A stretch of 64,000 bases of DNA, taken from contig JAQFVV010000001.1 of assembly GCA_028023455.1 (NCBI GenBank), forward strand, positions 11,842,001 through 11,906,000, written 5' to 3'. The notes under the pieces are model-generated. The model was not told the origin of the DNA. It did no database searches and saw only the letters and a list, made by a program, of their open reading frames with translations. Position 1 is the first letter of the stretch; the number at the start of each line of letters is the position of its first letter. The position numbers were made by a program, and so were the translations under genes. Source of the stretch: Epiperipatus broadwayi (Eukaryota; Animalia; Onychophora). Below are positions 1 through 64,000 of the stretch, piece after piece.

Positions 1-2329
1 TAGGTAAAACAACGTAGGAAAAACACGCAGGCTTCACAAAATGAGGAATTAGCATGTCTCCTCATTAGATCTTTAATTACAAATATGAACAGATACATTT
101 AAAGAATCACTAAACGGTGCCTAAATAAGATTATGTCAATTCCTATTAAAAGTGGTGGCTATTATTACAAAATGCTGCACTAGACTTAGACAAAATATTC
201 ATTGCGACATTATTACTTTAATAAAGTATGTAAATCAGCTCAGGGTTTTAGATTGAATCTAGAAACTAAACATACAAATTTCAATTTAATAGTGAATAAT
301 TACATTATGGGATTCAGAATGGGCTATACAAGATCACCGACACGCTACAATTATAATAACAAGGCACTTTGCGGATAGATTAGAATAGGGGTTTTCGTGA
401 CCAACACCAGTACCCTGGGATCAAGCGTCCTGCTGCTAAACGTCAGGGTGGCTAACACGACTGCCTGGAATTATATGTCAGGTCTTACTTGTGTGCGCCA
501 TGAAAGAAAGTAAGATGGGATGGATTTGCCTGTGATTCCATCTTAAGAAGATGCAGCAAAACGTTAAACATTGAACAAGAATTTAAGATATCTAATCCGC
601 CAAGCGAAGGTATGACATTAATTATTATTACAGAAATACAAGATAGCCTGACCAGTCTTATTATTCTAAGCCAACTCTGATGAACGCTATAATCAAGCAG
701 CACTTGAGGGATAGAGAATATATAATAAAATTCTTGTTTCTAGATTTCAATCTACCCAGATAAATTATTGTTATAAGGGAGAAGAAAGTATATTTGATCA
801 GCTGGCCAAATAATTACTTTCAATGTTAGTAATCCAAATAATAGATATTTTAATAATAGGCACAATATACATTTAGAATTAAATAAGAATTTTATAATAA
901 TGAACGCCAAGCAATTCGTTATTACTAGATATAGGAATTCGAGCCAGCGAGCATGGATTATATCATTGAGAACAGTTGTGTGAAGATATTTGAAATTATG
1001 TCATCGAATATTTATTATGTTTAAATGCTCACTGCTTTGAGGCATTAGCATATAAATACATAATATGAAAATAATAGTAAAGAAAGATTACAGGCACAAC
1101 CACAATGATAGGTAAAGAAATTAGGATAGGTTACATTTAGTTTAATTATGAGATTTATCAAAAGATAGGCAAGTCACACAAGTTATAAAATTATTTAATT
1201 AGCGAGAATTTATGAGATCATTTTATAAGGTTTAGAAAGTTACATCAAGTTATCTTGAGCTAGCTTTAAACTTTTAAATTGGGAGTTTAAATTTATATAA
1301 TTAGTTATCACAGAGCTCTGTGTTATAGGATGGCATTACTGATTAATTGCTGAACTGGAGAGACAGGCGTTTGACTTTCAGGCATTATGGTGGTCTTCTT
1401 GAGCGGGGCGTAGCATCTTCATTATGGAAGTAGACTGTAGCTGGATGATTTTATGTGGCAGCTCTGGTGGTTGAGGGCATCGGTTGGCAGTTGGCACACC
1501 ATTTTTCCGTGGTTTAGAAGCAACCGTCGCCTTTCTTCAGCCAGGCCTTTCAAAGATCAACCTGGCATGGATTATGTAAAGCAACGCTCTTCTAAAAGTA
1601 GTGACTCCATCTCCCAAGCTTAAAATATATTCTATTTATACTTTTGTTTCAAAGCACTTAACTAGAGAAGAATTTATTTCGCCTGAAAACCCATTAACTC
1701 TAAAATATAAAATACTAAGATTTCCTGATTTGATCCCAATAGTTTTGTTTAGATTTCCAAGGCGCCTTAAATTTTCCTCTAGGTGTCAAATAGTGCTACT
1801 CCAGTGATTTTAATGTATACACTTTTGCCGCAACCAAATTTGAGTATAGCAATTATAAGATTTTAAGTTTTGATTTAACCACAGGGACAGTGGTCTTAAT
1901 GCAAATTTGTTTACGGCTAAATTTTTATTTTTAATTAATATAACTAAAAGCTTTTTGCTCTTTTTACAAAATTAAATCACGCCTCTGTATATATATTATT
2001 ATATAAGGTGAATCATAAATCCACATACGAATTTATATTTAATAAACTTAATAAATTGGTATTTCTACTGTTTAAAATTATAACATAAATTATTCCCTTA
2101 TAGAATATAAAATTTAAACTGTTATTTTCGCTGTAACACTTACTAGCCTATGTATGTACAGCGTTTATTCATATGTGCATATATAATGCTGTGCACCCAG
2201 CCATGATAGTAAGGTTTATACGTTTATTTTAGGAAAATGAATATTTTAATAGGATTTTAACCTAGCACAGATGGGTTTGGTTGTTAAACTAAAATGTGCA
2301 ATAGGAAGGGATTGAACCTGACCGTTGCA
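1..2329 (-). mobile_element. Large Ty3/gypsy-type LTR, cut by the window start; related to the LTRs at 8476 and 50479
   Basis: Ends GACCGTTGCA followed by ATAT at 2330-2333. On the minus strand, blocks such as TTCCTA..CA.A.TTTAGTTTAA and CAGAGCTCTGTGAT match the start and middle of the 8476-11382 LTR. No coding capacity seen. Confidence 0.6.
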
Positions 2330-4174
2330 ATATATATTTCATTTTGCAAACTATTGCTTCCTATAATACAATTTGAAATACCATAATATTTTTTTTTTGG
2401 AATTCACATGGGGATACTTTTTACTTAAAATGCATGCAAGATAAATTTTAATTTTAATATTCTCCATAGTGAAAAAAAAAAAAAAATGGATCAAAGATCT
2501 TAATTAATAGCAGAATAACTATGTTTAATTTTTTTTTTTTAAAAAAAAGCTTTAGTAAATTTTGATATCTTGAAATATTAAATTTTCTTTATTTGAATTT
2601 ATATTACAGGCAGATTTAAAAAAAAATTCAATAATTTTTGAAGGTTAAAAAAACTAGTTATTTATTTATTGTTGTCAGTAATGATGAACAGTCATAATGA
2701 ATCTCAAGTAATGGTAATCATAATGAGAATCAGCTTCAACAGAAATTATTTACAATCTGACAAATATCTACCAGAATTTGATGTTTTAAATATTCCAATT
2801 CAAAACTGAGTGTATTAATCTCCTTTACTAACTAGATTCTGAAAACTTATGAATATTCCTAAAAATTTAATGATGGCTAAAATTTTTTTCATTAACACAA
2901 AAAAGAGGATGCATCAAGGGGATTTAAAGTTTCATGAAGCTAATTATTAATCATATTTTCAGCATGTTGAAAGTGAGTATTATATAAATGAACATGAAAT
3001 ATTTCCTTGTTCAAAGTAAAAATTGCTAAAACATATTTCCTAGATGTTATCAACATGAATTATGTTTATTCTAAAATCAAGAAAAAATAAATATTAACCC
3101 TACTGTGATTTTTCATGGAAGGAAAATTAAGAATGAAGAATTATGCTATATCAAGCTCTAACTAGATGTACAATTATCATTACACTGCTCAAAACAAACT
3201 ACATGGATTTCATTTAACAATAAGGGATCCATAAATATCTGGAAAAAAAAATTATTCAAATCTTTTTAATTTAATAAATTATATTGAAATAGGACGATGA
3301 TTGTTAAAATAAGCTTTCCTTTAAACTCTTTTAATATATGTGTAGTATAATGGCTACTCCAATACCTTTCCAAAAAAAAAAAAATCCACAAATCTTCCTC
3401 TTTAGAATACATCATGACACTGTTTTAAAATGCCATTCTGCCATTAATGTCTCTTCTCTTAGCATCCAGTTATGATTTAAATTCCAATCAATTTCATTTT
3501 AGACTTCAAAGTCAATGTTTCATAATAATAATAATAATAATAATAAAAGCAAGACACACATAAAAAACATTTATTTTTAAGCATTCAAAGAGTTTTTGAT
3601 GTTGTTCATTTACAATATTTTTATTTTTTCTATTTAGTTATATACCAATAAATTTAGCCTGAACACAATTATCTTGAGGTCAAACATTTTCCAATCTATA
3701 TCTTTAAAATCTTGTATCAAAGTCACAAAATATAATTTGTTAGTTTTCAAAACATTTTTCAATTTTTTGAACTTTCAAGACATTAATTGCAAATGATACG
3801 TAAATATATTCAAAGCTTTCATATTATCAAAAAAACAAAAGCAACAACAACAAAAAAAACCAATAGAAAATAAACACAATACTAGTCTTAATTACATCTT
3901 TGGGTTATCATTTATGACTGCATTTGCACATTTAAGAAAATATAAACTTTCCTTCTATCTCCTACATAAAACTTTAGAAATCATTTGTATTATTACAGTG
4001 GTAGGAGTAGACATGAAAGTTATATAATCTTTATAAATTCTATTACTTAATTCTGTATACTATTTTCGTAAGATATTTAAATGTTATTTTTTTTGTGTGT
4101 ATCACTAATTTTAAATAAATCAACAAATTATTTGCTTCTTTTTGAACTTGCAACAATTTTTTATTGTATTTTAT

Positions 4175-4400
4175 ACTTTTGAAGAAGACTGCTGAATAGT
4201 GAAACTATCAGAAACATCTTAGCATTAACAAAAAACATTGTTAAAAAATGAGCTTTTATCTTTCAAATCTTTTCAATTTTTGTGTTAACTTTAGCAAAGA
4301 CACTATCAGAAACATCTTAGCATTAACAAAAAACATTGTTAAAAAATGATCTTTTTATCTTTCACATCTTTTCAATTTTTGTGTTAACTTTAGCAAAGAC
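4175..4400 (+). mobile_element. Probable Penelope-like pseudo-LTR remnant with degenerate hammerhead-like motif and ~95-bp tandem duplication
   Basis: TTGAAGA-AGACTGCTGAATAGT-GAAACTATC resembles the motif at 24095. The segment starting ACTATCAGAAACATCTTAGC is directly duplicated at ~4203 and ~4303. Confidence 0.4.
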
Positions 4401-7177
4401 ATTTTTCCTAACAAACAAACTTGAAATTTTCAGTATTCACTTATCTACTCAAATAATTGCTCAAAGGATTTTTTTATGAATTTAAAAGAAGAAATTTTGG
4501 TGTTAGTTTACTTTTAAATAAGAACTTCTATATTTCCATTAAAACATATACATTAATAGTTTTAATAATAATAAAAAATCAAATGATTTATTATTGTTCT
4601 TCAATTCTTGAGAAGTTTGAGCACTGAAAGTCACAAAATCAAGTCACAATCTATGATGTTAGCTCTAGTCTATCACTTTATACCACCACAAAACCATGCA
4701 ATCCAATATTCCTAATGAATATTATCAACTTGTCACCCATAAATTCTTTTTTATTATTATTGTTGCTAATTGTTCTCATTAAGTATATTTTCAGTCTGAA
4801 GAATTAACTTAAGCAAAAGATTTTAAGAATTAAAATTTTGAAAATAATTCATTAAGTAAAGATTGAATGTATACATTGAAGATGCTAATATCCAAAAACA
4901 ATTAAATATCAGAATTAAAACATAAAAATGTTAAGGATGAAGAGTTAAAGAATTGGTTTCTGTTTAAAAATATTATGAAAAATTATTTATTCCATAAATG
5001 AACAAATAATTCAATTAGAGAAAAAGTTCAATCAAAACTGACTTACTGATAAAATAATAAATACAATGAAGCCATTGCACTTGTTGTATCAACATCCACT
5101 ACTTCATTTATATATGCAAAAAAAATAATAATAAATAAAAACCTTAAAATTTGTACATTAGAAAAATGTAAATTTTATGCTTATATATATTGTTTTCTGA
5201 TAGGCACAGCTAATTTCTTGTTTTACAATAAGTTTCACACACTTATATCAAATAAGTTTTTTTTCCCCTAAAAAAATTAAAAATTTCACTTGAAATGATT
5301 TCCATAAAGCTAATTAATGATCAAAGCATTTTGTCAAGCTTTTTAAAAAACAACAACATTAAGCTCTTTAAATGTTAAAATAAAAATTATTAATTTAAGA
5401 GAAAAAAAAGTATTCTCAAGATTGCCATTTGTATTAATAAAGATTCATTCACTTATTAAATAAGGAAATGATAAAAATAAATGCAGGGAATTTAAAAAAA
5501 AAAAAATCATTGAACAAAAAGGTTACAGTAAGTTTTTAAAGGGACCATGGACACATACATACACACCAACCCTTGTGTTTTCAATTAATTATTTCAATGA
5601 CTTTTTCATATGTGTGCTATAATTTTTAAATTAAGTTATATTTTAGGTATATTTAAGAGTGAGCTACTATTTGCTAATTTACATTATTCACTGGGGACTT
5701 GGAACAAAATATAGTGAATATTCCCACTATAATTAATTATTCTAACATACATAATATAGAAATATTTACAAATGGCAGAATGTTTTACTCTTCTTGTTAG
5801 AGGCATAAAAATATTATTTCAAAATATATGCAACCAAAATTATTTATTTTTAATAATGTGCATATCTTTTTTAGCAAGTAACTGAAAGAAAATTTAAAAA
5901 TCATCCAGCAGTTCAATTATAAATAGCTGAATATTTCAATCTCCAATATGCGGCTTCCCTTCATTTTTTATGGATAAATATTTAGTTTTCTGATGTCAAA
6001 AAATAGTTTATAAATAAATATTTAATTCTACAATTAGAATTATAATTTTTTAATAATTTACATCTGGCATTCAGAATCAAATCATTATTGGGTTAGTTCA
6101 TTGTAATCATTTTTGATATATGAGTATATTTCTGAAAATAGTGAAATCTTAATTTATCATTCCTATATATTTGTTTTGTTTTTTTTTTTTACTACTATTA
6201 TGTGATTTTCCCCCTATAGATCCATTATTTCTCAATCACTTATGACATAGATTGGTAATAAACTATTTTCCTGATTAACACTACAAAGTTTTTATAAAAA
6301 AAAAAATTGAGATTATGCACAATACATTCATTCTTCACTCTCAATTCTTTTCTTTGGACTACATGAAAAATTAAAACACTGTTGAGAAGAGTATTTCATC
6401 AAAATTGATTATGGTACTCACTTTCAAAAGTTTTAATTCACTGTGAACACATTTGCAACTACTCATGAACATCAGTTTTAACCATTACCCTTGTTTATTA
6501 TATTAAGTAAAAACAGAAAGAAGAGATAGTGAATATAAAATTAACCCAAACTTTGCATTCATGAAACACTAAAAAAGGTTAGTATTCTAGTAGATGCAAA
6601 GCATGTTTTACATATGTAATGAGAACAACAATCATAGAAGTATTCAGCTTTGCAAAAAATACACATTGAATTAAGTGTAATTTGCCCAAAACAAATATCA
6701 TTCAAATTTTTTTTCTATAAAGTAGCTCTTAAGATATAAAAAAAATCTTAAATGATGATTTTATAAATCCTTTGATTGTTTTGTTAATTATCAAATAAAA
6801 CCAAGATTAACTACAAAACTAAAATGTAAAACATCTAATCATTATATATTTTAAATCAATATTTATCCAAATACACAGATGTTTTGTAAATAATAGAAGT
6901 AAAATTTAAATTATAAAATCTGAGTTGAACTTTACATATACTTCAATGAATAATCTTTAAATTGTTCTATATTATTTTTTAATGGGCTTTTAGAATTATC
7001 ATTTACTCTATTCTTTGAAAAACATATAGATCTACATTTCACTAAATTTAGTTTTTCTGATGCATAGCTTATTCCCTAATTTAACATGCTGATTATATAT
7101 ACCCATTTCCAATGACTATCTTAATAAATTAGGAATAAAAAGCAAATTTATAATTACAAAAATCATCACAGAAGCAG

Positions 7178-7259
7178 AACTCTCCATACAATAGTGCCAC
7201 CTCAGTGCAAACTAGAGTAATCAATGGATGCACTGAGTGGCACTACTGTATGGAGGGTT
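7178..7259. repeat. ~82-nt fold-back: ~31-bp imperfect stem, 19-nt loop
   Basis: AACTCTCCATACAATAGTGCCACCTCAGTGCA pairs with TGCACTGAGTGGCACTACTGTATGGAGGGTT. Confidence 0.85.
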
Positions 7260-7419
7260 TTGATTGTATAAACAACTTGTGTAAGCATAAAGAATGGGGA
7301 TCATGTGATGGTTTAATACAAAAAATAATCATTGATATTTTTAAAAATGAGTAAAAAAAAAGAAAAATTTTAAATGCAGTACTGCAGTATAATAAATGGA
7401 GAAAAAAAAAAAAGTATTA

Positions 7420-8475
7420 ACGTAATGATAACATACTTGAAATTTTATTATAACATCTGAATTGCCAAGACCTTTAATTAAAAATGTGAGACATATAAAG
7501 GCAAAAAACTCCAGGAAATGATGGAATTATCAATATCTTAAAAAAAGCAGGTGAAAAAATAGAACAATTGTTTGCAAAACTATACACCAAATATCTAAAT
7601 GCTAAAGATGCAACAGATAAATGGAAGAATGCAATAGTGGTATTTTAAAAAGGCAATTAAGATAATAGAAATTGCAAACCTATCAGATTTTTATGATTTT
7701 ATGTAAAATCTTCATCAAGACAATTACAACATATATGCAGCTAACTTTGTATACAAATCAACCTAAAGACCAAGTTGGATTTAAAAATAGTTTTAGCTCA
7801 GTAAACTATATCCAAATGTAAAGAAGTTACAACCCCCTCCCTCCTATGAAGTCATCTGATTTTATAAGTATTTCCATAGTGATTTAAATTATGGACCAGC
7901 AACTTACAGTAATTATTTTATGATTAAAATGGGAAAATAAGTGGATCTTATTCAAATCATCTAGATTTTACAGATGAAGTGGTTGTTTTTTAAATAATCT
8001 TTCGGAATTACAAAAAAAAATGTTGCAGGAATTATCAGAAAAAAGTAAAAAAATAGAACAGAAAATAAATGCTAAAAAATACAAAATGTTGTTCAATGGA
8101 TTTTCTCAGAAAAAAAAAAAAAAAAAGATTTTATAATGAATTTGAATAAGTTAACAATTATTAATACAAATGAAAATATAATGGATATGATTAATCATAG
8201 AATTAAACTTGGATGAAATACTTCTGATAAAAATAATTTAATATTAAAAGGAAATATCCTTATGTATTTGAAAAGAAAACATTTAAAGTTCTTACATATG
8301 GATTTGAGAATCTCAATACTTAAGAAAATGAATAAAAAAACTAACAGATATTGATAACATTGAAAATATTTAGGAGACTGAAATGAAGCTGCCATGGATA
8401 TATTGCTTGAAGATATGATAATAAATGAATCATTGAAGTCTTAAATTGAATTCCAAGAAATTGTAAGATGCATAT
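7420..8475 (+). mobile_element. Degraded RTE-clade LINE (RT region), interrupted by an LTR; continues at 11383-11520
   Basis: Colinear with the 13190-14700 RTE (CCAGGAAATGATGGAATT = PGNDGI; CATCTAGATTTTACAGATG, a decayed HLRFADD). The sequence after 11382 (AAATGGATAGATAAAATAAGG...) resumes alignment with the 3' end of the other copy. Confidence 0.8.
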
Positions 8476-11382
8476 GCAGCTCTTCGTTTCACCTTTTCTC
8501 ACATCTTTCCTACCCTCATACTTTAGTTTAAACCCCAGTGTATCGTAGTGTGTCTGCAATGCGCTTATATGCTGAAAATCCCGCCCAATTTTAAACGAGT
8601 ACAACACACGTGTTATATATATTTGTTTCTAATTCCCAGTATAACTAAATAGTGTAAATTATGTGTATGTACACGTAAACGATATTTGTTTAAAAAGTAG
8701 GTTATATAGGTCGTAATTGCGCACATACTGTGATATATTTATTTTCAAAACCTAAGTTAAAATAATATTTTGTTGTTTAAAATTATTTGTTTAAATCTAG
8801 TTATAAAAAGATATTACATTCGTAATATTTGTTTTAGTTTAAAATAAAATTATATTCGTTCCATAAGTAGATTTAAACATTGAAAATTAAAAGTAAAATA
8901 ATTTTGTTTTTAGATTTTAAAATCACGCCACATATTTTCCATTTAAAATAAATGAGGGTTGGTAAGAAACAATAGTTTAATTAATATGTTCTAGTAGCTT
9001 ATCTAGAAATACAGCAGATGTCCACGTAAGGTAGTTTTTAATTAGCAAAAGTCTTTTTTATGAAATCAAAGTTTTAATCCGAATGTCTACAGGATAGTTA
9101 ACAATAGAAAAGTAATTAAAATTTTGTTGAATTCCTTTGGACGTTTGGATGGATTTTGATTGCAGCTTGATAAGATAGCAAAATTTTGGTATTTTTGTTA
9201 CGCTCCAGGGCAGTTCTATTGTACAGCTTGGATATATATAGAGGGATTTTTCTTTTGTTTGGGCTTTCAGCATTTTGATTTTATTGATTGATTTTCTGAT
9301 TCTCATTCTAGTTCTAGATTATTGTATTCAAGTCTTAGACTTCTGACAGTAGGCAAGTAGCCTGCAAAGTTTTATTTTAAAGTCAAGAGTTCGTATTCAA
9401 TTAGAGCAACAGTATTCAAATATTGCATTTAAAGTGTTCTTTAATAAGTTTAAATTTGCTGAGAGTTTAAACTGAAATCTTAAAATGACTGAGTAGAGCC
9501 GGCAAGAGGGCTATTTTCCTTTCAGAAATGGCCAACCGCTGCACCATACCATCTGATGCCTTCATGTAAGAATCCCTAAAAACTGCCACCGTTGCTAAAA
9601 TGTGAACTGTTAACCGGAATTTTCTGCCAAATTCTTATGAGTGCTGCTACCATCAAGCTGGAAAAGTCTCCACCTGAAATTATCTTCAAATGCCTACTTC
9701 TGACAAGGCAACCCAAATTAACCCAAGAGCTCCTGTGATCGTATATTCCTATTACTAAGCTATAGCTAATTCAATTGTTTCTATTTTGCTTTACCTTATA
9801 ATTTTGTTTTATTTCTTTAAATGCTGTAATTTAATTAGTGTGTTCTATCTCTATCCTTGGGTTAATATTTTGTATTTATTAATCTATTTTTCTTTTAAGT
9901 GTGCTAGCATAGCCATTGATCGAGCGAATTACTCCCTTTTATTTAAATCAAAATTCTGTCCCATTTTATTATCTCGTTGGATCGCTTGCTCGAGGGTTAT
10001 CTTACTATTATTCCATTATTTAATGATTTTGCAGTTAAATCCACATGTTTATTGGATTTTAACATAATATGATAATATGTGCGAGGTCAATGAGTAAATA
10101 TTTAACAAATGCATGATTGCGTAATTAACTTATACATTTTCTTTTAAAACTCCGCAAACATGCATTCTCCCACTTTAAAAATGTTTTATTGTTTTGCTTA
10201 ATTTCTAAAGCTTATAATTTTAAGGTCGAGAATGGGTGGACTTTCTTAAAATAAATATTTGGGGAATTGATTAGATGCTTTATTAAACTTAATGAATCCT
10301 TTATAAAATATTTTATATACTTTATTCGAGTGTTGCTAGTAGGTGTATCGGGTGTTGAGACCGTTTTGCTCTTCCAAAGGGCTTTAAACAGCTAAGACCG
10401 TTTCTCCTTCACTTTCTGCGGTTCCCAGTTAGAGTGTGTACTTGAATTGTCACACCTGGGAATTTTACGCCATTGTCGCACAGTCACTAAGTGTTTGAAT
10501 GAGTCCAGACTTGGGCTGCCACATGACACCACGTCCTACGGATTTAGGGCAAGATGCCTTCCTGTATTTTATTTACTTATTTGTTATTTAATTATTTATT
10601 TTGCAAAGCTCCGTGATTTAAATGTATCACACCTCTATCCTTTACAGAAATTCCTCACTAGCACCACCAACCTCACAATATGAATTTCATTATTTCTATG
10701 AATATGCATGCCTTAATCACATCCCCACCTTATAGCTTAACAAGCATCAGTCCATTCTATTCTCGAATTCAAGATGTTATATTAAACTTTACTGTCGTCA
10801 AACCCTTTTATTCAATTATTTCTGATATTTACTTAAAACACCTTGCATATCTTCATAAACTTTCTTAGGCACATTATCATAGTATTATTATATTAGCCTG
10901 AGGTATAAAGAATGCATTAACAACCTATAAATGTAAATTTTAATTAATATTGTTTTAAAACACAATCTTAGTAAACGTCGCTGTCTAACATATGCAGACA
11001 ATGGGCGTATTATATATATTTTGATAGTTTAATAAATCTTTTAAATTTACTAACTTTGATTCTTTATTTTCTTGATCCATATCACTGTCTCGGTCTATAT
11101 CTTTTATACATCTCTTTTGTGCCATCCATAGATGTTTAGTTAGCAAACCCAAGCTTATTAGTATAATATAGTCTCTTAGTTTCTCCCTGATCACCGGCAC
11201 CGGTTAAAAGGTTATATTATTAGTAGCATCAGATGCGTTATCACATAGGTGGTGCTGTGGAATTTAGACTTAGATTCGAAGCTAGGATATCCAGAAGGCA
11301 ACCCCTCCTAGAATGTTCAGTTTCGTGTTTGGGGTTTGAATTCTGCAGTGTGTTAGCGAGATAGACGAATCTGACCGTTACA
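8476..11382 (+). mobile_element. Solo LTR (~2.9 kb), Ty3/gypsy-type
   Basis: Ends GACCGTTACA, flanked by ATAT at 8472-8475 and 11383-11386. Shares blocks with the reverse complement of 50479-53074 (GAGTAGA..CTATTTTCC..ATGG.CAA; TGCAGAATTC; GCATCTGATGC). Confidence 0.7.
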
Positions 11383-13189
11383 ATATGAAATGGATAGATA
11401 AAATAAGGATTTCTGCTGGTATTATGTGAAAAAGAGAGACTACTGGATTAAAGAAAGACTTCTCCTTGCAAAAGATCGATAATATTTGAAAATGATGGTG
11501 CTGTAGTAGTAAATGACTAGCCTTCTGCCTAAAGTGACAATAAAAAATCATAAACAATTACAAAAGTAATAACAGTTTTAATCACAGTTATGAGCAAGCA
11601 TAAGAAATGGTTATCATGTGATATTTAGTGGTTTAATTACAAAAGTAGTTTTATTTCATTAAGAAGTAAAAAAAATAAAATAATTAGATTGATTTTATGA
11701 TGATAAATAAATGAAAATTAGCCTTTTAAAATCTTTACCAAAAAAAAAAAAAAATACATAAAAGAAATAACATAAGGCATATAAATTATTTCCATTTCCA
11801 ACTTAATACAGTTAAATCATAAAATTACAAGAAAAAATAATTTTAAATTTTGAAAAGATCAATAATTTATACAATATCCCATTGTCATATAACTTAGTTC
11901 AAAATGATAATTCTTCAATTCTTCTTTGTTAATACATTAGCTAATTAATTCAGTCTAATAATAATAGTTCAAGTGCTATGATATAATGGAAGCCTTTATT
12001 TTAATTAATTGCAAGATTTATTATAATTAATAAATAATAATTTGCATGTCATTTTTTCATTGTTTAGAAATTAATTTAAATAATGCGAATGCTTAACTGA
12101 AATAGAAAATTATGATCTATTATAAAAAAGACTGAAAAATAAGACTTGTAAAGTAAATGTGAGTAATGAATAGTAAACAACAAATTTATTATATTTACTT
12201 TTTATTTTTTTACATAATTTATTTTTTTTGGCTCGCATAACACAGAAGAATTATGGTACAGTAAAATATAATATTGCAACTTAAATGAGAACAATTTAAT
12301 AAACAATAATAATAAAATAAGATTTTGTCTCGGTACATATTTTAATTTTTTATATGTAATTTTTAGTATAAAATGATTTTGATTACTATTGTCAAGTATG
12401 TTACTGCTTGTTAGTGAATCATTCACTGACAGAAAATTTTAATTTTATTTTTTATAATTTAAGAAATGTAATTAAAATAAACCAATTTATTAGTGTATAT
12501 ACATTGGGAATATGCAGAGACATGGATTATAAATCATTAAAATATTTTAAATGATATTAAACTAATATAGAGAAAGCAATAAAAGATTATTTTGTTGCAA
12601 AAGACATATTTGAAAATATATTTGAGCGGCATATATTAATTTTCAATATCCATTGTATATTTAAGAAACACACATCCATTATTTTTGGAACTGTAGCTGA
12701 TTAACATCTATCATTAACAAATCATCGTTTTGAAAAATATAAAAATATTATTTATTTGAGTAAACACACATATAATAATTTGTTCATTATTGAATAATGT
12801 GCTGATAATAAAATTTTCATAAATTCTAAAAATAAAAAAAAATAAAAAAGTTTATTGTTCAAGAGCTCATAAAAAGTCTGAACATTGAAAGTGAGTACAG
12901 AAGATGTGATGCACAGATTTTAAGCTCAAGTCTAACACTCCATCATTGCACTGTAATTCCTTCTTTTCTTCATATAAGGAATCATATATATGTATATTTT
13001 AATTTATTTATGTCCTACATGCGTTAGTGCAATGATATTAGAAGAGAAATATGAAAATTTTTCAAAATGATCCATTGAGAAGAATTGAATATCTAGTTTT
13101 ATAAAATTGTATGAAAAAAAAATAATAACTATATTAAGAAAATATAATTGTGAATTGGTAAAAAAAACTATAGAAGACAAAAAAAGATG

Positions 13190-14700
13190 TTTCAACAATA
13201 AGAAAAACTAAACTATTACTAAAAAGTGGGATATCATGAAAAGAAAGAACTTTATAAAAAATTATATAACAATAAAGAACAAGAAAACAAAGTATCCCCT
13301 TATAATTATTATATCTTCTGAATTGCTACATATTTTAAATGAAGAGGTGAGGCATGCAATTAAATCTACAAACACAGAAGTTCCAGGAAATGATGGAATA
13401 ATTATTGATATTTTAAAAAAAAAAACAGGTGAAGAAATTGAAAAACTGCTGGCAATGCTACATACCAAATATTTCAATGATAAAGATGTACTAGATGATT
13501 GGAAGAATTCAGTAATAATATTAATATTTAAAAAAGATGATAAAGATATTAGAAGTTACCAATCTATCAGTCTTCTATCTTTTTTATAGAAAGTTTTTAT
13601 CAAAATAATTACAATTCGTCTATAGCAAACTTTTGATTATAATCAAACAAAAGAACAAACTGGATTTAAAAGTGGTTTTAGCATAGATTAAATCTAAATA
13701 TTGTGCGAAGTTATGGAAAGATTCAATGCATATGAGTTGCTATTATACTTTGGATTTAAAGACTATGAAAAGACATTTGATTCTATAAATATTTTTAAGA
13801 TGATTAAAGCATTGGATTATCAAGATACAGACCCTAAATAATCGCATTCTGAAGAATAATTATCAAAATACAATAACAATAAATAGATTATATGGTTACA
13901 TTAAGAAGATTAACGTTGAGAAGAGTGTATTATAGGATGACTTCACATCTCCAAAATTGTTTACAGTAATTTTATAAGAAGTATTGTCTGTGGATTAAAA
14001 TGGAAAACTAGGGGAGTAAATAAAATTATTTAATTAAGACATCTAGATTTTGCAGATTACATGATTATTTTTGCATTCATAGCTTCAGGAAGGTTGAAAG
14101 AAGTATCAGATGAAAATAAGAATGCTAAAAAGACTAAAATAATGTTCAATAATTTTTCACAGAAATAAAAGTTTGATAATCATGAATTAGAAAAGGTTAA
14201 CAATTAACAGACGGAAACATAATGGATGAAATTAATCACAGAATAAAACTTGTTTGAAAAGGATGGTTTTTAATAGATGTGTTTTACTAGTTCTTAGTTA
14301 TGGATTTAAGAATCCACTTAACAGAAGACCACTACAGATTCAGAGAACCCTCAATAAAACATGGTGAAAATGTTAAATGTTAGGAGTAACAAGAAGAGAT
14401 TGCAAATGAAATATATAGATTTGCAAATAAATAGGAATCACTACATTACTGATAGAATTAAAAGACTAAAATGAAGCTGGCCTGATCACAATGGGAGAAG
14501 AGATAATAGATGGCCAGTTGAAGCTTTGTATTTAATCCTAAGAGACAGTAAGAGATCTCATGCAAGATAAATGGATGAAATAAAAAAGTTTGCTATTTGG
14601 TTATGGACAAGAGAAGCTAGAAATCAGATTAACTGGAATACACTTGGAGAGATTTTCATCACCCAGTAATCGGTGAAAATATGACAAATTAGACATTTTT
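13190..14700 (+). mobile_element. 5'-truncated, degraded RTE-clade LINE (RT domain to 3' end)
   Basis: ORF 13236-13589 reads EEVRHAIK..PGNDGIIIDILKK..WKNSVIILIFKK..SYQSISLLS (RT N-terminal region). Downstream frames carry DYEKTFDS and HLDFAD-like remnants with stops. Confidence 0.85.
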
Positions 14701-16329
14701 AAACCAGCTAAATATTTATATTTTTAATAAGATTAAAAAAAAAAACTTTTTTAAAATTGTAAATCATAAATAAAATCAGGTTGTTAATTTTTGTTTATAT
14801 CAAAAATCCCCCTCCCTCTCTCAACAAGAAAAATGCATGGTAGAATTTATAAACAAACAAAATTATTTCTACTCCCCCACCCTCCAAATCTCCAATATTT
14901 TTTAACATTAAAGATATTCATTTCATACAACGTAATAAATTCTTGGGTTTTAGTGAATTGATGTTATCTTTGTCAATTATTAATTGTATTTCTAATCTTA
15001 TACTGAATAAAATCTATACTGTTTTATCTCAGCTCTTTTAAATAATCCTTCATAAGGAAGATCTGCATCATTTTTTTCCTTAATGTATTTCTTCTATTTT
15101 GTTTGCTTCTATTCATTGTTTCTGTTTTCTAAGTATTATTTTATAATACTTAAACTGAGCAGCAGCAATATAGGATAATAATGATTATAATATGATCTAT
15201 ATAGCATAACAATTTCAAAATGCACATGAGAAAGCAATCACATACTAATCCTGTATAAGATATTGAAAACTTTGTAAATAGCTAAATGTCATTTATATGA
15301 TGATGATTTGATAATCGGTAAATAAGTGTATGTGTCTGCTACATAAATATATCATACATACCAATAAACTTCAGGATGAAGACAATAAGATCATATATGA
15401 AGTATAAAAATTAATTGAAAGATAAAATGGAAAAAGTATAAAAATTAACTGAAAGATAAAATGGAAAAAGTACATAAGTAATTTACATGATAGAAATATG
15501 TTATTTATTTTAAAACAAGGTGGATCATAGACGAACTATGACTGAGATAGTCAAACAAAGCACAGAGAATTGTTAAAATTTCAATTAAATTATTGAAAAT
15601 TTATCATTTTGGAAAGTGACTGGTACATTTTCAATGATTACAATTCTTTAAAGAAAAGACTAGTTGCAGTAAAATACCATTTGTGTGGTCTATTGCTGAA
15701 GCTCATATGATATGAGAGATCTAAGTAGATTTGAACACAATTTCAGTCAAATGACCAAATAGTTTTCTTTTACTGTGTTTATTAACTAAGAAATTATCCT
15801 AGACGTTTAGTACTTGATTCTAACATTTTACAATTGTAATAAACAGCACATGGTAATGCAGTAAAATATAAAATTTAAGAATAAGTTTAATCTCAAATGC
15901 AATTAATGTATTATTAAGAGTATTTAATATGATTGTGCTAGAAAAGCAGTTTAGAAAACAAGAAATGCATAGAAGTTTGATGTCAGGATGTAATATTTAC
16001 TCAGAGTGTAAAAAAACTTGTAATAAATAAATTGAGTTATTTAATTGGATATTTTAAAGAAAAGTATAAATTGAAAGGATGAACTATATTTTTATCAGTT
16101 ACTTAATTAAGAAAATATTAATGAGGATTGAAATAAAAAATGAAAAGCTTTAGAGCAGGTTAACATTTAAAAATATTTAATAACTTGTTTTCTCATTATA
16201 AAACTGGAGATGATATTTAAGTGAGAATTATAATTCTAAATAACCATTTAATAAATTAGATCATATGACATCTGACTTGATTTTTTATCAATTTAACCAT
16301 TTAATAAGGAAATGAAGTTATTTTTGGTC

Positions 16330-16560
16330 TACTAAATTTAAAAACAAAAAACTTTAATTGAACAAAGTGTAAAATGGAACACTTAGAGGTAGACAAATTA
16401 TGAAGAATATGTTGGAAGAATCTGTAGAGGTAAAAATAAAAGTAAAAGAAAAAAGCTGAATAACAACCTGTAGAAAGAAAATAATTATGTATGTCCAAAA
16501 GATAAGAGCAGAAAATAGAGATTGGATAAGGGTTGTAGTGCTGATATATAGACCACCAAA
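16330..16560 (+). mobile_element. Short LINE APE-endonuclease fragment
   Basis: ATAAGGGTTGTAGTGCTGATATATAGACCACCA = IRVVVLIYRPP, a YRPP motif typical of LINE APE domains; only a short stretch is recognisable. Confidence 0.4.
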
Positions 16561-17584
16561 ATAAGAAAAACTTTCAACTTATGTATGCGTCATGGTATCC
16601 ATTCAGGACTACTTTTCTTAACAAATTCGATATTAATATTTATTAAAAAGGTTTCTTAATTTCATAGCTACAGGGAAAAATCCAACTTTTGTTTTGAAAT
16701 TTATCTTAAATATCAGAACAATCATGAAAAAACTGAACATATTGCATTTTCTTAAACTAATGACCGGGTGTTGTGTTGTTAGAATTTCTGAAAAAAATGA
16801 CATTGAATTCTATCAAACATTATATTTTTTGCTTTATATTAGTAATAGATTATTTGTATAACTTAATTTTTACTTCAGAGACATTTTATTTATCTTCCAA
16901 ACACTTTCTTATATAAATCTCTTTATTAAAATGTAATACTACTTCACTTTTTTACACAAAGATTTTAAAAAATACAAAATAATGGAATTATTTATGATAT
17001 TGTATGTGAACATACATTTTATATTAGTTTTTTTTAAATAATTTTACTGATGTTTATATTTTTAATAAAATTGCCACATTTTAAACAATTTACTTTAGCA
17101 AAAAATTTATTACTCTAGCATAAATTTGAAAGAAATATTTAAAGCTAATTATAAAATAATGAATACCTGATTAACTCAATATTCAAAAACAACTTGAAAA
17201 CAAAATTCTGACTTGTGTGTGTGATTTTTTTTTTTTTTTTTGGCAATTTATCTTCAGCAACCATATATATTAAAATATATATATACACAAATTGTATTCA
17301 AATAAACATTATAAAAAATTGAAATGTGCTAAACTAATTTTATGAAAAAAATAATTTTTTAATTAAAAGTATAATTAAAAAGACAATTCATTAGAACCTA
17401 AATCAATTACTATCACAAAATTTCAGAAATCAAAAGCATTTTATATTTAAAACAATAAGGGTTTATCAGAATAAAAAAACAACCCACCCCCCCCAATCCA
17501 TTAAACAAAAAATTTATTGAACAAAATTAATATGAAAATTCTGCGTGTTTTAGTGCAGTAATAGAGGGATAAATTTTAGAGTCC

Positions 17585-18821
17585 ACTGTGTGATGCAAAA
17601 GTGGGTACACAGTTGTAAGAGATATACAGAGTTTATTATTTATTACATTTTTTTGTTTTGTTAATATTTTGTTTTTTATTGTTTGGCATTCTTTTTTTTT
17701 TTTTCAGATAACCATGGCAGGAAATTGAAACAATAAAAGAAAGTGGTTAATCAAACAACACTGGAAGACAGTGAATGCTGAAATGGTTTGACAGAAATAG
17801 GCTGATGAATTCACTACCCACCACCAAGAAAGACCGATAATTTACAGATTACATGCTAAACTTGTTCAAACAAGATCCATTTGTAATGCGCTAAAGAGTG
17901 ATCGACGAGTCAGTGATACTTGCACAGGCATTTATTAAAAGTCTCCCCCCCCCCCAAAGAGCTTCTATAGAGTTAGACATTTCTTGCAGATCTTTGTGTC
18001 ATCTTTGCAACATTTAAATTTGATAATGTATCAGTCAAAATTACTTTATGGATTATTAGAGAATGATCCAGATTGCCATTTATAATTGTGAGCCACTTTT
18101 GAATGAAGAAAAACAAGTCATTCTAAAAATTTGTTGGTTCAACGAAGCAAATTTTTAACTTTCCAGCACTGTTAATAGGCATAACTGTGTCTATTACTTA
18201 ATAAAAAAACCTCATGAAACAATTGAATCAACCTGGTGTTAACAGTTTGGATGGGCCTTTCATGTAAGGTCATTATTGGACCTATCTTTTTCAACACCTT
18301 ACCCATAGTCTATATCTTAAAATGTTACTTATTTCGCAATTACGTTATAGCATGATAGTGAAAACTTCTATTTGCAGCAAGATAGAATTCCTCTCCACTA
18401 CACAGTAACAATGTGTGAATTTCTTGACAAAGATTATCCCAATAAATGGATAGATTGATGAGGGCCAGTTGAATGGCTACCATGATCAATAGACCTCACC
18501 CCAACGGATTTCTTTCGGGGTTTTGTCAAAGATAAAAGATATTTACAAGAAAACCATGTGCTGTTGATGATGTGTACATTCAAAAGAGAAGAATGCCAAG
18601 AAATTGATAATGATAAAAACCTGTGTTAGGATGTACATGAGTGTAGAAACTAAACTCGAGAAATGTGTAAATGCTGAAGGCCAGCAATTCAAGCATTTAA
18701 GAGATTGTACTTAATTATAATTTTATGTTATTCATATTGTGACTTGATAAAATTATTAAATTACATAATTTTTTTTTTTTTTCATAATAAAACTGTATAC
18801 TTACTTTTACACCCCCCTGTA
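17585..18821 (+). mobile_element. Degraded Tc1/mariner-superfamily DNA transposon
   Basis: Decayed LQQD..P.HY and W(L)P*S(I)DLTP(T)DFF..GFVKDK, matching the WPPRSPDLTPLDFF motif. Imperfect TIRs at ~17585-17620 and ~18790-18821; right end ...CTG|TA. Confidence 0.85.
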
Positions 18822-20694
18822 TACGAATCATAGCTCTAGCATGCTGAATCTGGTGTTCAAACCTATGAACTCCCAGACAATAAATCATTCCTACTATTAT
18901 TATTATTAATATGGAGACAACAGAAACACTTATTAAAATTACTAAGGATATTAGCTCCTTCATGCATAAGCAAATTATAAGCTAAAATGATTTCTGAACA
19001 AAGCAAAAAAAGATTACATGTAATATGCAGAATTATGCAAGACAAAAAATGTTTTATCAAAGATATAAAATAGAGCCATAATTATAAAATAGAAAAATAT
19101 ATATAAATTAAAATAATTAATCAATCTTTGTATAGTGAAAAAATAACTTCTACTCTAATGAAAAACAAGATTCTTAATTAAAAATTATGAGAAATTTTAA
19201 AATATAGTAAATGACAAACAGAAATTAGTAATTAAAAAATGCATTTTGCCATCGAATCTATACAAAACAATACAATCCCCTCTCATCAAAAGCTATAAAA
19301 TTAATGAAACTAAAAATGGAACAAAAATGTATATTTATATATACAGCAGGATAGAATGGAAAACAACCTATCATTTTTAAAAAAATATAAAACACAGCAA
19401 CTACAAAATGACTAACTTTGCATAAGCTAAATTTATATTAAAAAAAATACAAATATATCCTTATGATCATCTATTCATGTTATGTAAAATGATCAACACT
19501 GTTAATATTTCAAGCTTAAGAAACAAGATATTTACTTAGATTATAGATTTTATCCCCAAAATATATTGAAATGATTCATAATCTTAGAAAAAAGAAAATA
19601 AAAATTTCTCAATTAAAAACTTATAGTGAGAGAGAGAATAAAAACGGACATCATATTAATGTGCCATTTGTAAATCAGCAAAGTAAGTTTGAAATGTGAA
19701 TAGCACTGTAGCTTAAATATATATATATATACAGTGCAGGATATAAATTGTGGTGTAAAATAAGTATTGAAAACTGGACCTTTGTATTTCTTTGTATGGT
19801 TATGAAATTGGATAACAAAAACAATTCAAAAACAAAGTATTCAAAACAACACTGTTAATTAGATATTACAAAAATAAAATACAGTAACACCTTATAATCA
19901 CAAAAAGACCAGTGACGTTAGATATATATCATCTAATATAAACTATTACAAATAACAGTATGGATCCCGAACATCATTAGCTAAATTTATAGAAAGATTA
20001 TAAAAGAATAGAAATAAATTGAATTCAGTGAACAATCTAGGAAACGTTTTCATAGATGATGATGAAACCAAATAAGCTATCTGAATAAATAGAAGAGCTA
20101 GATACTAATTATTGAAAATATGATCAATCTGCAAATGTGATTATTTTCTATTAATATTTATTTTCGACATTTAGTCTTGTCTCATAATTTTTCTAACAAT
20201 ATAAAACAACGTAAGTCCAACGAAAACAATGTCACAGATAACATTCAAAAAGTCTTGTTTATCAATTAAATTATTTGAAATTGGCTATATGCCAATGCAA
20301 CAAAAAATATATTACGCATAATTATTTCTACCTTATTTAAATACATAACGGTGTGTAATTGCTAAAAATTTCCTGATGCATTATTTCCATAAAATATGAA
20401 CTTATAATTCTAAAAAAAAAAATGTCAGGAAAATGGTTAAAATAGCATTAGACAAATAAAATTAATACCTAAATTACTTAAATTCTAATATTTTCTTAAT
20501 AATTAACGATTAGTTTCTACAAAAATTAAATAAAAATCTATCTTCATAATTCTTACAGATGAAATTTCATGATTATTTATTGTATTCAAGGAAGGTGGGG
20601 GGAAAAAAATATCAACATCAGGAAACAGCTAGGAGGTCATTGTTAAATAATCAAGACAGCAACAAACAATATTGCTCACTTGGTTGACACTCAC

Positions 20695-20775
20695 CCAAAT
20701 ATAACGGCATTCCAAAGCATAATATTATTATCTGTAGGCGCTCCACTCACACCAGCAGGAGGATCTTCTTGCAAT
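20695..20775 (-). CDS. UBE2A: Ubiquitin-conjugating enzyme E2 RAD6/UBE2A-B, exon 2 (81 nt)
   Basis: ttcag|ATTGCAAGAAGATCCT...ATATTTGG|gtgagt encodes (R)[26 protein letters not shown](G); canonical splice sites. Confidence 0.97.
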
Positions 20776-20917
20776 CTGAAGAAAAAAGATGGAAACTTCA
20801 TGTTATTTAAAAATATTAATTTCAGTATCGAATTAAAAAAAATCTTGCTAAATCCGCCATTTTGAATTTATCTGAGTAACAACAGCTAACACTTGATTAA
20901 TATAGCTGCTTTGATAC

Positions 20918-20961
20918 CTTTTAAAGTCTCTCATTAATCGCCTTCTTGCTGGTGTGGACAT
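20918..20961 (-). CDS. UBE2A: Ubiquitin-conjugating enzyme E2 RAD6/UBE2A-B, coding part of exon 1 (44 nt)
   Basis: ATGTCCACACCAGCAAGAAGGCGATTAATGAGAGACTTTAAAAG|gtatca = MSTPARRRLMRDFK(R), the conserved RAD6 N-terminus. A 142-nt intron joins it in frame to exon 2. Confidence 0.97.
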
Positions 20962-20989
20962 TTGAAAACTTTTAGTTTTTAATGATTCT

Positions 20990-21140
20990 TTTACGATGTT
21001 AAAGAAATGTTAATTACGCCGATAAACGTAGACTATGAGAACTTCAATGTCGAACTCAAAATATTTTTCTCAATAAATGACGTACACATCCGGGCATGAT
21101 GTGACGTTTTGAATGACATCATCCTAAGAGCGTAAAGTTG
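20990..21140 (-). promoter_or_regulatory. Probable UBE2A 5'UTR/core promoter
   Basis: Lies immediately upstream of the ATG and is locally CpG-rich in a CpG-poor window. CRE/ATF-like TGACGT motifs at 21078 and 21102. TSS not determinable. Confidence 0.45.
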
Positions 21141-22204
21141 CACTTTTGAACTGGAAATAATATTGTGAAATCATTTTGTTCATTATATTTTTTAATTGGC
21201 CAATGTAAACGATGTAAAGTAAACTGTTTGAAAGAAAATACTGTACTTATATATAATATTTACTTCCAGATCTGTAGACATTTTCCAGTTTCCCGAAAAT
21301 TATTATTTTTTTAAAATCATAATTAAACAGCTAACGAAAGCTCACTTTTATTTTAACATTTATTTATTACAAAATTAAATTACTCATTTTGATTTATCAA
21401 ATATATGATTTTTTTCCCGTTAAACGCTAAAACTACTATTATTTGAGTCCGAGTTTTTTTTTTTGTTACATGAGATATATATTTACTCTAAGTCATCTAG
21501 TTTTAAAGAGTAGTAATGGAATTGTACAAGAGAACCGATTTTTCGGAATATATTTTAAATCTACATGTTTGCGTGATATGCATATTTGCCAATAAGACAT
21601 GTAACGTCTGAGTATATAAGAAAGAAAAAGTAGTTGTTTTCAATTATACCCCATTTGTGGAGAAATACTGCGCTCGATATAAGTACACGATTGTCAGTTT
21701 ACCTTTCCAAATCACCGTACATCATTTGCTAATAATACCTAAGAAAAATTGTTTTGATTTATCTGCTGATGTATTAATAATATTAAGGAGAAAAAAATCT
21801 GTTACAATCCTCGGATTATTTTCAATAATGATATCTATTTTTTTTTTTATCGCAGAAAATTTTCCAAACATTTCACAGAGATGTTTTAATAAATCTCTTA
21901 TTATTTGATAATGTAGTTATAACTACCTGTTATATGCGATTCATCAGAGCCATGTTTTGATAATCATTACTGATTGTTACCGCTAGTTTCTTGCGTAATT
22001 TGATATCAGGATAGAGTAGAAGACTGCAACTGTAGATCCATGGTTTGTAGACTATTTTCAGTGCCGTAATTTCCAAAAATTGTTTTTCACAGATAGTCAT
22101 TCTAACATATAGTTACTCAATGATGCCCTTAGCATTTGTGAAACCTCTTTCAAAAATTACATAGAAGTTTCCATCTGAAAAGAACCTATCTAACATCGTA
22201 CTAT

Positions 22205-24250
22205 GTTTAGTATTAATGTTAATTATTACGTTCATATTTAAAATATGATTATTCTGACTTGGATAAGAAGATTAAGTTTGTTATAGAAAAAGAAGAGAAT
22301 AATATACTGACATATTTGGATATAAAAATGATGAAGTCACATGAGAAAGGGAAATGTAGAATTGAAACATCAATTCATAAAAAAAGTGATATAGATAATA
22401 ATATAACTAATTGGCATTCAAATATAAATATAAGATATAAAGTAAATAGAATACATTCTAGAATTCATAGAGTGATAAATTATTGTTCAAGTAAAGAAGA
22501 TTATGTTAAACAGGTAGAGTTAATTAAAAAAGAATTTATAAATAATGATTATCCATATAAATTTATAAGTGATAATATTAGATTAATAGAAAATAAGATA
22601 AAGTCTATAAGTAATAATGAAATAGAAAGAAGTAGTAATAAAGTTAATTATATAGGTATAAAGAAGGAATAATTATATAGTTAAAAATTTAAATAAGGTT
22701 ATAGGTAAAATTAATAAAAAGTTTAGTAATGTATTAAATGTTAAAGTAGTTAATAAAAGGAGAAAAAATATGATTAGTATTTTAAAAAATAAATACAGCA
22801 TATTAGTAGTTATAATAAAAATTTAGATAATGAAATAAATGGCGTATATGAGATTAATTGTAAAAAGTGTCAAATTAATAATATAAAAATGAATTATGTT
22901 GGAGAAACGAAGAATTCAATATATAGAAGACTGTTACAACATAAGTATGATAAAAATTCACCGATATATTTGCATAAATTAGAGACAGGGCATGAATTTG
23001 AAAAGGATGGTACACTTTACCAATAACAAAAATAAGAAGTTATTTATATTAATAGTATTAGATCTGTTTTGAACAGAGATTTAGGATAGAAAATAATTTT
23101 GATATAAAATAAAGGGGTATAGAAAATTTTTAGTTATATAAAAATCAGAAGAGGGAGCTGCTAATAATTTAAAGAGGGGGGGGGGGGCGTAATAAAAGTT
23201 TACCGATAGTTTTTTTATTAAATTTTGATTGTATCAGTTGAGATTAGGAGATATAACAGTGAGTTAAAAAATAATTTGAAAGTGTGTTTGAAATAATAAA
23301 ATTAAATATTAAAAGATTATAAATTATTGAATGGGTAGGTTATGAATATTGATAGTTAGTAAAATGGATAATAATAATAAAAATATAAGACATTAAATTA
23401 AAGTGGAGTATTTAAAGAGTAATGAGAATAAAATAAATAAAGAATAAAAAAAAAATTTTTAAAAAAATTTAGTTATAAAATAGGAAGAAGTAGGTACTAT
23501 TAATATATGTGTAAATTTAAAGAGGGGGGGGGGGTACTCAAAGTATAACGGTAAAATTTTTGGAGTTTTTAAAAAAAATTAAGATTTTTTTTAAAATTTG
23601 ATTTTAACATTGAGTTAGGAATTAACAAAGGTGCTTAGAATTATATTATAAAGTAAAATAGATTATAAGTTATTGAATAATTGTTAGTAAAGTGAATAAT
23701 AATAATGTAAAGTATGAAAGATATATTATGAGAATAGGATAAAATAAGGAATAAAAGTAGAATATATATATATGGGAAAAATATATACGTATGTGTGTAG
23801 GTATATATATATGTGTATATATAAGGGTAGGAAATATTTTGATTAATAAATATAAATTTATTAAACGCACATTGATTACGTAAGTAATATTTACTGAGGC
23901 TATAACCTCGATAATATGCGTATAACCTGAGTAAATATTATTAATAAATATAGTAAATATTATTAATAAATATAGAATGTAAAAGGGAAGAAATGAATAA
24001 CAATAATGTAAAATAAAGGTATTATAGGATGTATAGAGATTGTAAATTATATGTTCATGTATATTTATACTCGTGTTTTTATTATGTTGTAGTTCTGAAG
24101 AAGATTGCTGGGGCAGTCGAAACTATAAAGGGCAGAAAAGGGTGGATAACAAAGCATTGTAAAAGTAGTAAAAGTGTTTGGTCGATTGAATATTATATGA
24201 TTATATTCTGACTGCTTTGTAAGATAAAATAAAAACATACAATTATTATT
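22205..24250 (+). mobile_element. 5'-truncated Penelope-like element (RT thumb, GIY-YIG endonuclease, pseudo-LTR)
   Basis: ORF 22259-22672 (IKFVIEKEENNILTYLDI..HSNINIRYK..LIKKEFINNDYP). At ~22840-22950 GVYEINCKKC..YVGETKNSIYRRLLQHKY (GIY-YIG). Hammerhead-like motif downstream. Confidence 0.88.
24090..24130 (+). ncRNA. Minimal hammerhead-ribozyme-like motif, probably degenerate
   Basis: CTGAAGA (24095-24101), A, 6-bp stem GATTGC/GCAGTC with TGGG loop, GAAA, CTATA. Located in a Penelope 3' region; stems I and III are poorly supported. Confidence 0.5.
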
Positions 24251-25874
24251 TATTCTATAAAGCTCATTTTCCTTGCCTTTTACTGTGCATAAAAGATTAA
24301 AAAACAACTAAATGGCAAATTTTTAAGACATTATAATGCCTGCAGTAAATTTTAACTTAGAAAAACTTTCTACTGAAATAAAAGAAAACAAATTGTTAAT
24401 ATATATTTTTAAGTTATACTGTACACAGTATATTTTATCATGAATTTTAAGTTAAAAAAGAGAAATTATTAGGATATAAAAAAAAAAAATTAATTTTATA
24501 CAAATCACACATATTAAAATCTTTATCATCTACTCAAAATAATATCCATATTCACTTTAGAAGTTATTAGTAATTGTTAGATAAACATGACTTTAAAATG
24601 ATAAATATTAGAATGAGGTGTATAACACAATTTAAGTGCATGCTTGTTAAGGAGACTATCTAATCAATGTGCAATTGATTAAGTGAGTATAGGTCAGATG
24701 GTAGAATTTATTATACTTCAGAAATCAATTATGGTTCAATGTGGAAACAAACACTCTTGAATATCAAGTACCCCTTTACAAAATATATCTAATTATAAAA
24801 CTTCAAAAAAATCAAAACTAACAGAATTTGGGAAGTCTTGGAGAATCTGCTTTTCAAAGATTAATTTGTATTAGTTAAGTAGTACTATTTAAGATGTGTA
24901 GAATTGAGTTATTCATTCTACTTGTTATTATTGGCTGAATATCCCCACATTATTGTATTAAAACTTGAGTATCAAAAACTGTATTTAATTCAGAAAAGTC
25001 TTTTATTTAATTCCTCAGTACATAACACACACACAAAAAATTGATATCAAATATACCAATTTTCTTGTGTGAAAAGCTGACGTTGACCCATGAGTGTGGA
25101 AAAACAAAATAGTTCATCCATGTAAGCAAAATATGTATGTAACATGACTAAACGAAAAAGCATAGTAAACAATTTCCTGTCACAATTACAATTAAAGAAA
25201 TCATTTTTCTGGTGCAATTGTAATTAAACAAAACAATTTTCAGAAATAACTAAGAAACCAATTTTCTGGCTCAGATAATGAGTTGTGACAATTTCCTGAC
25301 ACACTGCATACTGGTGTAAGAAAACAAATAGTATATTTAAGTAAACTGAATATAAGACAAGAATTGTGACAATTTGCTGACACAACACACAGGTGTAGGA
25401 AAACAGTGTATTTTAGTAAACTGAATATATGACATGATTAAATGATTTTTTTTTTCCAACTAAACACAAGTAAGCCAATTTTGTGCTAAAGTCATTGTGA
25501 ACTAATAATTATGGGAAAATTTTTTTGATTCAGCCTGATAAACTGAACATTGACATGATGTGACTAAATGACAAACACAAGTCAATTAACTATTGTAATC
25601 ACTTGTGATAATTTGGGTTCAGTTCTATACCAAAAATAAGATTTCATGGATGGAATATATATATTATAAAGGGCTATGCTATCTTATGTAAGCTTTAGAA
25701 AGTATAGATGCCAGATGATACTCCTTAATAGATCCCTATCTAATATCTCCAGATTAATTTCTAGCATATGATTTTTCTCAATGAGGAGCTTTACGATCTT
25801 GGAACAGTGCACCTGAATTTTTAGAATCTAACCATCATTTAATTTTCTGAAACCAGTTCTCTCTATATATATAT

Positions 25875-27608
25875 TGAAACAAGCATGCTTGTTTCACATG
25901 TGCATGTATTTTAAAAAAACTACTTTACCCTCTCACCTTAAAAAACAGGTGCACTGGTTTAAACGAAAGTTACAACAAATAAAATATAGGGGGCTGAGCT
26001 GTCTAATCAATCCGGAGATGAGTGCAAAATAGTGGAGTGGGAGTTAAGAACATTCGTTCAGTCATTCATTGTAAGAAAAGTGAATGGTGAAAAATTCAGT
26101 TTTTTTTATCAGTTATTTCACTATTTAACTAACAGCTGAGCGTTTTAACCTTAGAAGATAATATTTACAGTCACCATTAATGATGAAAAAGGAAAGAATT
26201 AGTATGGAAATCATAACAATGAAAGAATAATCCCTTGGCTTTCTCTCTTTCTCTGCACCATGAACCGCCAATCTTGCCTGTTTCAACATCATGAAAAATA
26301 CCAACACTGTTCAGCTTAAATACAATGCCCTTTTTTTGTTTTGTGTAGGCATTAACTTGCTACTTGAAGTGAAGGAAGAAATGGATAAGATAAGGTAACA
26401 ATTTCATAAATATTCGATACGTATATGTATTTATAAGAAAACAAAAAATTTTTCTTTGCAAAAGATATTAACTTAGTCAAAAGTTGACAATGTTTTTTTT
26501 TTTTTTTGCTTTCCCTTAATTGAAAACACACAAGAAATGAAAATCGTGTTATTTAATTAAAACACATGTATATTCCATTAGTTAAATGCTAATTATTTTA
26601 TAAATTATATATGTGTACTATTTAAAATACTTCTAAAAACCCTGGAATAAATAGTTAAAACATTTGCTTAGTAATATCGTACGTATATCTATTTTCAATG
26701 ATTCTATGGACTAAAATTACTAATCAATAAGTATGTGCGTATAAATTATATATGCATACTGCTTAAAATACTTCCCAAAACCCCCGGAATAAATGTTCAA
26801 GAATTTTTGCTTGGACAATCTATTGGAAATGCATCTGTAATCTTCTCATCACTTGAACTGAAAAGTGAGTTTTGCTTGGACAATCTATTGGAAATACATC
26901 TGTTATCTTCTCATCACTTGAACTGAAAAATGAGTTTTGCTTGGACAATCTATTGGAAATGCATCTGTAATCTTCTCATCACTTGAACTGAAAAGTGAGT
27001 TTTGCTTGGACAATCTATTGGAAATACATCTGTTATCTTCTCATCACTTGAACTGAAAAATGAGTTTTGCTTGGACAATCTATTGGAAATGCATCTGTAA
27101 TCTTCTCATCACTTGAACTGAAAAATGAGTCTTGCTTGGAGAATCTACTTGAAATGTATTCTTTTACTCTTCTTCTCATTATAGGAAATATATTAGAAGG
27201 ACTTACATATTAATTGTTATTAAATGAAATTGTTACTTAAAATTCATTTTGGTTCCAGTTGTTCAATTCTATTTTGTTTTTGTTGCATCACTCGTTATTC
27301 ATTGCACTGATTCACAAGAATCTCATGCCTGCCGAGCTACATCTGGCATAACTAGACCTAGGTAAGTAAGGTTGTAGTGAGATGGAACTCTAGTGGCGCC
27401 GTTTGGAAAACCAAACATATAAATATCTAGATGCTTCCGGCCTCTATGGTGCTACATCCTCTGATGAGCAGGAAATATTGTTGTGGGGGGGGGGATTAAC
27501 ATCTGCATTGGGTAATGCCAATTGATAGTTCCTTCCTGCAACATGCTCATCAGGAAATAAATACAACTGAAGTAATAAAAGGGTTGTGTGTAGGGGGGTC
27601 CGGTTACA
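25875..27608 (+). mobile_element. Solo LTR (1734 bp), same lineage as the LTRs of the 44030-50464 element
   Basis: TGAAACAAGCATGC...GGTCCGGTTACA with ATAT on both sides. 27230-27608 aligns at roughly 80% (by eye) to the reverse complement of 44030-44420. Confidence 0.88.
26805..27150. repeat. 65-bp tandem array (5 units plus a partial) inside the solo LTR
   Basis: GCTTGGACAATC recurs at 26809, 26874, 26939, 27004, 27069 and, as a variant, 27134. Two variants alternate, giving a 130-bp higher-order period. Confidence 0.95.
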
Positions 27609-30596
27609 ATATATTATAATGTTCTTAGTTTTTTTTTAATAATTGTAGGCACATCTATCTTCTGAACAGAATTGGTATAGAACTAATAAAAAAGTAAATA
27701 ATGCCTGCTAGAAGAAAAGTGGCATTAGATCCTAAAGATCCAGGTCCACAGTTCCAAGATCCAAAGCTACTCACTGTTGATAGCTATAAGTTGAAAACTA
27801 GTCTGGAGATATTAGAGACATCAGCACTGGCTAATGATTTATTAAAAGCTATCACTATTAGTTACTAAAGTTTACATAAGTTGACATAGCTGTGATGATA
27901 GAAAAAGAATATGCTGTAGAAACAGTGATATGTAGATTGGAATCATGCTATTTTTACCTTATAAAGTGAAATGGTAATATTGGCACATATCCTGTTTCAT
28001 GTACTATGTTCTATAGTAGTAATTATTCTAGGTTTAAACCTCACCAAATACACGTATATCTGTGTAGTACATATGTCTACATAATTTTATATGTTAAATT
28101 AAACGCATGTCTGTGTAAACATCGTTATATATGTATGGACACACTTATGTATATGTGAGAGAGCTGTGATGTGAAATTGATTGTATATGTATAAATTTAT
28201 TCATTATTTGACTTAAGAATCATATATGTATTTTCAATTCCACAGGTGATCAAAAGTGAATAATGTTACATGTTTCATAATTTATTTACTATTTTAAATT
28301 ATTGATTAGTTTTAAATTTTTTAAAATGAAAAGTTGCAAAAGATTGCATCATATTTTGCTTCTTAGCAAGAGGGGGGAGAAATCTAAAATACAATTAGAG
28401 AAAATTTAAAACTTTTTTTCTCTCTCTCTCTCTTTTTATAAAGAAAACTTTTATAGTATATAAAATAAACAAATGTGAAATTAGACTAAAAGTTAGTCTA
28501 TAAATAAAATATTTCTAAAATTTTCAAAAATGTAATTAATTACTTTATAAGATTTCTGATTAAATCGTATTAATTAAAAAACTGTAAACTATGTTATCAA
28601 GATCGTTTAGATGAATCTGAACAGATTAAGATTAAATCAAATGTAAAAATCAATTAATTAAAGAAATATAAAATTAATTAAAAGATATTCAAGTCAAGAT
28701 AAAATAAAACAATGAGAGAGTTAACATATAAAAGTTATATCTTGGTTATTATTCTTCAGTCAGGGCTGCAATCTGCTAGATCATTCGTCAGTTCGGATTA
28801 TTATTCAGTTTGGACAGAATGCAGAATCCAAACAACCAGAGATCCAGATATTTGGAAACCGTAAACGCAGTAGTAAGTCAGTCGATCTAGCATCATGCGT
28901 TGCTAGACAACTAGGATATTCAGCTGGGCTTCAGGCTCCAAAAACCCTCAACAAAAAGAAAATCAAATGAACCAATATCCAGAACAATGCCTAGAGTGAG
29001 TAAACATTGCCACAAATTCTCCCATTGTCAACACGAATGAAAAATAAGCCCTGGAACCATTGATGGAGACCAAAAAGCCAACTGGTTGGAAAGTGACAAT
29101 CATAAAAACCTAGGTAATGATACTTTTAAATATATTCTAATCACAGTCTAGACTTTATTTTAAATGAATGAACGTTAATTAACAGACTATTATAACTAGT
29201 CTAAAGTCATTTATATTTTTCTTATGTCAAATCTTTTATTGTTATAGTATGTTAAATATATGTGTGTGTAAATAAATATTAATGTTTGCTATAATTGTTA
29301 TTTTGTCTTTTCTCTTTCTCTCTTGTCACTACGTCACCAATAAATTAGTGTAGGATTACTTTATGAGTAAAGTAAATATGCTGCATCCTGAGACAGAGTG
29401 TGAGCTAGTCATGGGATGTCAAGCCCTGGATTGCATGCCTGTCATCCAAAGCATGCTGATTATATAACTTATGATTGGCTGGCACCTGAGGTTGATCCTC
29501 AAAACAAATAAAATATTTTGGATGGCAAGGTTTGAATCTAGCAGTCGAGGTAGGCCATAGTCTGAAAATATGATCATGTTATACTTTGCATAGCTTGATC
29601 TGACCATGGGTATCATTGATGGTTTATGCTGTCAATGGTATTCTCCCCTCTACTTAAAGGGCCATTCCATTCATATAATATTAAAAATATAAATTAAAAA
29701 TTATGTTAAAAGGTGTTTAAACCCAAATAAATTATATCTTTTAAATGGACCCGGTTCAATATATAACGAAAATGTTCATACAGAAACTATCTGGTTTCTA
29801 AAAATATTAAATAGTTCTTAAAAAGATCACACCACACACATCTATTTTAGATTTGCGTGGTGGTCAAATATAAATCTTAAAATAACAAATTTTAAAGTAT
29901 ATCTTGGACAAAGCAAACACAACCATGCAACACTATTTTCTTTTTGCTAGGGAATCACTTTGTTTTTACTAGGATGTCAATGTTAAATTTAAAAGTTAAT
30001 AAAGAAATGTTAAATTTAAAGATTAAAAATTAGAAGTTGTAAACAAGTTAATGGATTTTTATGCTGTAAAACCTAGGAATTAGCAAATATGACCGGAGGC
30101 TCAGAAATCTAGTATATAAACCCCAATTTTCAGCACTCTAGATCTCTTATAAAATAATCCAAGTTGCCACTGAGAGCTATGCCCATTGAAAATTAGACAT
30201 AAGTGACTAGGAAGGCCCCAACTTTGCTGTCTTTCTATGGAAGAACAGTGACCTGCCTGTCCTATAGGCTGTATATCATCACTATGGAAATGGAGGAGAT
30301 CAGTACCATCAGCTGCCACAAAAGACATCAAGGGAAGACAATCTGTTCAGAGAAGTGACAATGCCCATTACAAATGCCGGAGACTTCATCTATAGAAGAT
30401 ATTGGTAATATCTTCACTGCAGGGCTCTATAAATCTATTTAAACTTCTAACTATGAACATCCATAAAATCATAATTCTTAAATAATTAAATAGTTATCAA
30501 ATTAAATTTATAAATGTAAACTGTAAAAGCTTGCCTATCAATGTAACTTCAAAAATAAGTTTCTTAATTGTAATAATAAATCAATATAATACTTCT

Positions 30597-31632
30597 GTTA
30601 ATACAATTTATAAAATACAATACAATAATTCATCAATTGCTAAAACAGAATCATTAATATAAATAAAATAACTATTGCCAAGCACTTTCAAGTCCTTATC
30701 AAGGCAGTAAAAAACTTCTATTTTCTCCTAAGTGATAATTTATAGCACAAGATGAATTTTATATAAGATATGATTCTTTAATCTTGCATTTTTTATCATG
30801 TATTTCATGCATTAATATTGCAAAATCCTTTTGACTACATATATGGTCTGTACTATTTTGGTGAATTTAAAAAGCTGAATAAACTCATCTTCCCTTGCTA
30901 TAATATATGTATATGCTGTTGAAGGCGATATTTAATATTTGTCTTGGTTTCCCCAATATATATTGCACTGCAATTTATCTGTGGGAATCTAATAGAATAC
31001 ACAACACTGCTTTTATCCTCTTTACTTATTATTCCCTTAGAATTATTTATTAATCTATTAAAATTAGGTGAAGTCCTCCATGCCAACCAGAAATCCTGAC
31101 TTAAAACTCATTATATTTTTATTAATAAATAATTCTAAGGGAGTAATAAGTAAAGAGGATAAAAGCAGTGTTGTGTATTCTATTAGATGCCCACGGATAA
31201 ATTGTAGTGCAATATATATTGTGGAAACCAAGACAAATATTAAATATTGCCTTCAACAGCATAAATATACATATATTAGAGCAAGGGAAGATGATACAGT
31301 TTATTCAGCTTCTTATGTTCACCAAAATAGTTCATGTCTTATATGTAGTCCAAAGGATTTTGCAATATTAATGCATGAAACATGATAAAAAACAGAAGGT
31401 TAAAGAATCATATCTTACACAAAATTTATCTTGTGCAGTTTTCCTATTAGTTGTTCCTGGTCAATGCAATAAAATGTTGAATTTATCGCTTAGGAGAAAA
31501 TATGAGTTTTTTACTGCCTTGATAAGGTCTTGTAGGAGTTGAAAGCACTTGACAATAGTTATTTTATTTATATTAATAATTCTCTGTTTTAGCAATTGAC
31601 AAATTGTTATATTGTATTTTAATTGTAATAAC
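30597..31632. mobile_element. Penelope-like GIY-YIG/3' fragment present as an inverted pair
   Basis: ORFs 30898-31086(-) and 31068-31385(+) encode the same VVYSIR..INCSAIYI(G/V)ETKTNIKY.LQQH segment. Arms ~30597-31054 and ~31121-31632, spacer ~66 bp. Confidence 0.88.
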
Positions 31633-33322
31633 TAAATTATTTATTAATTTAATCCTTTCTATAATCTGCGGTCATGCCTAAGTTTTATTAATTTCATTTT
31701 AAATTTATATGATATTCTATGCCACCATTTCAAAGCAGGGAGAATTAATATAAATCTTTGGGGAGAGATGATTAGAAGCTCTCCACTGAGATGTTGTTTC
31801 ATTGCTTTTTTAGTAAACATAAATCGCTGCTTTGAAATCTATTCTTACATAACAGACCGCTACATATTCGTTGTTATATACATATATGTTTTACTTAAGC
31901 TACCATGTATTAGCTTGTTAATAAGGTTTACAATATTATATATTAGTTAAATAATGTCCAGAGATGATATTGTAAGCATATTTGTAATTATTAATAAAAC
32001 CTCGAAATATGCTTTTCCTTCCCTAGTTAATTATAAAGGGATATATATAGATTCCATTATTACAACTAGATTGCTGTTAATGAACCCCTCTTAACATGAT
32101 TAATGTATGCTAATTTGAGAACTGAGTCAAGGTAGTTTCTGCTGAATGAAATTATAGAATTTAGCACATTTAAATTTGTTTTAAATATTAGTATTATTTA
32201 TAAGGATTACAAATGTGTTTTTACTAAACACTTGTGTATTATGCCATTCTATACTTTTTTTAAATAGGCTCATAGTGACAGGCCACCCCATTATTTGGTT
32301 CAGATAGCTAGACTCCTAGAACTGGAACATAAGAATCCAGAATCATATTTACAGCTGCTCCAACACACTGAATTAAATGTTCTTTATTATGCTAGCAAGT
32401 TGTATGGTCCAAGGGAACCGAGTACCACAATCCTTATTTTAGTATTTAGCACCATAGTATCAGAAGCCCAGCTACAATAACCAGTTTGTTCCATGTACTA
32501 GTTAACTTCAGCATTGGTCCAAACCTGGAATTTGGTTTGTCAAGGGAATCTATATACGAGCGTATTTATGGCTCACTGATAGTATTGTAGAATTAGCAAC
32601 TTAAGGCTATATATTATATCCTGATAATGCTTGGCTTATAGCTACCAAACCCTGGTGAAAGTTGTCATACCATACATATAGGCATAAATCTTGATCGCAG
32701 ACAGTAAATATATGTATAAAATGCATTCTTAGTAAGATGAGACTTCTATACTTTAGTTATCTCGTCATTGTTGTAATGCCTGTGTGCATAAAACCCTGCA
32801 ACCCATGCACATTTTTTTGTTATTATGGTAATCAGTTTGTTTATTTTTAGTTATTAAAGATATTTAAATTTAATATTGTTTAGTGTGTCTCTCGCAGTCT
32901 GCTCCAAAACAGATACAAATCAATTCCCAAATCAATTCTAACTCAAATCTAAGTTAAGTATAATATTATTAATATATATACACCTAAACCTCAGTGATTG
33001 GCTACTTAGCAATATTTCATAATAGTGATCATCATCAATTTGTACCCACTACTTCGATTTACAATTGATCGTATAATGGTCGGGAAAATTTTTTTTAAAA
33101 TTTTTTTTAGCAGCCATCTTGAATTTTGTGTCACTGGTGATGTCAGAGAATAGGTATTTTAAAGTCATTTTACCCATACAGGTAATGACTTTGCTGAAAT
33201 TATATAGCACATACAATATTTTATTCATAAAACAATGTTAGTGCTGCATTCAGTATTTTGATTACAGAAGTATAAACTTAAAATATATATAATTAATGAA
33301 TCTATAGTACTATATACTGTAC

Positions 33323-33433
33323 ATATAAGTGTTGAATGTCTTTAGAAAAATTAAACTTTATTTAAATGTAATGTACAGTACTTGGATTATTTAAATAAAG
33401 TTTAATTTTTCTAAAGACATTCAACACTTATAT
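33323..33433. repeat. Perfect 45-bp inverted repeat with 21-nt spacer
   Basis: ATATAAGTGTTGAATGTCTTTAGAAAAATTAAACTTTATTTAAAT at 33323-33367 and its exact reverse complement at 33389-33433. Confidence 0.95.
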
Positions 33434-36400
33434 TAAATGATGAAATAGTCCAATATATAAATATGGTACAGTACAACTAAAATACCATCATCACAAACTT
33501 TCAGGAAAACACTAAATACGAATATTAAACTGCATGTGTGTGTTTCTTAATTACTGTATATTATTTTTAGAACCCCTGGTTATTTATGTAAAAATAGTTA
33601 TTGATTTTGTAACTTCATTAAAAATGTTGTTTACACCCAAGTGGTTTCAAATCAAAAGAAAAACAACATTTTAAAACACGAATGTTGAATTAGAAAAAAG
33701 TTTAAAAAGAAAAACAGATTGCATTTAAAATAAGTGCTAATGAATAATTTTTTAATATGTACTTTATTCCTAAGTTAGTGTAATTTTTTAGCTTTAGGAA
33801 CTGACCAATTTTTTTCCCATAAACCCTCATTATAAATCTGTATTCTTGCTTAATGATAAGTTTTGGGGAACCAATTGCCATCACTAAGGGGGCTAAAAAT
33901 ATATATGCATTATCTTAGTAAGCCATAAGTGTTGAAATGTGTCTTTAGTATTGATTATTATTAAATTATTACCCATTCCACTGAGTCTCATGTTCCACCC
34001 TCTTCTCAGCCAGCTCGTGAATTAAGTTGAGACCAAGTGTAACCTCATATATGTCATCCGTATGGTATTAAATCACACAGTGCTGGTAAATGAGTTGAAG
34101 TGTGATCAGGTTTGAGGTCTCGTTCCCTCATCTGGATCAGGTTTAGTGTAATTTTCCTGAACTCTGGATTTTGTTGCCTGGATATACAAATATGATCATT
34201 ACAAAAGGGACATCATTACAAATCAGTATATGTGCAATGTGTTAAATATATATAAACTATATATTATGACAATTCATGATGGATATAGATGTTCATTTAT
34301 ATATCATAAGAGAGAAATATATAATATATATTTGGAGAAGTAGAGGAAATAATAAAGCTTTTTTTTCTTTATAGATTATATAAACACATATTTCTATTTA
34401 TTTATTTTCAATTTACAGTTAATTAATTAATCATGAGTAACATTTTTATGTATATTTCATTCATCTACGTATTTTGCTTGTTGTAAAAATTAGTATCCTA
34501 ATGATGTTTCAACTTTGGACCTATCAGTCTAATGATTGGGCAGTACTGGTCAAAATATTGAAATAATAATTTAATATTATGTACATATGAACAAATCCAG
34601 AATACATGATTAAATCTTTGATTATTAAACTTGCTTAAAATCAAAAGAACTTTCTTTTGATTATAAATCTTATTTTGTAAAATAAAATAAATGTGATTCA
34701 CAAACAATAAAATGAACAAATTGAAGTCTTTGCCATAGATTTAAATTCAAGGTATTAAAGAACTTTATTCTCCAGAAGAGGTGAAGCTGTAATCACAACA
34801 GCCATTAAATAAAATCAGAACTTTGGATTAAACAGACCTTATCTATTGGAGTTCGCATGTCATTATATATTGATATACATTTTTCGATAAACAATAGTGT
34901 TTTGACAGTGTTCTACTATTAGAAGAAATCCAATTAAAGAAATGTTGAAAAAGTATTTACCAAAAACAAAATCCATATCTCATTACTATCTATGTAAACA
35001 CCCTACAATTTAAATTTATTATGAGCATAATTATAGTTTTGTAAATCATATGTATGAATTTTTTTGCAAATGATATGAGAATATTTAAGTTATCTAAATA
35101 ATTATTAATAGCAAGTGTGTAAAGTTGCTATTAATGTATATATTATTAATTTATTGTAAAATATATAGAATCATTTCTTTTATTTATTAATTTCTTTTCT
35201 TTTATATATAAAAAGGGATTTTTTTTAAAATTGAAACTGATACATTTATATCATATTAATCTGTTTCATATTTTGATACTATAATGGTATAAGTGTCGAA
35301 GACTTACATTCTGTAACTGAATCAGAATTTGAGGATAGAAAAAGTGGAATTTTATAAAATATAACATTCTTGGCTCCCAATATTCTATGTCGTTTAAAGA
35401 ATAATTAACAAGGAAAAGCATGAAGGCATACTAAGAAAGAAATACGTACATTCACATATGTAAAAATAATAAAGCAGGAAAAACAATCAGTCTTATCAAA
35501 TACCTATAAAAGGTAAAAAATATACAAGTGTATTTGAGTGAAAAGATGACTGATTAACTGCCTGTAACCCCATCTTAAAAATCAACATGTTACATCATAT
35601 CATAATTTAGCTCTCCATCACAAAAATTTTAGTACATTAGCATATCTAAATCATGAGTTATGATTGAAATGTGACATTGCATCTCATCTTAAATGATGAT
35701 TGTTAAAACTTTATAACTAGATATAAGCTGAGTTTTTGTCATTTATATAAATCAAATAAAACCACTGCATTAGAGTGTAAAATTTCACATTTAATTTTAA
35801 AAAACTAGTAAACTTTCAATACACTAGCATTGATCTTCTAACAAATTATAATACTTCAAATTCAATCAACTCTAATTAAAAACTCAAATGCTAATTTTTC
35901 TGAATAATGTAATCACTGCATATATGACATTAAATTGGACCATTTAATTTAATTTATTGCAATAACTATCCTGATCAAATTAAAAATATCCTAAAGCCAA
36001 CATTAATTCATTAAATTTCTCCATACATGGCCATAATATACATTTTTTAACATTTCTTTTTCTTTCTTATAGTTATTAGTTAATTTTAAATATCCCACAT
36101 ATCTATTTATTGTAACAGATTGGTCTGAGAACCACCTGAGTTTGTGCTGATAAGTAATAAAATTTTACATGAATTAATTCTCTTAGAATTATTAATGTAA
36201 GTTTTTTGTATGGAAATATATTACTCCTTTGACCTAAAATTTTCCTTTTATAATCATTTTCAAATTATAAATCGAGCATTAGTTCATTTTTAAGCATTAT
36301 TTTAATGCGTGTTGTTAGCTTAAAAAAACAATTATCTATTTTTTTCTTGATTAAATCAATTCAGTTTCTTTTCTTGCATATACAGTCTGTGTCACGAGCA

Positions 36401-37548
36401 TCTTATATGTTATGTATATTGTCCTGTATTCCCATTGTTTAAGTATTTTAATTTCTAAGTCTCTTTAATAAATTTTTTTTTAAAATTAATGTAATAATTT
36501 AAGTTTAAATCCCATTTTTCTTTGTTACTCTCTTATATTATAATAATTTGGTCAATTGAATATCAACTACTCTTATATTGTAGTCAAAAGATTTAACATA
36601 AAAAAAAACACATGTCATAATGTACTTATGATATAATTAATGTTATAATTTATTTTTACATAACAAAGTGTGTTAATAGAGTAGTTATGCCTTTAATTAT
36701 GTTTTGTTTCAAACCTCTTTGTTTTTAATAGATTGGGACCGTACTCTTACCTTTCCCCATCCTCAAAGGATTAAAATGGACTGTAGGGGTTTTAATCCTC
36801 AATTAATATAAGTTATGATTTTATTGTTTAAACCTTGCTTAATCTTTCTTTATGATGTTTGATAACAAATAGCTTTCTTTTATAACCCTTTAATTTGAGA
36901 AAGCTTGATTTCCTTCTTTTCCCATTGAATTTGTGAGAAATTGACAAAGTCAACTATAACTATTTCATTCTCATGGTGACATCACATGTTAAGGTGATTG
37001 GGCTTTTGGTATGATACATCATGCATATATAAAAATATAATAGGGTATAGCTTGTGGAATTTGATTTATGTAATGGGTTTGATTGTGGGTGTTTGTAGAG
37101 CTCTTTTTTTTAAAGTTAAATTTTCAAACTATTCCCATACTTAGGTTTTAATATTCTTGAATTATAAGTGCCCCTTATCTCATCTCCACAGTCCAATCAG
37201 TATGCATTGGAACCTGAGCATTTCATGATCTTATATGGCTCCTCATATGCATTGCAGAATTTATGGAAAATGAATTTCTGTGGCTTGCTGGTGTAATGTG
37301 TTTTGACAAAAACCATTTCTCCTATCTGGAGTTGATGATTTGACTTCACTTGATTTTTGTTGCACTTATTTGCCATGCACTTGATTTGGTCACAGGCTTT
37401 TCTCTGATCCTCTTTGTGATCTATTGGAGTTTTTGTGGATATGGGTTTACAGGTTTAAACAAACTTGGGACATTTTGTTTTAAGTGTAATCTGATTTGGG
37501 TGTAAACCGTGGATTCATTCACACTCCAATTAACATACTCAGTTAGGA

Positions 37549-38612
37549 CCCTTTGCATGCTTCACCTACCCCTTATGTATTTCCTCTAAATAAATCTTAA
37601 ACAAATATCCAAGTTCCCACATGATGTATTCACATTGGTTTGATTGCGGATTTCTTCTACCATTTCTTCCACTCTTTGGATAAGAAAGGGGTACCATGAT
37701 CTGTTAGGATCATTTCCAATTTCCCTATTTCTTTGAACTGGAGGATGCCTAATACTTTGATTGTATAGTAAGCTGACATGAATTTTGAAAAGTGATCATA
37801 AGCTACTGACCAATATCTTTGTTTATTAGATGGTGATAAAGGTCTGTAGCTAAGATTTCATTTGGTCTTCCTGGTATTATATATTTAATCGAACTGATAT
37901 AACTTTGGTTTACTGGCTTTGCCCTCATGCATGCTTGACATTTCTGGATTACCTTTAAGGTGTCTGTACATTCTAGCCTAATAAATCAATTTTTAAATGT
38001 CTTCTATTTTATAGGATCTGTAGTCCTCATATAAACAATGTATATATTGTATGAATGATTCGTTTAGAACCCTTTGCATGCTTCACCCACCCCTTTTGTC
38101 TTTCCTCTAAATAAATCTTAAACAAATGTCCAAGTTTCTACATGATGCATTCACATTGGTTTGATTGCGAATTTCTTCTACCATTTCTTCCATTCTTTGG
38201 ATAAGAAAGGGGTACCATGATTTTATAGGATCATTTCCTGTTTTCATATTTCTTTAACTGGAGGATCCCTAATACTTTGATTATATATCTAGTATTAGCT
38301 TAGGATATCGATAAACTGACATGAATTTTGAAAAGTGATCATAAGCCAATGACAGATATCTTTGTTTATTAGATGGTGGTAAAGGTCCATAGAAGTCTTT
38401 AGCTAAGATTTCATTTGGTCTTCTTGATATTATATATTTAATTGAACTGATATAACTTTGGTTTACTGGCTTTGCCTCATGCACACTTGACATTTCTGGA
38501 TCACCTTTAAGGTATCTGTACATTCCAGACCAGTAAAATCAAATTTAAATGTCTGTTCTATTTTATAGGATCTGTAGTGCTCATATAAACAATGTACTTA
38601 TTGTATGAATGA
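37549..38612. repeat. ~520-550-bp tandem duplication within the integrase region
   Basis: CCCTTTGCATGCTTCACC...TTGTATGAATGA starts at 37549 and again at 38070; the copies have diverged. Confidence 0.9.
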
Positions 38613-39155
38613 GTTTTTTAGCCTGTCAGGTATCACTACCCTCCACTCATCTGTCTCATTGTTTCCTAACTTGTATTGTTTAAAATCATCAGTCATATAT
38701 AGAACTGATTAGGCTGTAGGTTATGAATATTTACCAAATTGTTCTCTACATTCCTATTGAATATTGCATCAATGTTAGTAAGTAGGCATTGTCTATGGAC
38801 AGGTGTCATTCTGGCCCACATAGATTTCGACTTAACACATCAGCTACTACATCTTCAGATCCTTTACAGTATTGGACTGTATAGTTGAATTCTTGTATCA
38901 ACAAGCCCCATCTAGCCATTTGTCTGTAAGTAGGGTAGCTGCAATTCAAGAATTTGTGATCACTATTACCATGATCTGAGCAGCATCTGACGAAATTTTT
39001 GGAAAGCCCATACTATTGCTAGTGCCTCTTTCACTGTAAACATAAAATTTAATTCTGGATCCTTCAGCAGGTGACTAATGAAATAGAGGACACCAGGTTG
39101 GCCATCCTCCTGTATTTGGGATAATGTCACCCCTATCTGTTTATATGATGGTTTA

Positions 39156-39908
39156 TTAAAATTGCTCTAGAAATTCTGTTTTAATTTCCTCAAATGCTTT
39201 GTCCTGTTCATTGGCCCAATTCCATTTTTCATCTTTTCTGATGAGTTTCAACAATGGTTCCATGCCATCAGAATTTTTTGTAAGTCCCAAAAATGATTGA
39301 ATTAGTTTATTTGTAGGCTTTGGAAAGTCCTCTATGGCACTTATATTATTGGGATAAGGTCTCATCCCACTGCTATCAATGATATGTCCTAAGAAAGTCA
39401 CTCCACTACTCATTAGGGTTCTTTTCTTAAAATTGACTTTGATCCCTTTATCATAGCATTCTTTAAAGAATTTTTCCAAATATTGAAAGTGTTCTTTAAC
39501 AGTAGATGAGGCAGTTATGACATCATCCACATAAATAGTGGTCATTTTCTTGATCTCAGGAGAGTTTGATCCAGTCTTTTGATTAGACCAATGCCACTAT
39601 TTATCAATTCGAACAGCATTCAATTAAACTGATATGGAATGCCTCATCCTGGAAAATGGTATATTGGTGATCCTCTGTATAGAGTTATATCTGCCAATAG
39701 CTGGAGTTAAGTTGAAAGTAGAGAATACTTTCTTCCCAAATCTCATAAACAGTTTGTAGATGGGCATTGGTATATTCCTGTCAGGAATGGTAATTTTGTT
39801 TAGTTGCCTAACATCTAGACAAAATCTGATTGACCCCTCTTTTTTCACTGTCACTACAGGATTGCTGTATGGTGAAGAGCATTTGGAAATAATCACCCAC
39901 TCGAGCAT
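39156..39908 (-). pseudogene. Frameshifted reverse-transcriptase fragments of the 36111-43821 gypsy element
   Basis: ORFs 39624-39908 and 39156-39545 carry RT motifs (NPVVTVKK..RFCLD; IYVDDV; VTFLGHII; IQSFLGL). Confidence 0.9.
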
Positions 39909-40164
39909 CTTATTGATTTGCTTGGTTATTTCCTCACAATATTGGTATGGTATGACTTGGATTTAAATGGCTGGTCATCAAATAATTTATGTATTCTTGA
40001 AATCCTTCTATTACTCCTGGCACTTCGGAAAATATTCTGATGTATTTATCAAGGATGATGGATCTTAACTTGCTCTTATCATCACCCTCAATCCAACTGG
40101 AGTTGGTGTTCTTTGCTTGTACGAGTGCCTTGGAAATTTGGTTCTATGTAGTCAATTTTAGGTA

Positions 40165-40525
40165 GATCATATCTCAGCATCATATCTAAGACCTCATCAC
40201 TTACCCTTAGTACTTTAAGGAAATCAACTAGACAATTGTTCATGTGTAGGAAGTCTGCCCTGAATATGGCTTCATGAATGAAGCCATTTAAGGAATACGT
40301 TATATTGTTGGGTAACTTTTGCCTCGGAAATTTGATGCTAAGCAGTCAATTTTAAGGACATATCTCGGCATCATTTCTAAGACCTCATCACTTACCCTTA
40401 GTACTTTATTAAGGAAATCAATTAGACAGTTGTTCATGTGTAGGAAATCTACCCTGAGCATGGCTTCATGAATAAGGCCATTTAAGGAATACATTATAAT
40501 ATTGTTTGGCTAACTTTTACCTCTA
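40165..40525. repeat. ~190-bp tandem duplication in the protease region
   Basis: CATATCTC.GCATCAT.TCTAAGACCTCATCACTTACCCTTAGTACTTT...CTTTT.CCTC occurs twice in tandem. Confidence 0.8.
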
Positions 40526-43500
40526 TCCAGATTTGCTTTCAGGCCAGTTTGACCTTCCTGCTGTTGTACAGGGTCACATGGACTGATCTCAATGGTAGGA
40601 CTTTAACATTCATGTAATTTTGTTGTAAAGATCTATCGATACTATGGATATCTGGCTTCTAGGGTCAATTATTACTCTGATAGGCAAATCCTCAAGCAAT
40701 ATTTCTATCACATGGCAAACATTGCAGAGCATAGCTAGGTGTTCTATCTTCCCATGAATATGTCATATTGTGATTTCCCTGATCAAAAGTTTTTTGTTCC
40801 CCTTATTTAATATGGTTGCTTGGGATGAGGAATGGTCTCTCATGTACCCATTTAATTTGTTATGCTACTGGTTTTGATTGGAGTTTTATTTACCCCGAGG
40901 TCGAGGGCTTTAGTATAGTATTGGGGGTCTCAAATGTGTTTTTTGCCCTGCGGTTGTTGGCCATTGATCTTTTCTATTATTGATTAGGTTTTTCACCATT
41001 TTCTTTTCATTTTTGGTATTGGGTTGTTTTTTTCTTTTGTAGTTAATGGCATTGATGTAGATTTCTTCCTTTATTTTCTCACCAAATTTACCATTCATGT
41101 TTGGCTATTGATGTCCATACTATTAAGCAATTCCGCCAGCTTCTCAATGCTACTAACTTCAGTGCATATTAATGATTGCTCGATCTTAAGGGGAAGGTTA
41201 TGCTGAACTTTGCGAAAGATTAGTATCCAGGGTTTTTAACCTGGTGATGTCTCCTAAAGAATTTCATTGTTTCTCCTGATGTGTTACAGTACTTCTTTTA
41301 CATTATCTGATATAGTAATGCTTCCTGTCTATTTTCATTTCAAAAACTATTACTGGATTTGTAATCCTCACAAGTTGACGGGGTCTGGAACAGTGATTCC
41401 CACATGCCAATGCATCATCCAGCAAATGGCTGTATGCGATTATGATCTCCCCTTCTGATAGGTTCTGGTTTATCAAGAGGTACAGGCCCACACTCCTAAG
41501 ACATTCAGTAGGGGTTTCAATGGGTAAGCCTTTGAACACCTTCAACTTAAACTGGTTGACTGATCTCATTGTACCTTCCTTATATTAGACTGACTTGAGT
41601 TACATTTTCTCTAGGTTTGGTCTTCCAACTTCCTGGGTTTTTTCCTTTGACCAGGGCCTTTATTCATACTTACATGTTGTATGATCATCATTCCACCTTC
41701 TTCCTTGATTCTGATACCTATCTTATTATGATCACTTTCTTGGCCCAAGACCTTTTTAATGGGATTATCTAGTTTTCCCATGAATGACCTCCTTTCTTCT
41801 TGTGACCTTATCTCCTTTGGGTTATTTCTCCTGGTCCCTCTGATCCTTTAGATTAACCCATCTTCTAGAATCCCAATATGCTGTCAATTGATTCTTTTAG
41901 TTGGGCCTGTAAGTTATTTTGATTCTTGGTCATCTTCTCAAGGCTCTTATTGTTTAGCTAGATTTCATTTTCAATCACAACTTGTACTTCCATTAGTCTC
42001 TAATTATCCCCCTCCATTAACTTCATCCTCCCTTCTACATTGGTCATCGTATTAATCTGAGATATCCATGACCTTTATTTTTTAAATTTCCCCATTCACT
42101 TGTGATTCTTATTGTTCTGGTCTTTCCTTCATAATGAGGCTTAGGCTCTCACATGCTCATGTAATTTTCACAACTTCATTATTAAACCGACCTAGCCATT
42201 TTTCCAATTCCATCATTCTATTTGGACATTTGAAGTCCATTCTTTCAATTTCTCCTTACATATCTTTGACTTCATCCCTCAATTCTAAGGTTTGGTTACT
42301 AAGCCTTATGAATTGTTTTCATTTCATTATTCTATTTATTCATTTTATTTTCTAAACTGGTGGTCAGTATGACCATACCTGATTTCACTGATCCCATCCC
42401 TGATTTCAATCCAGCAAAATCTGCCTTCATTTGGTCCAATTTTCTGTTTTGCTTGTCCAACATTTGTTGCATCATCATCATAATCTGGTGCATGGGGTTT
42501 TTGTCTACCCTTTTCTCTTGCCTTTTCCACTGCCATCATTTTCTTTTGCGGCTGGTCCATTTCAGCTCCAATACCCCAGGATATCTTATCATACTGTTCC
42601 ATTATATTCTCTGAAATGGATGTTTCTATCTTTTTTACAGGGTGTTGCCTATCCTCTTCTAACTCCTCTCTGATCTCTTTCTGTATCTATTATTAATCTG
42701 TATTCCTTATCATTTACAAGTATCCTGATCTTTTTCTATTAGTTTTATAAGATTTGCTAGTTTTATAATGAACTACTTTTTTAACAATAATACTTGTTCA
42801 ATATCACAGATGTCCCTGCCTTTACATGCCTTCTATTAAGTTAATGTTTATTTCCTACTCATCCAGTATTTTAAGTTGTTATTGGCACTTTTGCTTCGAT
42901 CTCCAATTAATTGCCCAACTACTAGCTATTTTATTTTTTTTAGTTCATTTATCTGATTTCCACATTCCACACATTGCTTTAATTTACCTACCATATTATT
43001 GTAATATTTTAATTTCTTTGAATTTGGTATTCATTAAATAATCTTAATTCTTTTTGAGTGATGTAAAAATGCTACTTGTAGGTTCAAATTTAGATTAAAT
43101 AATCCCCTGGATTCAAGGTTATTACATAGTAGTCGTTTGTAGTGGTATGATGCTTATGGTTTTGAAATTACAACTTATCATTATATTGATTTTACAAGAT
43201 ACAATATGATAATCATCTGAGTTCGTGCCCAAACACATTGGAAGCCATTTGTAACGGATTGATCTGACAACCATCTAAGTTTGGGCTGATGAGTAATAAA
43301 ATGTTTTTTTTAAGGAAATGACCTTTATAAAGTTTTCCTTTTATAATCATTTTCAATAGCTTTTGGAGATAATGTTTTTTTTTATAAGATAATCAAATTA
43401 TAAATTGAACATTAGTTCATTTTTAAGCATTATTTTAATGTGTGTTGATAGTTTAAAAAAACATTTATCTATTTTTTTCTTGATTAAAACAATTCTGTTA

Positions 43501-44515
43501 AAAATATATATATATAAACAATTGTTTCTTTTCTTGCATATGAAGTCTGTCGCTAGCATGTTATTTATATCATGCTATATTCCCATTGTTTAAGTGTTTT
43601 AATTTCTAAGTCTCATTTATAATGTTTGTTACTGTCTTATATTAAATTGAGGAACTTGGTCAATTATAGTCAATAGAAAAAAAGACACTGTCATAATCTA
43701 CTTATAATTGTTATAATTGGTTTTTACATAAGGAGTATTAATAGATTAGTTATACTTTTAATTAAGTATGTTTTGTTTCAGACCCTCTTTGTTTTTAATA
43801 GATCAGGACGTTACTCTTACAATATATATTAAAATAAGGCTTTACTGTATTAGAAAATAGTTTTAAATCAATCCAGAAATTTATTTCTGTTATGGTAAAG
43901 TTAAAAATATTATAATTTCTGACTTAATAAGTGACTAATAATCATTTATAAATTTTGAATATAGGTTATTACATGATTGTTTTGAAAAATATAACTTATC
44001 ATGTAAATTTGTACAATATATATATATATTGTAACCGGACCCCCATACAACCCTTTTATTACAACAGTTGTAACAATTTTCTGATGAGCATGCTGCAGGA
44101 AGGAACTATCAATTGGCATTCCCCAATGCAGATGTTAACGCCCCCTACAACAATATTTCCTGCTCATCAGAGGATGTAGTACCATAAAGACTGGAAGCAT
44201 CTAAACATTTCTATGTTTGGTTTTCCAAACAGCGCCATTAGAGTTCCGTCTCACTACAACCTGACTTGCCTAGGTCTAGTTATGCCAGACGTAGCTCAGA
44301 CGGCATGAGATTCTCATGAACAAGTGCTATAATTGATGAGTGATGCAATAAAACAAAACAGAATTGGACAACTGGATAATTAAATTTAGTTTTTAGTAAC
44401 AATAATTTTATTAAATGACAATTAAATTGCAAGTTCTAACGAAGTTCATTTTTATCCACATGATAACTCATTTTCATTTCACTTATGAAAGAGTTAGAAG
44501 CAGTTCCTTTTTTTA

Positions 44516-45011
44516 TCAATAGTTCATTTACAAATTCATTTATGAGAAGTTTGGAAACAGTCTAATTCAACAATAGTTCATTTTTGAATTCCTTTATGAG
44601 AAGAAGCTTGGAAATATTCTAATTCAACAATAGTTCATTTTGAATTCATTTATGAGAAGAAGCTTGGAAACATTCTAATTCAACAATAGTTCATTTTGAA
44701 TTCATTTATGAGAAGAAGCTTAGAAGCATTCTAATTCAACAATAGTTCATTTTTGAATTCCTTTATGAGAAGAAGCTTGGAAATATTCTAATTCAACAAT
44801 AGTTCATTTTGAATTCATTTATGAGAAGAAGCTTAGAAGCATTCTAATTCAACAATAGTTCATTTTTGAATTCCTTTATGAGAAGAAGCTTGGAAATATT
44901 CTAATTCAACAATAGTTCATTTTGAATTCATTTATGAGAAGAAGCTTGGAAACATTCTAATTCAACAATAGTTCATTTTGAATTCATTTATGAGAAGAAG
45001 CTTAGAAGCAG
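44516..45011. repeat. 56/57-bp tandem array (9 units) in the 3' LTR
   Basis: Unit AATAGTTCATTTTTGAATTCCTTTATGAGAAGAAGCTTGGAAATATTCTAATTCAAC with recurring variants. Confidence 0.95.
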
Positions 45012-45273
45012 TCAAGCATTTATGATTTATACAGCATTTCATTATTTTGTGAATTATTACTGATTGGTAGACATTTAAACTCAGCAATTCTTGGTTTGTG
45101 GAGCATTTATCATTTGGTAATTGAAGCATTTATAATTTAGTCAAATATAAAGGTATATTCATACACATAAACTCTGTTACATTACCCAGATAGAAGTAAT
45201 ATGCAATTGAAGCATTTCTAATCCATATAGTAAATACGTTCAAATATTTTTATAAATAAATTTGCGTATAGCT

Positions 45274-45615
45274 ATTTCATAACTTCACTTTATAACGTAT
45301 GATAAACATGTTCTAATATTTTATAAAACAAATTCTATGTAATTATTTCATAACTTCACTTTATAACATATGATAAAGATGTTCTAATATTTTATAAAAC
45401 AAATTCTATGTAATTATTTCATAACTTCACTTTATAACATATGATAAAGATGTCTTAATATTTTATAAAACAAAATTTATGCAACTGTTTCATAACTTCA
45501 CTTTATAACATATGATAAAGATGTTTAAATATTTTTATAAAAATAATTTTTATGTAGATATTTCATAATGTCAATTTATAATTTGTGATAAAGATGTTTA
45601 AATATTTTTATAATA
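45274..45615. repeat. 71-bp tandem array (~5 units) in the 3' LTR; counterpart at ~49599-49940
   Basis: TTTCATAAC-type unit starts at 45274, 45345, 45416, 45487 and ~45560. Confidence 0.9.
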
Positions 45616-46730
45616 TAATTACCTTCCAGTTTTGCAGTCTAGTTTACTCAAAAAGAGGGCGGGTTATTTCATCTATTTAGCATTATCTTGGGAAAGTCAT
45701 GGCACAGCATGGAGAGAGTGAAGCCGCTAATTTACCCCATTATCATTATAATTCCTCTAGCAAAGCTTTCTTTTTCCATTTTCACGTTTTGTTAAAGCTA
45801 TATTTTAATGTGTCAAAAGAATTAAGTAATATACTTTTTTTTTAAAAACATTTAATATGTTCTGCCTCTCTGTGTAAGACAAGAGAAAAAAAAGTTCTTT
45901 TCTTCCGACGACGTGCCTAATTTGCCTACCAACTCATTTTCTAAATGGGGGAGGAAGGATCTTTTGAAAATATACACATCATTTCAGTGTTAGAAGTTAT
46001 AGATCAAACTTTTTTCAAATTTTTCTAAAAAAAAAATATCAGATACTTTTTCATACATTCGCTGTTTTTTAAGATGTGAGGGAAAAATAGTTTTTTTTAA
46101 AATATGTATCCATGTGAAACAAGCATGCTTGTTTCATTACTCCCCACCAAATTTTGGGATGAAATCACCTAGAAGTACGATTTCATTCCATATATACTAT
46201 ACACATCATCTCTCATTATTGCTTCTCTCTGGTTTTCGATGTGCTGATGAAATGGGTAATATGAGCCAGAGAAGTGAATACATGAACTGTAGCCTCCAAT
46301 GCCAGGATAAGTAGATGGCTAAGCACAAACTACCAGTACACACTGCCCCATGATGTCACGAGAAAATATCTCATTTTTAAGCACTACCTCTCTTGTACCT
46401 AGAAGCATCATCCAACCAAGAGTAGGAGCCAGAGAAAAAAAACAATTTGGCACTCAGCCAACCCTGCTCAGCTTCTGTGAGTCTTAGGGGCTATCATTTG
46501 GTCTATTCATGAGACCAAGGCCTATACATGAGACCTATATATACACACTGCTGGACTACTCTTGGAGCACAACATCCAGGTCTGGATAGTGCCGAGCATA
46601 TACTTTGGAGCATCATAACACAATGCATCCAAGCAGCTCCGCTCAATCATCCACCACCCCAACATGAAAAACACAAGTTCATGCATCACTACATCACACT
46701 CACAAACTTTTTCCATCAGCTATCTCTATT

Positions 46731-47204
46731 TTATTCTGAATTATAACTGCAACCTGGTTTGGGAGACTGAGGATCATGATCAGTTCTCCTATAGTCCTCT
46801 TTTGTATTATGAGGTGACATACTTCTGGATTGTCTTTTTGTTGAAAATTTATCATGTTTAACATTACTGTGGTGTCTTGCTTCTTCACTTCTGTATTTTC
46901 TTTGGAGATCCTTGTTACTGTTTGATCTTCTAATTATACGCGTCCAATATGGACCATGAACACCATCTGTGGATTTTCTCCTGTTCCTCTTCCATGGTGG
47001 TACTTCATTTTTACATAAAAGTTTCTTTTTAAATGGTTCTTCTGCCATAGTAATTATTTTTTTGGTATTTGTAAAGGTTTCTTGTTGCTTAATTTTTTTC
47101 ACACTGATAAATCCCGAGTTTTCAGATTCCTTTTTGGTGTCTTTTCCTGCGTAAGCAACTATATTTTTAATAACTGTCTTTATATATATTTTTTTTGTAC
47201 TCAA
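46731..47204 (-). CDS. Basic, low-complexity ORF overlapping the gag-like ORF in the +1 frame; possibly its frameshifted C-terminus
   Basis: 157-aa ORF overlaps ORF 47167-48174 by 38 nt across an A8 run. No recognisable domain. Confidence 0.4.
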   Translation of the reverse strand: MSTKKIYIKTVIKNIVAYAGKDTKKESENSGFISVKKIKQQETFTNTKKIITMAEEPFKKKLLCKNEVPPWKRNRRKSTDGVHGPYWTRIIRRSNSNKDLQRKYRSEEARHHSNVKHDKFSTKRQSRSMSPHNTKEDYRRTDHDPQSPKPGCSYNSE

Positions 47205-48174
47205 TTTTTGATTTGAGTTTATTAAGCTTTTGTTTATAATTTTTATATGTTACTATTTCATAGCATATATCAGACAATTTTTCTGAAACATTTTCTTCTA
47301 TATTGGACAGTTCCTTAGTTATATGAGAATTAAGTTTTTGACTATGTTCATTTTCATGTTTTTCATCTTCTTGAAGATCAGAAGATTTTAATTTTGCTTT
47401 ATTAGATTTATTTTCATCCATTTGAAACTCTTTTGCTGTGTTTGATATTTCAGTCTCAGCTTCTGTATATACTGCTTCTTTCTTTTCAATTTTAGAGGTA
47501 TATTCCACAATCAGAAGTTTTCCTGAAGGTAGACTGACAATTTCAAGATCACCCTTTGTAATTTCAATTTCTTCCTTTTTAACAATCTCAAATTTTGCTT
47601 CATCAGTACTAGGATATTCAATTTGTGATTCCTTTAAAATATCTTTGGTTGGAAATTCCAAAGTTTCCTCCTCATCCAATTTTTTAGACTGAATTATTTC
47701 CTTTATCAACTGGTTGAACTTTTCATTCTGATTTTCCACTGCTTCCATAATTTGTTTTTCTATTCTTTGGTTTACTTCTATTGCTTGCTTGTTATCTTCT
47801 TCTCTCTGTTTGATATCTTCTTCTCTTTGTTTATCTCTTTTTTGGTTATCTTCTTCTCTTTGTTTATCTCTTTTTTGGTTATCTTCTTCTCTTTGTTTGT
47901 CTCTTTTTTGGTTATCTTCTTCTCTTTGTTTATCTCTTTTTTGGTTATCTTCTTCTCTTTGTTTGTCTCTTTTTTGGTTATCTTCTTCTCTTTGTTTGTC
48001 TCTTTTCTTTTGGTCTGCTTTTATAATTTCCAATAACTGGACTAATGTAGACGTCTCCCCTGTTTTCTCTGATTCCTCGTCTGCTTTAGCTTCTTGTTTA
48101 TCTTCTTTCTCAGGAGGATCATCTATGCTTTCTGTATTCATCATTTTTTTTGTTTTTGATCTGGTTTTCATCAA
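47167..48174 (-). CDS. Gag-like N-terminal, highly charged protein (335 aa) with six 11-aa repeats (QKRDKQREEDN)
   Basis: Intact ORF in the gag position, downstream of the PBS units. Starts MMKTRSKTKK, resembling the MxTRS starts common in gypsy Gag. 33-bp DNA repeat. No capsid or zinc-knuckle motif seen. Confidence 0.6.
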   Translation of the reverse strand: MMKTRSKTKKMMNTESIDDPPEKEDKQEAKADEESEKTGETSTLVQLLEIIKADQKKRDKQREEDNQKRDKQREEDNQKRDKQREEDNQKRDKQREEDNQKRDKQREEDNQKRDKQREEDIKQREEDNKQAIEVNQRIEKQIMEAVENQNEKFNQLIKEIIQSKKLDEEETLEFPTKDILKESQIEYPSTDEAKFEIVKKEEIEITKGDLEIVSLPSGKLLIVEYTSKIEKKEAVYTEAETEISNTAKEFQMDENKSNKAKLKSSDLQEDEKHENEHSQKLNSHITKELSNIEENVSEKLSDICYEIVTYKNYKQKLNKLKSKIEYKKNIYKDSY

Positions 48175-48399
48175 TATTTTATTCTAGTTTAGTGGTATTT
48201 TTTTTATTTCAACTTTAATAAGCTTCTCTCTCCATCCACACCATGATTTTACTCCATCTTCTTTAAAATGCCTGTTTTATTCTCTATGCCATTCATTTTT
48301 GTGTTTTTCTTTTAAACTTTTATTTTTCCACCCTTCCTGAACAAATCACATCACTGCATCATATGCACTGTTCATATCACAGAATCGTGATCTGCTTAT

Positions 48400-48648
48400 G
48401 CCTATGAGTAGGCTAGCTAGATCGGACCTCACAGTAGGGTGGCAAATTAACCGGCCTATGCCAGATAAGGCCTCACAGTAAGGCGCCAAATGTAACCGGA
48501 GCCTATAGGTAGGTTAGCCAGGTAAAGCCTCATAGTTGGATGACAATGTAATAGGTGCCTATGGTTAGGCTAGCTGGATAAAGCCTCACAGTTGGACACC
48601 AAATGTAACTGGCCTATGAGTAGGCTAGCCAGATAAGGCCTCACAGTG
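48400..48648 (-). repeat. Tandem array of ~56-bp units, each LTR terminus + tRNA-Lys(CTT)-like PBS + hairpin
   Basis: Plus-strand units start with GCCTAT at ~48400, 48454, 48501, 48557 and 48612. The minus strand reads e.g. TCCGGTTACA-TT-TGGCGCCTTACTGTGAGG and CCAGTTACA-TT-TGGTGTCCAACTGTGAGG. Confidence 0.85.
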
Positions 48649-48839
48649 CTATAACTGATGAGTGATGCAATAAAACAAAACAGAATTGGACAACTGGATA
48701 ATTAAATTTAGTTTTTAGTAACAATAATTTTATTAAATGACAATTAAATTGCAAGTTCTAACGAAGTTCATTTTTATCCACATGATAACTCATTTTCATT
48801 TCACTTATGAAAGAGTTAGAAGCAGTTCCTTTTTTTATC

Positions 48840-49337
48840 AATAGTTCATTTACAAATTCATTTATGAGAAGAAGTTTGGAAACAGTCTAATTCAACAATA
48901 GTTCATTTTTGAATTCCTTTATGAGAAGAAGCTTGGAAACATTCTAATTCAACAATAGTTCATTTTTGAATTCCTTTATGAGAAGAAGCTTGGAAATATT
49001 CTAATTCAACAATAGTTCATTTTGAATTCATTTATGAGAAGAAGCTTGGAAACATTCTAATTCAACAATAGTTCATTTTGAATTCATTTATGAGAAGAAG
49101 CTTGGAAACATTCTAATTCAACAATAGTTCATTTTTGAATTCATTTATGAGAAGAAGCTTGGAAACATTCTAATTCAACAATAGTTCATTTTTGAATTCC
49201 TTTATGAGAAGAAGCTTGGAAATATTCTAATTCAACAATAGTTCATTTTGAATTCATTTATGAGAAGAAGCTTGGAAACATTCTAATTCAACAATAGTTC
49301 ATTTTGAATTCATTTATGAGAAGAACCTTAGAAGCAG
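48840..49337. repeat. 56/57-bp tandem array (9 units) in the 5' LTR
   Basis: AATAGTTC at 48840, 48897, 48954, 49011, 49067, 49123, 49180, 49237 and 49293. Confidence 0.95.
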
Positions 49338-50478
49338 TCAAGCATTTATGATTTATACAGCATTTCATTATTTTATGAATTATTACTGATTGGTAGACAT
49401 TTAAACTCAGCAATTCTTGGTTTGTGGAGCATTTATCATTTGGTAATTGAAGCATTTATAATTTAGTCAAATATAAAGGTATATTCATACACATAAACTC
49501 TGTTACATTACCCAGATAGAAGTAATATGCAATTGAAGCATTTCTAATCCATATAGTAAATACGTTCAAATATTTTTATAAATAAATTTGCGTATAGCTA
49601 TTTCATAACTTCACTTTATAATGTATGATAAACATGTTCTAATATTTTATAAAACAAATTCTATGTAATTATTTCATAACTTCACTTTATAACGTATGAT
49701 AAAGATGTTCTAATATTTTATAAAACAAATTCTATGTAATTATTTCATAACTTCACTTTATAACATATGATAAAGATGTCTTAATATTTTATAAAACAAA
49801 ATTTGTGCAACCGTTTCATAACTTCACTTTATAACATATGATAAAAATGTTTAAATATTTTTATAAAAATAATTTTTATGTAGATATTTCATAATGTCAA
49901 TTTATAATTTGTGATAAAGATGTTTAAATATTTTTATAATATAATTACCTTCCAGTTTTGCAGTCTAGTTTACTCAAAAAGAGGGCGGGTTATTTCATCT
50001 ATTTAGCATTATCTTGGGAAAGTCATGGCACAGCATGGAGAGAGTGAAGCCGCTAATTTACCCCATTATCATTATAATTCCTCTAGCAAAGCTTTCTTTT
50101 TCCATTTTCACGTTTTGTTAAAGCTATATTTTAATGTGTCAAAAGAATTAAGTAATACACTTTTTTTTTAAAAACATTTAATATGTTCTGCCTCTCTGTG
50201 TAAGACAAGAGAAAAAAAAGTTCTTTTCTTCCGACGACATGCCTAATTTGCCTACCAACTCATTTTCTAAATGGGGGAGGAAGGATCTTTTGAAAATATA
50301 CACATCATTTCAGTGTTAGAAATTATAGATCAAACTTTTTTCAAATTTTTCTAAAAAAAAAATATCAGATAGACTTTTTCATACGTTCGCTGTTTTTTAA
50401 GATGTGAGGGAAAAATAGTTTTTTTTAAAATATGTATCCATGTGAAACAATCATGCTTGTTTCAATATATATATATAT

Positions 50479-53074
50479 AGTAACAGTCAGAAACGTGTGA
50501 TTCATTAACATAGTGCAGAATTCGACCACCACACAGAATGGCATCACCATCTAGGTAGCGAAGCCACCCGTAGTACTAAGTTCGAACGTAGTTTATCGGT
50601 TCCACAATACAATCTACGAGACAATGCATCTGATGCGACTGTACATATTTCTTTAGGCACGGTGGTCAGGGATATGCAAGAGATTCATGATTTTATTTTC
50701 AAGTTAGCCAATAATAACAGCAATATTAAATATTTATATTTTACAGAATCGAGGAAATATTACATGGAATGGGTATCGGATAAATAAAGATGTAACAGCA
50801 GATGTATAGTTTGAAATTATTTATTTAAAACATTTTAATAATAAATCATTTACTAATAATATTTGGTAATATTTAAAATTTAGTAACGGGATTTTCCAAT
50901 ACTGTTAGACATCAAAGAAATACATTTATTTATATAGCTGATGTAATCCAGCTACCTAAAATTCTCGAGCAAGTATTTCTAAGGCATGCCTTTAGGGATT
51001 TATATTTTTGCAATACAAGAGTCTAAAGTAAGATTTATAATAGTAGTGGCGGACATATATTTATTTAATTAAAGATATTTACTAATAACTAGGGGCAAAC
51101 ATTTATTTGAAAGTGAGTTATGTCACTAATGCAGGGACGGAGTTATATATTGAATAATAGAGATAATAAAAGAAACACATGGTATATCTAGAAAGGCGAT
51201 AGGAAGTGGCAGATATATTGAAACTGCAAAGCTGTGAATGAGTTTAGAACAACGGGCTGGCATTTGCCGTAGACCCAAAGAGGTAAGGTGTCATATAAGC
51301 ATAACCAGGGGCAAGTGGTTTGTGCCACGATTGCTTCCAGGTTGCATGACGGTCATCAAATCCTATGGGACATTCATTTGTCAGAAACACATGGTATATC
51401 TAGAAAGGCGATAGGAAGTGGCAGATATATTGAAACTGCAAAGCTGTGAATGAGTTTAGAACAACGGGCTGGCATTTTCCATAGACCCAAAGAGGTAAGG
51501 TGTCATATAAGCATAACCAGGGGCAAGTGGTTTGTGCCACGATTGCTTCCAGGTTGCATGACGGTCATCAAATCCTATGGGACATTCATTTGTCAGCTTG
51601 TGTAGGACGACTGGGGTTAATTTCAACCCTATAGAATCCGGAATATTCAAGCCTTGGAATGGGTCATCATGTTTCTAAAACATAACACATGTATAATGTA
51701 TAGATGATTCTGTTAAGATTTAAATATATTTTATAACTCGGTCTACATTATCAACATTTAATGAAGAACGTTTGCGACTCTCAAAGAAATGCAATTTTAT
51801 GGAATTATTAATTAAAATTTAATAAAATATAAAAACAATAGGTAAACTGGGTATTATAGCCAATATGTCAGCCATTTGCTAAGCAGTAGACCCCTGCATT
51901 ACAATAAATAATGCATTGAATGTGTGTCGATTTATATGAAAATATTAAATAATTTATGGAGGTAAATATTAATGAAGATTTGACACGCATCCACTGTTTC
52001 AAGCAATCATAGATTTATACTTAGAAAATTATGAGCATGCAACAATTATGTAATAAAATGTAGATTTTAGAAATACGTACCCAAGAAAGATAGAGTTAGG
52101 CAGGCTAGATTATTAAAGAAATTTACATATTAATTATTAAATTTATAATATTACACATGAGAATTTTACAGTTTATAAGTTATATAAAGAATGAATAAGC
52201 TATAGCGGGATATTAGTAGAGTACTCTAGAGAATTTGGATACAGGTATCTGTTTTATGAGAAGTTTTCCGATTCAGTGGTCAGTAGCAAATTGTTCATGA
52301 TTCTAGCATTAGCAGTTCTTTCCAGTATTTAGGTGGTTTAGTTATTTAAATGGCAGCAGCAGCTTTCTAATTGTTCAGGGCAGCAGATCTTTGGTTGATT
52401 TTATGGAGGGCATGGGCGTAGGTTCTCGGCAGGCAATTGACCATCTTCGGGGAAAATAGTCTTTGGTGCTTTCTACTCACACATACTGTGGCATGTAAAA
52501 CAATATATATCTTTGGAGACTCTCCTGATCGAGAGCAAAGCTAAAGTTCAACTGAAAGTTTCTAGAAAGTCTAAAATGGCCTCCTTTCTTAGCTCTTATC
52601 TTTTACATTTTTGTTATAGTTTATTTTTGGATTCCACTTAATCTGCCCTGAGGATAATCAATGCATTTTTGTTAAGTTTAATTATAGAGAAAGCTGCCTT
52701 TCTATTGTTTAGATTTACATTTTATAATTACATTTTAGGGAATTTTTCTTTTTAATTAATCTATTATCTCTCACTGACTGTTGCTTTTAAAAATTTCAAA
52801 TACAAAAGGGAACATATGATTATTTTTACTTTTAATTAAATATTACAATCTATTTCAAAATTATTACTAAATGAAATTTAAACAAAGCAATAAATAACGA
52901 ATTTTACAATTCAAAATAAATGGTTAAAATTATATATTTTTATATAACTAAAAGAAGAAATCTAAATTATATTATTTATCTTCATTTATTGCCTTAAATT
53001 TGGGTAGGATAGAGCGGTGAGTGAGAGACGATAGAAAAAAAGGTGAAACTTAAGATTCGAATCTTACTGTTTCA
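50479..53074 (-). mobile_element. Solo LTR (~2.6 kb), related to 8476-11382
   Basis: Termini AGTAACAGTCAG and CTTACTGTTTCA (imperfect inverted repeat), ATAT on both sides; shared blocks with the 8476 LTR. Confidence 0.75.
51173..51596. repeat. 212-bp direct tandem duplication within the solo LTR
   Basis: AAACACATGGTATATCTAGAAAGG...CATTTGTCAG at 51173-51384 and 51385-51596, nearly identical. Confidence 0.95.
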
Positions 53075-53106
<32 letters not shown>

Positions 53107-55925
53107 CTGTAAGTAAACCATTTAATTAATAAAGATTTTGTCAATAATTATTTAAAGTATAAATTGCAGAGTATTACTACTTTTCTATGATCATCTGAAG
53201 GTTTACAATTATGGCAGTTTATTTATATGTTGGAAAATTTGTACCATTTAGTTAGATTGTTTGATGTTTTTAAAGGTATTCTTTAATTGAATAACCTAAT
53301 TGATTAGAGTGACACTAGTCATAAGTCTAAAGGTTACCATTTCTATTCCTATGTTAATTGTCACTATTCAAGCCAGCAACATCTGAAGAGAGGAGGATAA
53401 CTCTACTCAAAACATTATGTCCCATTCTAGTAGATTAATGAAATGGCTTTATTGCTTGAGAGTTCGTAAGAAGTTCAAGTGCAAAGTGACAGAACTGGAT
53501 GATATTCACGAACCTAAGCTCCAGGGTGACTATTCTATTATTCCATGAAATAATGCAGGGCATTCCATGCTAATCTGTGTATGATATTACTAATAGTTTA
53601 ATATATATAGTAAAGTATAAATAAAATTTGAATTTTTCTAAAAATATTTAACTAGATGAAGGGAATAGTCCAAAATATAATTACAAATTATTTCTCTCTA
53701 TGTCTTTGATTTCATGACTCAGTGATGACTTTAAAACATTTCTTGTTATATATATTGGAAAGGACTTAAAATGAAGCATCTTTCATACAATTAATATGCT
53801 CTGTATAATATATATAATTTTAAGTGAATGAATATAAACTGAGAATTTTATTATTCTTAAAAAATAATAATAAATATTTTAATAACTTATTTACAAAATG
53901 TATAAACATGTAAAATAAACAAAAAAGATACATTAACATAAAATATCCACACCGGTATAATAAAATAAAAATTGCAAAATTATAAAACAACATGTAATTA
54001 AATAAACAACAGTGAAATAATTAAAAATAAATTATTGTATACTTCATGATATGAGAATAAAGCCAAAAGGAAACAAAAAGATATCACTGGTTTCAATCTT
54101 ATTATTGAAAACTTCTTAAACAGAAGAGGTCAATATGAGATCCATGATTATAAATTCAACTGTAAATAAAATAATTTAAATGAGTATGACTGCTTGCATT
54201 AACAAAAATATGAATAGAAAACTTACAATGTTTTGATAAAATGTATCGTGTACATTATTGATTATTATTTAAATTACATAAACAAATGAATTAGATATAT
54301 GGATAAAAAATGATTTTCTTTTTGCATCATATAGTACATTTAATAGAAAATTAAAACTAATTTCAATGCAACTAATACTATAGTATAGATAATTCAAATA
54401 TCCTCTACCCGTAGCATAATTATTTTTTCAACAAAAGAACACTCCTGCTTTTCAGTGTGCCTCATTTATGTATTGGGAAAAAAATAATTGTCTTATGCTA
54501 GCTAGAGCATTAGAACTACCTATAGTAATAGTTGCATTAATCATTTAATCTCAAATTATGTATATATTTATACAAAAGTGTTCAACAGTATATTATATAT
54601 AGGAGAAAAGCAATTTTAAGACATTCATTAAGAAAATAGATTTTATAAAATTATTGAAAAACTATAGATTTAAAAAAAAATAAACAAAAAATGCATGAGG
54701 ATTTTTGTACATAAAAAGATAACATTAATAGTATTTATATCATTAATAATAAATATTACAAAGTATAAACTATCCTCTAATTTTCAAATAAAATTCATCG
54801 TAAAAAAAAAAGTATTGATATAGTACTGCTCAAAATGTGCAGATATTCTTTTCAAAATACATTAAAAACATCTTTTATAATTTCAATACAAAATCTATAT
54901 AATCTAAAACTCATGGTTATTAGGGTCCTTGCTCATCAGTAAATAATGCACAGACTAGAATGAATCTTTATGCAATTGTGATTAATATGAATTGCCTCTT
55001 TAACCTTTTATTACTTAATTTAATTTGTAAAACTGAAATTACACATATCAATTCATGATTCACAAAACTGACAGAATACTAAAATAACTGATAACTTTAT
55101 TGCTCAAGAGTGAATAAGAAGTTACAACATCGAAAGTGTAAGCAGTATAATCAATCAATCTGAAGATCTTACAATGCAAAGTCTGATCCTTTACCATTTC
55201 ACTAAATCACGCAAAGCAAATAAAAGAGATCTAAAGCACTAAGAGTTCCCAGACAGTCAGCCATCTAAGTGCCAAGTTTAAGCTTTCTTAACTTCAGTGA
55301 TCAGTGGATTCAAAGTAGTATAACTATAGATACATAGAATACTGATCCTTATTCTTATTAGCCTTCAAATGATGACATAAAGTTTATGATCTATAAATCT
55401 TTTCTTTAATTTCATTTTAATTCACAGCAAACTACAGTTCTATTGTTCATTCTCTATTGTATCTTTTCAATTATTCTATAACATAATAAAATTTTAAGTA
55501 AAAGGAATACATCCCAAATGCTCATGAACGATTTTATATCTAGATTTATATATGCTAATGATATACCTATAACCAAAGTCTACTATTTCATCAATGCACT
55601 ATTGTAAATTATCTACTTCATCATATTCAAATGTAGAACTTCAAAAATAAAAATGTTTTAAACCTATCACATTATACTTAATGATACATGTGTTGAAAGA
55701 TACATGCTAAGAACTTATTGTGCATATATCATCAAAAATGAAAATCAAGGAAGTAGTCCAAAATGCTTTTTTTCCTCACATAAATTGTAAAAAATAATAA
55801 AATATATTTAACAGCTACATAAAAAAACATATATTAATAATTATATATAAAAAGCCTTTTTCACTATATGATTTTATGTTCTTATCAAACATTAAACAAC
55901 TGTGTTAACCGATCACTGTGTTCAG

Positions 55926-56211
55926 AGCACCATTTATAGTTTTATAATAGAAGTAAAATAACAGTAAGTAATATAGCACCATTTACAGTTCTATAATAGA
56001 AGTAAATAACAATAACAGTAAATAAAACAAAATATGAATAAAATGAAACATAGTTTATACAATAATCCAGATAGTTAGAGACTCTATAAAGGTTGTGCTT
56101 CATCCTTTATAGAATCTCTAACTATCTGTATTACTATAATCATAATTTTATTGTATTCATGTTTTGCTTGATTGTTATTATTATTTTACTTCTATTATAA
56201 AACAGTAAATG
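55926..56211. mobile_element. Fold-back (MITE-like) element with duplicated left terminus
   Basis: Arms ~55980-56092 and 56104-56211. Inner 25-bp stem CAGATAGTTAGAGA(C/T)TCTATAAAGG has one mismatch and an 11-nt loop. 55926-55975 directly repeats the start of the left arm. Confidence 0.65.
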
Positions 56212-57869
56212 ACACCCTATGTGCAAATCAATTAATAGTTAAATAATTCTTTGACATTTGATAAGGGTATAAAATCATATGCCAAAAAAGACTTTTTATC
56301 TATAATTATTAGTGTATGTTTTCTATATAGCTGTTCTTATTACTTTTTTTATAATTTATGTGTATATAGCTTATAATTAAAGGAAATGACATTTTTATTT
56401 AAATATTATTTACCATATTTAAACTGAAAAAAGTTGATCAATATTTTACCAATTTCCATATATAAAAGTATCAACATATGCCAAAAACTGACACTTTGAT
56501 ATTTATATTTATTAATAGACACATGATACCAGAATGAAGCTAAAAATACTAATCTCATAGGCCATTTACTGAAAAATTATAAAGAAGTCTTTCTTAAATG
56601 CTGCTCAAACTTTTTCTTATTGACAATAATTATCTTTATGTAAATTATCAATAATCTTTAGATTATACTAATGGATATATATAATTCTGAGACATCATTA
56701 ATGAATTATATAATTTATTTTATTTAATACTGAATTTTAAATACCAATGTTTATATAGAATTATGAAATATTTATCTATTGAAGTTAATTGTATGTAAAA
56801 CTGATAAAAAGTGATTAATATATTGGTTCTGTGTGATATTTCAGTTTTATTACTAAACATATATGTGCACTATTCTTAAAATTCATAATTAATATTTAAC
56901 TTAAAGAAAAATTTTTGGTCCATTTTAAAATTATGATTACAGATGCATAATATCACTTATATATGCTATGTAATTTACTAAACAGGTTTAATGACTCTAA
57001 AATCTTTCCCAAAGAACCCTAAGATCAAACAATAAAAAATACTTTATCATTGAGTGAAAACATTACTTTCTACATAATATAAATATTTATATCAGTAAAT
57101 ACTTTTTTGATACGATCTAAAAAGTTTTCCTTAAAGTTACAATATTTTATTAATATCAATGTATATTATTTTGTTTAGATTTCAGTTGTCTTCCAGTTAC
57201 TAAAGAATATATTTATTTATTGCATGATATTATAATTTATTCATTGTAGTTAGGTTTAATGAAAACTTTATTATAAATAATGTCCTCGTAATGCAAAACA
57301 CTTTCCAGGTATAGAATTGATGTCTTTATTTATGCTAGAAGATTGTGCATCTTGTTTAAGTATATGAGATTCTGATAGTATAGGAAAGAAGTGATTTTGT
57401 GAAATTACATCATTAGCGAAAGAACCATTTTCTTCCCATAAACGAGTATCTAGAAAAATAAAAATAGATAAAAATATAATTTAGCAACCTTTACAATTTA
57501 CCAAATAAAATATTTTTTACAAGTACATTATTCTCACAGAGTTTATTTTTATCTCTGTGATTTATTTATATTTGAATAATCTGTTGTTGTTGTTGTTGTT
57601 TTTTATAACAAAAGAAATAAATGATTAATAAATTACACATGCTTTTTATAAGAAAATCCATTTTTTTAGCACATCATATTCTATGATCATTTTCACACCT
57701 CTTTATAATATATAATACTTTTTACTACTACCATATTTTTACAATTAGTGGTTTTCTTTACAATTGTGACTGATACAACATATATTAATTATCACATATA
57801 CTTAAATCTATTTTATATTAATTTGTCTCATATGTACTCTTCTTATATATATACATGCAATTGTTTTTT

Positions 57870-58295
57870 TTTTTTTAAAACAACGTAACTTTATAAATAT
57901 CAACTATATATGCTTAATCTATATATGCAAATGCATTTATATTTTGTTGGCATATATATTCATATGTGCATAACTATTTTCCATAATTATATATACCTAT
58001 GTAAATTAATTGTTTTTTTAAAACAACGTAACTTTATAAATATCAACTATATATGCTTAATCTATATATGCAAATGCATTTATATTTTGTTGGCATATAT
58101 ATTCATATGTGCATAACTATTTTCCATAATTATATATACCTATGTAAATTAATTGTTTTTTTAAAACAACGTAACTTTATAAATATCAACTATATATGCT
58201 TAATCTATATATGCAAATGCATTTATATTTTGTTGGCATATATATTCATATGTGCATAACTATTTTCCATAATTATATATACCTATGTAAATTAA
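57870..58295. repeat. 143-bp tandem triplication with apparently identical copies
   Basis: The C of TTAAAACAACGTAAC falls at 57881, 58024 and 58167; identical ORF translations at 57910 and 58053. Confidence 0.95.
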
Positions 58296-58303
58296 ATATA
58301 TAT

Positions 58304-60528
58304 AGTAACGGGAGAAAGCTTTAAGATTCGCATACACTGACCACGAGGGCGCCACTAGTCCGAAAATAGGAACTAGACATTTATTTTAAGGGTGGACAGG
58401 ATATGCGAATCAAAATGCACCGAACTAAACTCAGGGATGAACAAGATATCTTAAATATTGTTTAGACAGTTGAGAAATCAAAGCACCCAGACAAACATCA
58501 GCCAAATTAAGTTTAAACAAATTTTAAACTTTTATTTAAAAGCAAAACAACTTGTAAGAAAAGTTTACACGAAAATCAATAGAGTTATCTCAGACGTGTA
58601 CTAGAACGACTAAACACATTGCTCTAGCAGACTTACCGACTCTCTAATAACGAGTTCTACAGGGAGGAAGCAATTTCATTCAGCAGAAGAGAAGTCACCT
58701 AAATGTTGGTTTTCCTATTCACAGGTATGAAAACAATACGTTCTTGAAATAAATCAACAAAACCAGCGCCAGCGAGCTTTTCTAGACCCCAAAAACAAGT
58801 GTATCGGGATCCAAAATGTCATATGCTAGTAGAAGCTGCATCTTAAAACTACGTTCAAAGCAAAGGTGATTGATTTACCTCAAGAACCACAACAAATATG
58901 CTTCAGAATGAATGGAAAACAAACAAGTAAAAACTGGCAACTCCCCAACCAAACGATTGGCAAAACTAATCTAAGAATTAATGATCTCAATAGGAGACAA
59001 GTAAATCATTAGAAAATCAGTTACGTCTGCCCCAGCATTTAAAGAAAATGAATTACCAATAATTATAATTAAAAAAATAAATTTACGACACATGCTGTGA
59101 GTACACGCTCTGACAAATTTTCAGCTATACAAATAAATACAAAATAAATCTATTGGAGAGTGCACATGAGTACAAAAATAGGAAAGCTATAAATACTTTA
59201 GCAGTGAAAGTCTCTCTCACCTGTAATTTACAAAAGGGATAAATATTTTGTTCCTGCTGGTAGCTAAAAAAAAATTTTACAAAGCAAAAACAATCATAGT
59301 TTCCATTTTCAGAGATATAAGAAACAAAGACTATGAAAATAAAGTCACCAGCCAAAAGATTTGGTGGTTTGCAAAAGCGCAAACACCGTATTTAACTTTA
59401 ATTCTGGCTATTAAAATAATTACAGGTAAGCATAAAAATAGAAAAACTCACACGTCACTCTCCAATAAACAACTGAAAGCAAACTTGGAATCTTAAAACT
59501 AAGATTCCAAAACACATGGCCAAGTACAATAAAAGAGAATAAATATAGCTAATCAAAATGAAGTTAAATATTAATTTATGAATACAGATTTATAATTAGA
59601 TTGAGAGGAGATTTAATGAAAAGAAATTTACCCTGAAAAGAATAAAAGAAAATTTCATCTTATGATAAAGCACAGTTCGCATAGAGTGCGCACGTTTATC
59701 TTTAGTTCATTTTCAGGTCCTTGAACAGCGGCAAGGTAGAGGCAGTATTTATTTTAGAGGTTCATGGCATGACTGAAGGAAAGCTGGCAGGCGTGGGTCC
59801 GTCCTTTGTTTAAATTAGCAAGACATTTTGATGATGGCAAAACTCATAGCAGTAGATTTTGACATCTTGCACAGCAACGAAGTTTGTCAATAATTAAAGT
59901 TTTTAGCAGGAATTAAACTTTCTGAACAGCTACTCAAAATGGTATGACTCTTAGCAGGTCATAATCCAAGTGTCTATTTCTATACTGAATCTCCTCTCTA
60001 AAAATTGGCGGGCTATATATTTTTTTCTCGCTACATTTCCCACGAAAAACTTCCATTAGTCTCTAATTCTATATCTCAGGCAGGGCAAATATTAATTTCC
60101 CGCTCAATATAATTTAAGAATTCCATCCAGGGATTATTGAAACAAAAACAACAACACAGTTAAACCTCCACTTTTTTTAGAATTAACTTTAAAAATATGA
60201 CTAAAATAAAAACAGGAATACATAATTAGCAAGCTTGCCTGTTTTTAATCAAATTGATTAAAACAGGCGGAGAAAGTAAACTATTTTAAAATCAATTTTA
60301 TAAACAAAGAAGTGAAAGTCAACTGTTTTAAAATCAATTTTATAAACATGAAAATAATCAAAATAAATATAAACGTGTATGTGTTTTAAATAATAATAAA
60401 AAATTTTAACATTAGATAAGATTTAACAAACCTTAATTTTTTAATTTTGGCATTAAAATCCTTGAAACGAAGATCAATCCAGTTCAACTGCCTCAATACC
60501 TGATCAAAAAAAAAACATTCCTGTAACT
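58304..60528 (-). mobile_element. 3' LTR (~2.2 kb) of the 58304-64000 gypsy element
   Basis: Minus strand AGTTAC...CCGTTACT, preceded by a purine tract (plus 60529-60543) and followed by ATAT. The U3 boundary is uncertain because a second purine run lies at ~60553-60563. Confidence 0.7.
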
Positions 60529-60638
60529 TCCCTTTTTTTTTTAAATGTGTTAACCCCCCCCCCTGCAAAATCCAGCTGGACATTTGTTATATGTGTTAAC
60601 TGCAATCAATCGCTTTATTACATCTATGATAATTTTTG

Positions 60639-61778
60639 CTACTTACTTATTATTGATCCTTTGTTCAGCAGGTCTAAGAATATGGGCATTATAGGACCCC
60701 TGAATTCCAGACTCGTCTTCCAGAAGAAAGGCATTCTGACCATATTTGTCTTTATAGTAAAAGGTCCATCATATATCGGAAAATTTTTTTTGTATTGATG
60801 CCTTGTTGGATTGCTGACATGAGGTTTTCTGACAAAAACCCAATCACCAGTATCGAATTGGCAAGGATTCCGGTTTACACGCCTTATGCGCAATTCAGCC
60901 ATGTACTTTAATTTTATCCTAGCCTTTTCTTTGTCCCTCTCTCCATTAGGATTATCATGATCGATGGGTAATGGAGCTTTGATAAGCATAGGATAATTTT
61001 TTCTGAAATGCAGCCTAATGGGAGTAAACCCTGTGGACTCATTTAACGTCCAATTAATATAATTAACAACATTCTCAGTCTGTTTCACCCATTCTTTGTG
61101 GTTCTGGTTGACATACACCTGGAACAAATGGTTAAGCTCCCTCATAACCCGCTCACAGGGGTTAGATTGAGGGTTGCATATGGATGTTAATAAATGTTTT
61201 ATATCCTGTTGCTGGAGCCAACGCTTCCACTGGTGAGATTTAAAGGGTGTTCCATGATTTGAGAGTATACATTGAGGCTTGCCGATTCTAGGAATTTGCT
61301 GCTCTTGTAATACTTTGATAGTGCTTAAAGCATCAGCCTTTCTTAATGGATAAGCTGTCACATATTTTGAAAAGACATCATACATGACAGCTAAGAATCG
61401 GTATTGCCGATATGCTGGTAATGGACCATAAAAGTCAATAGCCAGTAACTCGTTAGGATTCTGAGCTAGAATGGGTTGCAAGACTCCCATAAAATTTTTA
61501 TTTATGGGTTTCATTCGTGAACATGTGTGGCAACTTCTGAGAACTGATAAAATATTTGAATACATCCCTGGCCAATAAAATAATTCTCGGAGCACATACT
61601 CAACCTTATGTGGTCCAAAATGTCTATACAGACAATGCACATATTCAATTAAACAATTCCTAATCTTTTTAGGTATGAGGGTTCTCCAGGAACCTTCTTT
61701 TGCAGTAACCTTGTATTGAAGGACACCATCCTCAATACGATAAGCTCCTTCTTGTTGTTCTAACTTGGATAGGTCCAT
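60639..61778 (-). pseudogene. Gypsy integrase (HHCC zinc finger, DDE core, GPF motif)
   Basis: HCLYRHFG..CHTC; LAIDFYGP; ILSNHGTPF (second D altered to N); PQSNPCERVMREL; YDGPFTI. Confidence 0.9.
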
Positions 61779-62658
61779 TTAGTGAGGGATTCAGGGCTCC
61801 TTTCTTGTAGGCTACCATTGGAGCATAATCCAGATTGCTTGCCTGTATTTCTGGTAGTTTCTGTAAATCCTGTTCCATGGAATCATCGATAACCGATGTA
61901 ATCGCAGCGATACTTAAGTTATCCAAGTGTAGGTGATGCTGTGAAAGATCTACAGGGTGCTGACTTAAGACATCTGCCACAATGTTATCCTTGCCAGGGC
62001 AATAGACCACTCTATATTGAAATTTCTGCAAGATCAAGCTCCACTGAGTGAGCTGATCATTTGTCAGGTAACTATTATTCAGAAATTCTAAACATTTATG
62101 GTCAGTAATAACAATGATGTTTGAGCCCAGCAAGAATTGTTTGAACTTTCTGAAGGCCCATACAATGGCCAGAGCCTCCTTTTCAGTAGTTGCATAATTA
62201 TTTTCAGCCCCTTTTAGGGTACGGCTACAAAAATATAATACCTTGTGATGTTTCTGCTCATCAATTTGGAATAAGACTACTCCCAATTCATGTCGGCTAC
62301 TATCAGTTTGAATATAAAATGTTTGGGGAAAATCAGGGTAAGCCAGAACTACTTGTTTCAGAAAATTCTTCTTCATGAGCCGAAACTCCTGCTCCTGTTG
62401 TGAACCCCAAAACCACTTTTGGTCCTTTCTTAATAACTGGACTAAGGATGATGATTCTACAGCAAAATTTTCATAAAACTGGTGGTAAAAGTTGCAGAGA
62501 CCTAAAAATGACCTCTCCTGGTGTCTGTTAGCAGGTATAGGGAAATGCTCAATTGCAGCTAATTTATCTGGACAGGGTTTAATACCATCCTTCCCAATTA
62601 CAAAGCCCAAAAATGCCACTTCATCCATGGCTAAATAACTTTTCTGCAAGTTGATCAT
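61732..62658 (-). pseudogene. Gypsy RT C-terminus and RNase H
   Basis: VAFLGFVI; RSFLGLCNFY; FYIQTDSS; NYATTEKEALAIVWA; VITDHKCL; DNIVADVLS. Confidence 0.92.
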
Positions 62659-63127
62659 GATATTTTTTTTGACTGCATTCGGTCAAAAATATCTCCACAT
62701 GTTCCAAGTGCTCTTCAATATTTCTGGATGCAATAACCACATCATCCATGTACATTACTATAATATTTTTAACCTTCTCTGACAATATCTGATCCAAACA
62801 CCTTAACAACCCGGATCCACTGTTGATCAACCCGAACGGCATCCGTTTAAAGACATACGTATACCCTTCATACCGAAACCCCGTATATTGGCAATCGGAT
62901 GGATGAAGAGGTATCTGCCAATAACTCGAAGTCAAGTCAAATATACTAAAGACAGTTTTCCCTTGAAATCTAGCCAGAATTTCAGTTATTGTAGGAGAAA
63001 TGTCTCTTTCAGGAATAGTGATAGCATTTAACCGGCGAGCATCCAAACATATTCTAGCTGCCCCATCTTTCTTCTTTACTACCACCAAAGGGTTAATATT
63101 AAGATGATGCTTGTTTACCAATAACAC
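62621..63127 (-). pseudogene. Gypsy reverse transcriptase core
   Basis: NPLVVVKKKDGAARICLDARRLN; FDLTSSYWQI; RMPFGLINS; YMDD. Confidence 0.95.
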
Positions 63128-63460
63128 CCCATTTGATCATTTTTTGTATTTGACTATCCATCTTAGCTTTATATTGAAATGAAATGGGGTAAGATCGACT
63201 TTGAAAATGGTTTTCTTCTTTTACTTTGATCCGATGAACATACCATACCCTTCAATAGCCCGAGGTCTATTAGAAAAAAACGTATGGTACTGCGTCAACA
63301 CCTGTGTTAAAAGATGTTGCTCTGTCCCCTTTAGTATGGACTGTTTCACCTTATTCTTTACTTCAGTGGTGTCTAAGACTGACTGCATACAGTGTATTTG
63401 TAAGGACTGATACTTTTTTAATCCCTCCAGGGGCATTATGCTTTCTCTACCTTGAAATAC

Positions 63461-63982
63461 TCATTGACCATAATCAAGCACACATTTATGCTGATGAAGA
63501 AAATCTGTTTCCACTATGACATCTTGTATCAACCCGGGCATTATCAAAAAGAGTTGATCCACTTCCATGTTTCCCAGATGAAGCTGGGTCCAAACCTGCT
63601 TTGTCTCTACATTTGCCTTTTTACCATTAGCCAATGTAACTTGCAGTCTCTTTAGAGGCAATGTATACAGGCGAGTTTGTTGTTTTAACTGTGAATAAAA
63701 ATGACTGGAAATCAGGGACATCTGACTCCCAGAATCAATTAAACCCTGTGCTGTGATGGATCCAATTTTTATAGTTATGATGGGACAAGTCTGGTTGGCT
63801 CCAACTAACGTCGGTTCATCTTTATCAACCACCACATTGGATACTGTTCCCCCATCTCCGTTGAGTATGTTTTCCTTCTCTATTCTATCCCTACTATAAT
63901 CAATCTCTGTCAATAATGTTATTATTTCTTCTATACACATTTTATAATTAATCAACATGGCTTGTTGTATCACCACTGGCAT
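63461..63982 (-). pseudogene. Gypsy aspartic protease region
   Basis: CPIITIKIG..GLIDSGSQMSLIS (DSG active site)..VIVETDFL. Confidence 0.88.
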
Positions 63983-64000
63983 ATTGTTTCTTATTATTGA

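What the first reader, a model, noticed from the sequence alone, without database searches (positions are those of the whole stretch)
48400..48648. Tandem array of LTR-terminus + tRNA-Lys PBS + hairpin units in an LTR element leader
Seen: on the element strand the leader has four complete and one partial ~56-bp units. Each complete unit starts with a copy of the LTR end, and one has the exact last 10 nt TCCGGTTACA found at 44030 and 27608. A PBS-like stretch follows (TGGTGTCCAACTGTGAGG, TGTCATCCAACTATGAGG, TGGCGCCTTACTGTGAGG, TGCCACCCTACTGTGAGG). Most units end in a 5-bp stem (G/A)CCTA-N4-TAGGC whose loop varies (CTCA, ACCA, CCTA, CTCA) while the stem is nearly fixed; one unit has lost it by deletion. 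Established: Lys-CTT tRNA primes at TGGCGCCCAAC(GTGGGG), LTR elements normally have one PBS, and the U5 end is copied from the priming site. The units vary around TGGCGCCCAAC, each with 2-3 changes. Inference: this may be a multi-primer leader offering alternative priming and integrase-end sites, a decoy for tRNA fragments, or a repeated packaging/dimerisation module in a pol-less element competing for trans-supplied RT. I cannot confirm novelty against the literature.
Basis: partly seen in the sequence, partly recalled or inferred. Interest (0 to 1): 0.8.

Follow-up and report, generated by a model that had tools for sequence, protein, structure and literature searches.

The report
Repeated primer-site relics in a retrotransposon leader
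A retrotransposon in this genome has tandem copies of its "LTR end + tRNA-Lys primer site + small hairpin" junction, but only the copy next to the LTR is used for priming, so the others are mostly fossils.

Summary
On the minus strand, 48400-48644 holds one partial and four complete units of about 56 bp. Each has a mimic of the last 10 nt of the LTR, a 2-nt spacer, a tRNA-Lys(CTT)-like primer-binding site (PBS) and, in most units, a 5-bp hairpin.

The array is a family feature, not a quirk of this copy. The family has at least 2,500 LTR ends in a 5.6-Gb genome, inserts at (AT)n and has no pol. Arrays run from 1 to 8 units, and 1-2 units are commonest.

The window copy is damaged: its 5' LTR has lost the last 292 bp.

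The multi-primer reading fails as a regular function:
- A tRNA-perfect PBS lies next to the true LTR end in 126 copies, three of them with tRNA read-through.
- It never follows an internal mimic (0 genome-wide, although 238 internal units keep the full mimic).
- Only 2 element ends stop at an internal mimic, against 1,778 normal ends. Both are fold-back products.
- The hairpin shows no compensatory changes, is deleted in many copies, and the leader folds no better than shuffles.

Best reading: these are relics of repeated duplication across the LTR/PBS junction. Internal units prime rarely and aberrantly, perhaps as a back-up. This is a new variant of a known kind, of moderate interest. No earlier finding on other DNA was returned.

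The parts
48400..48644 (-). Tandem array: a partial unit (48612-48644), then units A (48557-48611), B (48501-48556), C (48454-48500, hairpin 5' arm deleted) and D (48400-48453). Each unit is an LTR-end mimic + spacer + Lys-CTT-like PBS + hairpin.
48645..50464 (-). 5' LTR, truncated. It lacks the last 292 bp of the LTR. The junction AGCACT|GTGAGG runs into a unit's PBS.
44031..46136 (-). Complete 3' LTR (2,106 bp). It starts TGAAAC and ends GGTCCGGTTACA, with (AT)n flank. It is 98.35% identical to the 5' LTR over the shared part.
46137..48399 (-). Internal region of 2.26 kb with no gag or pol domain. The 335-aa K/E/D-rich ORF at 47167-48174 carries 33-bp repeats. A G-rich tract (GGTGGGGAG) lies 3 nt before the 3' LTR.
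44292..44314 (-). U5 segment resembling the complement of the 5' half of tRNA-Lys(CTT). It is the homology at which the read-through copy L075 switches from tRNA back into U5.

Best explanation
The element at 44031-50464 (minus strand) is a copy of an abundant non-autonomous LTR retrotransposon. It is primed by tRNA-Lys(CTT) and integrates at (AT)n.

Its leader carries a copy-number-variable tandem array (1-8 units in the family). The array was made by repeated duplication of the junction module: the last 10 nt of the LTR, a TT spacer, the PBS and a short hairpin.

Only the unit that abuts the real LTR end serves as the primer-binding site. Its sequence is periodically rewritten from the tRNA. 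Internal units are relics that drift: B and D have lost the TGG and/or CA essentials.

Shown:
- The array is family-wide and variable in size.
- The primer is tRNA-Lys(CTT).
- Priming imprints are exclusive to the LTR-adjacent unit.
- Ends at internal mimics are extremely rare.

Inferred:
- New units arise by template switching across the LTR/PBS junction during plus-strand synthesis. The switch would run from ...ATAGGC at the hairpin end back to ...ATGGCGG/ATGGGGG, 10 nt before the LTR end. Replication slippage or unequal exchange in a master copy would give the same result.
- Arrays then expand and contract by misalignment of the repeats.
- An internal unit with a fair PBS (type C) can occasionally prime, for example when the first PBS is destroyed.

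The window copy has additionally lost 292 bp of U5 plus part of a unit through a microhomology (ACT) deletion.
For: **Family-wide array.** The family has 2,289 first-look candidates, and the 40 scored copies are 89-100% identical to the window's array. Their unit layouts are LTR-A-B-C-D and variants of up to 8 units. Copies with 1, 2 and 3 units were read directly. I matched the coordinates by hand for 39 unselected 5' junctions. That gave 10, 13, 5, 5, 4 and 3 copies with 1 to 6 units.

**Primer identity.** A host tRNA-Lys(CTT) gene was found. L075 reads LTR end + TT + 69 nt complementary to that tRNA. Three such read-through copies of this family exist.

**Imprint.** The perfect PBS TGGCRCCCAACRTGGGGC follows the true LTR end in 126 copies, about 29 of the first 100 junctions listed. 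It follows an internal mimic 0 times, although 238 internal units keep the full mimic plus a PBS-like stretch.

**Ends.** There are 1,778 true LTR ends followed by flank. Seven hits place a type-C mimic next to non-PBS sequence, and only two of them lie in arrays. No convincing case exists for the type-B mimic.

**Hairpin.** In 154 units from 38 copies, every departure from GCCTA/TAGGC is one-sided, and 19 units lack the 5' arm. The leader folds no better than shuffles: z = -1.6 and +0.9.

**Non-autonomous.** The ORFs have no Pfam domain. For about 30 copies paired by coordinates, the 5'-junction to 3'-end spacing is mostly 4.3-5.5 kb.
Against: - The core ACTGTGAGG and the hairpin stem are the same in all four unit types, while the loop varies between subfamilies. 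That could reflect constraint on something other than priming.
- Two ends at an internal mimic, both with the family's ATATAT target, show that internal units are not fully inert.
- The duplication mechanism is inferred, not observed.
- The pattern counts need exact matches, so they undercount decayed copies.
- No RNA or cDNA data could be laid.
Confidence: 0.62

Rival explanations
1. The repeated module is a selected cis-element unrelated to priming, for example repeated nucleocapsid-binding, packaging or dimerisation sites. These would help a pol-less element compete for the proteins of an autonomous partner.
For: - The core ACTGTGAGG and the GCTAGC-containing hairpin are kept in all unit types while the loop varies.
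- The element is non-autonomous.
- Multi-unit copies have amplified.
Against: - There is no compensatory change in the stem, and 19 of 154 units lack one arm yet sit in successful copies.
- Folding is not better than shuffles.
- Copies with 1-2 units make up more than half of an unselected sample, so more units are not needed for spread.
Confidence: 0.2
2. Multi-primer leader: several units are used regularly as alternative primer-binding sites, and each carries its own integrase end.
For: - Units A and C keep TGG...and the full TCCGGTTACA-TT mimic.
- L062 and L063 end exactly at a type-C mimic, followed by the family's ATATAT target.
- In L063 the LTR-adjacent PBS is deleted.
- Engineered retroviral vectors with two PBSs initiate at both. 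I know this only from the title of Voronin and Pathak 2004, cited in PMC4227088.
Against: - There are 0 tRNA imprints at internal units against 126 at the LTR-adjacent unit.
- There are 2 internal-mimic ends against 1,778 normal ends.
- Both exceptions are fold-back rearrangements.
- Units B and D mismatch the tRNA 3' end within the first 5 nt.
Confidence: 0.08
3. Decoy for 3' tRNA fragments: the internal PBS-like sites soak up tRFs that would otherwise block the real PBS.
For: 3' tRFs are reported to repress LTR retrotransposons through PBS complementarity (PMC12853362, abstract). The units are PBS-like.
Against: - Internal units match the 18-nt tRNA end at only 13-15 positions and carry a 1-nt bulge (compared).
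- They are not kept close to the tRNA sequence, with 0 perfect copies.
- No small-RNA data could be examined.
Confidence: 0.04

Closest known systems
Non-autonomous LTR retrotransposons (LARD/TRIM-like elements)
   Same: LTR pair, TG...CA termini, tRNA PBS, no pol, and mobilisation presumably in trans.
   Different: - The LTRs are large (2.1 kb) with their own internal tandem arrays.
- The leader holds a tandem array that includes the LTR terminus and the PBS.
- No autonomous partner was identified here.
Engineered retroviral vectors with two primer-binding sites (Voronin and Pathak 2004, J Virol 78:5402, known to me only from its title as cited in PMC4227088)
   Same: More than one PBS lies in one leader. 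Priming at the downstream site predicts an LTR lengthened by the intervening sequence, as seen in L063.
   Different: - Here the array is natural and the downstream sites are degenerate.
- The genomic record shows almost exclusive use of the first site.
- Each natural unit also carries a mimic of the LTR end.
Tandem repeats in the untranslated leaders of insect gypsy-like elements (from memory, not tested)
   Same: Copy-number-variable short tandem repeats lie between the PBS and gag.
   Different: Those repeats lie downstream of the PBS and do not contain the LTR end or the PBS itself.
Retrovirus-type inheritance of the PBS from the primer tRNA, and tRNA read-through during plus-strand strong-stop synthesis (established retrovirology, from memory)
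   Same: A share of copies carries a PBS rewritten to the exact tRNA sequence, and a few carry up to 69 nt of tRNA complement.
   Different: Here it is seen as a natural genomic record in a non-autonomous element. It serves as a marker of which unit primes.

Membership tests
LTR retrotransposon | Two direct long terminal repeats with TG...CA ends | tested here: met
   LTRs at 44323-46136 and 48645-50464 are 98.35% identical. The full LTR at 44031-46136 starts TGAAAC and ends GTTACA.
LTR retrotransposon | Target-site duplication | tested here: inconclusive
   Both flanks are (AT)n, so the length of the duplication cannot be read.
LTR retrotransposon | PBS complementary to the 3' end of a host tRNA, directly after the 5' LTR | tested here: met
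   In family copies the LTR end + TT is followed by TGGCGTCCAAC... or by the exact TGGCGCCCAACGTGGGGC. The host tRNA-Lys(CTT) gene is L059. The window copy has lost this junction.
LTR retrotransposon | Polypurine tract before the 3' LTR | tested here: inconclusive
   GGTGGGGAG lies 3 nt upstream of the 3' LTR. It is short and not adjacent.
Autonomous Ty3/gypsy element | gag and pol with protease, RT, RNase H and integrase | tested here: not met
   The internal ORFs have no Pfam domain and the internal region is 2.26 kb. A candidate longer copy was non-coding. The superfamily therefore cannot be assigned.
Functional multi-PBS leader | tRNA-templated PBS imprint at internal units | tested here: not met
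   0 genome-wide, against 126 at the LTR-adjacent unit.
Functional multi-PBS leader | LTRs lengthened by whole units at their U5 end | tested here: not met
   2 cases (L062, L063), both rearranged, against 1,778 normal ends.
Structured RNA element (hairpin) | Compensatory base-pair changes or unusually stable folding | tested here: not met
   Only one-sided changes in 154 units. Fold z-scores are -1.6 and +0.9. There is no Rfam match.

The most novel reading that the evidence does not exclude
The array is a self-repair cassette. Each unit stores a spare primer site with its own ready-made LTR end. When the first PBS is lost or blocked, priming shifts to the next usable unit, and the LTR simply grows by the skipped units.

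Over evolutionary time this 'PBS jumping' lengthens U5. The last 292 bp of the present LTR begin with a relic of tRNA-Lys complement, and L075 shows such growth caught in the act.
Probability: 0.12. Interest if true: 0.7.

Novelty: new variant of a known kind. Interest (0 to 1): 0.4.

Why it matters
Textbook LTR elements have one primer-binding site. Here a natural family carries up to eight junction modules, and the genome keeps a readable record of which one primes, through the tRNA imprint, tRNA read-through and LTR ends. That record can answer a question otherwise addressed only with engineered two-PBS vectors.

The answer here is that the LTR-adjacent site wins almost always, and that priming further in gives aberrant DNA. 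The family also illustrates how reverse-transcription errors around the PBS can remodel and lengthen LTRs.

It does not reveal a new mechanism of replication.

Tried and rejected
- **Ribozyme or tRNA gene in the LTR or leader.** The CTGATGAG motifs suggested a hammerhead, but Rfam found nothing at gathering or at E<=1, and ARAGORN found no tRNA in the window.
- **Another tRNA as primer.** The 3' ends of the sampled host tRNAs (Lys-TTT, Thr, Arg, Val, Ala, Gln, Trp, Phe, Cys, Ser) do not fit. Only Lys-CTT does.
I replaced it with exhaustive pattern counts.
- **Pattern.** Its last position excluded the normal unit. I repeated it.
- **Pattern.** It was too loose (336 hits, 102 in the control) and was not used.
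- **L064 and L065.** These are chance matches to the type-C mimic with no array upstream.
- **Autonomous partner.** A copy with 8.7-kb spacing (L077) has no open frame.
- **Literature.** I found no paper on a natural tandem PBS array. One search was swamped by 'phosphate-buffered saline'.
- **Reads.** Expression, strong-stop ends and tRFs therefore remain untested.
- **Sequencing runs.** They show only that the family is in DNA runs of organism A and of a second organism B.

Full report
**What is in the window**

The region 44031-50464 is one LTR element on the minus strand.
- The two LTRs match at 98.35% over 44323-46136 and 48645-50464.
- The 3' LTR continues 292 bp further, to 44031. There it ends ...GGGGGTCCGGTTACA against an (AT)n flank.
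- The 5' LTR starts TGAAAC after (AT)n.
- The 5' LTR therefore lacks its last 292 bp. The break (AGCACT|GTGAGG) joins it to the middle of a PBS-like stretch.
- The internal 2.26 kb has only a 335-aa K/E/D-rich repeat ORF and a 157-aa ORF, neither with a Pfam domain. The copy is non-autonomous.

**The array**

Tandem Repeats Finder gives period 56, 3.4 copies and 76% matches at 48460-48647. Read on the minus strand, there is a partial unit followed by four units, which I call A, B, C and D.
- TCCGGTTACA is indeed the LTR terminus.

**The family**

The genome (5.6 Gb) holds thousands of copies. One search gave 2,289 first-look candidates, and the 40 scored are 89-100% identical. Exhaustive pattern counts gave:
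- 1,778 true LTR ends followed by non-PBS flank, almost all ATATAT...;
- 791 true LTR ends followed by a PBS-like stretch.

In ordinary copies the real LTR end + TT abuts unit A, followed by B, C and D. Variants have up to 8 units. Copies with one unit (L067, L074), two units (L068, L069, L073) and three units (L070-L072) also exist.

I matched the coordinates by hand for 39 unselected junctions. The counts were:

| Units | 1 | 2 | 3 | 4 | 5 | 6 |
|---|---|---|---|---|---|---|
| Copies | 10 | 13 | 5 | 5 | 4 | 3 |

Unit D, always the last, is the most decayed: its mimic lacks CA and its PBS begins TGCCACC.

For about 30 copies I paired 5' junctions with 3' ends by coordinates. They lie mostly 4.3-5.5 kb apart, so the family is largely pol-less.

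**Which tRNA primes**

A sample of host tRNA genes was found with Rfam RF00005 and ARAGORN. It includes tRNA-Lys(CTT), whose 3' end gives the PBS TGGCGCCCAACGTGGGGC.

Unit A (TGGCGTCCAACTGTGAGGC in most copies) pairs with that tRNA end with one G-U pair, one bulged U and one mismatch. B and D mismatch within the first five positions. C is perfect for seven.

L075 reads: LTR end, TT, then 69 nt complementary to tRNA-Lys(CTT). It then switches, at a shared GAGCTA, into the U5 segment that begins the last 292 bp of the LTR. From there it runs to a second LTR end and a TATATA flank. Three read-through copies of this family exist. The primer is therefore settled.

**Which unit primes**

Retrovirus-type replication copies the primer's 3' 18 nt into the plus strand (established retrovirology, from memory). 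Some progeny therefore carry the exact tRNA sequence at the site that was used.
- The exact PBS, allowing CpG decay, follows the true LTR end in 126 copies. That is about 29 of the first 100 junctions.
- It follows an internal mimic in no copy.
- Yet 238 internal units keep the full mimic TAGGC-TC(C/T)(G/A)G-TTACA plus a PBS-like stretch.

At the LTR-adjacent rate (126 of 791), about 38 imprints would be expected in those internal units.

**Do LTRs end at internal mimics?**

Priming at an internal unit predicts LTRs lengthened by whole units and ending at that unit's mimic.
- A type-C mimic followed by non-PBS sequence occurs 7 times.
- On reading them, two are chance matches in unrelated DNA (L064, L065), and two further hits carry the same flank as L065. 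One is a variant unit with a shortened spacer.
- Two are real: L062 and L063. Both are followed by the family's ATATAT target.

L063 is LTR + a unit A whose PBS has been deleted (only TGGGGC, the end of a tRNA-perfect PBS, remains) + B + mimic + flank. This is what priming at unit C predicts when the first PBS is dead.

Both loci are fold-back structures, with inverted copies of the array and the 5' internal region.

A type-B mimic next to flank gives three doubtful hits, none with the AT target.

Internal priming therefore happens, but at about 0.1% of fixed ends, and it gives aberrant products.

**The hairpin**

In 154 units from 38 copies the stem is GCCTA/TAGGC in 78 and ACCTA/TAGGC in 24. 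All other states are one-sided changes (mismatch or G-U), and 19 units lack the 5' arm. There is no compensatory change.

The loop differs between subfamilies while the stem is kept. However, that pattern required the stem, so it is only a hint.

The window's array folds at z = -1.6 and a single-unit leader at z = +0.9 against shuffles. Rfam finds nothing.

**How it most likely works**

Shown:
- One functional PBS lies next to the LTR and is rewritten from tRNA-Lys(CTT).
- Internal units are not used in productive cycles.

Inferred:
- A unit is born when synthesis that has crossed LTR end, PBS and hairpin switches back to a point 10 nt before the LTR end. The sequences there are similar (...CATAGGC|TCCGG against ...TATGGCGG|TCCGG).
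- L075 shows that such back-switches into U5 do occur in this family.
- Slippage or unequal exchange in a master copy would give the same result.
- The window's own U5 deletion, and the different one in L006, both end inside ACTGTGAGG of a unit. They are further rearrangements at short homologies.

**Comparison with what is known**

It works like an ordinary tRNA-primed LTR element with a repeat-bearing leader. The nearest experimental analogue is the two-PBS retroviral vector, of which I hold only the title.

I found no paper describing a natural tandem array of LTR end + PBS modules. That absence is weak evidence, because the library is partial.

The superfamily is unassigned: no pol and no partner were found.

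**Limits**
- The pattern counts need exact matches.
- I built no consensus of the element.

**Verdict**

The multi-primer interpretation is not supported as a regular function. The array is best read as relics of junction duplications, with rare and aberrant internal priming. It is a new variant of a known kind, with interest about 0.4.

Noticed in passing
G000 genome-wide; window 44020-44030 and 50465-50482: The family has a very strong target preference. Nearly all of the 1,778 LTR ends with flank are followed by ATATATAT, including the window copy, which sits in an (AT)n tract on both sides.
   Followed up: partly
L075 (G000:C2:34160840-34161245, minus strand): An LTR is lengthened by tRNA read-through. 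It reads LTR end + TT + 69 nt of tRNA-Lys(CTT) complement, then a switch at GAGCTA into U5, a second copy of the last ~270 bp of the LTR, and a TATATA flank.
   Followed up: yes
window 44292-44314 (minus strand): A U5 segment resembles the complement of the D arm and anticodon stem of tRNA-Lys(CTT). Its alignment score is 28 against a shuffle mean of 17 and a maximum of 28 in 300 shuffles. It lies just downstream (about 9 nt) of the point where the window's 5' LTR breaks off. It may be an old read-through relic or a SINE fragment.
   Followed up: partly
G000:C64:434639-434754: Two LTR ends of the family face each other 82 bp apart, with tRNA-Lys-derived sequence between them. This looks like another fold-back product. 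I did not read it.
   Followed up: no
L076 (G000:C12445:1581560-1581800): A tRNA-Lys-like sequence with CCA is joined to GT + TGTAACG..., the reverse of another family's LTR end (spacer AC). It is either a tRNA/strong-stop chimera or a read-through copy. Several families here share the end ...TTACA with a Lys-CTT PBS and spacers TT, AA, AC, AT or TC.
   Followed up: partly
L059:1501-1576: The sampled tRNA-Lys(CTT) gene ends ...GTTGGGCACCA, with CCA encoded in the genome and A where the PBS imprint implies G. It may be a retrocopy with CpG decay.
   Followed up: no
window 27198-27607 (+): A fragment is 84% identical to the last ~400 bp of the LTR and ends in the same TCCGGTTACA + ATATAT. A 65-bp tandem array lies beside it at 26740-27224.
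   Followed up: partly
window 44517-45007, 45273-45613 and the same in the 5' LTR (48839-49333, 49599-49939): The LTR itself holds two tandem arrays: 56/57 bp x 8.8 and 71 bp x 4.8.
   Followed up: no
window 47814-48006: Repeats of 33 bp x 5.8 at 98% identity lie inside the 335-aa ORF. They encode KRDKQREEDNQ repeats.
   Followed up: no
window 60639-63982 (-): An unrelated Ty3/gypsy-type pol is present, with protease, RT, RNase H and integrase domains split into four ORFs. It is cut by the window end. An RT fragment lies at 39156-39545 (-).
   Followed up: no
window 51171-51596 and 40126-40523: Two-copy tandem duplications: 212 bp at 99% and 194 bp at 85%.
   Followed up: no
I worked beside them afterwards.
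   Followed up: no
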